From a bacterium (GTDB taxonomy: Bacteria > UBA8248): a DNA stretch of 64,000 nucleotides. Below the pieces are notes generated by a model. It had not been told where the DNA came from and did not search any database. It worked only from the letters and a program-made list of their open reading frames with translations. The stretch is from assembly GCA_965202625.1 (NCBI GenBank), contig CBDBBI010000010.1:1902468-1966467 (forward strand), read 5' to 3'. Every line of letters starts with the position of its first letter. The first letter of the stretch is position 1. The translations under genes were made by a program, and so were the position numbers. Positions 1 to 64,000 of this stretch are shown here, piece by piece.

Positions 1-198
1 TTTGCCCCGCGCCGCCCAGTGGGCCGCGATGACGCACCCCGCTACCGTTTTTCCCACACCGGTTCCCGTTCCGGTCAAAAAAATGGCAGTATCAGACATC
101 GTGATTGGCTCCCTGCGTCGATCGCAACGTGAACGGGCATGGACGAGCGGACGGAGAGGCGGGCGCGTGAAACACGCCGGAAACCTTGAGGAGACCCC

Positions 199-453
199 AT
201 GAAAACAACGAGCGCAAAAACCATCGACCTCCTTGGCGAAATCTGCCCCATGACCTGGGTACGGACGAAGCTCGCCCTAGAGGCGATGGCTCCGGGGGAG
301 GTGCTTGAAGTATGGCTCGACTCAGACGATTCCGCCACCAGCGTCCCCAAAAGCGCGGCGGCCGAGGGCCACGTCATCCGGAGCGCGACGCCGGACTCCC
401 AGGGCGGCGTTCGGCTCGTCATAGAGAAAAGACGAGGACGATCGCACCCATAG
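199..453 (+). CDS. TusA-like (SirA/YedF/YeeD family) small sulfur-carrier-like protein
   Basis: 84 aa. Conserved N-terminal Cys in 'LLGEICPMTW' and the 'PGEVLEV...D' layout are typical of the TusA fold. The canonical CPxP is CPxT here. Confidence 0.55.
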   Translation: MKTTSAKTIDLLGEICPMTWVRTKLALEAMAPGEVLEVWLDSDDSATSVPKSAAAEGHVIRSATPDSQGGVRLVIEKRRGRSHP

Positions 454-599
454 CGATCAAGCAAGTCGCCATTTCGCCCCCGATTTTCCGGCTCAGGAAT
501 CCCCCGCCCAGGGGACGCAACCGCCCGTAGACCAAACCCCGCGATTCAAAGCGCATTCCGCCAAAAAGACTGCCAAATAGCGCGTCAAATAACGGCAAA

Positions 600-712
600 A
601 GAAAGATAATTTTTCTGAATAAAAATTGATAATATAATTATAATCATATATTTATGGATTAGAGAGCGTTGCGAAATTACGCGCCAAACAGTGCGCCAAA
701 AAAGGAGAAAAA
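600..712 (+). promoter_or_regulatory. AT-rich promoter region upstream of fic (TTGATA / TATAAT-like hexamers, RBS 'aaaggag' before the ATG at 713)
   Basis: Local GC drops sharply. 'ttgataatataattataat' contains sigma70-like hexamers. Spacing is not ideal, so the exact -35/-10 assignment is uncertain. Confidence 0.35.
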
Positions 713-1906
713 ATGGACTGGGAAAAGTTCAGTTTTGAATACAAATACAAAGGTTTGGGCCTCGAAAATACCATCGTCTCCATAGAGGCGTCCAAAGAAG
801 CCTGCATGCGTCTCGTTCTCCCTCCGGGTTGGAGAGAGAGGCTGAACAAATTGAACCGCGTTCGCGCCATTCATGGCACGACGGCCATAGAAGGAAATCC
901 CCTCTCGGAAGCCGAGGTCTCACGACAAATCGAGATTCAGGAGCAATCCGCCGAACATCCGGACTCGACAAAACCCAGCAGGGAGCAAGTCCAGATCAGA
1001 AACGCCGGCGCCGCACAAGCGTGGGTTCAAAAGAGGTTCAAGCCCGGCAGTCCTCCTTTCACTCTCGACGATATTTTCAGAATGCACAAAATGATCACCG
1101 AGAACGCGGACATGATGGACAATACGCCCGGAAACCTGAGGACGTTTCCCGTGAACGTGGGAAGTCCATCTCTCGGAGGCGTCCACAGGGGCGCGCCGCA
1201 CAAACGGCTGGCGGATATGATGCACAGATACGTTGCATTTTTGGGCTCCCCCAAAATGGCAGCGGAACACCCCGCCCTTCGGGCGCTACTCGCGCATTTT
1301 TTTCTGGTGACGATCCATCCGTTCGGCGATGGGAACGGCAGGACCTCCCGTCTCGTAGAGGCGGGCATATTGTTTCAGGAGGGCTACAACCTCCACGGAT
1401 TTTACGGGCTGTCCAATTATTTCTATCGCCATGAGAACGAATACAAAACGCTGCTTGAAAAGTGCAGGAAAAAACAGCCCTTTGACGTCACCGCGTTCAT
1501 CACGTTCGGATTGCGGGGATTCGCAGAAGAATTGAAGGGAATCAACAACTTCATCACGACCAAGCTGAGTCGAATCGTCTATCGAGACATGTTGGTTCGG
1601 GCGCGCGACAAAAAAATATCCAAAAGGAGACGTTTGATTAACGAGAGAGAATACAACCTTCTTGATTTTCTCATCCTGGAGACCGAACCTGAGGATCCAT
1701 TCTCCGAGCGGCCCTCAAGGATGATCAGCTTATTGGAACTGCTCAAACGTCCGCACGTTCGAGAAGCATACAAGAACGTAACCACGAGAACCCTCATAAG
1801 AGAGCTCGTCCGACTGGAGGAGTTTGGTTTTATCAAAATCTCCGAAGGCACGACAACCGACCAACACCTCATCGCGCTGGATTTTGACGCCATCGGGAAA
1901 CACTAA
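713..1906 (+). CDS. Fic/DOC family protein (class II Fic with N-terminal inhibitory motif, C-terminal wHTH)
   Basis: Fic active-site motif HPFxDGNGR is present as 'IHPFGDGNGRTSRL'. Upstream 'TTAIEGN' matches the [ST]xxxE[GN] inhibitory helix motif. An AT-rich promoter-like region sits at 590-710. Confidence 0.85.
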   Translation: MDWEKFSFEYKYKGLGLENTIVSIEASKEACMRLVLPPGWRERLNKLNRVRAIHGTTAIEGNPLSEAEVSRQIEIQEQSAEHPDSTKPSREQVQIRNAGAAQAWVQKRFKPGSPPFTLDDIFRMHKMITENADMMDNTPGNLRTFPVNVGSPSLGGVHRGAPHKRLADMMHRYVAFLGSPKMAAEHPALRALLAHFFLVTIHPFGDGNGRTSRLVEAGILFQEGYNLHGFYGLSNYFYRHENEYKTLLEKCRKKQPFDVTAFITFGLRGFAEELKGINNFITTKLSRIVYRDMLVRARDKKISKRRRLINEREYNLLDFLILETEPEDPFSERPSRMISLLELLKRPHVREAYKNVTTRTLIRELVRLEEFGFIKISEGTTTDQHLIALDFDAIGKH

Positions 1907-1955
1907 ATGGACTTTCTCCCTGATTCGGCGGGGCCTGGAAGGCGACACCTCACGA

Positions 1956-2438
1956 TCACGGCGTGGGTTCCTCCCTCAGCCAGCGCGCGAGGGCCTTCTC
2001 GGGGTCTGCGAGCTCCTCAATGGAGGTATAAAAGTGCGCCTCCCAGCCAAACTCCGGAAAACCGGTGAACAACATGAGGTTCAGCGGATAGCCATCGCAG
2101 TCCGTGCAGCGGCGAAAATCATCCCGAAACAAGAACACCGGCTTCTCCCAGGCGATGGCCATGCCGAGCTCCACCATCACGCCCTCATCCGGCGGGCAGC
2201 CGTTGACCACCCCGAAGAAGCCGGCGGCGGCGCGCACGTCCCGCACGTCGTCCTGTCCCACGCGGTACGCCCAGCCCGGGCGCGCGAGCCGCTCGGGCTC
2301 GTTGTTGCGGGAGAACGGCTCCCACACCTCGGCCCCGGCCGCCTCAAGCCTCTCCACCAGCGCTTTGAGTGGCCCCTCTCGCTGCTGGGAGGAGAAACCA
2401 TAGGGATTCGCCAGGTAAAGGGTTTTGCCAGAGACCAT
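1956..2438 (-). CDS. nucleoside 2-deoxyribosyltransferase-like protein
   Basis: 160 aa. Shows the Rcl/NDT-like pattern 'YLANPYGF...' and a conserved acidic 'PDEGVMVELG' segment. Confidence 0.5.
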   Translation of the reverse strand: MVSGKTLYLANPYGFSSQQREGPLKALVERLEAAGAEVWEPFSRNNEPERLARPGWAYRVGQDDVRDVRAAAGFFGVVNGCPPDEGVMVELGMAIAWEKPVFLFRDDFRRCTDCDGYPLNLMLFTGFPEFGWEAHFYTSIEELADPEKALARWLREEPTP

Positions 2439-2603
2439 GCGCGCTTCACTCTCCTCTCTTTATCAGACGCGCGTCCCGCTCACCACCAGCACCGGAAGAC
2501 GCGCCATGCTCCCACACGAGACAGCGCGCCGTCCAGCGACGCAGTCGCGCGGTCGACTCCGCCATTGCACATATCGCCCACGCGCCCAGGGGATCATCGC
2601 CGA

Positions 2604-3719
2604 TCATCGCGCGTTCTCGCCAAAAGCGGCGAAGGCCAGCCCCGCGCCCAGGGCCATGGCGGCGCCGACGTGGAGCAGATTCACGAACCCCCAAATCGGA
2701 AGGAGCCAGCCCGCCATGAACGCGCCGAAGGTGGCGCCGACCCCCCAGGTAGCGGCGCTGTAGAGGGACTGCGCGGTGTTCTTCGTCGCCGCGCCGCTCA
2801 GGCGGTCAACGTATTGAATCGCACCTGCGTGAAAGACGCCGAAGGCGACGCCGTGCAGAAGCTGGATGAGGATGAGCAGGCTCGCGTCCGTCGTGAGCGC
2901 GACGAGCTCCCACCTCAAGCCCGCGGCGATCATACCCGCCACGATCATGAATTTAAGGCCGAACCATCTCTGTATCGTACCTGCGAAAACGAGAAACACT
3001 ATTTCGCTCGCCACTCCCGCCGTCCACGCCAGCGCGATGATGTCCGCCGACATGCCGAGTTGCTTGAGCCGGATGCTGAAATACACCCCGAAAGGTCCCG
3101 CCGACATCGCAGCGACGGTCGTGGCGGCGAGGAACACGGCGAGCGGCCTCTGACGAAGCAAAAGCCGCAGATCGGCCCGAAACATGGGACGCGAAGCGCC
3201 CGTCTCCCTCGGCAGGCGAAAAATAACAAAAACGAGCAGAAAGCCTGCGACCGCCACTGCCGGAAATATAGCGGCGACACCGGCCCCCTCCACTAGGCGT
3301 CCCGCGATCGTGGCCGCCGCGATGAAACCCAAGGACCCCCAAAGGCGCACCCGGCCGTATTGCGCGCCCGTGGCCTCGATCTCCCTCAGACAAAGGTTCT
3401 CGGCTATCGGCACGAGGGGCGCCTTGAGGGCGGAGAAAAGCGTGATGAGAAAAAACAGGGGCAAAAAACCGCGCGCCCCCCACAAGAACAGCGCGAGGGC
3501 GGCGCTCAGGACCGCGCATCCGAGTACCATGCTCCGGCCGAGGCGAAACCTGTCGGAGAGCGCGCCCGCCAAAGGGGGGGCGAGCGCGTTCGAGAGGCGC
3601 GGTGCGGCGTTCAGCAGACCGAGCTGAAGCCCGCTCATTCCGACGGAATGATAGAAGACGTTCAAAAACGGGAGCAGGACGCCCACGCTGAAAAAATGCA
3701 GGAAATAAAATGCGGGCAT
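2604..3719 (-). CDS. MFS transporter
   Basis: Multi-TM hydrophobic protein with MFS-like loop motifs ('GALSDRFRLGR'). The start is probably the internal Met 'MPAFYF' rather than the ORF-track start. Confidence 0.7.
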   Translation of the reverse strand: MPAFYFLHFFSVGVLLPFLNVFYHSVGMSGLQLGLLNAAPRLSNALAPPLAGALSDRFRLGRSMVLGCAVLSAALALFLWGARGFLPLFFLITLFSALKAPLVPIAENLCLREIEATGAQYGRVRLWGSLGFIAAATIAGRLVEGAGVAAIFPAVAVAGFLLVFVIFRLPRETGASRPMFRADLRLLLRQRPLAVFLAATTVAAMSAGPFGVYFSIRLKQLGMSADIIALAWTAGVASEIVFLVFAGTIQRWFGLKFMIVAGMIAAGLRWELVALTTDASLLILIQLLHGVAFGVFHAGAIQYVDRLSGAATKNTAQSLYSAATWGVGATFGAFMAGWLLPIWGFVNLLHVGAAMALGAGLAFAAFGENAR

Positions 3720-4073
3720 TTGCCAGAGTGGCGCGGGGCCAGGGGAATGGACGCGCGCGCGCCCGCAAAGAGGGAGCATCTCTCGGCAACCTTATCACCC
3801 GGGCGGGAAAATTCATTCGACCACGATCGGAGAATGATTTCCAGCCGCGCGGCGGCTTCCTTCGTGCACGTGGTTTTGCTATGCTCCCCTCCCCAATGAA
3901 TTCTCGGGTTCTTCGCGCCGCGCAAGGCGAAGCCCTTGAACGCAAGGGAAAGCGCCGGGGGCCTAAAAACCGCGACGGCTAAACGGAAGCGACAAAAATG
4001 GGAACCCTCTATGAGTGGAGGGGTGACCCTTTGCATTTTCCACCCAATCGGAACCCATTGCGGGAGCGAAACG

Positions 4074-5099
4074 ATGAGCACGAACGATCTGGCGAAAACT
4101 GCCCAGCGAATGGTCGCGCCGGGCAAAGGCATTCTGGCGGCGGACGAGAGCGCGGGCACGATTCAAAAGCGCCTCGACGGCATCGGCGTCGAATCGACCG
4201 AGGAGAACCGGCGCGCCTATCGCGAACTTCTCTTTACCACGGAGGGAATGGAGGAATACATCAGCGGCGTCATCCTGTTCGACGAGACGCTGCGCCAGAG
4301 CGCGTCGAACGGAACGAACTTCGGCGAAATGCTCACCGGGCGCGGCATCCTCCCCGGCATCAAGGTCGACAAGGGCGCCAAGGACCTGGCTTTCGCCCCA
4401 GGGGAGAAAGTCACCGAAGGGCTGGACGGCCTGCGCGAGCGCCTAGCCGAATACGCCTCTCTGGGCGCGACCTTCACGAAATGGCGCGCCGTCATCGCCA
4501 TCGGCGAGGGAATCCCCTCCGCCTACTGCATCAAGGCCAACGCGCACGCCCTCGCGCGCTTCGCCGCCCTCTCGCAGGAGGCGGGCCTCGTGCCCATTGT
4601 CGAGCCCGAGGTGCTCATGGACGCCGACAACACCATTGAAGTCTGCGAGGAAGCGACGAACGACGCGCTCAAGAGCGTGTTTCACGCCCTATACGGGCAG
4701 CGCGTCTCGCTGGAGGGCATGATCCTCAAGCCCAACATGGTGATATCGGGCAAAAAATGCGCCGTTCAGGCGGGCGTGTCGGAGGTGGCGGAAGCCACGG
4801 TCCGCACTCTGTCGAGAAACGTGCCCGCCGCCGTGCCCGGAATATGCTTCCTCTCGGGCGGGCAGAGCGACGCCCTCGCCACCGCCCACCTGAACGCGAT
4901 GAACGCGATGGGTCCCCACCCCTGGGAGCTGAGCTTCTCCTACGGCCGCGCGCTCCAGGCACCCGCCCTCAAAGGCTGGGGCGGGGAGGCGGCGAACGTC
5001 CCCCTCGCCCAAAAACTTTTCCACCATCGCTGCAAGTGCAACGGCGCGGCGCGCTCCGGTGCCTACGAGGGCGCGATGGAGGAGGAGGTCGCCGCCTAG
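4074..5099 (+). CDS. fba: fructose-bisphosphate aldolase, class I
   Basis: N-terminus 'MSTNDLAKTAQRMVAPGKGILAADESAGTIQKRL' is the class I FBA signature. ATG at 4074-4076 verified in the sequence. Confidence 0.9.
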   Translation: MSTNDLAKTAQRMVAPGKGILAADESAGTIQKRLDGIGVESTEENRRAYRELLFTTEGMEEYISGVILFDETLRQSASNGTNFGEMLTGRGILPGIKVDKGAKDLAFAPGEKVTEGLDGLRERLAEYASLGATFTKWRAVIAIGEGIPSAYCIKANAHALARFAALSQEAGLVPIVEPEVLMDADNTIEVCEEATNDALKSVFHALYGQRVSLEGMILKPNMVISGKKCAVQAGVSEVAEATVRTLSRNVPAAVPGICFLSGGQSDALATAHLNAMNAMGPHPWELSFSYGRALQAPALKGWGGEAANVPLAQKLFHHRCKCNGAARSGAYEGAMEEEVAA

Positions 5100-5165
5100 A
5101 CGGGCGGGTGAGAGGGAGGAGAGAAGATGCGCAAGGACGCCGCCGGCGATCAGAATTTGAGGGGA

Positions 5166-6161
5166 ATGACGCTCGAGCGTCACATTCGTGAGGAGGAGCG
5201 AAACTACCCGGGTGCGCGGGGACTCTTCACCCGCCTCGTCACGCAAATCACCCTCGCCGCCAAGATCATCAACGCCGAGGTCAACAAGGCGGGACTGGTG
5301 GACATTCTGGGGCTGACCGGTCAGATCAACACGCAGGGGGAGGAGGTTCAAAAACTCGACGAATACGCCAACGAAGTGATACGAAGGGCACTCGACCATA
5401 CCGGCTCCGTGGCCGCCCTGGCGAGCGAGGAGATGGCGGACGTCTACGTCGTCCCCGGCGAACACGTGGAGGGGGGCGAATACGTGGTACTCTATGATCC
5501 GCTGGACGGATCCTCGAACATCGACGTGAACGTGAGCATCGGAACGATATTCTCCATTCTGCATCGCACGAGCCGGGGCAAGGCACCGAAACTCGACGAC
5601 TTCCTCCAGCCGGGCCTCTCCCAGATTTGCGCGGGCTACGTCATCTACGGATCGTCCACCATGCTGGTATACACCACCGGCAACGGCGTGGACGGTTTCA
5701 CCCTCGACCCCTCGGTGGGCGAGTTCTTTCTCTCCCATTCCGGCATCCGGATTCCCGAGCGGGGGAGCATCTACAGCATCAACGAGGGCAACTTCTCAAA
5801 ATGGGAAGATTCCGTAGCACGCTACGTCGCACACTTAAAAACGGAGGACGCCGAATCAGGCCGGCCCTACTCGGGGCGCTACATCGGCTCGCTGGTGGCC
5901 GACTTCCACAGGAACCTCCTCAAGGGCGGCGTATTCCTCTACCCGGGCGACAGGAAAAACCCCAACGGCAAACTGCGCCTCCTCTATGAGTGCAATCCCA
6001 TGTCCTTCATCGCCGAGCAGGCCGGCGGCGCGGCGAGCGACGGCCGCCGGAGGGTGATGGAAATCTGCCCCGAAAAGCTTCATCAGCGCGTTCCTTTCAT
6101 CGTCGGAAGCAAGCGCGACGTCGCCGACGCCGCCCGCTTCCTCTCCAGGGGGGAAAATTAA
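5166..6161 (+). CDS. fbp: fructose-1,6-bisphosphatase class 1
   Basis: Strong class I FBPase similarity throughout ('LVDILGLTGQINTQGEEVQKLDEYAN', 'YDPLDGSSNIDVNVSIGTIFSI'). Start chosen at 'MTLERH'. Confidence 0.9.
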   Translation: MTLERHIREEERNYPGARGLFTRLVTQITLAAKIINAEVNKAGLVDILGLTGQINTQGEEVQKLDEYANEVIRRALDHTGSVAALASEEMADVYVVPGEHVEGGEYVVLYDPLDGSSNIDVNVSIGTIFSILHRTSRGKAPKLDDFLQPGLSQICAGYVIYGSSTMLVYTTGNGVDGFTLDPSVGEFFLSHSGIRIPERGSIYSINEGNFSKWEDSVARYVAHLKTEDAESGRPYSGRYIGSLVADFHRNLLKGGVFLYPGDRKNPNGKLRLLYECNPMSFIAEQAGGAASDGRRRVMEICPEKLHQRVPFIVGSKRDVADAARFLSRGEN

Positions 6162-7061
6162 ATGCAGACCTATCGCCTCGCTTTCCTACTCCTCACCGCC
6201 TCTCTGCTCGCCGGCTGCGTAGGCATCGAAGCTTACGAGCGCAAGGCGGACGAGGCCGCCTCCCTCAGACGAGAAATTGACGCCGGCCAACGCGAGATTC
6301 AGACGCTTCGCCAAGAAACGGAAAGACTCCAAACGCAGATCGAGCAGAAGGACGTGGAAAACCAGGAACTCGCCCAGTCTCTCACCATGTCCAGGCGCCA
6401 CAACCAGCAAATAGAGACGCGCGTGGCGGACCTCCGCGCGCGCGAGTCCGACCAGCGCAGCCAGAAGGAGGAGAGCGCCACGAAAGCCATGCGCCTTCAG
6501 CGCTCCTACGAGACGACTCGCGCGGAGGTGCAAAAGCTGAAGAAAGAGAGGGTCAACCTGAGAGCGAAGCTTGCGCGCTTTGAGGACAAGATTCGCTTTC
6601 AGGCGGAGATGGAAAAGGACATAAAGGCCCAGCTGTTAAGAGAGCGCCAGCAGGGAATCATGCGCGTGCGCCGCTCCGGCGATCGGGTGGTGATCAGCAT
6701 CGAGAGCCTCATCCTCTTCAAATCCGGCAGCGCCAAAATCCGCACCGACGGCAAGGCGCTGCTCATCAAGCTCTCCAGACTCTTGCGCCGCTACGCCAAC
6801 CGCGAGGTGCAGGTGCAGGGACACACCGACAACCTGCAGATATCCGATCGGCTGGCGGAGCGATGGGAGACGAACTGGGAGCTTTCCGCCGCGCGCGCCA
6901 CGCGCGTGCTGCGCTACTTCGTCGAGGAGGGAAACCTCGACCCGCGCCGGGCGTCGGCGGCCGGCATGGGCGAGTTCCGTCCCATCACCTCGAACGACAC
7001 GCGGGGAGGACGCCGGAGGAACCGCCGACTCGAAATCCTCATGTTCCCTCCGGATTCCTAA
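6162..7061 (+). CDS. OmpA/MotB-domain lipoprotein with long coiled-coil N-terminal region
   Basis: Lipobox 'LLAGCVG'. Heptad-rich Q/E/R segment. C-terminal OmpA_C-like 'VQVQGHTDN...NWELSAARATRV'. Its ATG overlaps the fbp stop ('ttaaatgcag'). Confidence 0.75.
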   Translation: MQTYRLAFLLLTASLLAGCVGIEAYERKADEAASLRREIDAGQREIQTLRQETERLQTQIEQKDVENQELAQSLTMSRRHNQQIETRVADLRARESDQRSQKEESATKAMRLQRSYETTRAEVQKLKKERVNLRAKLARFEDKIRFQAEMEKDIKAQLLRERQQGIMRVRRSGDRVVISIESLILFKSGSAKIRTDGKALLIKLSRLLRRYANREVQVQGHTDNLQISDRLAERWETNWELSAARATRVLRYFVEEGNLDPRRASAAGMGEFRPITSNDTRGGRRRNRRLEILMFPPDS

Positions 7062-7100
7062 GCGAAGCCGCTCCTTCGCCCCCCAGGAAAGGACGCTTCC

Positions 7101-7763
7101 TTGATCGTCGAGCGAATACCCGTCGGCCCCTTTCAGATGAACAGCTATCTCCTGGGCTGCGAGGAGACGGGGGAGGGCGCCTACGTTGATCCCGGCGCCG
7201 AGGTGGAGCGCGTCATCGCGCGCGCGGGGGAGCGCGGCCTCACCCTCGTCAAGATCATCGGCACCCACGCACACCTCGATCATGCCGAGGGCGTCGCCGA
7301 GGCGAAGGAGAGGCTCGGGGCGCCCTACTGGCTCCACGAGGCGGAACTCCACAACTTGCGCAACATGCCGAACGCGGCGCGCGCCTACGGCTTTCCCGTC
7401 CCGAGAGTTCCCGAGGTGGACGCGCACCTCGTCGCCGGCGAGACGATCTCGGTGGGAAACCTCGAATTCGAGATCAGGCTCGTGGACGGGCACGCCCCCG
7501 GCAACGTCGCGCTCTACCGGCCCGGACGGGGGAACGCGCCGGGCCACGTCATCGTCGGCGACGCCCTGTTCGCCGGCTCGGTCGGACGAACCGACCTCTA
7601 CAAGGGCGACGCCGGCGTCCTGCTGAGCGGCGTCCGCGCGCAGCTGCTCACGCTTCCGCCCGAGACGGTCGTCCACCCGGGCCATGGTCCGGAAACCACG
7701 ATCGGACATGAGAAAGCCACCAACCCCTTTTGCCAGCCCGGAGCGGAAGGGCTTCCGGCTTGA
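7101..7763 (+). CDS. MBL-fold metallo-hydrolase (hydroxyacylglutathione hydrolase-like)
   Basis: Contains the 'HAHLDHAEG' metallo-beta-lactamase His motif. Confidence 0.8.
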   Translation: MIVERIPVGPFQMNSYLLGCEETGEGAYVDPGAEVERVIARAGERGLTLVKIIGTHAHLDHAEGVAEAKERLGAPYWLHEAELHNLRNMPNAARAYGFPVPRVPEVDAHLVAGETISVGNLEFEIRLVDGHAPGNVALYRPGRGNAPGHVIVGDALFAGSVGRTDLYKGDAGVLLSGVRAQLLTLPPETVVHPGHGPETTIGHEKATNPFCQPGAEGLPA

Positions 7764-8311
7764 GCGCGGACGCCCCGAATGCCCATCCCCATCTGGGGGG
7801 AGCGGTCAGGTTCTGCGTCGTCTGCGGGAGTCCGCTCACCCTCCGCCGTTGGACGGAGGGGGACGGCGCCATGCAGCTGTGCTGCAGCGGCGTCAAGTGC
7901 GCCCACGTTCACTTTCTCGATCCGAAGGTGGCGGCGGGCGTCATCGCCACCATTCAGGGAGGCGCGGTGCTCGTGCGGCGCGCCCACAACCCCGGCAAGG
8001 GGCTCTGGACGTTTCCGGGCGGCTTCGTGAACAGGGGAGAGGTCGTCCCCGCCGCCGCCGCGCGCGAGGCGCGCGAGGAGGCGGGCGTCAAGGTGGCGGT
8101 GGACGCTCTGCTGGGAGTCTATTCGTTCAAGGAAAACCCCACCGTGCTCATCGTCTATACGGGAGCGGTGACGGCCGGTGCGCCGCGCCCCCTGGCGGAG
8201 ACCACAGAGGTCAAGATCGTCTCGCCTGAGGAAATCGACTTTGCGGAGCTCGCGTTCGACGCCACCCGCGCCGCCATGCGCGACTGGCGGGAGCGCGTGC
8301 GGGGCGGATGA
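7730..8311 (+). CDS. NUDIX hydrolase with N-terminal zinc-ribbon
   Basis: NUDIX box 'GGFVNRGEVVPAAAAREAREEAGV'. N-terminal CxxC...C..C. The 5' boundary is uncertain because it overlaps the preceding gene. Confidence 0.75.
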   Translation: MPARSGRASGLSADAPNAHPHLGGAVRFCVVCGSPLTLRRWTEGDGAMQLCCSGVKCAHVHFLDPKVAAGVIATIQGGAVLVRRAHNPGKGLWTFPGGFVNRGEVVPAAAAREAREEAGVKVAVDALLGVYSFKENPTVLIVYTGAVTAGAPRPLAETTEVKIVSPEEIDFAELAFDATRAAMRDWRERVRGG

Positions 8312-8586
8312 ACGCCAAGAGCGGCACGCCCGGAATCGACGCAGCTCCTCGAAGGAGGGAAAGCCGCGCGTCCGCGCGCCATATTTGCGGAAACGGGCGC
8401 GAGGCGCAGCGGGACAGCGATATCGTATGTTGGGGCGAAGCCGGCGAACCAACCGTCTATTTTCAACGTAAAACGGCTCAAAAATGGATTCTACGCATAG
8501 ATGCTCTCCGCCGTTCACGCGGAGATTTTCAGGGTGAATGATTTCGTGCGGCGGTTCTACGGGTAAGGTCCCGCGCCCGCCCGGGG

Positions 8587-11500
8587 CTACGCCCGCAGCG
8601 ACGCGAGCGTCTCCACCCAGAGTTTCAGGTTGCGCTCGGCGCGCGCCTTGTCCGTCAGCCGCTTGCTGGAGTGGGCCACGTATTCGTTGCGAAAATTGTT
8701 CACCTTCGCGATGCGCTCCAGCAGTTTGTTCGCCTCCGGCAACGAGCGGAACGCCCCGCGCGCGGCGGCGAACACGCCGTCGAGCTTCGGGTCGTCTTTC
8801 AGCGCATAGTCGAGGCAGGAGCGCAGCAGGCCGATCACGGAAAACGGATTGCCGTAGAGCAGCCCGCGCTTCAATTTTTTCGCCATTTCCCGATAATGCG
8901 CGCGCGCTCTTTCGTCTATGTTCCCCCAATGCGGATCGAACCATGCTTCCTGTTCATGCCGGTTTGTGGGAACCTTGTCGCACAAGCGAATCAGAATCAT
9001 GGCCTTGCAGGCGTCATCCAGCGGCCCCAGCAGGGCGGTGAATACGGGGGAGAGATTGGGCGCGTCTTTTTTTCGCTCGAAAAACCGGTAAAGCTCCAGT
9101 GCATCCGTCGCCGCCCTCCTCTCCCGCTCTCCCAGCCTTCCGAACGTCTCCGCCGAGAAGAAACTCTCCGCGTCCGTCTCCTCCCGGGCGAAGAAGGGCA
9201 ATTCCGGCGCATCCGTCGCCTCGCTCAGCAGATTTTGCAGCGCGGGTGCGCAGGAACGCACGAGAGCGTCGAAACGGTTGCTCGTCAACCTCTCCATCAC
9301 ATTCTGGGGAGTGAAGACGTATTCCCACTTGACGCCGCTCGAGGCGGCGGCGCGGCACCACTCCATCGCCGCGCGCGCCTTGCGCGACACGTCCGCGTCC
9401 TGCCTTCCCTTGGTTTCCACCAGATAATGCGCGCCGTCCTCCATTCGCACGAAAAAATCCGGCGTATAGAATGCGAGCCGTTGCGCGCGCGTGAGATAGT
9501 CAATCCGCAACGCCTGGGGGCCGGCGTTCTTGGCGAACGCCGCCACGTCCGGAGCGGCGTCAAGAAAGGCCGTCATCGCCACTTCAAGCGACTGGTTGCA
9601 GGGCGTGAGATTGAAAAGCGTCTTGTCAGCGCGCACAACGGGCCGCCGCTCGGAGCTCGTCGCCTGATAGGGCTTCCAGTCGCGCAGGGACGTCCCGCCC
9701 CCACCGGCGCGGCGTTTTTTCGTCCGGGTCGTTCGCGCGCGAATGAGCGGAACGAAGACGGCGCGAATGTGCTCGCGCACGTCCTGATCGGCAAGGCGCG
9801 CGGTGAGACGCGGATTGGTCAGGCTCACCTTCTCGCCGAACAGAATCTCGCCCAGAAAAACTTCCAGCAGCGGGGCGAGGACGGCGTGCGTGCTGCGCAC
9901 CTTGCAGGCGATCTCCAGCTCAAGGACGTAAAACGATATCGCGGTGAAACCGTTCGCGAGCAACTCCAAGCGGACCTCCATCCGCTCGACCACCTCGTCG
10001 GTGAACAGATGGCGTCCCTCGTATTTGACCTCGCGCGCTTCCCCGCGTCCAAGCGGCAGGGAGCGCAAGGGTGCGGCCGCGTTCCGCACGTCCTGGACGG
10101 AGAGGTTCTCCAGCGTAGGCTGTATTTTGTGGGCCGCCGTCAGCGCGGGCAAAACGACGTCGAGCGCATCCCCATCCTTGTGCTCATCCGGAAAAATCGA
10201 GACCGTGGTGGCCGGAACCTTATCCGCGTCCGTCTCTCCTATCGGCAGGCCCTCCTGCTCGAGTTGTTCCTTATACAGACTCGTGAAGGCCGGATGCTCC
10301 ACCACGACGACCAACTCGTCCGCCCCTCCGGTTCCGGGCGGCGTCATGCGGCGCAGCCCGCGCCCGAGCGTCTGCTCGGGCAAGATGTTCGCCTGCGCAC
10401 TGTATGGCCGCAGCGGCACGATGGTGGTGACGTTGCGCACGTCCCAGCCCTCGCGCAGCATGAGCACGGAAACGATGCAGGCGTAGCGGCTTTCATCGCT
10501 GTCCAGCTCCCGGCTGATGCGCCGAAGCGCCTTGAGGTCCTCATCGCTTATCTGTCTTTCGCTCTCCTCGAAAACGCGTATCTTTTGCCCGCCAACCTCC
10601 TTGTTCCTGATTCTTCCCTTGAGATTCGTGTGCAGGTTGATCGTCTTACCGTTCAGCTCTTTGAAGATCGCGTCGCCGTTCAGCCGACGGGTTATATCGT
10701 CCGCCGCCTTGGTGTCCTCGCACATGACGAACAGCAGGGGTCTCTTGCCGCTCTTCGCCCACTCGTTCCGGCTGTGCCGCCACCGTTCGTAACCGAGGCG
10801 CAGATGCGCCTCGTAGCGATAGGCGGCGTCCTCATGCGGCTGCTCAACCAGATCGGGCGTGCGGCCGATGATGGGCGTTTTGACAATGCCGGCGTCCACC
10901 GCCTCGCCGAGCGGCGTATCGCAGACGACGTGCGGAAAAAAATAGCCCTTGTTGTCTTTGGGCGTCGCCGAAAAATCCATCTGGGCGACCAGGCCGCCCG
11001 CGCGACTGGCCAGTGCTCTGTGAAGCGCGCGTATCGCCCCGCTCCACGCCGAGCCCGGATCCCAGACGTGATGCGCCTCGTCGTTCAGCAGCATCACCCG
11101 CCGATGGGAAGTAATGCGCTCGCGCAGCTTCGCACCGGTATCGAGTGCGCTCGCTCTCGACACGGACGGCCCGGCCCAAGGGTGGGTTTCGGCGTCCCTC
11201 CGGCCGCTCCGGCGCTCCTCGAAGAGGCGGTGCACGTTGGTGAGGTAGAGTGCGCCTCCGGTCGTCGCCCCGCCCGCCTCATCCTGCAGGATGACCGAGA
11301 AATTCCAGTCCCCGCGCCATTCGGGCGGAATGAGCGGATCCTTCAGGAAGATGTCCGGGCCGCCGCCCTCAGGCCGAAAATCCTCCTTCAGACGCTCGAA
11401 CACAGTCAGGTTCGGGGCGATGACGAGGAAATGCCGTGCCATGTCCGATCCGCTTTCTCTCAGAGCGTGAAAATAGCTCCAGACGATGGCGAGGCTCATG

Positions 11501-11985
11501 CACTTTGTCTTGCCCGCTCCGGTCGCCAGCTTGAAGGCGTAGCGCGGCCATTCGTCCTCCTCGGAGCTGACGCCGTAAGCGTCGTTTTCCGCGCCCGCCC
11601 CTCCGAACTCGCAGATGAGGGAGGAGAGCGAGCGGAGGCGGCGCACCTCCATCAGATAGACGAAGGTCTCTATCGCCTCACGCTGACAGAAATAGTAGCG
11701 AAACGCGGCTTCCGCCCCATCCGTCTCCATGATGCGATGCGGACGCCCGAACCAGTGGTTGAGCAGGGCGCGCGTGGTGCCGCTGGCGCCGACATAGCCC
11801 GACTCCCGCCATTCCTTGACGAGTGCGCGCAGTGGATCGACGAGCCTGTTCGGTGAGGGGCGCCGGTAGGTCTTGATCTCCGCCGGATGCCCCTCCGCCG
11901 CGCGGACCCGGTGCTTGTCCGGCTCCTCCCAGGGGGCGAAAAGGGGCGCCGCAGCGGCAGGGTTGACGACCGGCGTTGGGTTCAT
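8587..11985 (-). CDS. res: Type III restriction enzyme Res subunit (SF2 helicase + PD-(D/E)xK nuclease) with ~250-aa C-terminal extension
   Basis: 1132 aa. DEAD/DEAH helicase motifs ('FKLATGAGKT', 'LLNDEAHH'). C-terminal endonuclease region 'FYTPDFFVRMEDGAHYLVETKG'. Four-nt ATGA overlap with the upstream mod. An extra C-terminal tail ends in 'FRNEYVAHS'. Confidence 0.9.
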   Translation of the reverse strand: MNPTPVVNPAAAAPLFAPWEEPDKHRVRAAEGHPAEIKTYRRPSPNRLVDPLRALVKEWRESGYVGASGTTRALLNHWFGRPHRIMETDGAEAAFRYYFCQREAIETFVYLMEVRRLRSLSSLICEFGGAGAENDAYGVSSEEDEWPRYAFKLATGAGKTKCMSLAIVWSYFHALRESGSDMARHFLVIAPNLTVFERLKEDFRPEGGGPDIFLKDPLIPPEWRGDWNFSVILQDEAGGATTGGALYLTNVHRLFEERRSGRRDAETHPWAGPSVSRASALDTGAKLRERITSHRRVMLLNDEAHHVWDPGSAWSGAIRALHRALASRAGGLVAQMDFSATPKDNKGYFFPHVVCDTPLGEAVDAGIVKTPIIGRTPDLVEQPHEDAAYRYEAHLRLGYERWRHSRNEWAKSGKRPLLFVMCEDTKAADDITRRLNGDAIFKELNGKTINLHTNLKGRIRNKEVGGQKIRVFEESERQISDEDLKALRRISRELDSDESRYACIVSVLMLREGWDVRNVTTIVPLRPYSAQANILPEQTLGRGLRRMTPPGTGGADELVVVVEHPAFTSLYKEQLEQEGLPIGETDADKVPATTVSIFPDEHKDGDALDVVLPALTAAHKIQPTLENLSVQDVRNAAAPLRSLPLGRGEAREVKYEGRHLFTDEVVERMEVRLELLANGFTAISFYVLELEIACKVRSTHAVLAPLLEVFLGEILFGEKVSLTNPRLTARLADQDVREHIRAVFVPLIRARTTRTKKRRAGGGGTSLRDWKPYQATSSERRPVVRADKTLFNLTPCNQSLEVAMTAFLDAAPDVAAFAKNAGPQALRIDYLTRAQRLAFYTPDFFVRMEDGAHYLVETKGRQDADVSRKARAAMEWCRAAASSGVKWEYVFTPQNVMERLTSNRFDALVRSCAPALQNLLSEATDAPELPFFAREETDAESFFSAETFGRLGERERRAATDALELYRFFERKKDAPNLSPVFTALLGPLDDACKAMILIRLCDKVPTNRHEQEAWFDPHWGNIDERARAHYREMAKKLKRGLLYGNPFSVIGLLRSCLDYALKDDPKLDGVFAAARGAFRSLPEANKLLERIAKVNNFRNEYVAHSSKRLTDKARAERNLKLWVETLASLRA

Positions 11986-13994
11986 ACCTGCACCTCGAGA
12001 GTGATGCTGGTATCGCAGCCGAACACGTCCACCACTTTAATGCAGGCGGTGTGCCTGCCTGCGCTCTCGTAGGAGAAGTGCGCGTCGCTCACCGTCTTGA
12101 GGCTTCTGTCCTTTCGCGTGCGGTAGTCCTGCCAGTGGTGGTGGAAGGGCTGGCCCGGCGCCCAATCAAAATCAACCGCCCAGAAGTCGATGAAGTCAAA
12201 CCCGTTTTCAACCGCCCGCTCCTCGAGCGCCTCCAGTTCTTTGGCGGGAACCTCCGTCAGAGAGGGAATGAAGCGGGTGAGCTTCACGTCGGTCGTCTCG
12301 TCTTTCCGGATAACCTGCTCGGCGGTGAGTGCCGCCATCTCGTAAAACGGCGGAATTTCCACCCGGTTCTTTTCCATGATCTCTCTGGGAATGCGGCGCA
12401 GGCGCATTTTGAGGTCGAGCTCCGCCTCTATGGCGGCGACGGATTGATGGACGTCCATCTCGAAATCCCATGCCAGGCAGTTCACCTCGCGCCCGCCCGC
12501 CGCCTTGGCGGCTTTGGCGACTTCCGCCGCCTCCTCCCTCGTGAAAATGCCGTCGATGCCGTCCACGTGAACGAAGGCGCCGCCTTTTCGCCCATGTATG
12601 AGCGGAGAGGGCGCGTCGTTCAGAATTTCCGCGCGGAAGAACTTGAGGACGAGGGCGCGGTGCTCCCCATCCGCCCCGTTCAGGGTCTCGCGCTGCCACC
12701 ACTGCCGCTCGTAGCGGCCGAGGTTATACACGTCGAAGGAGCGATAGGGCCTGTCCTCCCTATACACCTCCCGCTGAATCCCTATCATGCGCTTGCGCGT
12801 CGTGTGAACGGCGAAGCGCCCGAAATCCGCGCATATCCACCGGCGGCCCAGCTTCTCCGCAACCGCCGCCGTCGTGCCCGAACCGCAAAAGAAATCCGCC
12901 ACCAGATCCCCCTCGTTCGACGACGCTTTCATCATGCGTTCAAGGAGGGCTTCCGGCTTTTGGGTCGGGTAGTCAAGGTATTCATTGCCCTGAGTCGCCC
13001 TCACGTCAACCCAGACATCACGGCATCTCACACCCTTTCCCATGTATAGCTTACGTCCTGGAACCTTGCCCTTTGCAATGATTAATTCACCGTTTTCAAT
13101 CCAGCGGAGAGCCGTCTCCAAAGGCATTCGGTAGCCCCCCGATGGCGCTTTTTCACCATATCCTAAATCATAGACGTAGCCTCCACCCCCAGGGTTATCT
13201 ATTGGCCGCACTTCGGATATCGTCCCTTTTCATCAGAATAACGATACAGTTTTTGACTTGCGTCACTGTATTCTTGAAATACATCGTTCCACCGTAGTCC
13301 GCCTTTGCGGTAGAAGAAAATTGTTTCGTGGGATTTTAAACTTCTTGTTCTTAGATGCGTATCCACCAACTGCGCCGTATGCCAGATAACCTCGTTCTGA
13401 AACAAAATTTTCCTTGCCAAAAACTTCATCCAAAACGTTTCGCAAATAACCACTCACCCGCCAGTCGCAATGCACATAGATGCTTCCGTCCTCGGCGAGC
13501 AGTTCCCGCATGAGAGCCAGACGCTCGGACATCATGGCGAGGTAGGAGTCCGTCCCCTTTCCCCACGTGTCCCGATATGCGACGAACTCCAGCAGGGATT
13601 GCTCCTTGGCGACCGCCTCCCTCCCCTCTCCTATCCCCGCCTGAAAGGTGAAGTCCGCGCCCACGTCGAAGGGCGGGTCGATGTAGATGAGGCGTATCTT
13701 CCCCCGGAACTCCTCCAGCAGGGAGGCCATCACCAGCCTGTTGTCCCCCCAGATGAGGCGGTTTCTGAAACCATCCCGGTGGGCGCGCCCCGCATCGAAC
13801 AACTCGCCCTGGGCCGCCGCGCGCGAGCGGGGCTCGTCTATCGTCTCTATCTTCTGAAACGGCATGGCGCGGCCGGCGACGTCCGCCTCCCGACGGTTGC
13901 CGAACTCGTCGTATTTCCCCTCCCAGACGAGCTCCGTCTTCATCCGGAAGAGCGGATGCGGATTGTGCGGGCCAAAAGCGGGCTTGTCGCTCAT
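11982..13994 (-). pseudogene. mod: Type III Mod N6-adenine DNA methyltransferase, disrupted by two frameshifts
   Basis: The protein is spread over three reading frames. 13994..13263 carries motif IV 'DPPF' and 'VLDEVFGKENFVSE'. 13453..13199 carries 'NEVIWH...ETIFFYRKGG...YRYSDEKGRY'. 13211..11982 carries motif I 'DFFCGSGTT'. The frame junctions lie near 13388 and 13224-13230, both at short homopolymers. Confidence 0.8.
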
Positions 13995-14745
13995 GGAAAA
14001 CGAATCTCGCTTGCGGAATCATTCAGGGGATACACCAGCAGAGGATAGCACGACGCGCATTTCGGCGGAAACGGTGTAACCGGACAAAAATCATTGCGCA
14101 TGGCCTGGAAAAATAGCGGATTTTCCGGAGCGTAAAACGCCCGGAAAAAGAACGTTGAAAAAACCTCTCAAAGCAGGTCGTCGGGGGCGACGGCGTCCTC
14201 GTCATTCCGGCGAAAGCCGGAGGGGCGGCAATCTTTCGGGCAGGCATCCCTCCCCTTCGCGTTCCTTCCCTTCGCGCGCGACCCCAAACAAGGCGGCCAG
14301 ATACGCGGCGCATCGCGCCGATATTCGCTGGCTTCCGACGAGTGCCACACCTTCCACAACGACTCGGAGGAGACGATGGAGTTCGTCTGCATGATTCCCG
14401 TGAGCGCGACCAGGGCGCATGACCATGAAAGGGTGCGGCCTTCCGCCCCTCCGCCAGTATAACCCTATATGTTGGACTGAAGCCCAAGGGCACATACAAT
14501 AAGTAGAATATACCCCTTCCCAGGGGAGCGCCTTGATGAAAGAATCGTTTTTTATTTCTATAAATGATTAAATATCAAATATTTATGACAATTATCACAT
14601 AAATTGTTTCAGATTATCCTTTCGCCCGCAAAATTTTTCACGCAAAAAATCAATAAATACAACAAGATACAGGCATAAGCAAAAAACAACTTGAAATATA
14701 TCCCGACCCTTTGCTAAGTTTGGCGGCATCCCAGTCCTTTCCCTC

Positions 14746-16212
14746 TTGGGTGGCAAAATGACGAACCTGGCAAGAGACCTCTCTTCCCTCATCACGTTGG
14801 TGAGCAACGTCATGGAGGCTTACTCCGCCTGCCTGTTTCTCCAGAACAAAAAGCACAAGAACTACCAGCTCACCGCCTACCACAGCCTGAGCCCGCACAT
14901 CATCGCCGACGCCTCGGTGGAGGTCGGCCAGGGCTTCATGGGCTGGGTTCTCGAGAACAACGAGCCGTTAAGCGTGAACCAGTTCGACAGGGACACCATC
15001 GTCCTAGGCTATTACAACAGAAACGAGGACATCAAATCCTTCATGGCGACTCCCTTGCCCTCGTCGGCCAACAGCGGGGCGCTCGCCATCGACAGCAAGA
15101 AAAGCTGGTGCTTCACGTCCAAAGACCAGAAAATACTCGAGGGGTTCGCCCAGCAATTCGCCTATCTTGCAGACAACGCCCTGGCAGCCGTTCAAATCGA
15201 GCACCGCTCCATGAACGTCTCCGCTTTCGGCAAATACCTGGCCTCGATTCGCGAAAGCGAAAGCGAAGACCAGTTGCTGAACGCAATATGCCAGACGCCG
15301 CACGAGTTGCTTCCCTTCGACGCCTGCTTCCTCGTTCTCATCGACGAGCAAGCAGGCTCTCCTCGCCTGTCGAAAATATCAGGATTCGGGGAGCTTTTTC
15401 CGGGCGAAATCGCCATCAGCGAGCGGGCGAGCGTGGCGGGATACGTGCTCCGTAAAAAAGAGGCTCTCAGACTCCCCGACCTCAAGAGTCAAAAAGGAAC
15501 CAAACCCCTGTTCCATCATGACGAGCCGCGCCTGGCAGCGCGCTCCGCCCTATGCCTCCCCTTGATTTCAGGAGGCGAGATTCTGGGCTGTCTGGGTTTC
15601 ACGAGCAAGCGGCGCGCGCGATTCGACGCCTATTCCCTCAGGCGTGGGAAAATCATCGCGACTCTGGCGGCGGACGCCATCGCGCATCGCCAAAACGAGG
15701 CGCGCTGGCGGGCACGCCTGGAAATAGACCCCCTCACCGGCGAGCGAAACGCGCAACATCTCCTGTCCTGCCTTCATGAAACTATTCAGGACGTGGAAGC
15801 CAGGGGGCGTCAACTCGCGCTGCTCAGCATCGCTCCCGACGATGCGCCGCTATGGAAGGACATGCCCGAGCAAGAGCTCATCCTTCCTCTTTTTCATGCT
15901 CTCAAACAATTCGTCAACGGAACCGACGTTCTCGTTCGCCATGAGGGGCCGTGCTTTCTCTTGTTGTTGAAGGATTCGTCTCAAGAATACGCTGAAACCA
16001 TCGCGGAGCGCATTATTCATATCGTTCGCAACACCCCTTTCCATATTGGCGGAGAAGAAGCCGAAATCACCATTTCGATAGGCGCCGCATGTTTCCCCGA
16101 AAACGCGCAAAAACCGAAAGATCTCATCAAATCATCTCTTGAGGCATTGGCTTTCGCTCAACGAGGGGGTGCGGCAAATCAACTTTGCTTTATGGAGGGA
16201 AATGGACGATGA
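14746..16212 (+). CDS. GAF-domain protein with degenerate GGDEF (diguanylate-cyclase-like) C-terminal domain
   Basis: Two GAF-like regions, then a GGDEF-fold tail in which the GG[DE]EF site reads 'RHEGPCF' (degenerate). An AT-rich promoter region lies at 14500-14745. Confidence 0.6.
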   Translation: MGGKMTNLARDLSSLITLVSNVMEAYSACLFLQNKKHKNYQLTAYHSLSPHIIADASVEVGQGFMGWVLENNEPLSVNQFDRDTIVLGYYNRNEDIKSFMATPLPSSANSGALAIDSKKSWCFTSKDQKILEGFAQQFAYLADNALAAVQIEHRSMNVSAFGKYLASIRESESEDQLLNAICQTPHELLPFDACFLVLIDEQAGSPRLSKISGFGELFPGEIAISERASVAGYVLRKKEALRLPDLKSQKGTKPLFHHDEPRLAARSALCLPLISGGEILGCLGFTSKRRARFDAYSLRRGKIIATLAADAIAHRQNEARWRARLEIDPLTGERNAQHLLSCLHETIQDVEARGRQLALLSIAPDDAPLWKDMPEQELILPLFHALKQFVNGTDVLVRHEGPCFLLLLKDSSQEYAETIAERIIHIVRNTPFHIGGEEAEITISIGAACFPENAQKPKDLIKSSLEALAFAQRGGAANQLCFMEGNGR

Positions 16213-17246
16213 AACTGGATTTCTTGCGCAGATTCAGATCCTTGATGGGACCCAACATCGCGATGGACCTGGGAACCGCAAACACGCTGGTTTACACAAA
16301 AAGCGCTGGAATCGTCCTTGACGAGCCATCCGTGGTCGCCCTGAACGCCAGAAACGGGGGAGGCATTCTCGCAGTAGGGAAAAAAGCCAAGCAAATGTAT
16401 GGCCGAACTCCGGATTCGATTCGGACGATTCGACCGATGAAAGACGGGGTAATCGCCGATTTCGACGTGACCAAAGCCATGATACGCTATTTTGTGAAAA
16501 CGATCGTTCCCAAAAGATCCTTCAGCCGACCCACGATGATGGTCTGCGTCCCCTCGGGAATTACCAGCGTTGAAATGAAAGCCGTGATTGACTCCGCCAC
16601 CCAATGCGGCGCCACGAAGGTGCACCTGATAGAGGAACCCATGGCGGCGGCCATTGGCAGCAAGCTGCCCATTCATGAAGTGTCCGCCTCCATGATCGTG
16701 GACATTGGGGGAGGAACGACCGAGGTGGCCGTCATATCCCAATACACCGTCGTGTATTCCGAATCTCTTCGCATGGCGGGAGATGCGATGGACGAATGCA
16801 TTCAGCGGCATATCAAAAGACGCTGCGGCTTATCCCTCGGTACCTTCGACGCCGAGCGCGTGAAAATGGAAATTGGGACAGCAGTCCCGCTCTCCGAGCC
16901 GCTTGAAATGGAGGTTTCGGGCGCAGACGTCTCCACCGGCATTCCCCGCTCCATAAAAATCACGGATGAAGTGGTGCGAGACTCTCTTGACATCCCTGTG
17001 AAAGCCATTGTGGAGTCCATCAGAAGGGCGCTTACCAAAACAAGTCCCGAACTTGCCTCAGACATTCAGCGGCGCGGAATCGTGCTGGCGGGAGGCGGTT
17101 CGCTCCTGAAAGGGCTCGGCTCCAGGCTCCATGACGAGATGAGGCTCCCCATTTACAGAGTGAAAGACCCTCTTACCGCCGTCGTTCGAGGAACCGGCTA
17201 TGTGCTGGACCACCTGAAAGATTACAAGCAGGTGTGCCTCAACTGA
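16209..17246 (+). CDS. mreB: rod shape-determining protein MreB (actin homologue)
   Basis: 'IAMDLGTANTLVY', 'DIGGGTTEVAVIS', 'GIVLAGGGSLLKGL' are MreB phosphate-1, phosphate-2 and adenosine motifs. Start taken at 'MKLDFLRRF'. Confidence 0.9.
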   Translation: MKLDFLRRFRSLMGPNIAMDLGTANTLVYTKSAGIVLDEPSVVALNARNGGGILAVGKKAKQMYGRTPDSIRTIRPMKDGVIADFDVTKAMIRYFVKTIVPKRSFSRPTMMVCVPSGITSVEMKAVIDSATQCGATKVHLIEEPMAAAIGSKLPIHEVSASMIVDIGGGTTEVAVISQYTVVYSESLRMAGDAMDECIQRHIKRRCGLSLGTFDAERVKMEIGTAVPLSEPLEMEVSGADVSTGIPRSIKITDEVVRDSLDIPVKAIVESIRRALTKTSPELASDIQRRGIVLAGGGSLLKGLGSRLHDEMRLPIYRVKDPLTAVVRGTGYVLDHLKDYKQVCLN

Positions 17247-17425
17247 TTTCCTCCAGCTCGATCCCCCTGGCCGGGGGCCGGCCCCCATGCGCATTACCGG
17301 ACCCCCGGCCCCTTCCCTCGCAACGATGGCCGCAGAGAGATTTCACACGCGGCAACAATCCGCTACAATGACGAGAATCTGAACTCCGCAACCTCCATAT
17401 CTTTTACTCAAGCAGGAAAACTAAG

Positions 17426-17698
17426 ATGGCTTTCGCGCAACGGGGAGATTCGTGTTCATTCGAAGCATCTATAGAAGACATGAAGCTGATATACCGGATT
17501 TTACACCGGCATATGGGAGAGCATCTTGCGCTGATGGATAGTGCGTTTATGGACGAGCTGCAAGTTGCGCTCCAACAAAAAGCCCAAAAAGAAGGCGTGG
17601 ACGTCGGCCATCACGGCGCATGGGACCTCTGGCTAGGCAATGACGCCGCAACGCCGTGTGAGGAGCGCGTAAAAAAACGAAAAATTTTGGATGATTAG
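17426..17698 (+). CDS. hypothetical small protein
   Basis: 90-aa ORF in an otherwise empty gap. No recognisable motif. Confidence 0.25.
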   Translation: MAFAQRGDSCSFEASIEDMKLIYRILHRHMGEHLALMDSAFMDELQVALQQKAQKEGVDVGHHGAWDLWLGNDAATPCEERVKKRKILDD

Positions 17699-17887
17699 GC
17701 ACCTCCGCTGAGATCGCGATTCCAACGCCTCGCGCAAAGCCCCCATCACGACGTCGGCGGGGATATCGGCTCCCGTCCATGTTTTCCAAGCGGCCGCGCC
17801 TTGGCATACCAACCAGCCCGTCGCGCCGCTTTACGCTCAAGAAACAGCATCGAAAACAGCCATTGCCCGCATATTTTGAAGTGAAAT

Positions 17888-18805
17888 TCAAGCAGATTGA
17901 GGCGCTTCGGTCTGGATGGCGCGTAGAAGGTGAGCATCCAAATACCACTTCATCGCTTTTATATTTGAATCATCACCCAAAACCGTGACGGCGCCATGCT
18001 TTATCCATTCGTTTCTCCTCGTGCGCCACGTCCAAATGAGCACGCCCCGATGGCCATTGAACCAAAGGGGGCTGAACGTCAACTTCTCTCCCATCTGACC
18101 AAGCAGCTCTGCGCAAGCGACGGCGACAAAATCATCTCCCTTCCTTTGCTCGTCACGGACCATAAGTTCCACGTCAGGCGACATCGATCCTTGCAATAAT
18201 ATCTTATCGCGAAATTGAAGCGCCTCGACGAACCGCTCAAATACTCGGGCGGTTTTTTCTTGATCCTTGACGGGTGCAAAAAGAGCCTTGCTTCCCCAGC
18301 GCTTTCTAATTTGCGCTCGTTTTTTATCCGCATTGTCAGCAATTCTGAAAACTTCCTGAATTTTTATTCCCAACGCAGACGCCGCTATCCGGTCCCCATC
18401 GTCCGCCCCGTTCCGAAGCACGACAACGGCGCGCTGCTCAGGCGTCATGTATTGCAGAGGGAACAAAAACCCAAGCGCAACGCTTGGCCAAGCGGCATTT
18501 GCGTCTATCGGTTTAGACTCCCCATTCACGCTTGGCCCCGAGGTTTGCATCAAATCGGGAAGGTCGAATTCATTCAATTCCAAAGGCTTTCTCTCTCGCA
18601 AGCGAGAGAGTGCCGCTTCCGTACACGCCACATAAAGCCACTCTGGATGATTTTCGACATTCTCAAGGGCTGGGCCCATTTCAATGGCCCGCAGCATCGT
18701 ATCTTGCGCGACGTCCTCCGCATCCAAAACGCTGTCCGTAAGCCGGTAAGCGTGCTGTCGCATCAACCCCCAATATTCCTGGGTGTATTTTTTCAGATCA
18801 ATCAT
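17888..18805 (-). CDS. ECF-type sigma-70 factor with C-terminal SnoaL/NTF2-like extension (SigJ/ECF41-56-like)
   Basis: Sigma region 2-like N-terminus ('EDVAQDTMLRAIE'), region 4-like HTH ('MTPEQRAVVVLR...IASALGI'), then a ~150-aa extra domain. Local GC is about 50%. Confidence 0.6.
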   Translation of the reverse strand: MIDLKKYTQEYWGLMRQHAYRLTDSVLDAEDVAQDTMLRAIEMGPALENVENHPEWLYVACTEAALSRLRERKPLELNEFDLPDLMQTSGPSVNGESKPIDANAAWPSVALGFLFPLQYMTPEQRAVVVLRNGADDGDRIAASALGIKIQEVFRIADNADKKRAQIRKRWGSKALFAPVKDQEKTARVFERFVEALQFRDKILLQGSMSPDVELMVRDEQRKGDDFVAVACAELLGQMGEKLTFSPLWFNGHRGVLIWTWRTRRNEWIKHGAVTVLGDDSNIKAMKWYLDAHLLRAIQTEAPQSA

Positions 18806-18814
18806 TCCAAAAAC

Positions 18815-19477
18815 TCAAACCGCAGCGAACATCTCGCGCAAATTCGAAGCCACCTGCAAAGGCGCCCCCGTTTTTTTCCGCACCTCGTCCTCACTCACTC
18901 CAGGGGCGAGCTCTCGAAGCAAGAGCCCCTCCCTTTCTACCGTGATAAACGCCAAATCGGTGACGATGACATCCACCACGCCCTTTCCGGTGAAAGGTAA
19001 AGTGCACGCCTCCACGATTTTGGGGGACCCTTGCCTCGAAACGTGCTCCATGGTGAGGATAACTTTCTTCGCCCCTACGACAAGATCCATCGCGCCCCCC
19101 ATTCCGCTTATCATCTTTCCGGGTATCGCCCAGTTCGCCAAATCGCCGTTTCCAGCGACTTGCATCGCGCCCAAAATGGTGACGTCGACATGCCCGCCCC
19201 TGACCATGGAGAACGACGTGGCGCTATCAAAATATGAACCGCCTGGCAAAAGCGTTACGGTCTCCTTGCTCGCATTCAGCAAATCAGGATCCTCATCTCC
19301 CTCATAGGGAAACGGTCCTACGCCCAACACGCCGTTCTCCGAATGGATGGTGACTCCATGCTCCCCAGATATGTAATTGCTCACCAACGTGGGAATGCCC
19401 AGCCCAAGGTTGACATAACTACCTCGCGGCACCTCCAGGGCCGCGCGCCTGGCGATATCGTTTCTATCAAGAGGCAC
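18815..19477 (-). CDS. 3-oxoacid CoA-transferase subunit B
   Basis: Family I CoA-transferase beta-subunit similarity ('NGVLGVGP', '[20 protein letters not shown]'). Confidence 0.85.
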
Positions 19478-20207
19478 GTTCGTTCTCCCCGCGGCCGCTT
19501 CGAGACCGATTCGTTATAATTTCCATAGGTTTCTCGGCGTCCTCGCCCAAGACCACGCGCTGCACAAAAATTCCTGGCGTATGCACGTTTTCTGGCGCGA
19601 TCTCGCCGACGGCAACAATTTCTTCCACTTCGGCGATGGTCACTCTGGCGGCAGTGGCCATGATGGGATTAAAATTTCGCGCGCTCATCCTGTATGTCAG
19701 ATTGCCGCGCTCGTCTCCCTTCCAGGCCTTGATGAGGGCGTAATCCGCGCGGATAGGTTCCTCAAAAATATGTTCTCGCCCATCGATCATTCGCGTCTCT
19801 TTCCCTTCGGCTACGACTGTGCCTGCTCCCGTTGGCGTAAAAAAACCGCCAATGCCAGCTCCGCCCGCTCGAATCCGTTCGGCGAATGTGCCTTGAGGCG
19901 ATAGCTCAACTTCAATTTCGCCGCTCAACGCCTGTTCTTCATACGCCCTGCAAGCCGGGCCCACGCGACTGGCGACGATGGACCGCACTTGTCGATTTTC
20001 AAACATCGCGCCCGCTCCCCAACCGTCCATTCCGCCCGCGTTTGACACCAAGTGGAAATCCCCAACACCTTCTCGCTCGCTCAACGCCTTGCATAAATTA
20101 TGCGCCATCCCGCATATGCCAAATCCGCCGATAAGAATCGACGCGCCTTCGGGAATATCAGAAACAGCGTCTTTGGAATTCGAGACAATTTTGGACAAAT
20201 CAACCAC
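19467..20207 (-). CDS. 3-oxoacid CoA-transferase subunit A
   Basis: Alpha-subunit motifs ('[15 protein letters not shown]', '[22 protein letters not shown]'). Confidence 0.85.
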
Positions 20208-20284
20208 CCCGATGAAAAATTTTCATTGTTCCTGTTCGACGTGAGCACGCGCTTGCTCACCCAATCATGGCGATGCAATCTCGA

Positions 20285-22495
20285 TCAGCTTTCCATCACT
20301 CGCCCCACCAATGCTTTCACCGGCGAATAATGCTTATACACGATTACGGTTTTATTCGTGTGTTTCGCAACGTTCTCAGGAATGGAGCCAAAAAGAATCT
20401 GCTTGTAAAAGCTCTCTCCAGCAGCGCCCATGGCAATGGCGTCATATTCTTCGGCCGCCCGAATGATCCCGACAGAAACCGATTTGCGCGTGATGATTTT
20501 GCTCTCCACATGCGCGCTGCTCTCATCGTTAATTCGGCCCACCGCCTCGCTAAGCTCTTGTTCAACGGAATGCTTGTGCGCATCTCCGTCTGCCGGAGAA
20601 ACAACTGTCGACACAACGATCTTGGCGTTGTAAGCCTTCGCTATCAGAGCGGTGTATCGTTCCGCCAAGCGCGCATGTACGCCCCCGGTTGTCGGTAAAA
20701 GAATATTGTTAAATTTCATCTCACCCACAAGTTTCACCAGCATGATATCCGCCCGGGCGAGTTTGACGACATCGTCCACTATCTCACCCAAAATCTTGTT
20801 GCCGGTAGAGGTATAGCCCTTCCAGCCAAGAGCGATCAGATCACAGTCGCGCTCTCTCGCCGTTTCAAGGATGGCGCGCGCCGGATTGCGGCCGATAGTT
20901 ACGAGAGAGCTGCTTTTGACACCGTTCTCCTTCGCGCGGGCATGGGCTTGCTCCAAAATTTTCCTTTCGCGCTCAACGTATGCAGTTTCTTGGCTCATCG
21001 GCGCCTGCTCAGGCAAGGACACAACGCGCATGGTGATTATTTCGCCATCATTTTCTTTGGCGATCGCCGACGCCAGATCTATCAGGGGGGCCACGTTCGT
21101 TGGGTTTGCGAGAGGAACCAACACGCGGAAATCACTCTCCTCGCCCTCCATACTCACCCGCGCTACGCGGGATGGCTCGCCCGGCAAAAACTCCTCTTCA
21201 GCCTGAGCGCCTTTCCATGCCAGAAAGCCGAGCATCCCCAAGATCAACCACAGGACGGCCATCACAACCGGCTCTGGGTGCTGGAGTATCAGAGAAAGCA
21301 AATATACGTTTGCGCCAATCCCCAAAAACGGCAACAACGGAACCAGCGGAACACGAAAAGGCCGCATCAGGCGGGGAAACTTCTTTCGGTGATATATGAG
21401 CGCCGCGTTCACCAACATCAACGCCAACAAAAGAATGGTGTCCGCGAAATGCGCCAGATTTTCCAGGTGAAAACTTTGCGCCAAAACAACGATGGTTCCT
21501 CCCATCAGAACAAGCGAGACAATGGGAGTGCGCGTCTGCGGGTTGATAGCGGCGATGCCCGATGGCAAGTGACCCAACTGCGCCATGGAAAGCACAACGC
21601 GCGAGCCCGCCAAAATGGATGCGTTAGACGCGGAGATCATCGAAAAAAGCGCGCCTATGATAATCACCATACCGCCAATGGGGCCCAGGAAAAGACGCGC
21701 CGCATTGCCCATGGCCGCTTCAGTATATTCCGTGAGATTCGCAGCGACGATGACAAAGACCACCAAAGTGTATAGAACCGTCACGATCGCCATGGAAAGA
21801 AATATCGCGCGAGGAATCGTCTTGATTGGACTGGTGACTTCTCCAGCCGACGCCGCAATCGCCGAGAAACCAAAAAAAGTAACAAAAACCAAACCCGCCG
21901 TCGCTCCAATTTTTGGAATGTCCGTGCTCATCCTCTCCACCAGGACTTTTACGTCCACACTCCCCAATCCGCCGTAAACGAACCAGAACAAAAGAATGAC
22001 CTTTCCCAAGGTGACGAGGACCTGAAAGCGGGCCGATTCTTTCGTTCCCTTGATGTTCAACAAAACGAGACATATGAGCCCTACGATTCCAGACATTTGC
22101 TCATAAGGAGAATGCCAAACGAATTCGTTGAAATACGAGGAGAGACTGCTGATATAAAAGGCGCACGAGGAGGCGTAGCCAAGCACCAGAGTCCAGCCCA
22201 CAAGATAGGCGAGCGGCGGAGAAAACGTTTTCCTTGCATAGAGATATCCTTCTCCGGATTCCGGATACAAAGAGGAGAATTCACAATAGGTGAGCGCCGT
22301 GAATGCGGCGATAAGCGCAGCCAGAAGAAAAGCGATGATGGCGGATGAGCCCACGTTCCTGACGGCTAGGCCAGACAGCGTAAAAATACCTGCCGCTATC
22401 ATCGTGCCGACGCCGATAGAGAGCGCAGACGCGAGCCCTAAATCTCGGCGGAGTTCGGTCTCTATGTGGAGCTTGTTGCCGTTGGGTTTGCTCAT
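20285..22495 (-). CDS. APC-family amino-acid permease fused to two C-terminal universal stress protein (UspA) domains
   Basis: About 12 TM helices with APC signatures, then two USP-like alpha/beta domains ('VLVPLANPTNV...', 'ILLPTTGGVHARLA'). Start taken at 'MSKPNG'. The ATGA overlaps the upstream hydrolase stop. Confidence 0.8.
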   Translation of the reverse strand: MSKPNGNKLHIETELRRDLGLASALSIGVGTMIAAGIFTLSGLAVRNVGSSAIIAFLLAALIAAFTALTYCEFSSLYPESGEGYLYARKTFSPPLAYLVGWTLVLGYASSCAFYISSLSSYFNEFVWHSPYEQMSGIVGLICLVLLNIKGTKESARFQVLVTLGKVILLFWFVYGGLGSVDVKVLVERMSTDIPKIGATAGLVFVTFFGFSAIAASAGEVTSPIKTIPRAIFLSMAIVTVLYTLVVFVIVAANLTEYTEAAMGNAARLFLGPIGGMVIIIGALFSMISASNASILAGSRVVLSMAQLGHLPSGIAAINPQTRTPIVSLVLMGGTIVVLAQSFHLENLAHFADTILLLALMLVNAALIYHRKKFPRLMRPFRVPLVPLLPFLGIGANVYLLSLILQHPEPVVMAVLWLILGMLGFLAWKGAQAEEEFLPGEPSRVARVSMEGEESDFRVLVPLANPTNVAPLIDLASAIAKENDGEIITMRVVSLPEQAPMSQETAYVERERKILEQAHARAKENGVKSSSLVTIGRNPARAILETARERDCDLIALGWKGYTSTGNKILGEIVDDVVKLARADIMLVKLVGEMKFNNILLPTTGGVHARLAERYTALIAKAYNAKIVVSTVVSPADGDAHKHSVEQELSEAVGRINDESSAHVESKIITRKSVSVGIIRAAEEYDAIAMGAAGESFYKQILFGSIPENVAKHTNKTVIVYKHYSPVKALVGRVMES

Positions 22496-23355
22496 TTCAA
22501 ATCTGCCAGAAATTTCTTCAGTTCTCGCCACACGAGGGATGGCTGAGAAACGCTCGGAAAATGACCAGATTTCGCGCATACGACCACACGCGACTTGATG
22601 GGCAGAGCTTTCATGAGCGATTTTTCCGACTCCGCGCTGAATCGCCTGCTTTCTCCTCCACGAAACACGAGAGAGGGACATTGTGTTCTCTTTGCCCAGG
22701 AAATGGGGTCGTAATCGCTCTTTGAAGTCGCCTGAAATTCCCGTAGCCGCAGAAATCTACTTTTCTCATAAGGAACCTTGCAAACGCCGTTTGCACCATC
22801 ACATACCAAAATATCCGACAAGAACCGCTTCGTCTCAGCAGGCGGCCAATGCCCCTCTTCATGCGTCGTGATGAATTTCTGGGCCTGCGTCAAGCTCTTG
22901 AATTCCACCGGTCGATTGCGAGCCGCCGCCAGGTCGGCGCCGGCGTCCGATCCGCCACCCATCGCTGGGTCCATCAACACGGTTGCGGCAACGCGATCCG
23001 GGCGATTCGCGGCGACAGCCAGAGCGATGGCACCGGCAAAGGAATGGCCCATGACCACGAAGCGATCGAGCAAAAGCGAATCGGCGAGGCCGATGACGTC
23101 TCTTGCGAAATCCGCGGCGGCGTCCCCACCGCCCGGGTCTTCCGTTCTCCCATATCCTCTTTGATCCGGACATACCATGCGTATCGCGCCCGCGCCCTCC
23201 GCCGTGGCGTTCCACATGCTGCCCCGACTCAACGATCCATGCAGCGCGATGACGGGTAAAAACGAATTTCTCCTTGCCGGCCTCCACTCCCGGAACGACA
23301 TTCGAAAATTCGACACCGTCTCAAAACCCGCATACCAACCGCCTTCGCCGTTCAT
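22492..23355 (-). CDS. alpha/beta-fold hydrolase
   Basis: Nucleophile elbow 'GHSFAG'. HG oxyanion region 'VIALHG'. Confidence 0.75.
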   Translation of the reverse strand: MNGEGGWYAGFETVSNFRMSFREWRPARRNSFLPVIALHGSLSRGSMWNATAEGAGAIRMVCPDQRGYGRTEDPGGGDAAADFARDVIGLADSLLLDRFVVMGHSFAGAIALAVAANRPDRVAATVLMDPAMGGGSDAGADLAAARNRPVEFKSLTQAQKFITTHEEGHWPPAETKRFLSDILVCDGANGVCKVPYEKSRFLRLREFQATSKSDYDPISWAKRTQCPSLVFRGGESRRFSAESEKSLMKALPIKSRVVVCAKSGHFPSVSQPSLVWRELKKFLADLK

Positions 23356-23502
23356 ACGAACCTCTCTGGAAAATGAAATTTATGCGGAGGGAATTTCACC
23401 TGCTCAAGAAAACGATTGCCCATTCCCTTGCCGTAAGGATAAACCAACGAGCGAAAATTCGCTCACGTAAGCGAGGGGAGCGTTCGCCGAGACGCGAAGT
23501 CG

Positions 23503-24099
23503 CTAGGAAGAGTCGCTCGTGTAGGAAACGGCTACCCGGCGCGCGTAAAAGCGACTTTTCTCATCGTCCACGGGTTCAAAGAAATGACACGTCTCCAGGT
23601 CGCGCGGGTAGATGTGGATGGAAACCGCCACTTCATCACGCCGATTGCACACCGCGTGGATGTCCGCGCAGCCGCAAACCGCGTTCGGTGCACCGGCCAA
23701 AGGCGCGTGGGGGGCGTCTCTCCTCAGCGTGACCTCCCCCTCGGCGATCTCCGCATCCGCAAAATAATTCACCACTTCCAGGCCGCCCCGCACCATGCCG
23801 AGCAGCCCCCACGACCCGTTGTGATCGTGAATCGGGGTGCCTTGCCCAGGTTTCCAGACCATGGCCGCAACCACGAAGCGCTCCTTGGGGTCCCGATAGA
23901 GAAGATAACGCGCGTAGCTCTCCTCAGAGGGGCGCATCGCCTCCAGAGGGAGGAAAGAAACCGCGCCCAGCAAGCGTTCCAAAGGCGCCGCCGCCGCGCG
24001 AATGAAGTCGCGCTCACGCGCGCCCGTCTCGTGGACGCCCGCCAAATCCTCCGCCAAGCGCACGATAGGGGAGGTAGGCTCAATGGCTGTTTCCATCAT
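23503..24099 (-). CDS. cysteine dioxygenase type I-like cupin (thiol dioxygenase family)
   Basis: Cupin metal site 'IHDHNGSWG' and general CDO/3-mercaptopropionate dioxygenase-like layout. Confidence 0.65.
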   Translation of the reverse strand: MMETAIEPTSPIVRLAEDLAGVHETGARERDFIRAAAAPLERLLGAVSFLPLEAMRPSEESYARYLLYRDPKERFVVAAMVWKPGQGTPIHDHNGSWGLLGMVRGGLEVVNYFADAEIAEGEVTLRRDAPHAPLAGAPNAVCGCADIHAVCNRRDEVAVSIHIYPRDLETCHFFEPVDDEKSRFYARRVAVSYTSDSS

Positions 24100-24310
24100 G
24101 ATCTCCTCGGCGAAATGAACAAAAACCTTATTCTATCCATAGTTGGAGAACCACCTGGGCCACCGTTGCGCAGAGAAAGAGAGCGTTCTTCCCTCGCTTG
24201 GGCGCGCCGGTTTTCTCTTCAGAACCTCCCATAGCCATTATCGGGACTTTCGCATTTTTTCGCACACTTCCACATATGAGAATTTTCATTGAACGGAATC
24301 GCCCGCCTCA

Positions 24311-25129
24311 TCAAGGCGTCCAGGGGTGATTCGGTTCGACGAGCGCGCCGGGGGAGTCCGCCGTCTCCAGCGCGTCGATCATGTCGCGCAGCACCGCGCG
24401 CTGCTGCGCAGTATTCCCCGGCGTCCCGAAAGGATGGCCAAGCGGCCAAGGCAGAAAGACCACTCTCGGCGGCGCCAGGGCGAGCGTAATCTCCTTGACG
24501 AGGCTCACCGAGACTGTCGCCATCCCCGCCCTTTCCATCGCTTTCTGAATCACCCCGACCGAGCGATGGCACAACCCTCACGCCGGAGCGAGCAACACGC
24601 CCTCCGCGCCCGCCTCGAGAAGGCGTCTCGCCGCCGCCGGGGCCGTCTCCTCGATCAGTCGCTCCAGGAGTTCGCCGTCGATATGGCCCATGAAGCTCAG
24701 ATGCGCGGAGGAGACGCCGCCTATCACGCCCTCCTCCGCCAGCTTCGCGAGCCGCTCATGGGGAAAGACGACGTTCAAGTCCTCATCCGCCCCTCGGTGA
24801 TCGTAATAGTCGTGCGTGATCATCAGCGTGTCGCGCGCGGCTCCGGCGGGTATTTCCCGAAACGTGGGGTCGCCGTCGGGGTTGTCCATGTCGAAAGGGT
24901 GCTGTTCCTTGAGATGAACGCCCCCGGTCGTCACCAGCCCGATGCGGCATTCGCGCACCGGCTTTGCGAGCCGCGTCCAGGGCGTGGACTCCGCCCCCGC
25001 CAGAGATTCGCTTTCCAGGGAGAAATCCCGACCCTTGGCCCATCTGCGCACCAGATGCGGATAGCGTGTCAGAAGACGCGCCACCATTCGGTCCTTCCAC
25101 CTGCGCAGGTTCATCGAAATTTCCTGCAA
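24311..25129 (-). CDS. glycine/sarcosine/betaine/D-proline reductase selenoprotein B (GrdB/PrdB)-family protein, selenocysteine encoded by in-frame TGA
   Basis: Two same-frame ORFs (25129..24578 and 24574..24311) are separated only by TGA-GGG. Read-through gives '...VLLAPA-U-GL-CHRSVG...' with a UxxC arrangement. An 8-bp perfect hairpin 'CCAUCGCU...AGCGAUGG' starts 9 nt 3' of the UGA. The N-terminal half ('TTGGVH', 'ITHDYYDHRG', 'NVVFP') resembles the GRDB family. Confidence 0.65.
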
Positions 25130-25617
25130 GCCCGGCGGATTCGTTCCAGACGTCCAGGGCCGCGCACCGCCCGTCCGTCGCCGCCCGTACTAAGCCCACG
25201 ACCGGCGCGATGGCCGGGCTCGCAACCCGCAAGTTCGCCTCCCCCAATCCCCCAAAAGGCTGTCTCGAATTCCCTCATCGGTTCATCTTCCCGCTCGTTT
25301 GATGGATCGCGCGCCCATAAATCCATCTACCCTGCCCGCCAACGAAAGCAACACAGGAAAAAGCCACATGAAAGATCATTATCGTGGATTGCGACGGGAG
25401 GGGCAAACCGTTCGTCATCGCCCACCCGCCAAAAGATCGCCATTCCGTGATAGTTTCACACGGAACCCACAACCGGGGCGGGCCTTGACGCGCGACGTCT
25501 CAAACGGCTATGTTCCTGACGTTCGAGACCATTCACGGCAAATACGGAAAAGGCGCGAGAAGCGAACACCGTCCGCGCGCTCAGCCGCTCCGAGGATGCG
25601 AAAGTGACCACCCGAGA

Positions 25618-26325
25618 ATGAGCAAACCCCAACGAAATCTCTCGTATAAGAATTTCATCCCTCCGCTGGCTTTCATTGTCGTCCTCGCGCTGTTTTTCTG
25701 GTCGGGACTGGGGCGCTATCTCTCGTTCGAATCCTTAAGGGAGAACCAGGAGGCGCTCAAGACGTGGGTGAGCGCCTACGGCGCGCTCGCCGTCGTCGCC
25801 TACGTCCTCATCTACGCCGTGGTCACGGCCTTCTCCCTTCCCGGCGGGGCGGTGATGAGCATCACCGGAGGGTTTCTGTTCGGAAACATCTGGGGGACGC
25901 TCTATATCGTCGTGGGCGCAACGACAGGCGCGACGATTCTCTTCGCCGCTGCGAAGACGTCCCTTGGCGACCCCCTGCGCGCAAGGGCGGGGCCCTGGCT
26001 GCAGAAAATGGAGCGGGGCTTTCAGGAGAACGCTCTGAGCTATCTGCTCGTGCTGAGGCTCGTGCCCCTTTTTCCCTTCTTCGTGGTGAATCTCGTGCCC
26101 GCCTTCCTCGGGGTGTCCCTCGGCATCTATCTCACGGGTACGTTTCTCGGCATCATTCCCGGGGCTTTCGTATTCTCCTCGGTGGGCGCGGGGCTGGGCA
26201 GCATATTTCAGGCGGGAGGCGAGTTCTCCATCACGGGCATCCTAACGCCCCAGGTCGTCATCGCCCTCGTCGGTCTGGCCGTCCTCTCCCTCGTTCCGGT
26301 GGCCTACAAGAAATTCCGAAAATAG
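25618..26325 (+). CDS. DedA/TVP38/TMEM64-family membrane protein
   Basis: 'VTAFSLPGGAVMSITGGFLFG' and 'YLLVLRLVPLFPFFVVN' are the family core. Confidence 0.8.
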   Translation: MSKPQRNLSYKNFIPPLAFIVVLALFFWSGLGRYLSFESLRENQEALKTWVSAYGALAVVAYVLIYAVVTAFSLPGGAVMSITGGFLFGNIWGTLYIVVGATTGATILFAAAKTSLGDPLRARAGPWLQKMERGFQENALSYLLVLRLVPLFPFFVVNLVPAFLGVSLGIYLTGTFLGIIPGAFVFSSVGAGLGSIFQAGGEFSITGILTPQVVIALVGLAVLSLVPVAYKKFRK

Positions 26326-26426
26326 GAGCGAACCCCCCGCCGCCCATCCACGGGACGGAAATCGGCGTCGATATCGTCTGTCGCGAACGCTCTTCCACCT
26401 CGTTCACGGACGCGGCGGAGAGACGC

Positions 26427-26837
26427 TTATTGATTGGCGAAATACTCCGCGTCTTCTGACCTTTGCTTCCAGTTCGGGTTGGTGGGCCATTCCTTGTGGC
26501 GCGAGGCCTTGTCGCCCCCGTACCGCACCCGATAGAGCAGGGTGCGCTCCGCGCCGTTCGCGTATTCATGGAGCTCGCCCGGAGGATGAACGATGAAGGA
26601 GCCGGGGACGACGTCCACCTCGCCGGTCGGCGTCTTCATCCTGCCGCCACCCTTGTAGCAAAAATAGATTTCCGTGGCGTAGGGGTGGCAGTGGTAGGGG
26701 CTCACCTGGCCGGGCTCCCAGCAGGCCACCGTCACGTCGCCCTCCTCAAACCTCCCCAGAATCTTCTCCACGTGCTTCTCGTGGCTGAACTCCTTTTCCT
26801 TATCCAGATCAAAAACGTGCATGACTTCCTCTCCCAT
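26427..26837 (-). CDS. cupin domain protein
   Basis: Small beta-barrel protein with 'YHCHPYATEIYFCYKGGGRM' metal-site region. Confidence 0.65.
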   Translation of the reverse strand: MGEEVMHVFDLDKEKEFSHEKHVEKILGRFEEGDVTVACWEPGQVSPYHCHPYATEIYFCYKGGGRMKTPTGEVDVVPGSFIVHPPGELHEYANGAERTLLYRVRYGGDKASRHKEWPTNPNWKQRSEDAEYFANQ

Positions 26838-26894
26838 GCTTGCGAAAACGCGCGGCGCGCGACGGGACGAAGCCCCCGCACCCCTCCACGCAAC

Positions 26895-28259
26895 CTACAG
26901 GCGGCTGAACTCCTCGCAGATGGCAGCCATGTATTTCGCCCCGTCAACGAGATGCTCGATTTTCAAGTTTTCGTTCGCGCTATGCGTCCGCGAGGTGATC
27001 CGACCCACGCCGGTGGAGGCCAGCGGAATTCCCAGGTGCTTGAGGACGATCCAGGTCGGCGTGCTCCCGTTGCCAAAGGGATTGATGATGGCGTCCTCGC
27101 CATACAGCCTTCGGGACGCGCTCTCACAGGCCCGCACGATCTCGGCCTCGGGGTCGCTCTTCGCCGGATAGGAAGTGAACAGAAGCGTCACGTCCACGTC
27201 CTCAAACCCCAACCTGTCCAGGTGCGCGCGCACGCAGTCCCTGATCCTGAAGGGATCCTGGTTCGGCACGAGGCGGCAATCCACCTTCGCCCGCGCGCGG
27301 GCGGAGACGATGGTCTTCACCCCCTCTCCGGTATAGCCGCCGTCAAAGCCGGCGATGTTGAAAGTAGGATGCGCCAGATGCCGACGGGGCAGCTCCTCGT
27401 CCTTCATGTCAAGCAGAAATTTTCTCAAGCCGAATTTTTCAATCCGCTCCCGGCCGTCGTAGGGCCGAACGCGCCGAATGAGTTCATCCTCGGTTTCGGT
27501 GATCGGCAAAACGTCGTCGTAAAACCCCTCCACCAACACGTTCTCATTCTGATCCTTCATGGTGGAGAGCGCCCAGGTTATCCGCCAGGCCGCATTCTCA
27601 TATATTTGGGCGTTCGAGCTGTGGAAGTCCACGTTGGCCGTTCTGCAGGCGAGCTCCATATAGCAAAGCCCCTTGTTGCCGAGCGAGAGCACGGGGGTGT
27701 CCACCCGCGTGGTGTTGTCCTCCCAGACGCAGCCGTCGGCGGCGAGCAAATCGCGGTGCGCCTTCACGAAAGGCTCGAGAGAGGGGCTTCCCACCTCCTC
27801 CTCCCCCTCGATGAGATATTTTACGGTGCAGGGCAACTCGCCGCGCACCGCCAGAAACGCCTCGAACGCCGCCAGCCGGCTGACGATGTTGCCCTTGTTG
27901 TCCGTCGCCCCGCGCGCGATGACGTGTCCATCGACCACCTCGGCGTCGAAGGGCGGGCTGCTCCACTCGGAGAGGGGCTCCGCCGGCTGCACGTCGTAGT
28001 GGTTGTAGAACAGGAGAGTTTTCTCCTCCCTCCCCCCAAGGCGCGCGGTGAGTATCGGGTTGCCCGCCGTCTCGTGGAGCGTCGTCTCCAGTCCCGAGCG
28101 CGCCACGCGCGCCTCAAGCAGGGAGGCCATCTCCCTCACCCCGAGGTCCGTCGTGGAGACGCTCGGCTGGCGGCAGAGCTCCTGCAAATCCGCAACGTAG
28201 CGCTCCGCGTTCTCCTCGATATAGGCCAGCACGGCGCCAAATCCCTTCTTCCGGAGCAT
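26895..28259 (-). CDS. M20-family dipeptidase/deacylase (ArgE/DapE/ACY1-like)
   Basis: Shows the 'FYNHYDVQPAEP', 'RGATDNKG', 'EGEEEVGS' metal-binding motifs. Confidence 0.85.
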   Translation of the reverse strand: MLRKKGFGAVLAYIEENAERYVADLQELCRQPSVSTTDLGVREMASLLEARVARSGLETTLHETAGNPILTARLGGREEKTLLFYNHYDVQPAEPLSEWSSPPFDAEVVDGHVIARGATDNKGNIVSRLAAFEAFLAVRGELPCTVKYLIEGEEEVGSPSLEPFVKAHRDLLAADGCVWEDNTTRVDTPVLSLGNKGLCYMELACRTANVDFHSSNAQIYENAAWRITWALSTMKDQNENVLVEGFYDDVLPITETEDELIRRVRPYDGRERIEKFGLRKFLLDMKDEELPRRHLAHPTFNIAGFDGGYTGEGVKTIVSARARAKVDCRLVPNQDPFRIRDCVRAHLDRLGFEDVDVTLLFTSYPAKSDPEAEIVRACESASRRLYGEDAIINPFGNGSTPTWIVLKHLGIPLASTGVGRITSRTHSANENLKIEHLVDGAKYMAAICEEFSRL

Positions 28260-28448
28260 CGCATACCCCTCTATGTCTCTATGTCGTGAAACGCCTGCGG
28301 CGCATCGGTTTGATTATCCGCGTGGAACAAGGATATGATCTCTGCCTCATACGTTCAACCCGAAAACTCGCATTCGCCCGGCCCTTGGCGGACGCCGCCG
28401 GCGTCCGGGCTTCGACGTTTTCAGAATGCGGGGAAAAGGAGGTCGCTC

Positions 28449-29624
28449 ATGCCGGAAGCTCCTGCGAACACGAACTGGTTCACCTACTTTCCCGAGGACT
28501 ATCGATGGTCAGCCGCCATCTGCGGCATGGCGTCGAGCGCGCAGTGGGGCGGGGCCGAAATCGGTGAGATCGACAAGGTCTGTCGCCGTCTCTACAAAAA
28601 ACTCGGAGACGACGACCTCTGGTTTCAGGAGTGGGACCGCATGGGCGACGTCGTGCGGGATCTGGGGCTCGACGCCGAGCGCAAAAAGCGGAACCTCTCC
28701 GCCGCCTCCCACTACAAGCGCGCCGCTTGCTATTACCAGATGGGCGAGCGCTTCAAGACGCCCAAGGACAAAACGGCGGTAGCTACGTTCAAGAAATCGC
28801 TCGACGCCTTCCGCCGCTTCACGCACCTGACGGACCGGCCCAGAATCGAGGCCGTAGAGGTTCCCTTTGAGGGAAGAAAGAAGTTGCCCGGCTATCTGGC
28901 GCACGCCGAGAACACAAAAAGTAGAAAACCCCCCGTCGTGGTCTTCTTCGACGGACTCGACGTCAACAAGGAGCTGCAATACCTTCGCGGAGTGGAGGAC
29001 ATCGTCCGCCGGGGCATGAGCTGTCTGGTGATGGACGGCCCCGGCACGGGCGAGGCCATTCGCTTGCGCAACATCTACCTGCGCCCCGACTACGAGGTCG
29101 CAGGCTCCGCCGCGCTCGACTATCTCGAAGGAAGAGACGACGTGAACGCGAAGCGCGCGGGCGTCATGGCCATCAGCCTGGGCGGCTACTACGCCCCGCG
29201 CATCGCCAGCATGGAGCCGCGCTACAAGGCGTGTCTCGCCTGGGGGGCGATCTGGGACTACCACGCCACCTGGAAGAAGCGCATCGACGCCTCCTTCAAG
29301 GCGGAGCTCTCCGTTCCGGGCCATCACATCCAGTGGATTCTGAACGCAGCCTCGCTCAAGGACGCCCTCGTCAAGCTCGAGGGCTTCCGGCTGGATGGCG
29401 TGGTACAGAAGATGCAGTGTCCCTTTCTCCTCACGCACGGGGAGGACGACAAACAAATTCCGCTCACAGACGCCGAGGCGCTCTTCAACGCCGTCGGCTC
29501 CAAGGACAAAACGCTCAAGGTATTCACCGTGGAGGAGGGCGGCGCCCAGCACTGCCAGCGGGACAACTACGCCATAGGCACGGCCTATATGTTCGACTGG
29601 CTCCAGGAGAAGCTGGGCGCGTAG
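28449..29624 (+). CDS. alpha/beta hydrolase, 2,6-dihydroxypseudooxynicotine-hydrolase-like family (paralog 1)
   Basis: ATG at 28449 verified with RBS 'aaggagg'. Nucleophile elbow 'ISLGGYYA'. 'EGGAQHCQ' C-terminal region. Confidence 0.8.
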   Translation: MPEAPANTNWFTYFPEDYRWSAAICGMASSAQWGGAEIGEIDKVCRRLYKKLGDDDLWFQEWDRMGDVVRDLGLDAERKKRNLSAASHYKRAACYYQMGERFKTPKDKTAVATFKKSLDAFRRFTHLTDRPRIEAVEVPFEGRKKLPGYLAHAENTKSRKPPVVVFFDGLDVNKELQYLRGVEDIVRRGMSCLVMDGPGTGEAIRLRNIYLRPDYEVAGSAALDYLEGRDDVNAKRAGVMAISLGGYYAPRIASMEPRYKACLAWGAIWDYHATWKKRIDASFKAELSVPGHHIQWILNAASLKDALVKLEGFRLDGVVQKMQCPFLLTHGEDDKQIPLTDAEALFNAVGSKDKTLKVFTVEEGGAQHCQRDNYAIGTAYMFDWLQEKLGA

Positions 29625-29972
29625 GGGCGAAGAAATCGCGCGGCGGCCTGGTTTTCCGCCTCTCGTTTCCATGCGCCGGAGGCGGCCAGAAGTGGATTCG
29701 CCCAGATGCGGCCCGCATCAGGTTTTGCTATGCCCAACGGCCCCGCGTCGTCCCCGCGTCTGGCGACCCGACTTCACGGACGGGGCGTTTCTACAACGAT
29801 GACGCGGGGATGGGCGTTGTGATAGGATTTCGCCCATCCGAAAAATTGCGCGCAGAAAATAAGGTTTTTGAAAAGGGCGTTGTTCAGGAAAATCCGTTTT
29901 CTCGACTCTCCTGCGCAATCTCTCAGGAAGGACACTCGTCCTGCTTTTTCATTCTCTCAAGGAGAACGCCTC

Positions 29973-31148
29973 ATGGCCAAAGCCGTTCGCAAAGAACCCT
30001 GGTTCGCGTATTTTCCCGACGACTACCGCTGGTCAGCGGGCGTGAGCATCGCCTGCTCGACCTCCTACTGGGGCGCCGCCACGATGGGAGAGATCGACAG
30101 GGTGTGCCGAAGGCTTGAGGGCAAGGTGGGAGACGACGACGCCTGGTTCGTCGAATGGACGAAAGAGGCCGACAGGATGCGCGCTCTGGGGCTGGCCGCC
30201 GCCAGAAAAAAGAACGCTCTCTCAGCCGCCGCCCTCCACAAGCGCGCGTGTTTCTACTATCAGCTCGGCGAGCGCTTCAGGACGCCCAAGGACAAGGCGG
30301 CGAACAACGCCTATCGCAAATCCCTCGACTCCTTCGCGCACTTCGCCGCGCTCACGGATTCTCCGCGCATCGAGTGCGTGGAAATCCCCTTTGAAGGGAA
30401 AAAGGCACTGCCCGCCATCCTCGTCCACGCGCAAAACACGCGCAAGGCGAAGCCGCCCGTCGTGGTGTCCTTCGACGGCTTTGACGTCTCGAAGGAAATT
30501 CAATACCTGCTGGGCGCCGAAGACCTGGCGCGCCGAGGGGTGAGCGTGCTGGCGGTGGACGCGCCTGGAAACGGGGAGGCGATTCGCTTCAGAAATCTTT
30601 TCTTGCGGCACGACCACGAGGTCGCGGGCGCAGCGGCACTCGACTATCTGGAAGGACGAGACGACGTGAACGCCGGGCGCGCCGGCGTTATGGCAATAAG
30701 CCTCGGCGGCTACTACGCGCCGAGAAACGCGAGCATGGAGCAGCGCTTCAAGGCGTGCGTGGCCTGGGGGGCGATTTGGGACTACGAGAAGGTATGGCGC
30801 GATCGAATCGCCGCCGCCTACAAGACGGCACTCTCCGTTCCCGGACATCATCTGAACTGGATATTCAACGCGGAGTCCACCGAGGATTCCCTCGAGCGGC
30901 TTGAGGGCTTCAAGCTCGACGGCGTGGTGGAGAAGATGCGATGCCCGTTTTTATTGATTCACGGGGAGGGAGATCAGCAAATATCCCTCGCCGATGCGCG
31001 CAAGCTCTACAAGGCCGCAGGCTCGAAGGACAAGACGCTCCGAATCGTCAAGGGGACGGAAACCGGCGCCCAGCATTGCCAGATGGACAACGTCCCCCCC
31101 TATGCGCATGAGATTTTCGATTGGCTCAAGCAGAAGCTGGGCGCTTAG
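29973..31148 (+). CDS. alpha/beta hydrolase, same family (paralog 2)
   Basis: Collinear with paralog 1 over its full length ('WFAYFPDDYRW', 'ISLGGYYAPR', 'TGAQHCQ'). Confidence 0.8.
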   Translation: MAKAVRKEPWFAYFPDDYRWSAGVSIACSTSYWGAATMGEIDRVCRRLEGKVGDDDAWFVEWTKEADRMRALGLAAARKKNALSAAALHKRACFYYQLGERFRTPKDKAANNAYRKSLDSFAHFAALTDSPRIECVEIPFEGKKALPAILVHAQNTRKAKPPVVVSFDGFDVSKEIQYLLGAEDLARRGVSVLAVDAPGNGEAIRFRNLFLRHDHEVAGAAALDYLEGRDDVNAGRAGVMAISLGGYYAPRNASMEQRFKACVAWGAIWDYEKVWRDRIAAAYKTALSVPGHHLNWIFNAESTEDSLERLEGFKLDGVVEKMRCPFLLIHGEGDQQISLADARKLYKAAGSKDKTLRIVKGTETGAQHCQMDNVPPYAHEIFDWLKQKLGA

Positions 31149-31246
31149 CGGGAGCCAAGGTTTCGCCGGGCGCGCGCCTCGCCTCTCTGGGGAGAGAGGA
31201 GCGTGAAGGTGGCGCGTGATCCTCCCCCCTCGCTGATGCGGCGACC

Positions 31247-31537
31247 TTAATAGTCATTGATGTCGGCTCGGGAGTGACGGCGGCGGAACGCCAGCCGAAT
31301 CAGTATCGTGGAGACGAGCGACAGACCAGCGAGCCAAACAGCAATGTCGCGCCAGGTCTCGAGCAGTGCGAGGTCGCCAAACCACAGGTTCCGCTGCGCG
31401 AACAAAAGGCCGGCGAGAATCAGTGCGGAAACGCCAATCGGCAGCACGAAGAAGTCAAAGGCAAGCAGGATATCGGCGCATATCAGGATGATCGCGAGAA
31501 TCGCCCAGACTTCCGGCAAAAACGCCCAATACGTCAT
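31247..31537 (-). CDS. NfeD-family membrane protein
   Basis: Short TM-rich protein immediately downstream of an SPFH gene, which is the usual partner arrangement. Start taken at an internal Met. Confidence 0.6.
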   Translation of the reverse strand: MTYWAFLPEVWAILAIILICADILLAFDFFVLPIGVSALILAGLLFAQRNLWFGDLALLETWRDIAVWLAGLSLVSTILIRLAFRRRHSRADINDY

Positions 31538-31541
31538 GACG

Positions 31542-32459
31542 CTAGGCAGGCCCATTCGTCGGCCCTCGGAAGTTTTCCGCAAGCAACTGCAACGAACCGA
31601 TGACGCCCGTAACGTCGGTGGGTACGACAACCGTCTTCGTGTTGGACGAGGAGGCGAGTTGACCCAGCGCGTCCACCTGACGCTTCAACACCTCAAAATT
31701 GATGGCTGGCTGACCGTTGTCGGCGATCGCCAGGGCGATAAGCCGGGTTTGTTCTGCATCTGCCTCAGCCCTTACGCGCACCGCGTAGGCGTCCGCATCG
31801 GCGGTGACGCGAATCGCCTCCGCCTCCTTTTGCGCCTCGAACAACTTGGCTTCCGCCGCCAGTTCAATAGCGCGCTTGTCGCCTTCCGCGCGGGCGATGG
31901 CGGCGCGGCGCTCGCGTTCCGCATTCAGCTGCTGACGCTGCGCGGTTTTCGTCTGCTCATCAACGACAACGTCAACGATCGCGGTCGAAGTGATTTCGAG
32001 GCCCCATTCGTCCGATTTGGCCTGAAGGTTACTCCCGATTTCGCGGTTCATCGATTCACGCGACGATTGCAACTCGTCAAGTTCAAGCCGACCCGCCGCT
32101 GAGCGCACGATGGACGACGCCTCGGTGTGAAGCGCCGCATCCACGTCACGGATGCGATAGACCGATCGAGCGCCGTCAACGATCCTGTAAAACACCGTCG
32201 CCTCAAGGCTTACTTCGACGTTGTCGCGCGTGATGACACTAATCGAAAACTCCGGCAACTGACGCTCCAGAATGGACAGCCGATAGGATATTTTGTCCAG
32301 AAGCGGAACAAGGAGGTTCAACCCCGCCCTCAGCGTTCCCGTATATTTACCGAATCTTTCTACAATATAGACTTCTGACTGCGGAACAATTTTTACGCCT
32401 GTCTTGATAACCACCAAAACGAACAAAGCTATAAGGATAACGAGGATGCCTGCTTCCAT
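31542..32459 (-). CDS. SPFH/band-7 (stomatin/flotillin-like) protein
   Basis: N-terminal TM helix, SPFH core ('VKIVPQSEVYIVERFGKY'), then an E/A/R-rich coiled coil. Confidence 0.85.
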   Translation of the reverse strand: MEAGILVILIALFVLVVIKTGVKIVPQSEVYIVERFGKYTGTLRAGLNLLVPLLDKISYRLSILERQLPEFSISVITRDNVEVSLEATVFYRIVDGARSVYRIRDVDAALHTEASSIVRSAAGRLELDELQSSRESMNREIGSNLQAKSDEWGLEITSTAIVDVVVDEQTKTAQRQQLNAERERRAAIARAEGDKRAIELAAEAKLFEAQKEAEAIRVTADADAYAVRVRAEADAEQTRLIALAIADNGQPAINFEVLKRQVDALGQLASSSNTKTVVVPTDVTGVIGSLQLLAENFRGPTNGPA

Positions 32460-32551
32460 TGATCTATTTTCCTTCCCGCGATGATTCGCTCTTGCGGCTG
32501 TTGAACAGGTCGGTTGCTTCAGGGAAAATCATACTGAGACGCCTCGGGCCG

Positions 32552-33481
32552 CTAGTCGGCCAGGCGTTTCATTCTCGGGTCGAGCACGTCGCGCAGCCAA
32601 TCCCCCAGAAGGTTCACGCTCAGGACGGTGAGCATCAGGATGAGGCCCGGAAAGAGCGCTATCCACCAGGCCGTATCCAAGAAGCTCCTGCCGTCGGCGA
32701 GCATTCCGCCCCACGTCGGAGTGGGGGGCGGCACGCCCAACCCCAGAAAGGAGAGTGCGGACTCGATGATGATCATCCGGCCCAAGTAGAGCGTGGCGAT
32801 GACGATGGTCGTCGAGGCGACGTTCGGAAAAAGATAGACGAACAAAATCCGCAGCGTGCCGCAACCCGTGGCCTGGGCTCCGGTGATGAACTCGTTCTCC
32901 TTGATGGAGAGAACCTCCGCACGCACCACCCGCGCATAGACCAGCCAGGTCCGCAGCGCGATGACGAGAACGATGTTTTGCAGGCTCGGCCCCAGTATCG
33001 CCACGAGGCTGATGGCCAGAAGGATGAAGGGAACCGCCAGCGCCGTATCGATGATGCGGCTGATGACGGTGTCCACCCAGCCGCCAAAATAACCAGCGAA
33101 AATGCCGACCGTGATGCCGATGAGTCCGCTCACGAGGACGGCGGCGATGCCGACGATGAGCGAGATGCGCGAACCCCAGATGATGCGGCTCAGAATGTCG
33201 CGACCCTGCTGGTCCGTGCCCAGCCAGTACACGTCGCCCGCCTCGTCCATGTAGCCGGGCGCCTTGAGGTATCGCCCCAAATCCTGAGAGAGCGGGTCCA
33301 GCGGAGAGAACAACTCCGGCAAGATGGCGAAGATGATGACGAGGCCGACGAACAGCGCGCCGAAAACGGCCGGCGGTCTGCGCCTGAGCTCCTGCATGGC
33401 CAACTGAAAATCGGTCGGCCCGCGCTGCACGTCCTCATCCATCTCAACGTCGAGCGTCGCGGTTCTGTCGTCAACAACCAT
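32552..33481 (-). CDS. ABC transporter permease (DppC/OppC-like)
   Basis: Family-5 permease motifs ('DVYWLGTDQQGRDILSRIIWG'). Confidence 0.85.
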   Translation of the reverse strand: MVVDDRTATLDVEMDEDVQRGPTDFQLAMQELRRRPPAVFGALFVGLVIIFAILPELFSPLDPLSQDLGRYLKAPGYMDEAGDVYWLGTDQQGRDILSRIIWGSRISLIVGIAAVLVSGLIGITVGIFAGYFGGWVDTVISRIIDTALAVPFILLAISLVAILGPSLQNIVLVIALRTWLVYARVVRAEVLSIKENEFITGAQATGCGTLRILFVYLFPNVASTTIVIATLYLGRMIIIESALSFLGLGVPPPTPTWGGMLADGRSFLDTAWWIALFPGLILMLTVLSVNLLGDWLRDVLDPRMKRLAD

Positions 33482-33497
33482 GTAAGGCCCCTATCGC

Positions 33498-34517
33498 TCA
33501 GCTGTAGGAGATTCTCGGGTCGAGCCAAGCGTAAAGTATATCCACCACGAGATTCACGAAAACGAAAACGAACGCGAGCAGCGCCACAGCCGCCTGAACG
33601 ATGGGATAGTCCTGGTTGTTGATCGCGTCCACCACCAGAAAGCCCACGCCCGGCCACGCGAAAACGGCTTCGGTCACCACCGTCCCGCCGAGCAGAATGC
33701 CCAGCTCGAAGCCGATCAGGGTGACCACGGGGATGGCCGCGTTCTTGAGGGCGTGGCGCACCACCACGAGCCACTCGACGATCCCCTTTGAACGCGCCGT
33801 GCGCACATAGTCCATGCCCAGCACCTCAAGCATCTGGGAGCGCACCAGGCGCGTGATGCGCGCGGTAGCGTACAAGCCCGCCGTTACGGCCGGCAGTATG
33901 ATGTAATACCAGGCGTCGAAACCCGACGTGGGCAGCCAGCCCAGATAAACGGCGAAGATGATGATGAGCAAAAGACCGAGCCAGAAGTTCGGCATCGACT
34001 GTCCGAACATCGCGCCGACGGAGCTGGTGTAGTCGATCCACGTGTTGCGAAAAGTGGCCGAGAGCACTCCGGCGGGTATGGAAACGACGACGGCTATCAT
34101 CACCGCCACCAAAGCGAGGAGAACCGTGTTCGGAAAGTGTTCGAGAACAAGGCCCATCGCCGGAATTTCGTGCCTGTAGGAAAAGCCGAAATCTCCGCGA
34201 ATCACGCCCCTCGTCCTCACGATTTTGGGCGCGTCGTTGTCGCGCTCCAGCGCATCGACCTTCTGTTTGGATCTTTCGGCCCCGAGCAGGTCGTCCACCA
34301 GATCTGAGCCCAGAATGAATTTGGCGAACTGAATCGGCATAGGCTGATCGAAGCCCATCTCCTTACTGAATGCCTGAATGTCCTCCTCGGAGGAGTCGAG
34401 AGGCATCAAGACAGCCGCCGGATTTCCGGTGATTTGGAGCATCGAGAACACGATGAGCAGAATCGCCGCGAAAACGATGAGGCTTTGAAGGCAACGTCTG
34501 ATGATATACGTGCGCAT
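33498..34517 (-). CDS. ABC transporter permease (DppB/OppB-like)
   Basis: 'MRTYIIRRCLQSLIVF' start and the EAA-type loop 'YVRTARSKGIVEWLVVVRHALKNA'. Confidence 0.85.
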   Translation of the reverse strand: MRTYIIRRCLQSLIVFAAILLIVFSMLQITGNPAAVLMPLDSSEEDIQAFSKEMGFDQPMPIQFAKFILGSDLVDDLLGAERSKQKVDALERDNDAPKIVRTRGVIRGDFGFSYRHEIPAMGLVLEHFPNTVLLALVAVMIAVVVSIPAGVLSATFRNTWIDYTSSVGAMFGQSMPNFWLGLLLIIIFAVYLGWLPTSGFDAWYYIILPAVTAGLYATARITRLVRSQMLEVLGMDYVRTARSKGIVEWLVVVRHALKNAAIPVVTLIGFELGILLGGTVVTEAVFAWPGVGFLVVDAINNQDYPIVQAAVALLAFVFVFVNLVVDILYAWLDPRISYS

Positions 34518-34780
34518 GGCGAAACCCCGGCAAGAGACGTTTCCGAACGAGCGCATCACCATCTGCGTGAAAACGCCATTATATCCCCTTCTTTCCCTGA
34601 ATCGTCAAGCGCCGCGTCGCCTTCCGTGAAGCGCACTTCTCCAACTCCCCTGTCCCGGGAGGACTCATCGCCCCGGCTTCGATGGACAACGTGGACAATC
34701 CGCGCTTTCGATCTGTAGGATGGGAGATTGTCAACACATGCCGATTTTGATTTTTTCGTCCATGAAAAAAGAGGACTCAC

Positions 34781-35764
34781 ATGAAACTCGCCACTTACAG
34801 GAACCTCTCGCCGGGCGCTTCCGGAGACCGACTCGGAGCCGTCCTAGATGATGGGAGAATGCTCGACCTCAGGCTCGCCTACGCAGGCTATCTCTCAGAG
34901 AAAGAGGGCGAAGGGCGTCCCTACGCGATGGCGAACGCGCGGATTCCCAGGGACATGCGCGATTTTCTCTGTGGAGGGGAGACGGCCCTGGCCGCAGCAC
35001 GCGCCGCGCTCGATCACGCGGAGGCGATAGTCGCATCCGGCGGAGAACCGGCGGGGCCAGACGGGGAGCACGCCGCTCTCAAAAACAGGCACGTAAGCCT
35101 CAGAGCGCCCATTCCGCGCCCCGGCAAGTTCCTCCACACCGGTCTCAACTCGCACAAACACGTCGCGAACACGGGCCACGAGACGCCTAAAAACGTTCCA
35201 GGCGCCCCTCGGTTCCACACCTCGCTCATCGGCCACGAGGAGCCGGTGCTCTACCCGAAGCAAACCCGAATGCTCGACTACGAAGTGGAGGTCGCCATCG
35301 TCATCGGCAAATACTGCAAGGACGTGAAGCCCGAGGACGCCTTCGAAGTCATCCTGGGCTATACGGTCTACAACGACATCACGGCGCGCGAGGTGCAACG
35401 CTCCCCCGCCCTGGGCGGCGTGTTCTTAGGAAAGAACTTTGACGCCACGAACCCGATTGGCCCCTACGTCGTCACCGCCGAGGAGGTGCCGAACCCCGAA
35501 TCGCTGCGCGCGCAATGCCGTGTGAACGGCGAGAAGCGCCAGGACGAGCGTTTGACCGACATGATCTTCAAGATACCCCAGCTCATCGCCTTCTACAGCC
35601 AAATGTCGCTGGAGCCGGGAGACATCATCTCATCGGGAACGTTCTGCGGCGTGGCCCTTGAACAAGAAGACCCCGAACCGTTCCTGCTCAAGCCGGGAGA
35701 CGTGGTGGAGTGCGAGGTCGAGCGCGTGGGCGTTCTGCGAAACCCCATCCGCGCCCAGGAGTGA
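34781..35764 (+). CDS. fumarylacetoacetate hydrolase (FAH) family protein
   Basis: 'LDYEVEVAIVIGK', 'NDITAR', 'GDIISSGT' FAH-fold motifs. Confidence 0.85.
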   Translation: MKLATYRNLSPGASGDRLGAVLDDGRMLDLRLAYAGYLSEKEGEGRPYAMANARIPRDMRDFLCGGETALAAARAALDHAEAIVASGGEPAGPDGEHAALKNRHVSLRAPIPRPGKFLHTGLNSHKHVANTGHETPKNVPGAPRFHTSLIGHEEPVLYPKQTRMLDYEVEVAIVIGKYCKDVKPEDAFEVILGYTVYNDITAREVQRSPALGGVFLGKNFDATNPIGPYVVTAEEVPNPESLRAQCRVNGEKRQDERLTDMIFKIPQLIAFYSQMSLEPGDIISSGTFCGVALEQEDPEPFLLKPGDVVECEVERVGVLRNPIRAQE

Positions 35765-35767
35765 GTT

Positions 35768-36766
35768 TCACCCAGAGGAGAGGGCGAGTGTTTTTCTCGC
35801 CGCCGCCAGAATTTTCTCCGCACTGGGCAAGACGATTTCCTCGAGTTTCACATGGACGGGAACGGGCAAGTCGAGGGCCGCCACGCGGGCGATAGGCGCT
35901 TTGAGCGCGCCGAAGGCCGCTTCTTGCAGCGAGGCGGCGATCTCCGCCCCCACTCCTCCACTCCTGTGTCCCTCCTCGGCTATCACGCAGGCGCCGGTCT
36001 TTCTGACCGAAGCCGCGACGCCCTCCACGTCAAGGGGATTGATGGTTCTCGGATCCACCACTTCGGCGTCCACCCCCTCCCGGGCGAGTCGCTCCGCCGC
36101 CTCCAGGCAATTTCGCACCTGGCTTCCCACCCCGACGAGCGTAATGTCCGACCCCTCTTTTTTCACCGCCGCCTCGCCGATGGGGATCGTATAATCCCCT
36201 TGCGGAACGAGGCCCTCCACGGAGTAGAGCGAGAGGTACTCCACGAAGAGCACGGGGTTCTCCTCCCTGATGGCAGACTTCAAAAGCCCCTTCGCGTCCA
36301 TGGGGTCGCTCGGCACCACGACGCGCAAGCCCGGCACCTGGATGAACCAGGACTCAAGGCACTGGCTGTGCGTGGGGCCGTTCTGGACGCCGCCGCCCTC
36401 GGGCGCGCGAATCACAATGGGAACGCTCACCTGGCCTCCGAGCATGTAGCGCAGCTTCGCCGCCTGATTCGCTATGGGGTCGATCGCCAGCATCATGAAA
36501 TCGATGCGCCTCATGTCGAGAACGGGCCGGTAGCCCGCCATCGCGGCGCCGACGGCGGCGCCGGTGAAGCCGAGCTCGCTGATGGGCGTGTTGCGCACAC
36601 GCTCATGGCCGAATCTCTCGCCCAGGCCCGCCGTGACGGGAGAGACGGAGGAGAGCGCCACGTCCTCCCCCATGAGGAACACCTTTGCGTCGCGCGTCAT
36701 CTCCTCATGGAGCGCCTCGTTGAGCGCCGCCGCGTATGAAATCGCGCGCATCCCCTTCTCAGGCAT
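35768..36766 (-). CDS. 2-oxoacid dehydrogenase E1 component beta subunit (acetoin/pyruvate/BCKA type)
   Basis: Transketolase-like pyrimidine-binding and C-terminal domains ('FLMGEDV', 'NTPISELGFTGAAVGAAMAGYRP'). Start between 36751 and 36778 not resolved. Confidence 0.85.
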   Translation of the reverse strand: MPEKGMRAISYAAALNEALHEEMTRDAKVFLMGEDVALSSVSPVTAGLGERFGHERVRNTPISELGFTGAAVGAAMAGYRPVLDMRRIDFMMLAIDPIANQAAKLRYMLGGQVSVPIVIRAPEGGGVQNGPTHSQCLESWFIQVPGLRVVVPSDPMDAKGLLKSAIREENPVLFVEYLSLYSVEGLVPQGDYTIPIGEAAVKKEGSDITLVGVGSQVRNCLEAAERLAREGVDAEVVDPRTINPLDVEGVAASVRKTGACVIAEEGHRSGGVGAEIAASLQEAAFGALKAPIARVAALDLPVPVHVKLEEIVLPSAEKILAAARKTLALSSG

Positions 36767-37691
36767 AGAGATCCTCATACACGTCGTCGGGTCGGGGTTC
36801 GGGGCTCGCCTCCGCGAAAGCCATCGCCTCCCTCAACTCTCCCTCCACGGCCTCCAGGTGCGCTTTTTTCTGCGCGGCGCTCACGCCCAGTATCCTCTCC
36901 GCCACGAGCAGGGGGTCTTTCTCCTTCCACTCGCGCCACTCATCTTCCGTCCTGTATCGTCCGAAATGGGGGTCTTTTCTCGCGTGGCCAAAATACCGAT
37001 AGGTTTTCGCCTCGATCAGGCTGGGGCCCAAACCCTTGCGCGCGCGGTCGACAGCCTCGCGCATCACCTCATAAACCGCCAGCACATCCATGCCGTCAAC
37101 GGTCGCGCCGGGCACGTCGTAGCCCGACGCGCGCGCGCTGATGTCCGCCACCGAGGTGGCATACTGCACCCGCGTGGTGGACGCGAAATGGTTATTCTCA
37201 CAAAAGAAGATGACGGGGAGCTTCCATATCGATGCCAGATTCATCGACTCGTGAAAGCTGCCCTCGTTCGCCGCGCCATCGCCGAAAAAAACAACCGCCA
37301 CCTGCTCCTTTCCTTCAAAATGAAAGGCGAGACCGATACCGACCGCCATGGGCATGTTCGATCCCACGATGGAATGCGCGCCATAATGGCCCTTCGACAC
37401 GTCGGCGATGTGCATGGAGCCGCCCTTGGCGTGGCAAAGGCCGGTCGCCTTGCCCAGAAGCTCCGCCATCATCTCGGGCAGGCGCGTCCCCTTGGCGATG
37501 GAGTGGCCGTGGCCGCGGTGGGTGGTGAGAATCGCGTCATCATCCGCAAGCGCGCAGCACGCGCCAACAGAACAAGCCTCCTGGCCCACGCTCACGTGGA
37601 TGCCGCCCATCACCTCTCCGCTCTCGAACAGATCGAACGCCGTCTCCTCAAACCGTCTGATGCGCAGCATGGCGCGATACATCGCCTGCAT
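36759..37691 (-). CDS. 2-oxoacid dehydrogenase E1 component alpha subunit (TPP-dependent)
   Basis: TPP motif 'GDGAANEGSFHESMNLASIWKLPVIFFCENN'. Start taken at 'MQAMYRAM'. The longer ORF-track start would overlap the next gene. Confidence 0.85.
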   Translation of the reverse strand: MQAMYRAMLRIRRFEETAFDLFESGEVMGGIHVSVGQEACSVGACCALADDDAILTTHRGHGHSIAKGTRLPEMMAELLGKATGLCHAKGGSMHIADVSKGHYGAHSIVGSNMPMAVGIGLAFHFEGKEQVAVVFFGDGAANEGSFHESMNLASIWKLPVIFFCENNHFASTTRVQYATSVADISARASGYDVPGATVDGMDVLAVYEVMREAVDRARKGLGPSLIEAKTYRYFGHARKDPHFGRYRTEDEWREWKEKDPLLVAERILGVSAAQKKAHLEAVEGELREAMAFAEASPEPRPDDVYEDLYA

Positions 37692-37818
37692 CCGCTCGCT
37701 GCTCAAAGACGCCTTCCCTTTGGTCAAAAGCGTTCTCCTTCCCGCAAGGATGGGTGGGGTTCCCTCAAACCTAGACACTCGCGTGAAATTCTCACAAATC
37801 GCCCCTCCCCGCAAGCGA

Positions 37819-38226
37819 TCATTCAGACTTCGCCTTTTCCTCCTCGGCCTGCTCGTCGGCGATGCGTTTGAGAGCATACAAACCTTCCATCAACACGGGC
37901 GCACCCCCACCGATGCTCGCCACCTCGAACGCCTCAAGCGCCTCCTCCATCGTCGCGCCCAGCCGCAGCGCCTTCTTGGTGTGGGTATAGACTTCGTGCT
38001 TCATGCCCTTGAAAGCCAGAAGGCCGATTTCGATGAGTTCGCGCGTCTTCGGATCCAGATGGCGCGGCTTCTCCTTGAAAAACCCCCAGTGCATCTGCGA
38101 ATAGACCTCGAAATAATCCGGATCCAACTGCGCCCCAAAGCCGAGCACGTCATACACGAACCCCCGGTCTCCATGAATTTTTTCCGTGATGCGCTTTACC
38201 TTCTCTTCTCTCGTCTCCTCCTTCAT
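37819..38226 (-). CDS. carboxymuconolactone decarboxylase (AhpD-like) family protein
   Basis: 135-aa CMD fold ('IEIGLLAFKGMKHEVYTHTKKA'). Confidence 0.65.
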   Translation of the reverse strand: MKEETREEKVKRITEKIHGDRGFVYDVLGFGAQLDPDYFEVYSQMHWGFFKEKPRHLDPKTRELIEIGLLAFKGMKHEVYTHTKKALRLGATMEEALEAFEVASIGGGAPVLMEGLYALKRIADEQAEEEKAKSE

Positions 38227-38300
38227 CCTCTTCTCCTTATTATGGACGAAGCGAAGGCGGAGATTTCAGAACCCAAAATCCCCGCCGTAAACGCGCGCGC

Positions 38301-39473
38301 TCACGCGACCCTGAACCTGTCCATCCACCAGTCCGCAATCCACTCGCCGCACGTCGGCAGGTTGTCGAAGACGCAATGCTGGCTGCCGCCATCCTCAAGC
38401 GTGAAGATTTTCAGCTGCTTCTCCTTTGAGCCGCACGCCTCATACAACTTGCGTGCCATCTTGACCGGCACGATGTTGTCGTCCGCCCCGTGGATGATGC
38501 AGATGGGCATCCGTATCCTCTCCGCGACGCCCGCCAGCGTATAGGCCTTGCATTTTTCCATCGCCGAGTCCATGTCCGGCGTTCCCAGCACCCAAGGAAG
38601 CTGCCATATGGCGGAGGAGGAAACCGTGCCGCCGCCCTCCAGAACCTTGCGCCTGTGAACCCAGACCTCGTGATAGTCAAAATGGGCGCCCCAGGCGAGA
38701 CAGGCCGCGTAGCGATGCTCAAAGGCGGCGATGCGCGGGGCGTAGTAACCCCCCATGCTCATGGCCATGAGGCCGATGCGCGCGGAATCCACCTCGGGCC
38801 GCGCGTCGAGAAAATCGAAGGCCGCCGTTCCGGCCGCCTCGTAATCCGGACGACTCGGTATCTTCCGAAGCCTGAGCGTCTCCCCCTGGCCTGGTCCATC
38901 CACGCAGAGTGCCCCGACGCCGCGCTCCGTCAGAGAAAGTGCGCCCCACAGCGCGGTGATCTCCTTGGAACCGTCGAGTCCATCAAAAAAGGCGACATAG
39001 GGATCGCGCCCCGTTGGGTTTCTGGGCGGAAAAAGGTAGGCCGCGAGCGGGCCCTCCTCATAGGGTACCTCCACGCGCTGAAATCCGGGTGCGCGGCCCT
39101 TCATCCCCTTCTCGTAGTGGAGAAGCAATTTTTTGTAGGATTGCGCTTTTCTCGGATCGCCAGGATGCACGAAACGCTCGCTCGCGTAGCGATAGATCGC
39201 GCTTCGCACATAGGCGGCCATCGAGGTGCGCGCATGGCCCTTGCGCTCCTCCTCCTCGGCGCGGGTCAGGGTTTTATCCGCCATCCAGGTCCACGCCTCG
39301 CGCCATGCTTCGGCGTCGCCTGTCCGCCCGCTCAGGCGTTTTCCAACCTGATCCACCTCCTGGAAGTTCGATCCGCCCATCGGCGCGACGCTGATTAGCC
39401 CCGCCATCAACTGCGACCATAGATAGTGCTCGGGAAAATACCGAAACCACGAGCCGACGATGGCCTCCGCCAT
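38301..39473 (-). CDS. alpha/beta hydrolase, 2,6-dihydroxypseudooxynicotine-hydrolase-like family (paralog 3)
   Basis: Same architecture as 28449 and 29973 ('WFRYFPEHYLW', 'MSMGGYYAPR', 'GGSQHC'). Confidence 0.8.
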   Translation of the reverse strand: MAEAIVGSWFRYFPEHYLWSQLMAGLISVAPMGGSNFQEVDQVGKRLSGRTGDAEAWREAWTWMADKTLTRAEEEERKGHARTSMAAYVRSAIYRYASERFVHPGDPRKAQSYKKLLLHYEKGMKGRAPGFQRVEVPYEEGPLAAYLFPPRNPTGRDPYVAFFDGLDGSKEITALWGALSLTERGVGALCVDGPGQGETLRLRKIPSRPDYEAAGTAAFDFLDARPEVDSARIGLMAMSMGGYYAPRIAAFEHRYAACLAWGAHFDYHEVWVHRRKVLEGGGTVSSSAIWQLPWVLGTPDMDSAMEKCKAYTLAGVAERIRMPICIIHGADDNIVPVKMARKLYEACGSKEKQLKIFTLEDGGSQHCVFDNLPTCGEWIADWWMDRFRVA

Positions 39474-39752
39474 AAGAAAAGCCTCCTCAAACCTGAACGC
39501 GCTGACGCGCTCCAAAACGTGAAAACCATACACGCAACGCCGGCGATTTCACAAGGAGCACAAAGAAAAGTACGATCGCAGAAAATCCATATTCACGCTT
39601 TGACGCCCCATTCCCACACGTGATAGACTTCTTAGAATCGATAGCAAAAAAGGGGGCTTCTCCAGGAAGTCGCAGCGAGCTAGAAAATCTGGATTTTCCG
39701 GTTTTCTCAACAGGGTATGGAACCCATCTCTTCATCCAAAGGAGGAAAGCAC

Positions 39753-41282
39753 ATGAGAAGGTTTCTCGTAATTCTGACCGCCTTCGCCGTTCTGGCGATC
39801 GGCGCGCCCATGACGGCGGACGCGAAAAGCACCGTCACCATCGCCCTGACGGGCGAGCCGCCGACGATGGACCCGCACCGCGTCTCGAACTTCATCGGCG
39901 CGATGGTCTGGCGCTGGAGCTACGACACCCTTCTTCACTCTGAGACCGGAACGGGCGAGAAAAAGCCATGGCTCGCCACGAAGTGGGTGAAGATATCTCC
40001 CTTGAAAGTGAAGTTTCATCTGAGAAAGGGCGTAAAATTCTCGGACGGCACGCGCTTCACTGCGGAGAACTTCAAATACACCATCAGCCGCATCATGAAG
40101 TCCGCGCGTCAAAGACAATATTTCAAAAACATCGAAAACATCGAAATTCTCGACGACCACACCTTCATTTATCACAACAAGCAGCCCGACGGCGGCATGT
40201 GGAACCGCCTGACCCGCTGGGCCGGGCCCATCAGCCTGAAAACCAAGGGGATGGATCTCGCGCAAATCTCCCGCAACACCTATGGCACGGGTCCCTACAT
40301 CCTGAAATCCTGGACCAAGGGCCAGAGGATGGTGTTCGAGGCGAATCCAAACTGGTGGAACAACAAGAACTTTCCGAAACGGCCGCAGCGCATCATCCTC
40401 CGCCGCATTCGGGAGAGCGCCACACGCGCCAAGGCGCTCCAGACGGGCGAGATCGACGTAGCCTGGGGCATTATGCCGCAGTTCATTCCCCAGCTGGAGA
40501 AAAACCCGAAGACGAAGATCGCCGTCGTCCCCGCCGTGCGCATCATGCACATGGGTTTCTTCACGGGACACGGCGGCCCGATGGCCAACGTCAAGGTGCG
40601 CAAGGCGCTCAACTACGCCATCGACGCAGAGGCGATACGCACGACCATTCTGGGCGGGCGCGCGGATCTGTTCGGACAGATGCTCCACCCATGGAACTAC
40701 TCGGGCTACAACCCGAACAAAAAATGGTACGGCTACGAACCGGCCAAGGCGAAAGCGCTCCTTGAGGAAGCCGGCTACCCCGAAGGCTTCAAGATGGAGA
40801 TCATCGCCACGAACGGCCGCTACCCAGGCGACAAGCCGACTTGCGAGGCCATCGCCGGAATGATCAAAAAAGTCGGCGTAGACGCCTCCTGTAACTCTCA
40901 ACGCTTCCCGCTCTACAAGAAGCTCCACCGCGCCTACAAGGCGGGCAAGAAAAAGGGCGCGGCCGCCTACTACATGGGCTTCGGCAACGGCCAGGGCGAC
41001 TCCACTTCCGTCCTTCGTGGAACGTCGGGCTGCAAAGGCCCCTGGAGCGGCATGTGCTTTGAGGAGCTGGACAAGATGATCGACATGGCCACGGCCGTCG
41101 TCGATCCGCAAAAGCAGCAGGCCGCCTTCGAGTCCGTGACCGACAAGATGAAGGAGTTGGCCACGCACAAGATCGTCGTGAAGATTCACGATGTGCTCGG
41201 CCACAGCTCGAACCTTGAGTGGACTCCGCGCCACGACGAAACCCTCCTGCCATGGGAGATCGGGGTGCTCGGGAGCAACTAG
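39753..41282 (+). CDS. ABC transporter substrate-binding protein, family 5 (peptide/nickel type)
   Basis: Signal peptide 'MRRFLVILTAFAVLAIGAPMTADA'. SBP_bac_5 similarity throughout. RBS 'aaaggagga' before the ATG at 39753. Confidence 0.85.
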   Translation: MRRFLVILTAFAVLAIGAPMTADAKSTVTIALTGEPPTMDPHRVSNFIGAMVWRWSYDTLLHSETGTGEKKPWLATKWVKISPLKVKFHLRKGVKFSDGTRFTAENFKYTISRIMKSARQRQYFKNIENIEILDDHTFIYHNKQPDGGMWNRLTRWAGPISLKTKGMDLAQISRNTYGTGPYILKSWTKGQRMVFEANPNWWNNKNFPKRPQRIILRRIRESATRAKALQTGEIDVAWGIMPQFIPQLEKNPKTKIAVVPAVRIMHMGFFTGHGGPMANVKVRKALNYAIDAEAIRTTILGGRADLFGQMLHPWNYSGYNPNKKWYGYEPAKAKALLEEAGYPEGFKMEIIATNGRYPGDKPTCEAIAGMIKKVGVDASCNSQRFPLYKKLHRAYKAGKKKGAAAYYMGFGNGQGDSTSVLRGTSGCKGPWSGMCFEELDKMIDMATAVVDPQKQQAAFESVTDKMKELATHKIVVKIHDVLGHSSNLEWTPRHDETLLPWEIGVLGSN

Positions 41283-41311
41283 CCAGACGTTTTGTCTTGA
41301 CTTAGTCTCAC

Positions 41312-41350
41312 ACCGCGGGGGGCGCGTTTAGAGCCCCCCGCGGTTTTTTA
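41312..41350 (+). terminator. rho-independent terminator after the SBP gene
   Basis: 12-bp GC stem 'accgcggggggc'/'gccccccgcggt', loop 'gcgtttaga', followed by 'tttttta'. Confidence 0.8.
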
Positions 41351-41452
41351 CGCCCTCCCCAAGGGTTCACGCTTGCAAGTCGGCATTGCGCTTCTCCTTC
41401 TTCGCGCTATAGGTTGCAAGCTATCGGCAAATAACAAAAAAGAGGATCGCGC

Positions 41453-42466
41453 ATGAAATTCGGCATCTTCCTGTCCGCGCAACAGACGCTGGACGCCAAC
41501 CTGATCGACGCCCTCCATGATCAAATCGACCTGATCCGCCTGGTACGCGACAAGGGCTGGAATTCTTTTTTCACCGGTCAGCACTATCTCAGCGAGGGGA
41601 ACGTGCAGCACCTGCAAAACCTCCCTTTTCTGGCGCGCCTCAAGGCGGAGGCGGGCGAAATGACTCTCGGCATCGGCGTCTTGCTCATCAACCTGCACAA
41701 TCCGGTCTATGTGGCGGAGACCGTCGCTACCATGGACGTCATCGCGGAAGGCAACATGGCCTTCGGCGTCGGCCTGGGCTACCGCGACGTGGAGTTCGAC
41801 GCTTTTGGCGTCAGGCGGGGCGAGCGGGTGAAGCGCTTCGTGGACTGCCTGGAGCTGGTGAAGCGCCTTTGGACGGAGGAAGCCGTGTCGTTCGAGAGTG
41901 AATACTGCACGCTCAAGGACGCGCGCCTGAACATGCGCCCCGTGCAAAAGCCCCATCCGCCCATCTGGTTCGCAGCGAACAGCGACCCCGCCGTGCGGCG
42001 GGCGGCGCATCTGGGCGACACGCTCTTCATCAACCCGCACGCCACCACGCGAACCATCGCGCGTCAGATGGACGTCTATCGCAAAGAGCTGGATGCGGTG
42101 GAAAAACCCTTTCCGAAGGAGCTGCCCTGCATGAAGGAGGTTTTTTGCGCCAAGGACAGAAAAACGGCCCTCGCACTCGCCAGCCCCTATCTCGGTCAGA
42201 AATACAGGGACTACGCCCGTTGGGGGCAGGACAGAGCACTGCCCGAAGATGAGACCTTCGATCAGCCGTTTGAGGAATTGCTGAAAGATCGCTTCGTCAT
42301 CGGATCGCCGGAGGATTGCTATGAAGGGCTAAAACCCTACAAGGAAATGGGCGTGAACCACCTCATCATCCGCACGAGCTGGATAGGGATGCCCGCCTCA
42401 TCCGCTCTGGAGAGTGCGCGGCTCATCTCCGATGAACTCATCCCCGCGCTGCGAGAAGGCGGATGA
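41453..42466 (+). CDS. LLM-class flavin-dependent oxidoreductase (luciferase-like monooxygenase)
   Basis: 'MKFGIF' start and TIM-barrel LLM motifs ('GVGLGYRDVEFDAFGV'). Confidence 0.85.
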   Translation: MKFGIFLSAQQTLDANLIDALHDQIDLIRLVRDKGWNSFFTGQHYLSEGNVQHLQNLPFLARLKAEAGEMTLGIGVLLINLHNPVYVAETVATMDVIAEGNMAFGVGLGYRDVEFDAFGVRRGERVKRFVDCLELVKRLWTEEAVSFESEYCTLKDARLNMRPVQKPHPPIWFAANSDPAVRRAAHLGDTLFINPHATTRTIARQMDVYRKELDAVEKPFPKELPCMKEVFCAKDRKTALALASPYLGQKYRDYARWGQDRALPEDETFDQPFEELLKDRFVIGSPEDCYEGLKPYKEMGVNHLIIRTSWIGMPASSALESARLISDELIPALREGG

Positions 42467-42545
42467 TAGGCCAAGAAGGCGGCCCCGCTTCGCGGTTGTT
42501 CATAGGTTCTTCCCCCATATTCTTGAGGACGGGAGAAATCCGAAA

Positions 42546-43223
42546 ATGACTTGCGCGAAACCTATCGAAGCTTGTGCCGTTGACGTGGAGACTACCAGGC
42601 TGGACCCTGGGGGCGACAGGATCGTCACCGCGGGCCTTGCCAGAACCAGAATTGACCCGACCGAGGCGGGGGCGGAAGTCGAGGCGATGGAAGTCATAGT
42701 GAATCCCGGGATTCCCATTCCTTCAGAGGCTTCCAGCGTGCACGGAATTTGCGACCAAGACGTCAAGGCTCTTGGGCCTTTTGAAGAAGTGGCACAACAA
42801 GTGAGAGATTTCATCGGGAACCGGGCGTTGGTGGGCCACAACGTTTCCTTTGACAAGGCGTTCCTAAACGCTGCGCTCAAAAGAGCCGGCCTGCAAACCC
42901 TGCACAGAAACAAAAGCATCTGCACCATGCAGAAAATGGAAGAACTGAGGGGAGCGTTCGGGGCAGGCTACGTGAGGACCAACCTGGAAAACACGCGTCC
43001 TGGAAGATGCCTTGCTATCGCTTCGGATAGCGGGCTGGTTCGTGAGATACGAAGCGGGAGTCGGGGAATTAAGCAAGAAAAGAATCGAACAAGGCAGGGC
43101 GACAACGGCAATAGGCGGGTTTCTGCTCTCTTTGCTCCCCACGTGAGCAGGCCGTCTCTTTTCCTGCAAGCACGGGAGCCATCGTCCGCGCTTTTTCTAG
43201 CGCAAAGACGCCGGGTTTCCTGA
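42546..43223 (+). CDS. DnaQ-like 3'-5' exonuclease (DEDDh) domain protein
   Basis: Exo I 'AVDVETT', Exo II 'LVGHNVSFDKAFL'. The C-terminal ~70 aa are low-complexity, so the end is uncertain. Confidence 0.6.
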   Translation: MTCAKPIEACAVDVETTRLDPGGDRIVTAGLARTRIDPTEAGAEVEAMEVIVNPGIPIPSEASSVHGICDQDVKALGPFEEVAQQVRDFIGNRALVGHNVSFDKAFLNAALKRAGLQTLHRNKSICTMQKMEELRGAFGAGYVRTNLENTRPGRCLAIASDSGLVREIRSGSRGIKQEKNRTRQGDNGNRRVSALFAPHVSRPSLFLQAREPSSALFLAQRRRVS

Positions 43224-43283
43224 AAGACGAGCGGGGTTCAGGCTTTCGGGCGGAATGCTCCCCCAAACTCCAAGGAGAGACTC

Positions 43284-44474
43284 ATGAGCTCGACGAGAGA
43301 TTATCCTCGCTATCCGGAAGCCGAATACGCACGTCGCTACCGCGAGATCAAAAAAAAGATGCGCGCGCGGGGCATCGACGCGCTTATATTCTATGGCGAC
43401 TCCGGAATGCAGGGCGGCAACCAGGCCAACCTCAAATACGTCACGAACTACAAAGACCCGGTGAGCAGTTTCCTCGTCTTTCCGCTCAAGGGCGCGCCCG
43501 CCCTTTTCATATCGAACCGGCTCTATCTCCCCTACGCCCAAAAGATGAGCGTGATCAAGAAAACCGAAGCTGTTGACTACGAGCCGGGCCCCAAGGTGGA
43601 GAGGCGCATTCGGGAGCTGGGGCTTGAGAAAGCACGCATCGGCCTAGTGGGTTTTCGCGGCATCCTGCCCGTATCCATGCCCTATAGCGTGGTGGATCAT
43701 TGGCAAAAAACCTTGCGGGGAGCGGACTTCACCGACGCCTCGGACATCCTCGCGGAGGTGCGGCTCGTCAAGAGCGCGGAGGAGCGCAAATGGTTCAGGC
43801 GCGGGGCGGGGCTGACGGACCTGGCGTTCGAGGCACTGGAGAGAAAAGCGAAGGCGGGCATGAGCGAGTTCGAGCTCGCCGCCATCATCTCGGGCGCATA
43901 CGTGCCCAGGGGCGGAAGCCCGCAGCTCATCTTCGTGGGTTCGACGTCCATGGCAAGACCGCGCCTGATTTTTCCGAACCAATTCCCCTCCCACCGCAAG
44001 ATCAGAAAAGGCGACGTCGTCCTCACGGAGCTGTCCGCAGACTATGAAATGCACCCGGGCCAGGCGCACCGACCCATCTCCGTGGGCGCCGCGCCAACGC
44101 CCACCTATCAGAAGCTCTACGAGGTAGCCGTTGCGGCCTACGAGCGCATCTTCAAGGCGCTCAAACCGGGCGCCACGCACGAGGACGTCAGGCGAGCGGG
44201 CGGCATCATCAAAGAGGAGGGCTTCACTACCTTCGACACGACCTTTCACGGCTGGGGTCTGCTCATCGAAAACCCCCGAATCGACGTGGACGCCACCATT
44301 CTCCAGCGCCCCCAGAACGCGATCACCTTCGAGGAGGGGATGCTCATGGTGGTTCAACCCAACGTTTGCACGGCGGACGGCAAGCGCGGCCTCCAGGTGG
44401 GAAACCTCGTGGAAATCACCAAAACCGGCGCGTGCGCACTCCAAAAATTCCCCATGAAGTTCATGCGGATATGA
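43284..44474 (+). CDS. M24-family metallopeptidase (Xaa-Pro dipeptidase/creatinase-like)
   Basis: Creatinase_N-like N-terminus and pita-bread C-terminal domain with metal-ligand pattern ('HGWGLLIEN', 'EEGMLMVVQP'). Confidence 0.8.
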   Translation: MSSTRDYPRYPEAEYARRYREIKKKMRARGIDALIFYGDSGMQGGNQANLKYVTNYKDPVSSFLVFPLKGAPALFISNRLYLPYAQKMSVIKKTEAVDYEPGPKVERRIRELGLEKARIGLVGFRGILPVSMPYSVVDHWQKTLRGADFTDASDILAEVRLVKSAEERKWFRRGAGLTDLAFEALERKAKAGMSEFELAAIISGAYVPRGGSPQLIFVGSTSMARPRLIFPNQFPSHRKIRKGDVVLTELSADYEMHPGQAHRPISVGAAPTPTYQKLYEVAVAAYERIFKALKPGATHEDVRRAGGIIKEEGFTTFDTTFHGWGLLIENPRIDVDATILQRPQNAITFEEGMLMVVQPNVCTADGKRGLQVGNLVEITKTGACALQKFPMKFMRI

Positions 44475-44569
44475 CCAGGAAAGAGCGGGGAAAATCGGCT
44501 GCAAACGTCAAGGCGGGAAGCGTTCGCTCCCTCAAACATGAAATAAAAATCTGAAATGTCCTGGTTTAA

Positions 44570-44818
44570 GGTTTTTCTGTTTTTGAATATGGTCCGGGCG
44601 AGATCGAGCTGGAAAAAGGCGACGCCGAAATTGCGGGGCTGATGTTCAACGCATGGTTTGACTCAGGCGCTGACGCGAGCTCTGCCATAGGCGAGAATAC
44701 AGCCCTCGACGCCAGCTACCGGTTTCTGGACACTCGCCATGAGTCCAAATCTAGCACTATAACGTATGAGAAATTCCAGGCCCGCGCATTCGTGCTGGGT
44801 CTCAAGTTCACGTTCTAG
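44570..44818 (+). pseudogene. C-terminal fragment of an outer-membrane beta-barrel protein (no start codon or signal peptide)
   Basis: An 82-codon open frame without Met ends in 'QARAFVLGLKFTF*', the aromatic-terminated last beta-strand typical of OMPs. A stop lies immediately upstream. A hairpin follows at 44829-44870. Confidence 0.35.
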
Positions 44819-44875
44819 CCCGATTCGCACGAAGCCGGCCCTACTGATGCGGGGCCGGCTTTGTGTGTGCATAAA

Positions 44876-45319
44876 TCAATTCGTCGGCATGGCCTTGATT
44901 TTCTCGCGCAAATCCTCAGCCAGTGGAGAACCCATATTTTTCAGATTTTGAAAGTCCGCTAGGGCGGCCGCCCGGTTTCCGGCCATGACGTGGGCGACGC
45001 CTCTGTATTCGAGGGCTGGAGCGTAGGCGGGCTTGATAGAGAGTGCTTTGTCGTAGGCGGCGATGGCGTCCTGCGCCCGGCCCATCATCCGCAAAGAGTA
45101 ACCCAGCATGTTGAAAGCCTGATAATGCTGATCGTCCGCTTCCACGGCTTTCTGAAACAGCGCAGCTGCTTCTTTCCACTCTCCTCGCCGCGCTTTTTCC
45201 TCTCCCTGGGAATAATGCGCTCCGACCAGTTCAGATCCCTGGGGGTCGCCCGCCGGATAGGATGGCACCGCCAGAGCGAGCGTCCCCATGAACGCGAGAA
45301 CGACGGACAAGGTTTTCAT
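44876..45319 (-). CDS. TPR-repeat protein with signal peptide
   Basis: Signal peptide 'MKTLSVVLAFMGTLALA' plus 3-4 TPR-like motifs ('AFNMLGYSLRMMGRAQDAIAAYDKAL'). Confidence 0.7.
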   Translation of the reverse strand: MKTLSVVLAFMGTLALAVPSYPAGDPQGSELVGAHYSQGEEKARRGEWKEAAALFQKAVEADDQHYQAFNMLGYSLRMMGRAQDAIAAYDKALSIKPAYAPALEYRGVAHVMAGNRAAALADFQNLKNMGSPLAEDLREKIKAMPTN

Positions 45320-45455
45320 GGCGTCATCTCCTTATTATTGAAACGACGGCTTTTTAGAAGGCGCGTTCTTGGCGCGCGCTGGGCTTCTCCCGCATGACGA
45401 AAAGGGGCCACCATTCGCCGCTCGGGTCAACGACGGCCCCAAACGGAAATGTCCG

Positions 45456-45881
45456 CTAGCCGCCGAAGCCGCTTTCGTTCGCTACCGAAATACGGGCGAT
45501 GGCGCGTCTCAGGGACAATTCGGCTCGATCGAAGTCCAATCCCTCCTCCGTCCGTCGCCCCTCCATGCGTTCCTGCGCGCGCGCTCGGGATTGGGCCGCG
45601 CGCGCCGCGTCAATGTCTTCGGCCCGCTCAGCACTCTCCGCCAGAATAGTTATTCTGTCGGGTCCCACCTCGGCGTATCCCTCAATGATCGAGACGAAAT
45701 ACCGCGCGCTGCCGGAGCGATAGCTGAGGACCCCGATGCCGAGCTGACAAAGATAGGGGGTGTGCTGAGGCAGGACGCCAAACTCGCCGTAAAACCCAGG
45801 GGCCGTCACCTCGTCCACTTCGGCGGAGACGAGTTTGCGCTCCGGAGTCACGATGTCGAGAATCATCTTGCTTTTGGCCAT
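45456..45881 (-). CDS. atpC: F1Fo ATP synthase subunit epsilon
   Basis: 'ILDIVTPER...VSAEVDEVTAPGFYGEFGVLPQH' epsilon signature, immediately 3' of atpD. Confidence 0.9.
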   Translation of the reverse strand: MAKSKMILDIVTPERKLVSAEVDEVTAPGFYGEFGVLPQHTPYLCQLGIGVLSYRSGSARYFVSIIEGYAEVGPDRITILAESAERAEDIDAARAAQSRARAQERMEGRRTEEGLDFDRAELSLRRAIARISVANESGFGG

Positions 45882-45884
45882 GCG

Positions 45885-48274
<2,390 letters not shown>

Positions 48275-48281
48275 TCTTCAC

Positions 48282-49826
<1,545 letters not shown>

Positions 49827-49868
49827 GAACTGCCCCCTTGATCCTGCAACTGACTCCTGAAAAGAGTG

Positions 49869-50411
49869 TCAATTCTCCATCAACGCATTTCGCATGTTAC
49901 GAAGCTGATTGCTGATGCTGCCGTCCATGACGACGCCGCCCACGCGGCAGACCAGCCCCCCGATGAGTTTCTCGTCCTTCTCCGCCTCGATGAGCACCTC
50001 GGCACCGGTGATCTTGGAGAGTTTCTCGCGCAACTCCTCAAGGACGGCGGCGTCGAGCGCATGCGCCGCGCTCACGTGCGCGCGAACGCGGCCGCGCTTC
50101 TCGTCCGCAAGCTGCTGGTAGCTGCGCGCCATGGCGGACAACTCGCCGATGCGGTCTTTCTCCGCCACCACGCGCACGAAATTCCGAAGCAGCTCGCTCG
50201 CCCCTGAAGAGGCCATAATCTCATCCAGCATCCTCACCCGCACGCTTCTCGCAAAGCGCGGGTTGAGCAAGACGCGCCGCAACTCCTGGTTTCCCTGAAA
50301 CTCCTCCGCTATCTCCGCCAGCGCCTCTCCAGTCTCGTCCAGGACGCCCCGGTTCTCGGCAATTTTCACCAACGCCCGCGCGTAGCGCCGCGCCGCCTCG
50401 CCGCCTATCAC
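49869..50411 (-). CDS. atpH: F1Fo ATP synthase subunit delta (OSCP)
   Basis: 'YARALVKIAE...' OSCP family. Position between the b and alpha subunits. Confidence 0.85.
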   Translation of the reverse strand: MIGGEAARRYARALVKIAENRGVLDETGEALAEIAEEFQGNQELRRVLLNPRFARSVRVRMLDEIMASSGASELLRNFVRVVAEKDRIGELSAMARSYQQLADEKRGRVRAHVSAAHALDAAVLEELREKLSKITGAEVLIEAEKDEKLIGGLVCRVGGVVMDGSISNQLRNMRNALMEN

Positions 50412-51022
50412 AGGGAGCCTCCGTTTCTATGGCCCAGTTTGTCGAGATAGCGCGCAACGAGCCTTTCCCGATCCGCCTCGTTCAATTCCCTCTTGAGCAT
50501 ATCCTCGGCCAGGCGCAAGGCCAGGCTTGCGGCCTGACTTTGCAACGCAGCGCGCGCTTTCGAGATTTCAAGCCCGATGGTCGTCCTCGTTTGCTCAAGC
50601 AGGCGCCGCGCCTGGCTCTCCCGCTCTTCCTCGAGCCTCGTCCGCATCTCCTCGCGCTCGCGCTCGCCCTGCTCGCGCACCCGGAGGATTTCCGCCTCCA
50701 GACCGGCCACCTTGTCCCTCTGCGCGGCAAGCTGTTCTTCCGCTTCCGCGCGCGACGCCTTGGCCTCCTCAAGCGCCCTGCGAACCCCCTCCCTGCGGTC
50801 TTTCAGGAAGTTCTGAATGGGGCGAAAAGCAACCTTGTAAAGGATGGCCACGACGATGAGCGTGTTGATGACCTTGAAGAGTTCTTCGGTGAAACTAAAT
50901 GGCTTGTGATGCGCGCCCGCCTCCGCAGCCCATGCGGATTCGGGCGAAAACAGCGCGGCCGCCACAAACAGAACGGCCAAAAGACTCCAGTGCCACTTAT
51001 CTGAAAACACAGCCTTCGTCAT
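50408..51022 (-). CDS. atpF: F1Fo ATP synthase subunit b
   Basis: Single N-terminal TM helix plus long charged coiled coil. Operon position. Confidence 0.8.
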   Translation of the reverse strand: MTKAVFSDKWHWSLLAVLFVAAALFSPESAWAAEAGAHHKPFSFTEELFKVINTLIVVAILYKVAFRPIQNFLKDRREGVRRALEEAKASRAEAEEQLAAQRDKVAGLEAEILRVREQGEREREEMRTRLEEERESQARRLLEQTRTTIGLEISKARAALQSQAASLALRLAEDMLKRELNEADRERLVARYLDKLGHRNGGSL

Positions 51023-51025
51023 CCT

Positions 51026-51661
51026 TCATCCAATCGCGCGGCCCGCAAGCCTGCTGGCGATCTCGCTCGCCAGATGGACGGCCCTGCCCTCAAGTTCGGA
51101 GGCCACCCATTTCGTCTGCTCCGCGAGAGACTGGCGCGTTTCCTCAATTTCTCGGTTCGTTCTCTCACGCATTTCGTCGATGCGCTCTCGGCTCGCCTCG
51201 CTCATCTCCTGCTGGAGGGCGATGAGGGCTTCCGTGTTCTCCCCTTCAATCTCCGCCAACGAATCTTCGTATTGGCTGACGTAGCCCGCCGTCTCGCTCC
51301 TGCCGCGCTCGGCGGCGCGCCGATCGCCAGAGATCTCCGCATCGCGCGATTCCATGAGGCCCATCAACGGCCTAACCAGAATTTTGTTGAGGATGAAGAG
51401 CAGAACCAGAAAGTTGGCCCACTGCACCACGATGACGACCGGGTTGAGGACGAGCGCGCCGCTTCCGATGTTGAAGCCGGCGAGCCAGCTGTCCGCCGCT
51501 CCGCCCGCCGCCCAGGATGCGGACGGCGCGATGAGCAACGCGGGAATCATCAACGCCAAACCACGCGCAAGGCGCTTGAAACGAACAAGGTGGAACATCT
51601 CTTCCTTTCCGCCACGTTCCGCATCGGACATGAAGCCACCCCCCATGAGATGCAGGCGCAT
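51026..51661 (-). CDS. F1Fo ATP synthase subunit b' (second b-type subunit)
   Basis: Second b-like protein (TM helix plus E/R-rich coiled coil) directly upstream of atpF. Start codon uncertain. Confidence 0.7.
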   Translation of the reverse strand: MRLHLMGGGFMSDAERGGKEEMFHLVRFKRLARGLALMIPALLIAPSASWAAGGAADSWLAGFNIGSGALVLNPVVIVVQWANFLVLLFILNKILVRPLMGLMESRDAEISGDRRAAERGRSETAGYVSQYEDSLAEIEGENTEALIALQQEMSEASRERIDEMRERTNREIEETRQSLAEQTKWVASELEGRAVHLASEIASRLAGRAIG

Positions 51662-51907
51662 CAGTCAAAACTTTTTGGGAATGGCGCATGAAGTCGCTGC
51701 GTCTCTCAGGGCGGGGTTTGACGTCCGCCGCCGAGAAAACGCCTCAACCTACCCACAGCCATGGTGGAAGTCAAGCCCTCGCGGGATTTTTTGCCGCCTC
51801 CTGAACTAGCGCTTTGAGGGTGCGCGGGGGAGTTGTGCTATTTTACGGAGAGGATGAGCAGCTTTCACTGTCGCCGATCTTCTTTATGAGGAGCGAAGAG
51901 GAGCGAA

Positions 51908-52900
51908 ATGAAATTCGTCACGTTTGAAGTTGCCACTCCCTTGGGAAAGGTCTCGCGCGTAGGCGCCCTGGGGCAGAGGCGCGATCGGCAAATTGTGCTC
52001 GACCTCGCTCACGGCTACGCCGCGCTCCTTCGTGAGGAAGGAGGAGAGCCCCGCTTTCGCGAATACGCTGACTTCAGACTGCCCCAGGACATGTGCGAAC
52101 TCATGGCGGGCGGCGCGCCCTCCCTGGACGCCGCCCGTGCGGCGCAGGAGTTCATTCTGGCGGACGCCGCCCGACGCGGGCCAGACGGAGAACAGCTCGC
52201 CTTCTCTCTCGAGGAGGCGCGCCTGTGCCCGCCGGTGCCCCGCCCCGTCTCGTTTCGCGATTTTCTGATACACGAAGGACACAAGGCGGCGGGTGCGCGA
52301 CGGCGCAACACCGCCATCGACCCCGTCTGGTACGAGCTGCCCTCCTGCTACAAGGGAAACCGCCTCTCCATCATCGGCCCCGAGGATGCGCTCCCGTGGC
52401 CGCGCTACACGGAGAAACTCGACTATGAGCTGGAGATCGCCATGTTCATCGGAAAGCGCGGCAAGGACATTCGGTGCGAAGACGCCATGGGCCACGTTTT
52501 TGGCTTCAGCGCGCTTAACGACTTCAGCGCGCGCGACGTCCAGATGAAGGAGATGAAAAACTGGCTGGGGCCCCACAAGGGAAAGGATTTTGGCACGGCG
52601 ATCGGTCCGTGCATCGTCACGCCGGACGAATTCGACCCCACCGAAGCGGTGATGATCGCTCGCGTCAACGGCGAGGAATGGAGCCGGGGCAACGCAGGCG
52701 ACGCCTACTATTCCTGGGACAGAATGATCGAATATGCTTCCATGGAAGAGGATCTCATTCCGGGCGAGATGTTCGGCTCCGGCACGGTGGCCACCGGCTG
52801 CGGGGCGGACTTGGACAGATGGATACGGCCGGGCGACGTCATTGAACTCGAAATCGAGGGGATCGGCATTTTGAAGAACACGATCGTGAGAGACGCCTAG
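51908..52900 (+). CDS. fumarylacetoacetate hydrolase (FAH) family protein (second copy)
   Basis: 'LDYELEIAMFIGK', 'NDFSARD', 'GEMFGSGT'. Confidence 0.85.
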   Translation: MKFVTFEVATPLGKVSRVGALGQRRDRQIVLDLAHGYAALLREEGGEPRFREYADFRLPQDMCELMAGGAPSLDAARAAQEFILADAARRGPDGEQLAFSLEEARLCPPVPRPVSFRDFLIHEGHKAAGARRRNTAIDPVWYELPSCYKGNRLSIIGPEDALPWPRYTEKLDYELEIAMFIGKRGKDIRCEDAMGHVFGFSALNDFSARDVQMKEMKNWLGPHKGKDFGTAIGPCIVTPDEFDPTEAVMIARVNGEEWSRGNAGDAYYSWDRMIEYASMEEDLIPGEMFGSGTVATGCGADLDRWIRPGDVIELEIEGIGILKNTIVRDA

Positions 52901-53066
52901 CCTCCAGCCGGCCATCCCGGCAGCCTCACCCCCCCCTTGTTTCAGACGAGGCCATCGCCGGGCGCACATTTCGTCTCCTCCCGCGTCTTTTCAGAGGACG
53001 TGATTTTCCTTACCCCGAGAAGATGAAATACAATGCGTGACACGCCACCCCCGAGAGAGGACGGCC

Positions 53067-53843
53067 ATGCCATACGAAAACGTATTATATGAAGTCGATG
53101 GGCCCCTCGCCCTCATCACCATCAACCGCCCCGAACGACACAACGCCGTATCCCTGGCCACGCTGGACGACCTCCACGCCGCCATCGCCGAGGCGGCCGA
53201 GGATGCGGCCGTACGCGCCATCGCCATCACCGGGGCGGGCGAGAAAGCGTTCGCCTCCGGCTCGGACTTGCAGGAGGTCGAACATCGAAACCTCCAAATC
53301 GCGCTCACCCCCCTGGTGCAAGGGGTGGCGGAGCGCCTCGAGAGAACGCCAAAGGCGACCATCGCGGCGATCAACGGCTACTGCATGGGGGGCGGTCTCG
53401 AAGTAGCGCTGGGCTGCGATCTGCGGGTTGCGACGCCCCGTTCAAAATTCGCCACGCCGGAGGGGAGAATCGGCATCATCCCCGGCGGCGGCGCCACGCA
53501 GCGTCTTCCCCGCCTCATCGGGCGCGCCTGGGCGCTAGAGATGCTCTTGATGGGAGAGACCATCGACGCGAAGCGCGCGCTCGATATCGGCCTCATCACC
53601 CGCCTGGTCGAAGCCGGCGAACTCATGCCCACCGTCAAGAGGATGGCCAGGAAGCTGGCGGGCTATGCGCCCTTCGTTCCCCAGTTCATGAAGGCCATGG
53701 TGCACTGCGGCATGGAGGGCGGCATGGCGGCGGGTCTGGCGCTGGAGAAGTTCGCACAGGGCGCGCTTTGCGAAACCGAGGACAAGGCGGAGGGGCTCCG
53801 CGCCTTTCTGGAGAAAAGAAAGCCGCAATGGAAGGGCAGATGA
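53067..53843 (+). CDS. enoyl-CoA hydratase/isomerase (crotonase) family protein
   Basis: 'AINGYCMGGGLEVALGCDLRVA' crotonase oxyanion-hole region. ATG at 53067 verified. Confidence 0.85.
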   Translation: MPYENVLYEVDGPLALITINRPERHNAVSLATLDDLHAAIAEAAEDAAVRAIAITGAGEKAFASGSDLQEVEHRNLQIALTPLVQGVAERLERTPKATIAAINGYCMGGGLEVALGCDLRVATPRSKFATPEGRIGIIPGGGATQRLPRLIGRAWALEMLLMGETIDAKRALDIGLITRLVEAGELMPTVKRMARKLAGYAPFVPQFMKAMVHCGMEGGMAAGLALEKFAQGALCETEDKAEGLRAFLEKRKPQWKGR

Positions 53844-53960
53844 CATGAGAGCCAAAGCCCTGGGCGTCCTGAAGGCCTGCGTCTGCGCCGAGAACAGGGT
53901 GGCGCGCGCCGGAGATGATGCTTTGACGTTGAAAGCAAACAAACACAGAGGAGCCAAAAG

Positions 53961-55439
53961 GTGAACAAACTCTCGGGGGCTTTTTTTCTGTTGCTCGCCC
54001 TGATGGTCGGATGCGCTGCGCCCCATCGGGCGGCGCAACCCCCTCTGGCGGCGCAGGTCTCGTGCAGAGCGTGGAACACTAAGAGGTTCTTCATGCGCGC
54101 CCGCGTCGCGGACGTTTCCCGTTGTCTTGCGGCCGGAGCGGACGTGAACGCACGGACCAAGAACGGAGCGACCCCCTTGCACGTGGCGGCGCATTTCAGC
54201 AAAAAGCCCGGCGTCGTGGCGACGCTCGCGAGAGCCGGAGCAGACGTGAACGCACGGGCTAAGCTCGGAGCGACGCCACTGCACTGGGCAGCGGCGCAAA
54301 GCAAAACGCCCGATGTCGTAGCGGCGCTCGTCAGAGCCGGAGCGAGGGTGAACGCGCGGATCAAGATCGGATTGACGCCCCTCCATGTGGCGGCGCAGTT
54401 CAGCCAAACGCCTGGGGTTGTGGCGGCGCTCGTAAAGGCCGGAGCGAACCCGGCGGTAAAAGACAAAACAGGCAAAACGCCGTGGGATTACGCGAAACAA
54501 AACGTCGCGCTCAAGGGAACGGAAGTCTATCGGCGGCTGAGCGAGGGATGGACGCCCCAGCATAGGGCGGCGGCGAACAGCAACACGCCCCGTGTCGTAG
54601 CGGCGCAGGTCTCGTGCAGAGCATGGAACACTTCGAGGTTCTTCATACGCGCCCGCGTCGTGGACGTTTCCCGTTGTCTTGCGACCGGAGCAGACGTGAA
54701 CGCACGGGACAAGGACGGATTGACACCCCTGCACCGATTGACGCCCCTGCACCGGGCGGGGGCGTACAGCAAGGCGCCCGGTATCGTGGCGGCGCTCGCG
54801 AGGGCCGGAGCAGACCTGAACGCACGGGACAAGAACGGAGCGACGCCACTGCACTGGGCAGCGGCGCGAAGCAAGACGCCCGGTGTCGTGGCAGCGCTCG
54901 TGAAGGCTGGAGCGGACGTGAACGCGCGGAATGAGTACGGATCGACGCCACTGCACTCGGCGGCGAAGCACAGCAAGACGCCCGGTATCGTGGCAGCGCT
55001 CCTGAAAGCCGGCGCGGACGTGAACGCGCGGAATCCTAAGTATGAATGGACGCCCCTGCACTCGGCGGCGCAGTTCAGCCAAACGCCGGGTGTCGTGGCG
55101 GTGCTCGTGAACGCCGGAGCGAACGTGAACGCGCGAAACAAGAAAGGAACGACACCACTGCACGCGGCGGCACTGGACAGTAAGACGCCCGAAGTCGTGG
55201 CGGCGCTCGTAAAGGCCGGAGCGGACGCGGACGCGCGGGATGAGAACGGAGTGACGCCCCTGCACTTCGCGGCGGCGCAAAGCAAGACGCCCGGTGTCGT
55301 GGCAGCTTTGATGGATGCCGGCGCGGATCCGGCGGCAAAAACCCAAGAAGGCAAAACGCCGTGGGATTACGCGAAAGAAAACGACGCGCTCAAGGGAGGG
55401 GACGCCTATTGGCGGCTGAACGAGGGGCGATTCAAATAA
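53961..55439 (+). CDS. ankyrin-repeat lipoprotein (about 12 ANK repeats, internally duplicated)
   Basis: GTG start after RBS 'agaggag'. Lipobox 'LLALMVGCAAP'. Repeated 33-aa units 'GATPLHWAAAQSKTPGVVAALVKAGADVNAR'. The module 'AAQVSCRAWNT.RFF.RARV.DVSRCLA' occurs twice. Confidence 0.85.
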   Translation: MNKLSGAFFLLLALMVGCAAPHRAAQPPLAAQVSCRAWNTKRFFMRARVADVSRCLAAGADVNARTKNGATPLHVAAHFSKKPGVVATLARAGADVNARAKLGATPLHWAAAQSKTPDVVAALVRAGARVNARIKIGLTPLHVAAQFSQTPGVVAALVKAGANPAVKDKTGKTPWDYAKQNVALKGTEVYRRLSEGWTPQHRAAANSNTPRVVAAQVSCRAWNTSRFFIRARVVDVSRCLATGADVNARDKDGLTPLHRLTPLHRAGAYSKAPGIVAALARAGADLNARDKNGATPLHWAAARSKTPGVVAALVKAGADVNARNEYGSTPLHSAAKHSKTPGIVAALLKAGADVNARNPKYEWTPLHSAAQFSQTPGVVAVLVNAGANVNARNKKGTTPLHAAALDSKTPEVVAALVKAGADADARDENGVTPLHFAAAQSKTPGVVAALMDAGADPAAKTQEGKTPWDYAKENDALKGGDAYWRLNEGRFK

Positions 55440-55544
55440 AGCGCGTCTTGCTTGAGAGGAGGGCGGCGCAGACGCCTTTGCGAATGCGATTTCTCGCCCG
55501 TCGGAGACGATGCTTTGACGTTGCAACAAAAGAGGAGTGAAAAG

Positions 55545-56342
55545 ATGAAGAAACTCTCGGGGGTGTTTTTTCTGTTGCTTGCCCTGATGGTCGGCTGTCC
55601 TGCGCCCGCTCTGGCCGCGCAGGTCGCGTGCGGAGAATGGAACACTGTGGCGTTCTTCGAGCGCGCCCGTGGGGCGGACGTTTCCCGCTGTATTGCAGCC
55701 GGCGCGGACCTGAACGCGCGGGAGACCAGGTATGGAGCGACGCCCTTGCATATGGCGGCGGTGCTCAGCAAAACGCCCGGCGTCGTGGCGGCGCTCCTGA
55801 AGGCCGGAGCGGACGTGAACGCACGGGCCCAGGACGGAGCGACGCCACTGCACATGGCGGCCGTGCTAAGCAAAACGCCCGGTGCCGCCGTGGCGGCTCT
55901 CGCAAGAGCCGGCGCGGACCTGAACGCGCGGGAGACCAGGTACGGAGCGACGCCCCTGCACTGGGCGGCGGTGCGCAGCAAAACGCCCGGTGCCGCCGTG
56001 GCGGCGCTCCTGAAGGCCGGAGCGGACGTGAACGCGCGGGATAAGACCGGAGGGACGCCACTGCACATCGCGGCGGTGCGCAGCAAAACGCCCGGTGTCA
56101 TAGCGGTGCTCCTGAAAGCCGGAGCGGACGTGAACGCGCGGGACAAGCGCGGATGGACGCCACTGCACATCGCGGCGGTGCGCAGCAAAACGCCCGGTGC
56201 CGTGGAGACTTTACTGGACGCCGGGGCAAACCCGGCGGCAAAAAACAAAACAGGCCAAACGCCTTGGGATTACGCGCAAGAAAACGACGCGCTCAAGGGA
56301 GGGGACGCCTATTCGCGGCTGAAAGAGGGGCGGTTCAAATAA
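55545..56342 (+). CDS. ankyrin-repeat lipoprotein (about 6 ANK repeats), tandem paralog
   Basis: ATG at 55545 verified. Lipobox 'LLALMVGCPAP'. Same 33-aa repeat units and the same C-terminal 'TPWDYA.ENDALKGGDAY.RL.EGRFK' as the upstream gene. Confidence 0.85.
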   Translation: MKKLSGVFFLLLALMVGCPAPALAAQVACGEWNTVAFFERARGADVSRCIAAGADLNARETRYGATPLHMAAVLSKTPGVVAALLKAGADVNARAQDGATPLHMAAVLSKTPGAAVAALARAGADLNARETRYGATPLHWAAVRSKTPGAAVAALLKAGADVNARDKTGGTPLHIAAVRSKTPGVIAVLLKAGADVNARDKRGWTPLHIAAVRSKTPGAVETLLDAGANPAAKNKTGQTPWDYAQENDALKGGDAYSRLKEGRFK

Positions 56343-56530
56343 AGCGCGCCTTGAAAGGGGAGCACCGCAGACGCCTTTGCGAATACCCCCTGAAAATGAC
56401 CTTTTTTCGGGGCGTAAACGGCCGTGAAAGGGTCTTGAAAAAGCCGCTCAAAGCAGGGCGTCGAGCGTGATGGCGGCGAGAGCGCCCGCGTCCGTCCATC
56501 GCTCCGCGCCCTCCCGGAACGCTCTCCCCC

Positions 56531-57085
56531 TTGCTTCAAGCCATGACCTCTGGCACGATTGCGCTTCGGTGGAAGCGCGACGCCGGAGGGCCGGAAAAGC
56601 CCCCTCCGGTGCCCGTAGAACAGGAAGCGGATATGGCCGAAAACCCCAGCGTCACGTTCATCTGTCCCGCATGCGGAAAAAACGAACTGCCCCTTGACGA
56701 AGCCTGCGCGCCGAACGAATCCTTCTACGTTCAACTCGCGGAGATGGACACTTGCAAGGAAGCGAAAACGGCGCGTTTCGTGTTTGGCGATGCGTTCACG
56801 GCGGGCTTCGGCGGCGTGGTGCGCGACCTGGACGAGGAGGGCAACGAGCGCGAGCGTTGGGCTCCTCCGAGGACGGTGATCGCCTATCACTTCGCGAGAA
56901 ACGACGAGCGCATCGGACACGCCCAACCCATGAACGACTTCTACCCCCAGCCCCTGTATCGCAACCTCTCAAAGGGCGGCGGCGTGGAGAACGTCTACGT
57001 CGCCATGACGTTCCTGCCGCACAACGAAGCCATGACCCCCGATATGCGGGCACAGGGAGAGGCGCTCGCCAAATCCTTGGGCTAG
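56531..57085 (+). CDS. hypothetical protein (possible start at 56633, 'MAENPSV')
   Basis: Codon-usage-consistent ORF with a CPxCG pair near the N-terminus. No recognisable family. Confidence 0.4.
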   Translation: MLQAMTSGTIALRWKRDAGGPEKPPPVPVEQEADMAENPSVTFICPACGKNELPLDEACAPNESFYVQLAEMDTCKEAKTARFVFGDAFTAGFGGVVRDLDEEGNERERWAPPRTVIAYHFARNDERIGHAQPMNDFYPQPLYRNLSKGGGVENVYVAMTFLPHNEAMTPDMRAQGEALAKSLG

Positions 57086-57369
57086 GACGGGCCCCGATCC
57101 AGGAGATAGCCGTAGATCCACGCCAGGAGCCCGAAAAAGACGAAGCCTATCGCGAACCCCCAGACGGCGCCGAGAATCGCTCCCAGAAAGGTGGGGGCGA
57201 CGCCCGGGTAGAAGTTGCCTATCATCGCCAGGATCTCCCCGCCCCAGCCGAACAGCGCGCCCAGCAAGGCATAGAGAAAAAACATGGCGGCGTAGATAAT
57301 TCCTCCGGCCAGACCAAACTTTACGGCGTCGAGTTTCATGGGCATCTCTCCGGCGGCGTGGAAATCCAT
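57082..57369 (-). CDS. small hydrophobic membrane protein (2 TM helices, Gly/aromatic-rich)
   Basis: 95 aa. 'GGIIYAAMFFLYALLGALFGWGGEILAMIGNFYPGV...'. Confidence 0.45.
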   Translation of the reverse strand: MDFHAAGEMPMKLDAVKFGLAGGIIYAAMFFLYALLGALFGWGGEILAMIGNFYPGVAPTFLGAILGAVWGFAIGFVFFGLLAWIYGYLLDRGPS

Positions 57370-57503
57370 TCTCTCATGCGCTATTGAATATAGGTTTGAG
57401 GGCGCATTCGCGCAAAATTGCCCGTGAATCCCCGAAAAATGGGAAAGGGGGTTTTTGCGTCAAATGGGACTGCCCACCCATCCCCAGACAGGAGATCGGC
57501 TTG

Positions 57504-57881
57504 ATGAGCGAGGAATCACGCTTCGAGAAAGGAATGAAAAACCGCGCGAAGGTGTTTGGCGTCGAAGGCGAGGAGAGGCGCAAGGCGTTCGCGGCGGCGA
57601 GTCCCGCATTCGCCCGCTTCGTCACGGAGAACATATACGGCGAGCTCTATGAGCGAGAGGGCATGGACCCCAAAACCAGGGAGACCGTGATCCTCTCCAT
57701 CCTGTGCGCCCTCGGACGGGACAAGGAGTTCGAGCACCACGCCAAGGCGGCGCTGAACATCGGCATGAGCAAGGAGGACGTTCAGGAGATCATCATGGTG
57801 TGCGCACTCTACGCGGGCGCTCCCAACGCGGTGGGGGCGACGGAAGCCTCGCTGCGCGTTTTCAGGGAACTGGGAATCTAG
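57504..57881 (+). CDS. carboxymuconolactone decarboxylase family protein
   Basis: CMD fold ('TRETVILSILCALGRDKEFEHHAKAALNIGMSKEDVQEII'). ATG at 57504 verified with RBS. Confidence 0.75.
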   Translation: MSEESRFEKGMKNRAKVFGVEGEERRKAFAAASPAFARFVTENIYGELYEREGMDPKTRETVILSILCALGRDKEFEHHAKAALNIGMSKEDVQEIIMVCALYAGAPNAVGATEASLRVFRELGI

Positions 57882-57884
57882 TCG

Positions 57885-58919
57885 TCACCCATCGGGGCCC
57901 AGGACGGCTCTGATTTTTTTGACGAGCTCCGTCGTGAGGCGCCGCGCCGCCTCGTCAAGGGGCGCCCTCAAGCGCGCGCCGGCGGCGAAAGCGTGGCCGC
58001 CTCCTCCAAACTTCCGGGCCACGTCATGAATTTCCACGCGACCCTTCGAGCGCAGGCTCACGCGGATGCGCCCGCTTCCCAGCTCCGAGAAGAAGGCGAT
58101 GACCTCGACGGATTCTATCGAGCGGGGAACCGAAACGTATTCCTCCGTCTCGCTGCGCGACACTCCGAAACGCTCCAGCTCCTTCGCGCTGAGGGTGAAC
58201 CAGGCCAGGCGTCCCCCGCAGTCGAGCGTCATCCGGCTCATCAGCGCCCCCAACAGCTTCACGGAGCCCGCGCCGTTCGATTCCCAGAAAACCGAGTAGG
58301 CTTCTCCGGGACGCACGCCGAGCGCGACGAAGCGCGACGCCCAGTTCAGAGTGCGCCTTGAGGTGTTCGTGAAGCGAAACTGCCCCGTGTCATAGACGAT
58401 GGCGGCCATGAGCGCCCGGGCGATGAGGGGATCGACAAACCGATATCCCTCCTCGTCCAGGTAATCGGCGATCATCTCCCCCACCGCCGCGGCGCCCGGG
58501 TCGATGACGGAGGGACAATCGATGTTGTCTTCCTCTCGAATGTGATGATCAACGACGGCAAGGGGAAGGCCGCTAGCCGTCACCGGCACCTCGAGCTTGC
58601 CCAGGCGGCTGGCCTTGCCCGTGTCGACGATGAGGCATCCGTCGAAGCGATGCGCCCAGTCCTCCTGCGCGAGAAGATCCTCTCTGGATCGCGCGCGGCC
58701 CTCCGGGTCGAAGGAAGCGGCGAAGGCGGGCACGTCGCCTTCGGCGACGACCACAGCCTGCTTGCCGATCCCCCGAAGGTAGCGGCTCAGCGCGATGCTC
58801 GTGAGAAAGCCGTCCCCGTCCGGCCCCACGTGGGTGAGAAGCAAAAAGCGCTCGTGCGCGGACAAAAAATCTCTCAAGGGGCGAAAACGGCTGGAGCCGT
58901 CCTCTTTCTCCACGCTCAT
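57885..58919 (-). CDS. DHH/DHHA1-family phosphoesterase (NrnA-like oligoribonuclease/pAp phosphatase)
   Basis: 'LLTHVGPDGDG' DHH motif I, 'VVDHH' motif III, 'GGGHAFAAG' DHHA1 motif. The ATGA overlaps the upstream pncB stop. Confidence 0.8.
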   Translation of the reverse strand: MSVEKEDGSSRFRPLRDFLSAHERFLLLTHVGPDGDGFLTSIALSRYLRGIGKQAVVVAEGDVPAFAASFDPEGRARSREDLLAQEDWAHRFDGCLIVDTGKASRLGKLEVPVTASGLPLAVVDHHIREEDNIDCPSVIDPGAAAVGEMIADYLDEEGYRFVDPLIARALMAAIVYDTGQFRFTNTSRRTLNWASRFVALGVRPGEAYSVFWESNGAGSVKLLGALMSRMTLDCGGRLAWFTLSAKELERFGVSRSETEEYVSVPRSIESVEVIAFFSELGSGRIRVSLRSKGRVEIHDVARKFGGGGHAFAAGARLRAPLDEAARRLTTELVKKIRAVLGPDG

Positions 58920-60088
58920 GGAGCTCGCTCCAGACCCACGCGGTGGATTTGGCGCAAAACGTAAGCCCTGATCTCCTTCGCGGAAGTCTCCGGGCGGGCG
59001 CGCGCGCCGTTTTCCATGACGCTTGCGAGCTGCTGCTCCATCACGCCGCCGCAAGACGCGCAGTCCCCGTAGGGCCTGTCTATCGGTATGACGCGCTCAT
59101 CCCCGCAATCGCGGCAGCGCAGCAGATGCTTCGCGCCCGATTTCTTGCCGCGCTTGGCGACCGGCTCGCCATCCACCTCGACGACGTCCATCGAGAAATC
59201 CATCGTGGACGCGGAGCTGATCGAGGTGCCCACGCCGTAGCCGCCGTCCACGGCGGGGTTGATCTCCAGAATCTTCTCCTCGTCCAGCCCCCCGCTCACG
59301 AATATCTTGACGCGCGGGAATCCCGCCCGGTCGAGCTCCCAGCGCACCTCCTCCAGAATCTCAAGCAAGTTCCCCCGTCGGGAGGCTGGCGTATCGATCC
59401 GCACAGCCGAGAGACGATCGGTGAGCACCCGTGCCGCCGTCAGGGCTTCGAATTTCTCATCCCCGAACGTATCCACCAGCGCGACGCGCTCCACCTCCGG
59501 CTCGATGATCTCATCGAAAGCTTTCATCGCCGGCGCCAAGCCGCCCATGAGAACGATCAGCGCGTGGGGCATGGTGCCGGCCGCCGGAATCTCCAAAAGC
59601 GCGGCCCCCTTCACGAGCGCGACGCCGTCGCAACCGCCAACGTAGGCGGCGCGTTCGACCATCGGCGCGATGGCCGGGTGCATTCTCCGCGCGCCGAAGC
59701 TCACGAGCCGCCGGCCTTGCGCCGCTATGCGGCACCGCGCCGCCTTGGTGGCGATGCCGCTCGACTGGCACATCAGCCCCAAGACGGGGGTCTCCAGCCT
59801 GCAAAAGTCGTTGTAGATCCCCTCGATTTCCAGAACGGGCTGGAAGGGCCTGAAAACGGAACCCTCCGGCACGGCGCGAACGTTTACGGGAAACCCATCA
59901 AGGAGGCGCAGAATTTCCTCGAGACCCGCGAACACCCCCCAGCCAGAGGGAAGCGACTTGGCGGTGAATTCCGCGCGCACGCGCTTTTGGATTCCCTTGG
60001 CCTCCAGCACCTGGCGCGCACGCTCGAAATAGACGTCCGTCACCTGAGCGGAGCGAATGTCGTCAAAATTCGCGGTAAACAGATTCAA
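58916..60088 (-). CDS. pncB: nicotinate phosphoribosyltransferase (archaeal/second type, with C-terminal Cys4 ribbon)
   Basis: 'FGARRMHP', 'VGTSI' NAPRTase motifs. C-terminal 'CRDCGD...CASCGG'. Confidence 0.8.
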   Translation of the reverse strand: MNLFTANFDDIRSAQVTDVYFERARQVLEAKGIQKRVRAEFTAKSLPSGWGVFAGLEEILRLLDGFPVNVRAVPEGSVFRPFQPVLEIEGIYNDFCRLETPVLGLMCQSSGIATKAARCRIAAQGRRLVSFGARRMHPAIAPMVERAAYVGGCDGVALVKGAALLEIPAAGTMPHALIVLMGGLAPAMKAFDEIIEPEVERVALVDTFGDEKFEALTAARVLTDRLSAVRIDTPASRRGNLLEILEEVRWELDRAGFPRVKIFVSGGLDEEKILEINPAVDGGYGVGTSISSASTMDFSMDVVEVDGEPVAKRGKKSGAKHLLRCRDCGDERVIPIDRPYGDCASCGGVMEQQLASVMENGARARPETSAKEIRAYVLRQIHRVGLERAP

Positions 60089-60112
60089 CGGAGTTTCGCC
60101 AGGGAGAACCCG

Positions 60113-60661
60113 CTATTCGGCGGGCGCCGTCTCGGCCGGGGCTTCGGGACGCATGTCCGCCTCCTGGTTTCTGAGGCCAAACAGCTTGCCCCAGGGACGG
60201 GGACCGGCGTAGTTCACCTCTTTCTCCCAGACGTCGTAGAGGCGCTCTTTCTCATATACGAGGTCGTCCCGAAAGTATCCGGGCGTTTCATATTGGTGGG
60301 TGTGGACGATGGACTTGGGCGTCGTGGGACACGCCTCTGTGCAGAGCCCGCAATACATGCACCGCATGTAGTCAATGTAAAACTCTTTGGCGAACATCTC
60401 ACGGCCCTTGCCCTCCGTGACGATGGTGATGCAGTCCACGGGGCACGCCTTCTCGCAGTTCAGGCAGCCGATGCAAAGCTCCTCGCCTGTCTTGAAGTCG
60501 CGCGTGAGTCCCAGAAATCCGCGAAAGCGATCGGGCGGCTCCCAGCGTTCCGTGGGATACTGCAAGGTGACCGGCTTCTTGAACATATGGCGCAGCGTGA
60601 GGGACATGCCCTTCACGATATCCCAGAGAAAAAACTTTCTCAGTCCTCTGGTGAACTCCAT
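60113..60661 (-). CDS. NuoI-like 2x[4Fe-4S] ferredoxin
   Basis: Two 'CxxCxxCxxxCP' motifs ('CIGCLNCEKACP', 'CMYCGLCTEACP') in a NuoI/complex-I 23-kDa-like scaffold. Only 24 nt separate it from trxB. Confidence 0.75.
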   Translation of the reverse strand: MEFTRGLRKFFLWDIVKGMSLTLRHMFKKPVTLQYPTERWEPPDRFRGFLGLTRDFKTGEELCIGCLNCEKACPVDCITIVTEGKGREMFAKEFYIDYMRCMYCGLCTEACPTTPKSIVHTHQYETPGYFRDDLVYEKERLYDVWEKEVNYAGPRPWGKLFGLRNQEADMRPEAPAETAPAE

Positions 60662-60684
60662 CTCCGTCTCCTCGCCCTGAATTT

Positions 60685-61644
60685 CTAGGAGGCGGAAGCC
60701 GCCGCCTGCTTTCGGGTCTCCGCCTGCGCTTCAAGATATTTCTCGGCGGCGACCGCCGCCGTGGTCGCATCGCCCGAGGCGTTCGTGATCTGTCGAATCA
60801 ACTGGCTCCTGCAATCGCCCGCTACGAAAAGCCCCGGAACGCTCGATTCCATGTTCTGATCCGTGATGATGAAGCCGCCCTCGTCCTTCTCTACGGGGTC
60901 TTGTATCAAATCCGTGTTCGGAATGAAACCGATGAAAACGAACAGGCCCGTGGCGTCGAGCTCGCTCGTCTCGTCGGTATTCACGTTTCGAATGCGGAGC
61001 CTCTTCATCTCCTTGTCATCGCCCCCCACCTCCTCCGCCACGTGGTCGGTGATGATCTCTATCTTGGGGTTCTCCCGCGCCTTGTCCATCAAAATCGCGT
61101 GGGCGCGGAACTTATCGCGGCGGTGGACGAGATAGACCTTCGAGCCGTATTTCGTCAAAAACTGACCCTCCTCCACCGCGCTGTTCCCGCCCCCCACAAC
61201 GGTGATCACCTCGTCCTGGAAGAATGCGCCGTCGCACAGCGCGCAATAGCTGACGCCCTTGCCCGCGTATTTCTCCTCGCCCGGAATCCCGAGCTTTCTC
61301 GGATAGCCGCCGGGCGTATAAATCACCGCGCCGCAGCGGCGCTCGCCCGCGTCGGTCCGGACGATGAAGTCATCCCCGTCCTTCCGCACTTCCAAAACTT
61401 CTTCCATCTCGATTTTAAGGCCGAACTTCACGGCGTGATCCGTAAACTTGGCCGCCAGCTCCTGGCCGCCGACCAACTCGAAGCCCGGATAATCCTCCAC
61501 GTGCTCAGTGTTGAGAATCTCGCCGCCGGGCGCCAGCTTTTCATAGCAGACCACGTTCAGCTTCGAGCGAGCGGTATAAAGCCCCGCCGTCAGCCCGGCG
61601 GGCCCGGCACCAATGATGATGATTTCAAAATCGCGCTTCGGCAA
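60685..61644 (-). CDS. trxB: thioredoxin-disulfide reductase
   Basis: 'IIGAGPAG' FAD motif, redox-active 'CALCDG', NADPH motif 'VVGGGNSA'. Confidence 0.9.
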   Translation of the reverse strand: MPKRDFEIIIIGAGPAGLTAGLYTARSKLNVVCYEKLAPGGEILNTEHVEDYPGFELVGGQELAAKFTDHAVKFGLKIEMEEVLEVRKDGDDFIVRTDAGERRCGAVIYTPGGYPRKLGIPGEEKYAGKGVSYCALCDGAFFQDEVITVVGGGNSAVEEGQFLTKYGSKVYLVHRRDKFRAHAILMDKARENPKIEIITDHVAEEVGGDDKEMKRLRIRNVNTDETSELDATGLFVFIGFIPNTDLIQDPVEKDEGGFIITDQNMESSVPGLFVAGDCRSQLIRQITNASGDATTAAVAAEKYLEAQAETRKQAAASAS

Positions 61645-61954
61645 AACGAATCTCCACGCTGGAGGAAAACAGACAAAAAACGAAACCTATGCACCAGACG
61701 CAACGGACAGCCAAATTCTAGCACCCGCACCATATCATGCCAACCCCGCAGAAATTCGCCGGCCCGGTGCCGAAGCCATCGCCAAAAAGACGGGGATGGA
61801 CGGCATCCGCGCGACTTTGCGGGAGTTTCTGTTTCTCTCTGCCTCAGGCCGCCAGTGCCCAAGTCCATGCTTCTTTCGTTTGCTGGTTGCGCGGAGCAAG
61901 GCAAACCACCAGATCGCCCGTCTTCGCATCTTACGGGAACCGCATCTCCCGCCC

Positions 61955-62233
61955 TCAAATGGGGCGATCGCGCCCCTTATCGTTCACGGCGGCGATTCCC
62001 AGCAGGCTTTCGAGCCTAGCCCTATCGAAGCCGACCACTTTCTCCTCACCCACGAAAATCACGGGCGCAGCGCGCATGTTCGCCCTCTGGAACAGATCCT
62101 CAAGCGCCTCTGCGTCCTCATCCACACGCTTCTCCGTATAGGCCACGTCATGATAGGAGAGAAACTCTCTCACCGCCTTGCAGGGCGCTCACGTTGAGGA
62201 AGAGTACACCGTCACCCTTTTCGCATCCAACAT
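61955..62233 (-). CDS. glutaredoxin-like selenoprotein (UxxC redox motif, Sec encoded by in-frame TGA)
   Basis: ATG at 62233-62231 is preceded by RBS 'aggagg'. Reading through the TGA at 62191-62189 gives 'MLDAKRVTVYSSST-U-APCKAVREFL...VIFVGEEKVVGFD...', a full glutaredoxin fold with Sec where the first Cys of CxxC normally sits. Without read-through only a truncated GTG ORF (62173) remains. Confidence 0.7.
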
Positions 62234-62316
62234 CCGCACCTCCTATAAAAACGTCTGAATGCCTCCTCACCGCAACTGGGCGTGCGCCGGGCGGCCTTGC
62301 CCAGGCGAGATTTTCG

Positions 62317-63687
62317 CTACCTCGGCGTATTCACCCTCTCCAGCAAGGCCGTGAGCTCTCTCGTCCGAATCGAGTCGAGCCTCGAGACGGCGTCTGCGAT
62401 CTCCTCGCGCAAGGAGGCGTCCGTGCGCGCCTCGCTCAGCGTCTCGAATTTCTCCTTCACCACTCCCCATCCCATCGGGGTGGAGAAATGCCCCTCCCAG
62501 GCGGGCTTCTCCAGCCTGTGGACATCGCCGCCCTTCAGCGTGACGGCGATCCGCACGGGCGACTGCGCGGGATACCTCGCCGTCATCTCATCGGAGTTCG
62601 TGGTTCTCACCTTCCTCAAAAGCTCCTGCACGTCATCGGCGCGGATTCTCTCCTCCGCATATTGCGCCGGCAGAACCTGCTCGTCGATGATGGCGACCGA
62701 GAGCACGTAGGGCAAGCTGTGATCCGCCGTCTCCTTGTTCAGCACGTGCTCGCGCGCGCCCGCCTTGCCCTCGCCCATGATGAAATAGGCGCGCTCGTAA
62801 ATTCCGATCTCCACGTCCTCGACGTCCTCGGGCACAAAGCCGTGTTCGCGCTTCATCTCGATGACACCCTGGATCGCCGTCTGGGAATGCAGGCCCGCGT
62901 TGTAGCGTTTGACGCTGATCTCAAGCATTTTTCCTAAAGAAGCGTCCGACCAGTCCACGTGGAACTCTCCCGTCACCGACTCGAACACCCCGAAAGGGCC
63001 CTCCAGCAGCCGGAGGGGGCCGCTCACACCGCGCATGGCCAGAAACGTCGAATGCACTCCGCTGTGCCCCGCAGCCGCGTAGGCAAACCCTTTCCAATGG
63101 GACAGCTCGCCCGTGCGCGTGATGAGCAGGGGGTTTTGGCGCACTCCGCTCAACGCGATGGCGTGGGCCGTCCTCTCCAGGTCAAGACCCAGGGCGCGCG
63201 AGGCACCCGCAGCCACGGCGTAGGCGCCCGCCATAGGCTGATCGAAACCCCTCTTCTCATAGGGGGCGCTGTCGCAAAAGCGGCACTGCACCTCGTAGGC
63301 TACGGCGAGGGCGGTCATGAACTCCGCGCCGCTCGCGTCGGCGTATTCGGCCGCCGCCATCACGCTGCCCGTGTTGTCGCTCGGGTGCGAGGTGGCGAGC
63401 TTCCCCATGAACCCATCGTTGAAATCCAGATACCGAATCAGCGCGGTGTTGTAGAACGCCGCCCTGTCCGGCGCGGATCTTCCGCCGCCGATGAGCGCGC
63501 AGTGGGCCGCGCCGCCAAAATCATCCGCCTGCGCGCGCAAGAGGCGCACCGGACCCTCTCCCAGAGAGCCGATGGCACAGCCGATGGTGTCGAGCATGAG
63601 CGTCTTCGCCTGAGTGCGCGCCTCCTCGGAGAGATCATCAAAACTCTTCGCAGCGGCGAAGGCTGCGATCTCCTCTACTATCGTCAT
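62317..63687 (-). CDS. MmgE/PrpD family protein (2-methylcitrate dehydratase-like)
   Basis: 'MTIVEEIAAFAA...LDTIGCAIGS' start and MmgE_PrpD similarity throughout. Confidence 0.8.
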   Translation of the reverse strand: MTIVEEIAAFAAAKSFDDLSEEARTQAKTLMLDTIGCAIGSLGEGPVRLLRAQADDFGGAAHCALIGGGRSAPDRAAFYNTALIRYLDFNDGFMGKLATSHPSDNTGSVMAAAEYADASGAEFMTALAVAYEVQCRFCDSAPYEKRGFDQPMAGAYAVAAGASRALGLDLERTAHAIALSGVRQNPLLITRTGELSHWKGFAYAAAGHSGVHSTFLAMRGVSGPLRLLEGPFGVFESVTGEFHVDWSDASLGKMLEISVKRYNAGLHSQTAIQGVIEMKREHGFVPEDVEDVEIGIYERAYFIMGEGKAGAREHVLNKETADHSLPYVLSVAIIDEQVLPAQYAEERIRADDVQELLRKVRTTNSDEMTARYPAQSPVRIAVTLKGGDVHRLEKPAWEGHFSTPMGWGVVKEKFETLSEARTDASLREEIADAVSRLDSIRTRELTALLERVNTPR

Positions 63688-63776
63688 GTGGGCACTCCTC
63701 GGTCGAACCAGATTTTTTGGGGAAACCCGCTGCTCGCACCGCCCGCCGAATACCCCTGGCAAGGGATGAGTGCGGG

Positions 63777-64000
63777 TTAGCCGCCGTTCAGTTTCCTGTA
63801 TGTCTTCTGCATGATGAGGGCATCGTATTCCAGTGCGGGACTCTCGCACACTACACGACCCTCCGCCCCGAAGTCTATCAGCGCGCGCAACAAGTCCGGA
63901 TAGTTCATGTCCGAATCGTCCAGTTCGAGGTGATGCGCCTCACCCTTGTCCGAATACGCGATGCCCGAGAGGTGAATGTGCATCGTCTTCAGAACCTCTT
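63777..64000 (-). CDS. xylose-isomerase-like TIM-barrel / AP-endonuclease-2 family protein, C-terminal part (runs off window)
   Basis: 'HIHLSGIAYSDKGEAHHLEL' resembles the metal-binding strand of sugar-phosphate isomerase/epimerase family proteins. The gene is truncated by the window edge. Confidence 0.4.
   Translation of the reverse strand, partial: EVLKTMHIHLSGIAYSDKGEAHHLELDDSDMNYPDLLRALIDFGAEGRVVCESPALEYDALIMQKTYRKLNGG

Follow-up and report, generated by a model that had tools for sequence, protein, structure and literature searches.

A Type III restriction-modification operon in a metagenome-assembled 2.9-Mb contig combines an intact res gene with a mod gene that is untranslatable as written. 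All the indels in mod are packed into 190 bp along the 5′ edge of its target recognition domain (TRD); the remaining 1800 nt of mod are free of them, as are the 3400 nt of res. Because mod is untranslatable, the system would be inactive in the form recorded. We tentatively regard the indel patch as a local error of consensus or polishing in this contig, rather than as a biological feature, in which case the real mod is probably intact or far less damaged. The reasons for leaning slightly towards an error over decay are that the indels are tightly clustered, are accompanied by few substitutions, and are private to each of two mod copies.

A Type III operon of a widespread family

In Type III systems, Mod recognises its target through a central TRD and methylates adenine, while Res is a helicase-nuclease that cleaves only when complexed with Mod. 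In the window, by which we mean the whole 64,000-nt stretch of DNA analysed, mod lies directly upstream of res in a single operon, and the two genes share an ATGA stop/start overlap. The features of the locus are as follows.

8587..11985, minus strand: res, intact, 1132 aa (Pfam, PADLOC, colinearity)
11982..11985, minus strand: ATGA, overlap of the res start codon and the mod stop codon
11982..13994, minus strand: mod, Type III beta-class N6-adenine methyltransferase gene (Pfam, PADLOC, EcoP15I Mod match)
11985..13209, minus strand: C-terminal part of mod, frame 1 (second half of the TRD, TQKPE, motif I, C-terminal domain)
~12950..13500 (~550 bp), minus strand: variable TRD with low GC3, Mod aa ~166-350, GC 0.43-0.53
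13210..13408, minus strand: indel patch at the 5′ edge of the TRD (frameshift-aware alignments, degenerate back-translation of the second copy)
13407..13994, minus strand: N-terminal scaffold of mod, intact, frame 1, with motif IV DPPF at 13668-13679 (GC3 0.81)
14328..14430, plus strand: 3′ remnant of a cupin gene, its last 33 of 117 codons, at the upstream edge of a variable island (intact in relatives)

An earlier note on this DNA had described a Type III mod-res pair with a broken mod and an intact res, inactive as written, and this description holds. The mod gene is recorded as three open reading frames on the minus strand, at 13263-13994 (243 aa, carrying DPPF), 13199-13453 (84 aa, shifted by one base) and 11982-13211 (409 aa, with FFCGSGTT at 12870-12893). 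The note had spread these pieces over three frames, but only two are used in total, since the first piece is in the same frame as the last. It had correctly assigned Mod to the beta class, with DPPF preceding the variable region that forms the TRD and FFCGSGTT following it. TQKPE is encoded at 12951-12965, a conserved C-terminal domain occupies ~270 aa, and Pfam N6_N4_Mtase matches the outer two pieces.

Res carries SF2 helicase motifs (Walker A GAGKT at aa 156 and DEAH at aa 302) and, towards its C-terminus, a small nuclease motif of PD-(D/E)xK-like type (TPDF...ETKG, aa 841-860). It matches Pfam ResIII with an E-value of 2e-12, and its TnsA-like nuclease domain scores 23.8 bits, slightly under the Pfam cut-off. 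The 4-nt overlap between mod and res is likewise present at two other loci (L081 and L082). A conserved partner gene was looked for upstream of mod and not found, and searches for RNA elements and tRNA integration sites gave no Rfam and no tRNA match.

The frame-corrected Mod is 669 aa long and has over 8000 intact protein matches, which measure 624-715 aa; the closest of them to the frame-joined sequence reaches 70% identity over 99% of the length. It aligns nearly end-to-end with the PADLOC profile MTase_III PDLC03633 (E 4e-233), and a phmmer search of the PDB gives EcoP15I Mod as its best solved relative (4zcf_A, E 3.4e-22, in two stretches within aa 76-381). The latter is a significant similarity to an experimentally confirmed Type III Mod, which is the criterion used in PMC3467074. 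Res matches PADLOC REase_III partially (E 1e-24) and has no sequence-level match among solved structures. A scan of species-representative genomes yielded 354 mod loci from many phyla; 80 were taken from these, and 74 of them have a colinear Res of full length after mod, at 51-76% identity. The matches to homologues, PADLOC and EcoP15I, together with these colinear loci, therefore show that the operon is a member of an already known, widespread and horizontally mobile Type III family.

The operon resembles EcoP15I and EcoP1I (Mod2Res, PDB 4ZCF) in its mod-then-res order, in the beta-class order of DPPF, TRD and FxGxG in Mod, and in a Res with Walker A, DEAH and a C-terminal PD-(D/E)xK. For EcoP15I, the similarity of Mod reaches into the TRD (YKYIDKDGIY...NPGKEGYRYD vs LYRYSDEKGRY...NPGGGGYVYD). 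The window differs from EcoP15I in its longer Res (1132 vs 970 aa), which lacks the sequence match to a solved structure, in the additional conserved C-terminal domain of Mod, and in its frameshifted mod. The PADLOC pair of PDLC03633 and REase_III (NCBIfam 'BPTD_3080 family restriction endonuclease') is alike in the near end-to-end match of Mod and in the operon kept at 74/80 loci, but the partial match of the window Res remains under the NCBIfam cut-off (260 vs 800 bits). Judged only by its family membership, Res here would require the complex with Mod, ATP and two inversely oriented unmethylated sites.

Number and position of the frame changes

The profile for frameshift-aware alignment was built from 12 homologues of the window's TRD type, which show no length variation across ...NF.NE..W.SAVGDTSAKNRKFIKSHDT.... 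With this profile and frameshift penalties of -8 to -15, the best model has four frame changes, at ~13406, 13381, 13337 and 13216. A penalty of -6 calls six to eight, while at -20 or harsher two are enough (13337 and 13216, without the first site of the earlier note), and pairwise frameshift-aware alignment likewise gives at least two frameshifts in mod. The two frameshifts originally proposed are thus only a minimum.

In the four-change model, the change nearest the mod start is +4 (or +1) at 13402-13408, inside GAAAATTTTGTTTCAG, where the window is 4 nt longer than its own paralogue. It is followed by +2 at ~13381 and by -2 at 13337, where an Ile codon is cut to 'A'. The last is +2 at 13210-13218, in CGATATCCGAAGTGCGG, whose longest run is 2; relative to the paralogue, it consists of two 1-nt insertions. 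Two further possible frame changes lie at ~13364 and ~13357. The model places FQNEVIW and KSHETIFFYRK...DEKGRY in frame 2, and AVGGYASKNKKF and all that follows RPIDNPGGGG in frame 1.

Comparison with homologous mod genes, which the earlier note had proposed, bears out the broken mod, but it favours four indels and shifts their sites. Both junctions had been placed at short homopolymers, one at 'gaac' near 13388 and the other at 'cccttttc' (13224-13230). Homology puts the former at 13402-13408. The 'cccttttc' run is not a junction, because it encodes the conserved DEKG in frame, and the junction assigned to it lies downstream, at 13210-13218. At most the first junction is at a homopolymer. The longest homopolymer in mod is 6 nt, and none of the runs of 5-6 nt elsewhere in the gene (G6 at 13750 and 13140, T5 at 13423, A5 at 13254) disturbs the reading frame. 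No tandem or simple-sequence repeats were found in 8400-14800.

As written, at least four small indels would disrupt two conserved motifs, NExxW and KSHxT, and bring in stop codons, so that no Mod would be encoded. Mod alone methylates, and restriction requires the Mod-Res complex (PMC3467074); without Mod, there would consequently be no restriction activity. Translational coupling of res to mod via ATGA would also lower the output of Res when no Mod is made. Owing to this coupling, little Res is very likely made from the operon as written.

A second copy of mod

A second mod copy is represented by the proteins P0366 and P0370, one from the 90%-identity cluster of each of the two mod fragments, on a contig of equal size that we read as the same contig. 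It was sought inside the 64,000-nt window and is absent there. No second Res at 90% identity or more is on record, and we treat the second mod as an orphan copy. The two copies are ~99% identical outside the patch, and the second is also broken within it, by different indels. P0366 (253 aa) is the window Mod up to FGKENF (aa 197) but for R70S, after which it reads RNEIIWHYQSGGRQEKLFFYRKGGLRWNDVFQEYSDASQKLYRWILTKRDDTEVGQ and stops; P0370 (306 aa) begins VADFFCGSG and has 3 substitutions relative to the window Mod.

The tail of P0366 was compared with the window DNA as a degenerate back-translation, which sets a lower bound on the differences and is not a DNA comparison. On this basis, a 4-nt insertion at 13404-13408 and 1-nt insertions at 13218 and 13210 are private to the window copy, while copy 2 alone has a 2-nt insertion at ~13240 and is ~30 nt shorter within 13323-13381. 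From 13241 to 13322, a stretch of 82 nt, the two copies show no incompatibility, and they have an identical 26-aa core. When the private insertions are taken out of each copy, both yield ...LYRYSDEKGRYRSRPIDNP... and regain the length of the homologues. The difference of ~30 nt is in frame, and copy 2 is therefore a real second locus rather than a noisy duplicate of the first. The earlier note had missed both the extra frame changes and this second copy, broken in the same patch of a contig of equal size that is read as the same contig.

Base composition of the recognition domain

The GC content is 0.43-0.46 in 13200-13500, compared with 0.60-0.69 in the remaining operon. The dip that the earlier note had located in a 260-bp segment is thus real, but it extends over ~550 bp, from ~12950 to 13500. 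Within mod, GC3 is 0.81 in the N-terminal scaffold, 0.43 in the indel patch, 0.51 in the rest of the TRD and 0.80 in the C-terminal part. Among 78 homologous mod genes aligned by codon, the region of Mod aa ~166-350 has a GC3 that is 0.13-0.19 under each gene's own mean. The dip holds in hosts of high and low GC alike (0.53 vs 0.83 in L075, and 0.32 vs 0.71 in L007), and the family carries many unrelated TRD types on one conserved scaffold. Both a recognition domain poorer in GC than the sequence on either side and the transfer of TRDs from one mod gene to another are known from modA12 (PMC3311624) and from the Type III mods of Helicobacter (PMC3467074).

Being family-wide and present at any host GC, the dip is uninformative about the window copy specifically. 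We therefore rejected the idea that low GC marks decay or one particular foreign patch, and with it the recombined foreign piece near the TRD that had been suggested, since low GC here is a family-wide trait of the TRD (78 loci).

Conservation outside the indels and the surrounding island

After frame correction, the patch contains no stop codon and shows 61-67% identity to homologues with the same TRD, compared with 65-73% in its flanks. The corrected Mod departs from the family at 3 of 207 columns with a conservation of 95% or more (family median 3), and Res does so at 4 of its 309 conserved columns (family median 4). The relaxed selection that marks a genuine pseudogene is not seen: departures at conserved columns equal the family medians, and the lesions stay within 190 bp. 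Elsewhere in the window, 20 other open reading frames have end-to-end Pfam matches, and a pair of ankyrin-repeat genes, which are repetitive internally, is intact. Together with the normal conservation of Mod and Res, this indicates that the lesions are strictly local. A general problem of assembly quality was rejected, as these 20 reading frames and both ankyrin-repeat genes are unbroken.

Protein searches found no relatives above 70-78% identity, either intact or fragmentary, and thus no orthologue or second assembly for comparison at the DNA level. An independent assembly of the window mod was not found either, in exact look-ups of Res and both mod fragments in a contig index or in protein searches. 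The only records of exact copies of the 243-aa and 381-aa mod fragments (the latter from the ATG at 13127) come from the same 2.9-Mb contig, which also supplies exact records of Res, MreB, the GGDEF protein and a sigma factor. The window AtpD is 100% identical to a protein of this 2,917,376-bp contig and to a Logan contig from SRR7597013, which covers atpD only; a literature search turned up no paper naming this run. Relatives of AtpD at 94-96% identity are named 'MAG: Nitrospinae bacterium'.

The locus is a variable defence island with real erosion, as three observations show. The cupin gene that is reduced to a 3′ remnant in the window is intact in the relatives L084 and L085. At the same site, L085 has a 64-codon 5′ remnant of mod (70% amino acid and 81% nucleotide identity), followed by a 1462-aa NACHT-like NTPase. 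In L086, the two genes that border the operon in the window, NUDIX and GGDEF, lie 1.5 kb apart, with no restriction-modification system between them. No silent TRD cassette, shufflon, inverted repeat or recombinase was found near mod within the window.

Error, decay or exchange

The distribution of the damage is what points to an error in the sequence. Some 4-7 indels all lie in 13210-13408, with none in the remaining mod or in res; substitution damage is scarce, and the corrected patch resembles its flanks, with Mod and Res at the family medians (3/207 and 4/309). The second, near-identical mod copy has different private indels in the same patch, and their removal restores the homologue length. 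Further, the contig is metagenome-derived and the patch is a hypervariable TRD, in which reads from one copy or strain can be expected to be mapped to another; the error would then sit at the single hypervariable segment of a repeated gene. Set against this, the remaining window is clean, including the 20 reading frames and two ankyrin genes, so that any error must be very local. The indels are also unlike classic homopolymer miscalls, being +4, +2 and -2 in a non-repetitive context while G6, T5 and A5 are correct. Copy 2 differs in frame by ~30 nt, and the island is truly eroding, with a truncated cupin gene beside mod and a relative that holds a 64-codon mod remnant.

Several of these points favour a genuine and very recent inactivation: the indels would then be real and the system dead, with both mod copies in decay within a defence island of rapid turnover. 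The assembly is of high quality elsewhere, the indel types are atypical of homopolymer errors, the cupin remnant adjoins mod, and at the same site L085 keeps only the 64-aa 5′ remnant of mod and L086 has no restriction-modification system. Loss of a Type III system that begins with Mod is also safe, because Res needs Mod (PMC3467074). However, neutral decay should be scattered over 5.4 kb and consist mostly of substitutions, whereas at least four indels are crowded into 190 bp here and conservation is normal in other respects. The two copies each carry an independent, private set of indels despite their ~99% identity elsewhere, and an undescribed, patch-specific indel process would be required. 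Inactivation is only slightly less probable than an error, and the earlier note had already offered both. Exchange of TRDs between the operon and orphan copies of mod, or between co-existing strains, could instead have produced a chimeric consensus of true alleles. Recombination in conserved flanking motifs is documented to carry TRDs from one Type III mod locus to another (PMC3467074, PMC3311624), the family has many TRD types on one scaffold, and the two copies have near-identical scaffolds and different TRD starts around a common 26-aa core. This is improbable here, as the window has no silent cassette, inverted repeat or recombinase near mod, and the corrected patch is uniformly of one TRD type, with no mosaic. 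It is more improbable still that a localised indel or recombination process acts on this TRD edge in both paralogues; such a process would switch activity or specificity without simple repeats.

Phase variation, which the earlier note had raised, is the least probable of these explanations, to the point that we set it aside. An ON/OFF switch by repeat slippage, as in phasevarions, is common in Type III mod genes of host-adapted pathogens (PMC2667262, PMC1976455). The modA, modB and modH phasevarions of Neisseria, Haemophilus and Helicobacter resemble the window mod in their conserved 5′ and 3′ scaffold around a mobile, lower-GC central recognition domain (PMC3311624, PMC3467074), and in that mod is often out of frame. 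They switch, however, by long tetranucleotide or homopolymer tracts, whereas the window mod has no tract and carries several lesions in non-repetitive sequence. The hypermutable simple-sequence repeat that sets the frame within a phasevarion mod has no counterpart here: 8400-14800 is free of tandem and simple-sequence repeats, the longest homopolymers are 6 nt, are read in frame and lie away from the junctions, and one slippage event cannot reverse at least four independent lesions.

Implications

The damage to mod is of little importance beyond annotation. If the indels are errors, as we tentatively prefer, the record wrongly fragments a functional methyltransferase, and would mislead inventories of restriction-modification systems and methylomes drawn from metagenome-assembled genomes. 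If they are real, the Type III system of this Nitrospinae-like organism has only recently died, within a defence island that turns over fast. Of some general use is the finding that GC3 is markedly lower in the TRD than in the scaffold across 78 loci of many phyla, which extends the report on modA12 of Neisseria.

Disruption and composition of the recognition domain

The contig of 2,917,376 bp carries a second copy of mod outside the window, recorded as two protein fragments, P0366 (253 aa) and P0370 (306 aa). Excluding the indel-bearing patch of the target-recognition domain (TRD), this copy is ~99% identical to the mod gene in the window. The same TRD patch is disrupted in this copy too, with small indels that differ as a set from those in the window; here the patch is also ~30 nt shorter. 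Among the recorded proteins, no second Res matching this mod copy was found.

The variable recognition domain also stands out in its codon composition:

12950-13500 (approximate; mod, minus strand): low-GC3 variable recognition domain, Mod residues ~166-350

In nearly all homologues (78 loci among L001-L080, the mod loci fetched from species-representative genomes), GC3 of this domain lies 0.13-0.19 under the mean of its own gene, and across these 78 loci the drop is seen at high and low host GC alike. Possible causes are a rapid turnover by horizontal transfer, relaxed selection on codons, or missing GC-biased conversion.

Among the homologous loci, one Hyphomicrobiales contig carries two full mod-res copies 27 kb apart (L003 and L008), several loci (L004, L012 and L030) have 0.7-2 kb of additional DNA between mod and res, and Res is broken across frames in four (L010, L011, L025 and L050).

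Other open frames and repeats in the window

8671-11856 (plus): 1061-aa open frame opposite res
28314-29624 (plus), 29826-31148 (plus), 38301-39548 (minus): three paralogous genes
53961-55439 and 55452-56342 (both plus): two adjoining lipoprotein-signal protein genes

Rather than a gene, the frame antisense to res is most probably a shadow ORF in GC-rich sequence. The tandem paralogues share ~76% nucleotide identity; the third, inverted and ~9.4 kb away, is ~71% identical. Both lipoprotein-signal proteins consist of ankyrin-like 34-aa units in tandem, which recur in the DNA with a 102-nt period and share 64-91% nucleotide identity with one another; the two ORFs are unbroken.

Upstream edge of the island and the corresponding site in relatives

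14328-14430 (plus): cupin gene remnant, the final 33 codons of a 117-aa gene
14500-14700: very AT-rich intergenic stretch (GC 0.30) between the divergent mod and GAF-GGDEF genes

The AT-rich stretch is presumably promoter DNA. The cupin gene is intact in two relatives (L084:2845-2976; L085:7658-8011). At the chromosomal site of the window operon, L085, from a related Nitrospinae MAG, carries a 64-codon 5′ mod remnant and, after it, a gene of lower GC for a NACHT-like (STAND) NTPase of 1462 aa (L085:1253-6218). This combination of a mod remnant and an NTPase suggests a defence-island hotspot where systems get replaced.

What the first reader, a model, noticed from the sequence alone, without database searches (positions are those of the whole stretch)
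53916..56400. Recently duplicated, internally repetitive ankyrin-repeat lipoprotein genes with duplicated promoter
Two adjacent genes each encode a lipoprotein signal (lipobox ending in Cys) followed by 33-aa ankyrin repeats that are near-identical at the nucleotide level (99-nt periodicity). Both are preceded by the same 21-nt segment 'ggaga.gatgctttgacgttg', which contains a TTGACG -35-like box, and followed by the same 'cgcagacgcctttgcgaat' element. The first gene itself contains two copies of the N-terminal module minus the signal peptide, plus a 15-nt microduplication (TPLHRLTPLHR). Exported ankyrin-repeat proteins are uncommon in free-living bacteria and are often host-interaction or protein-scaffolding factors. 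The repeat structure suggests ongoing expansion and contraction by recombination. It is also an assembly-collapse hazard.
Basis: seen in the sequence. Interest (0 to 1): 0.6.

Follow-up and report, generated by a model that had tools for sequence, protein, structure and literature searches.

The report
Duplicated exported ankyrin genes, sponge-type symbiont
Two neighbouring genes in a Nitrospinota genome, whose closest relatives come from sponge metagenomes, encode exported ankyrin-repeat binding proteins that arose by duplication and in-frame fusion; they are new members of a large, already recognised class of "eukaryote-like" symbiont proteins, so this is an ordinary if tidy example.

Summary
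Two same-strand genes (53961-55439, 492 aa; 55545-56342, 265 aa) encode signal-peptide-bearing ankyrin proteins. They share a 21-nt upstream and a 19-nt downstream element. Gene 1 is an in-frame fusion of two complete modules.

Several details were wrong:
- The repeat period is 102 nt (34 aa), not 99 nt.
- Repeat copies are 61-91% identical, not near-identical; the longest exact repeat is 45 nt.
- The microduplication is 18 nt, not 15, and there is a second one.
- TTGACG is badly placed to be a -35 box.

The proteins belong to a large family (over 1,000 clusters at 50% identity). Family members have a Cys-pair N-cap (CxxWNTxxFF...C), 34-aa repeats and a TPWDY...LKG...RL C-cap, and many carry several modules.

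The host is a Nitrospinota. Its nearest relatives (AtpA 94%) include a sponge-metagenome MAG, and they carry an intact glyoxalase gene where this window has the ankyrin pair.

Variation is concentrated on the canonical binding surface. The lipoprotein call is plausible but unproven: LMVGC fits the permissive rule only, most homologues use AxA sites, and a minority have clear lipoboxes.

Most likely these are Sec-exported binding proteins of the sponge-symbiont eukaryote-like class. Verdict: new member of a known kind, low to moderate interest.

The parts
53845..53896 (+). Remnant (first ~17 codons, MRAKALGVLKACVCAEN) of the glyoxalase/VOC gene that follows the enoyl-CoA hydratase gene in related Nitrospinota. 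Synteny with those relatives ends here.
   Evidence: blastn synteny ends at window 53890-53892; protein comparison with the L061 glyoxalase; alignment A4; coordinates
53903..53939 (+). 5' flank repeat, copy 1. It contains the 21-nt element at 53911-53931 with TTGACG at 53923-53928. The SD AGAGGAG follows at 53947-53953.
   Evidence: D9, 84% to copy 2; 2 matches, 0 expected; sequence
53961..55439 (+). Gene 1 (GTG start, 492 aa): a two-module exported ankyrin protein
53961..54053 (+). g1 signal peptide (aa 1-18, ending LMVGC) plus the tether AAPHRAAQPPLAA, which contains an 18-nt microduplication (54021-54055)
54054..54548 (+). Module A: N-cap (QVSCRAWNTKRFF...DVSRC, 54054-54170), three 34-aa ankyrin repeats (54171-54476), and a C-cap lacking its last residues (TPWDYAKQNVALKGTEVYRRLSEG, 54477-54548)
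   Evidence: alignment A1
54549..54605 (+). Fusion junction: a degenerate half ankyrin repeat (WTPQHRAAANSNTPRVVAA) occupying the place of a stop codon, spacer and signal peptide. The sequence is unique, at most 86% identical to any other repeat.
54606..55436 (+). Module B: N-cap (54606-54722), 18-nt microduplication LTPLHR x2 (54718-54754), six ankyrin repeats (54741-55355) and a full C-cap (55356-55436)
   Evidence: (D5, 90% to module A N-cap)
55451..55485 (+). 3' flank repeat, copy 1 (19-nt exact element at 55467-55485; small 6-bp hairpin with no U tract)
   Evidence: D10, 86%
55495..55531 (+). 5' flank repeat, copy 2 (21-nt element at 55503-55523). The SD AGAGGAG follows at about 55530-55536.
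   Evidence: D9; sequence
55545..56342 (+). Gene 2 (ATG start, 265 aa): signal peptide to Cys18 (55545-55598), tether PAPALAA (55599-55619), N-cap (55620-55739), five ankyrin repeats (55740-56258; two carry a 1-2 aa insertion) and C-cap (56259-56339)
   Evidence: AlphaFold2 model pLDDT 92 with residues 1-25 at low confidence
56350..56384 (+). 3' flank repeat, copy 2 (19-nt exact element at 56366-56384), followed by the hairpin CCCCUGAAAA...UUUUUCGGGG at 56386-56412
   Evidence: D10

Best explanation
The locus is a lineage-specific pair of paralogous genes for Sec-exported, capped ankyrin-repeat binding proteins in a Nitrospinota genome. The closest sequenced relatives of that genome include a sponge-metagenome MAG.

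Building block. One module consists of an N-cap with an invariant Cys pair (CxxWNTxxFF...DVSRC), three to six 34-residue ankyrin repeats (TPLHxAAxxSKTPGVVAALxKAGADVNARxxxGx), and a C-cap (GKTPWDYAxxNxALKGxxxYxRLxEGRFK).

History (inferred). A cassette made of a 5' leader, the gene and a 3' flank landed just after the enoyl-CoA hydratase gene and truncated a glyoxalase gene. It then became three tandem modules. The first two fused in frame through a half-repeat patch, which removed one stop codon, one spacer and one signal peptide. Small 18-nt slippage duplications and exchange between copies followed.

Mechanism (inferred from family knowledge).
- The N-terminal signal sends each protein across the inner membrane.
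- Cys18 in LMVGC is probably lipidated, so the protein is tethered to a membrane by a short flexible linker. Alternatively it is cut at the ancestral AxA site and released as a soluble protein.
- The N-cap Cys pair is expected to form a disulfide outside the cytoplasm.
- The concave face of the ankyrin stack carries the variable residues and binds a protein partner. Each module has a different surface, so the three modules offer three specificities.

The most likely partners are host (sponge) proteins, as proposed for eukaryote-like ankyrin proteins of sponge symbionts that reduce phagocytosis.
For: SHOWN
- Strong Pfam Ank hits.
- A confident ankyrin solenoid model with a low-confidence N-terminal 25 residues. 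The closest solved folds are DARPins, AnkB and gankyrin.
- Module anatomy and coordinates.
- An invariant Cys pair across homologues (A1; A3).
- The N-cap profile finds 2,537 clusters at E<=1e-3 and 1,017 at E<=1e-10.
- 77 of 141 top representatives carry two or more N-caps, so fused modules are normal for this family.
- Framework codons are under purifying selection (pN 0.10 vs pS 0.29). Binding-surface positions 5, 8 and 9 are hypervariable (pN 0.64).
- The ORFs are intact.
- Host phylum: AtpA is 94% identical to a 'Nitrospinae bacterium' MAG whose record name marks a sponge metagenome study.
- Four relative loci lack the ankyrin genes and carry an intact glyoxalase gene at this spot.
- Paralogue dS of 0.07-0.38 is below the housekeeping dS of 0.49-0.74 to the nearest relative, so the duplications or conversions post-date that split.
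- GC3 matches neighbouring genes.

LITERATURE
- Ankyrin and other eukaryote-like repeats are enriched in sponge MAGs, and their export route is unclear (PMC8163846).
- A signal-peptide-bearing phage ankyrin protein lowers phagocytosis (bioRxiv 10.1101/608950).
Against: - No binding partner, expression or localisation data exist.
- That this genome lives in a sponge is inferred only from its relatives.
- No close orthologue exists anywhere searched: best 52-61% identity and 23% in IMG/VR. Copy-number comparison across strains was therefore impossible.
- The lipobox has Met at -3, and most homologues use AxA signals.
- Some dN/dS values of 1 or more between modules rest on few sites and could reflect relaxed constraint rather than diversification.
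Confidence: 0.6

Rival explanations
1. Orphan immunity proteins. The two genes would encode periplasmic ankyrin-repeat lipoproteins that neutralise an incoming periplasm-acting toxin, such as a Tle-type phospholipase delivered by a type VI or contact-dependent system. Tandem copies would broaden protection.
For: A documented precedent combines a lipoprotein signal with ankyrin repeats: Tli of Enterobacter cloacae, and ankyrin immunity genes linked to related lipases, including in deltaproteobacteria (bioRxiv 10.1101/2023.03.28.534661). In addition, the window has an export signal, tandem diversified paralogues, and a position at a variable genomic spot.
Against: No lipase, T6SS, CdiA, Rhs or any toxin-like gene lies within about 10 kb on either side; the neighbours are metabolic genes. 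The family's distribution leans to MAGs of the sponge/host-associated type and to large multi-module proteins, which is unusual for immunity proteins.
Confidence: 0.12
2. Same proteins, but not lipoproteins. The signal peptides would be cut by signal peptidase I at the ancestral AxA site (ALA|AQ in g2), giving soluble periplasmic or secreted proteins. The Cys in LMVGC would be an incidental residue of the signal peptide.
For: About 50 of 58 N-cap-bearing sequences (top homologues plus the two window genes) end their signal peptide in AxA directly before the N-cap and have no separate lipobox. The closest homologue, P0040, reads LALTPG-APALAAQVSC where g2 reads LALMVGCPAPALAAQVAC. Met at -3 lies outside the strict [LVI] lipobox rule (general knowledge of lipoboxes).
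Against: - Both paralogues keep the Cys with a synonymous codon difference (TGC vs TGT), despite dS of about 0.38 across the signal peptide.
- In g1 the AxA site is degraded to PLA/HRA by an 18-nt duplication, as expected if it is no longer used.
- LMVGC fits the permissive PROSITE-type pattern as implemented here.
- Canonical lipobox + tether + N-cap architectures recur in the family: 10 of 72, plus loci L003, L008, L011, L012 and L034.
Confidence: 0.35
3. Assembly artefact or decaying pseudogene. The two-module gene 1 would be a chimeric join or collapse of repeats, or a non-functional relic of a deletion.
For: The region is repetitive: 39 repeated 31-mers. The fusion removes a stop codon and a signal peptide through an odd half-repeat. 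Some dN/dS values between modules are near or above 1. No second genome is available to confirm the structure.
Against: - The longest exact repeat is only 45 nt, and the junction piece is unique sequence (at most 86% identical to any repeat), so it is not a join within a shared repeat.
- The 492-codon frame is intact.
- Framework positions are under purifying selection.
- Multi-module proteins are the majority among top family representatives.
Confidence: 0.07
4. Mobile gene cassette. The conserved 5' and 3' elements would be functional ends of a site-specifically inserted ankyrin cassette, integron-like or otherwise, which would explain why the cassette boundary coincides with the synteny breakpoint.
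For: Cassette homology starts at 53903, within about 10 nt of the point where synteny with relatives ends (about 53894-53900). Only 9 nt separate the 3' element of g1 from the 5' element of g2.
Against: - No integrase or transposase lies in the neighbourhood.
- The intergenic RNA/DNA fold is no better than shuffled sequence (z = -0.47), and no attC-like core sites were seen by eye.
- The 21-nt element has no exact match in the JGI metagenome collection and no further copy in the window.
- The flanks are no better conserved (84-86%) than the coding modules (79-89%).
Confidence: 0.05
5. The real gene is the 772-aa ORF on the opposite strand (53535-55853).
For: It is the longest ORF in the region.
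Against: It overlaps the enoyl-CoA hydratase gene and both ankyrin genes. Its translation is a low-complexity Arg/His-rich mirror of the repeats. The + strand frames carry Pfam hits at 1e-72, SD sequences, signal peptides and thousands of homologues.
Confidence: 0.01

Closest known systems
Eukaryote-like ankyrin-repeat proteins (ARPs/ELPs) of sponge symbionts, including the phage-encoded ANKp of 'Ankyphages'
   Same: Bacterial ankyrin-repeat proteins with N-terminal signal peptides and no transmembrane domain, found in sponge-type microbial genomes and often in multiple copies. They are thought to bind host proteins and reduce phagocytosis (PMC8163846; bioRxiv 10.1101/608950). The nearest relatives of the host genome come from a sponge metagenome study.
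   Different: No functional data exist for this pair. No close relative was found in IMG/VR (23% identity), so no phage link is shown. A possible lipoprotein anchor is not a feature highlighted for the described ARPs. Nitrospinota are a minor sponge lineage (7 MAGs in PMC8163846).
Designed and natural ankyrin solenoids (DARPins, ankyrin-B, gankyrin)
   Same: Same fold. Foldseek gives E=1e-14, TM about 0.72-0.84 and 41-42% identity to consensus-designed DARPins. The variable residues sit at the positions randomised in DARPins (x13 and x14, plus the beta-turn), on the basis and general knowledge of the DARPin design.
   Different: The repeat is 34 residues, with an extra residue in the inter-helix turn (SKTPG instead of GHLE). 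The family has its own N-cap with a Cys pair and its own C-cap. No solved structure matches N-cap positions 1-24 by sequence. The proteins are exported rather than cytosolic.
Tli, the ankyrin-repeat lipoprotein immunity protein to the Tle phospholipase (Enterobacter cloacae T6SS-1)
   Same: A lipoprotein signal followed by ankyrin repeats; acts in the periplasm by binding a protein.
   Different: No adjacent tle-like lipase or T6SS genes. The lipobox here is non-canonical. Sequence relatedness beyond generic ankyrin repeats was not tested.
Dot/Icm type IV ankyrin effectors of Legionella and Coxiella (AnkX, AnkY, AnkH and others)
   Same: Bacterial ankyrin repeats used on eukaryotic host targets. 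The NCBIfam models give partial hits.
   Different: All scores are far below the curated cut-offs (for example 157 vs 600 bits) and come from the repeats alone. Those effectors are translocated by a T4SS from the cytoplasm and lack Sec signals.

Membership tests
Ankyrin repeat superfamily (Pfam Ank, Ank_2 to Ank_5) | Significant match to the curated repeat models above the gathering score | tested here: met
   Ank_2 scores 238.5 and 182.4 bits against a cut-off of 27.3; Ank scores 208 and 119 bits against 21.1
Ankyrin repeat superfamily (Pfam Ank, Ank_2 to Ank_5) | Stacked helix-turn-helix plus beta-hairpin solenoid fold | tested here: met
   AlphaFold2 pLDDT 92, seven helix pairs; Foldseek top hits are DARPins, AnkB and gankyrin at TM 0.7-0.85
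Ankyrin repeat superfamily (Pfam Ank, Ank_2 to Ank_5) | Canonical 33-residue period | tested here: not met
   The period is 102 nt / 34 aa, with one extra residue in the inter-helix turn. This is a variant within the superfamily, not an exclusion.
Capped ankyrin module family (this report's working definition) | N-cap CxxWNTxxFF...(D/E)(V/I)xxC with an invariant Cys pair | tested here: met
   All three window modules have it. C4 and C24 are invariant in 36 sequences (A3). The profile finds 1,017 clusters at E<=1e-10.
Capped ankyrin module family (this report's working definition) | C-cap (K)TPWDYxxxNxxLKG(T/G)xxYxRLxExRF | tested here: met
   Present in modules A (truncated), B and C, and in homologues P0041, P0064, P0052, P0033, P0068, P0006, P0022 and P0106
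Bacterial lipoproteins (Sec/SPII signal) | Positively charged n-region and hydrophobic h-region directly followed by Cys | tested here: met
   MNK/MKK, then LSG(A/V)FFLLLALMVG, then C18 in both genes
Bacterial lipoproteins (Sec/SPII signal) | Lipobox [LVI][ASTVI][GAS]C (strict rule) | tested here: not met
   The sequence is M-V-G-C, so position -3 is Met. The strict rule is cited from general knowledge.
Bacterial lipoproteins (Sec/SPII signal) | Permissive PROSITE PS51257-type pattern | tested here: met
   A regex implementation matches both genes at Cys18
Bacterial lipoproteins (Sec/SPII signal) | Call by a trained predictor (SignalP, LipoP) or experimental lipidation | not testable with these tools
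   No such predictor was available. Comparative evidence is mixed: most homologues use AxA sites, while 10 of 72 have a canonical lipobox plus tether.
Sponge-symbiont eukaryote-like ankyrin proteins | Ankyrin domain with an N-terminal export signal in a symbiont genome | tested here: inconclusive
   The domain and signal are present. The sponge origin of this genome is inferred only from relatives: AtpA is 94% identical to the MAG in GCA_026706735.1, sample name ROBB21-1.
Sponge-symbiont eukaryote-like ankyrin proteins | Modulation of host or amoebal phagocytosis | not testable with these tools
   This needs expression and phagocytosis assays, as in the work cited in PMC8163846
Dot/Icm T4SS ankyrin effectors (NCBIfam equivalogs) | Score above the curated equivalog cut-off | tested here: not met
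   The best hit, AnkY, scores 156.8 bits against a cut-off of 600; all others are also below cut-off
Tle/Tli-type immunity (ankyrin lipoprotein) | Immediately adjacent cognate lipase effector or T6SS/CDI genes | tested here: not met
   Neighbours are FAA hydrolase, enoyl-CoA hydratase, CMD, DHH/DHHA1, QRPTase, ferredoxin, TrxR, MmgE/PrpD, the ATP synthase operon and two small unknown ORFs
Integron gene cassette | attC-like structured recombination site at the 3' end, and an integrase nearby | tested here: not met
   The intergenic fold has z = -0.47; no integrase was found among the scanned neighbours; no GTTRRRY/RYYYAAC pair was seen by eye

The most novel reading that the evidence does not exclude
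The Cys insertion that turns an ancestral AxA signal (as in homologue P0040) into LMVGC may be a real switch from a soluble to a lipid-anchored state. It would tether ankyrin modules to the outer membrane or to vesicles. Sponge symbionts that lack dedicated secretion systems could then present eukaryote-like binding proteins to host cells directly. That would give a testable answer to the open question of how such proteins reach the host. The shared cassette ends at a synteny breakpoint could in addition mark a defined unit of gene movement.
Probability: 0.12. Interest if true: 0.6.

Novelty: new member of a known kind. Interest (0 to 1): 0.27.

Why it matters
Exported ankyrin proteins are among the best candidates for how sponge symbionts avoid being eaten by their host, yet how they reach the host is unclear (PMC8163846). 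This locus shows in one place how such genes diversify:
- a cassette inserted at a variable genomic spot;
- tandem duplication;
- in-frame fusion of capped modules;
- slippage microduplications;
- variation concentrated on the binding surface.

It also shows a possible conversion of a cleaved signal peptide into a lipid anchor. The family-level description (Cys-pair N-cap, 34-residue repeat, TPWDY C-cap, more than 1,000 clusters, frequent multi-module chains) could help annotate this class. None of it overturns current understanding.

Tried and rejected
- Exact-sequence look-ups of both proteins found nothing. P0040 was not on record either.
- A family alignment was too diverse for the genome scan. 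The single-protein scan found no orthologue above 52% identity.
- The JGI metagenome scan for the 21-nt element found nothing. The protein scan there gave at most 50% identity. IMG/VR gave one 23% hit, so no phage link and no strain comparison were possible.
- The third protein search, using only the N-terminal 65 residues, returned no candidates.
- The cluster look-up gave no organism names.
- The sigma-70 scan found no promoter. Terminator-like sites were no more frequent than in shuffles, and all lay on the minus strand.
- Folds of the intergenic regions and the 3' element are not better than shuffled sequence (z between -0.5 and -1.3), so neither a terminator nor a structured RNA is claimed.
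- ECF-type and attC-type readings of the 5' element were considered by eye and rejected on spacing and core-site grounds.
- The apparent 69% N-cap identity from the ungapped repeat finder (D5) was a register artefact; codon-aligned identity is 79-82%. The flanks are therefore not better conserved than the coding sequence, and I withdrew an earlier idea that they are under special constraint.
- The NCBIfam 'PA4642 family' hit above its cut-off (60.6 vs 50 bits) covers only 41 repeat residues, so I disregard it.


Full report
**1. What is in the sequence**

The region holds two ORFs on the + strand:
- g1, 53961-55439 (GTG start, 492 aa);
- g2, 55545-56342 (ATG start, 265 aa).

Each has an AGAGGAG Shine-Dalgarno sequence 7 nt upstream of its start codon. 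Both are unambiguous ankyrin proteins: Pfam Ank_2 gives E=7e-72 and 2e-54, far above the gathering score.

A 772-aa ORF on the opposite strand (53535-55853) overlaps the enoyl-CoA hydratase gene and both ankyrin genes. It is a mirror artefact of GC-rich repeats.

**2.

Confirmed:
- The 21-nt upstream element occurs exactly twice in 64 kb, with 0 expected by chance.
- The 19-nt downstream element occurs exactly twice, with 0.04 expected.
- These elements sit inside flank repeats of 37 nt (84% identity) and 35 nt (86% identity), separated by only 9 nt between the genes.
- g1 contains a second copy of the N-terminal module without a signal peptide (54048-54182 vs 54600-54734, 90% identity).

Corrected:
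- Tandem Repeats Finder gives a period of 102 nt, not 99. The repeat is 34 residues long.
- The 14 full repeats are 61-91% identical at nucleotide level.
- The longest exact repeat in 53900-56400 is 45 nt. The repeats are therefore not near-identical, and collapse in assembly is a modest risk.
- The microduplication is 18 nt (LTPLHR twice, 54718-54754).
- A second 18-nt duplication (PHRAAQ/PPLAAQ, 54021-54055) lies just after the candidate lipobox Cys of g1.

**3. Anatomy**

Each protein is built from a capped module. A module has three parts:
- an N-cap, QVSCRAWNTKRFF...DVSRCLAAGADVNAR;
- three to six repeats of TPLHxAAxxSKTPGVVAALxKAGADVNARxxxGx;
- a C-cap, GKTPWDYAxxNxALKGxxxYxRLxEGRFK.

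g2 is one module with five repeats. g1 is two modules in one frame:
- module A has three repeats, and its C-cap is cut after ...RRLSEG;
- a degenerate half repeat, WTPQHRAAANSNTPRVVAA (54549-54605), follows;
- module B has six repeats and a full C-cap.

The junction piece is unique sequence, at most 86% identical to any other repeat. This argues against a chimeric join inside a shared repeat.

AlphaFold2 models g2 as a regular ankyrin stack (mean pLDDT 92). The first 25 residues have low confidence, as expected for a signal peptide and tether. Foldseek's best solved matches are consensus-designed DARPins (41-42% identity), ankyrin-B and gankyrin.

**4. Selection and age**

Across the eleven internal repeats:
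- framework codons show pS 0.29 and pN 0.10;
- positions 5, 8 and 9 of the TPLH register show pN 0.64.

Positions 8 and 9 correspond to residues randomised in DARPins, according to general knowledge of the design. The scaffold is therefore conserved while the binding surface differs between repeats. This fits functional binding proteins.

Divergence between modules is a mosaic:

| Comparison | dS |
|---|---|
| N-caps A vs B | about 0.08 |
| All three C-cap pairs | about 0.09 |
| N-caps A or B vs C | 0.33-0.35 |
| Signal peptides, g1 vs g2 | 0.38 |

The mosaic suggests exchange between copies. Housekeeping genes differ from the nearest relative by dS 0.49-0.74, with dN/dS 0.07-0.10. The duplications, or the last conversions, are therefore younger than that split. 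GC3 of both genes (74-77%) matches neighbouring genes, so there is no compositional sign of recent foreign origin.

**5. Whose genome, and what lies at this locus in relatives**

The ATP synthase alpha subunit in the window is 94% identical to that of MAGs named Nitrospinae/Nitrospinota. One of these sits on a contig of GCA_026706735.1, whose ENA record name (ROBB21-1_SAMN13943208) points to the coral-reef sponge MAG study (PMC8163846).

Four loci from relatives share the gene order atp operon, FAA hydrolase, DUF1643, enoyl-CoA hydratase, glyoxalase. After that they differ from one another. None has an ankyrin gene.

Nucleotide synteny with the window stops at 53890-53892. Window 53845-53896 is the first ~17 codons of that glyoxalase gene, and the rest of the gene is absent from the window. 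The ankyrin cassette homology starts at 53903.

So the ankyrin pair occupies a variable spot and is specific to this lineage. The insertion boundary and the duplication boundary coincide within about 10 nt, and I could not explain this coincidence.

**6. The family**

No protein in the 5.8-billion-sequence collection is more than about 61% identical to g2. GTDB genomes give at most 52%, JGI metagenomes at most 50%, and IMG/VR 23%. The module is nevertheless common:
- 56 to 61 of the top 120 hits carry the N-cap motif, depending on which pattern is used.
- The two N-cap cysteines are invariant in 36 aligned sequences.
- A profile of the N-cap alone finds 2,537 clusters (50% identity) at E<=1e-3 and 1,017 at E<=1e-10.
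- 77 of 141 top representatives have two or more N-caps, and at least nine of the first 120 hits are multi-module. The fused design of g1 is therefore normal for the family.
- Many related loci are tandem arrays of such genes.
- No solved structure matches N-cap positions 1-24 by sequence, and Pfam has no model for either cap.

The genome hits include MAGs from the same sponge project (COS2_bin_10) and many chromosome-level MAGs of unnamed bacteria.

**7. Signal peptide type**

Both genes read n-region, then LSG(A/V)FFLLLALMVG, then Cys18.

For the lipoprotein reading:
- The Cys follows the h-region directly in both paralogues, with a synonymous codon difference (TGC vs TGT).
- The permissive PROSITE-type pattern matches.
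- In g1 the downstream AxA site is spoiled by the 18-nt duplication.
- Canonical lipobox + tether + N-cap architectures recur in the family (P0007, P0060 and P0117; 10 of 72; several loci).

Against it:
- Met at -3 is outside the strict [LVI] rule.
- About 50 of 58 N-cap-bearing sequences end in AxA immediately before the N-cap.
- The closest homologue reads LALTPG-APALAAQVSC where g2 reads LALMVGCPAPALAAQVAC, and g2 keeps a perfect ALA|AQ site.

My reading is that an ancestral cleaved signal gained a Cys. I put the lipoprotein state at roughly 60%.

**8. The flanking elements**

TTGACG lies only 18 nt (g1) or 10 nt (g2) upstream of the SD. A -10 box at the usual spacing would overlap the SD or the start codon. 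The consensus scan finds no sigma-70 promoter. The 3' element forms only a 6-bp hairpin without a U tract, and none of the folds beats shuffled sequence.

The flanks are about as diverged (84-86% identity) as the coding modules (79-89% identity). The simplest reading is that they are parts of the duplicated unit. I do not claim a promoter or terminator function for them.

**9. Function**

Shown:
- the ankyrin fold;
- an export signal;
- a conserved Cys pair;
- a diversified binding surface;
- lineage-specific presence at this locus;
- a host lineage whose closest sequenced relatives include a sponge-metagenome MAG.

Inferred:
- Sec export;
- probable lipidation at Cys18;
- a disulfide in the N-cap;
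- binding of protein partners by the concave face.

Literature on sponge symbionts reports enrichment of ankyrin and other eukaryote-like repeats. It links them to evasion of phagocytosis and notes that the route to the host is unclear, because few lineages have secretion systems (PMC8163846). A phage-encoded, signal-peptide-bearing ankyrin protein lowered phagocytosis and inflammatory responses (bioRxiv 10.1101/608950). I therefore favour host-protein binding.

The main functional rival is an orphan immunity protein of the Tli type, an ankyrin-repeat lipoprotein that neutralises a T6SS phospholipase (bioRxiv 10.1101/2023.03.28.534661). No lipase, T6SS, CDI or other toxin gene lies within about 10 kb; the neighbours are metabolic genes.

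**10. Verdict**

The finding is real, but several details needed correcting. The locus is a new member of a known kind: exported eukaryote-like ankyrin proteins of host-associated bacteria, here in a Nitrospinota. It is a clear example of duplication, module fusion and surface diversification. The candidate switch from a cleaved signal to a lipid anchor is the only point that could bear on an open question. Interest is low to moderate.

Noticed in passing
window 53845-53896: A truncated start (about 17 codons) of a glyoxalase/VOC gene that is intact in four related Nitrospinota loci. Synteny with those relatives ends here, right where the ankyrin cassette begins.
   Followed up: yes
window 52960-53001, compared with L061 6383-6910: Relatives carry a DUF1643 gene on the opposite strand between the FAA hydrolase and enoyl-CoA hydratase genes. 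About 430 nt of it are missing in the window.
   Followed up: partly
window 53535-55853 (- strand): A 772-aa antisense ORF spans the end of the hydratase gene, all of g1 and part of g2. It is an Arg/His-rich mirror of the repeats and almost certainly not a gene, but it could mislead gene callers.
   Followed up: partly
window 53879-53890 and 55464-55475: A 12-nt exact inverted match: GCGTCTGCGCCG inside the glyoxalase remnant and CGGCGCAGACGC in the 3' element of g1. About one such match is expected by chance in 3 kb.
   Followed up: partly
window 56633-57085 (+) and 57082-57369 (-): Two small ORFs directly downstream of g2 have no Pfam match: a 150-aa protein with a CPACG...C motif and a 95-aa hydrophobic protein. 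Any link to the ankyrin genes is unknown.
   Followed up: no
L062 1-4421, L063 1-4420; L061 3915-4754: The region beyond the glyoxalase gene also differs among the relatives: a protein of about 1,500 aa with faint sCache hits in one sample, and an FGE-sulfatase gene in another. The spot is variable across the lineage.
   Followed up: no
window 48282-51661 (- strand): The ATP synthase operon has two b-type subunits (b and b') followed by delta and alpha, the same order as in the Nitrospinota relatives.
   Followed up: no
window 55842-56054 (repeats C2 and C3 of g2): Two repeats carry an extra Ala in helix 2 (TPGAAVAAL) and a longer beta-turn (ETRYGA). TRF also reports a 210-nt period here, which suggests a two-repeat unit was duplicated inside g2.
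   Followed up: partly
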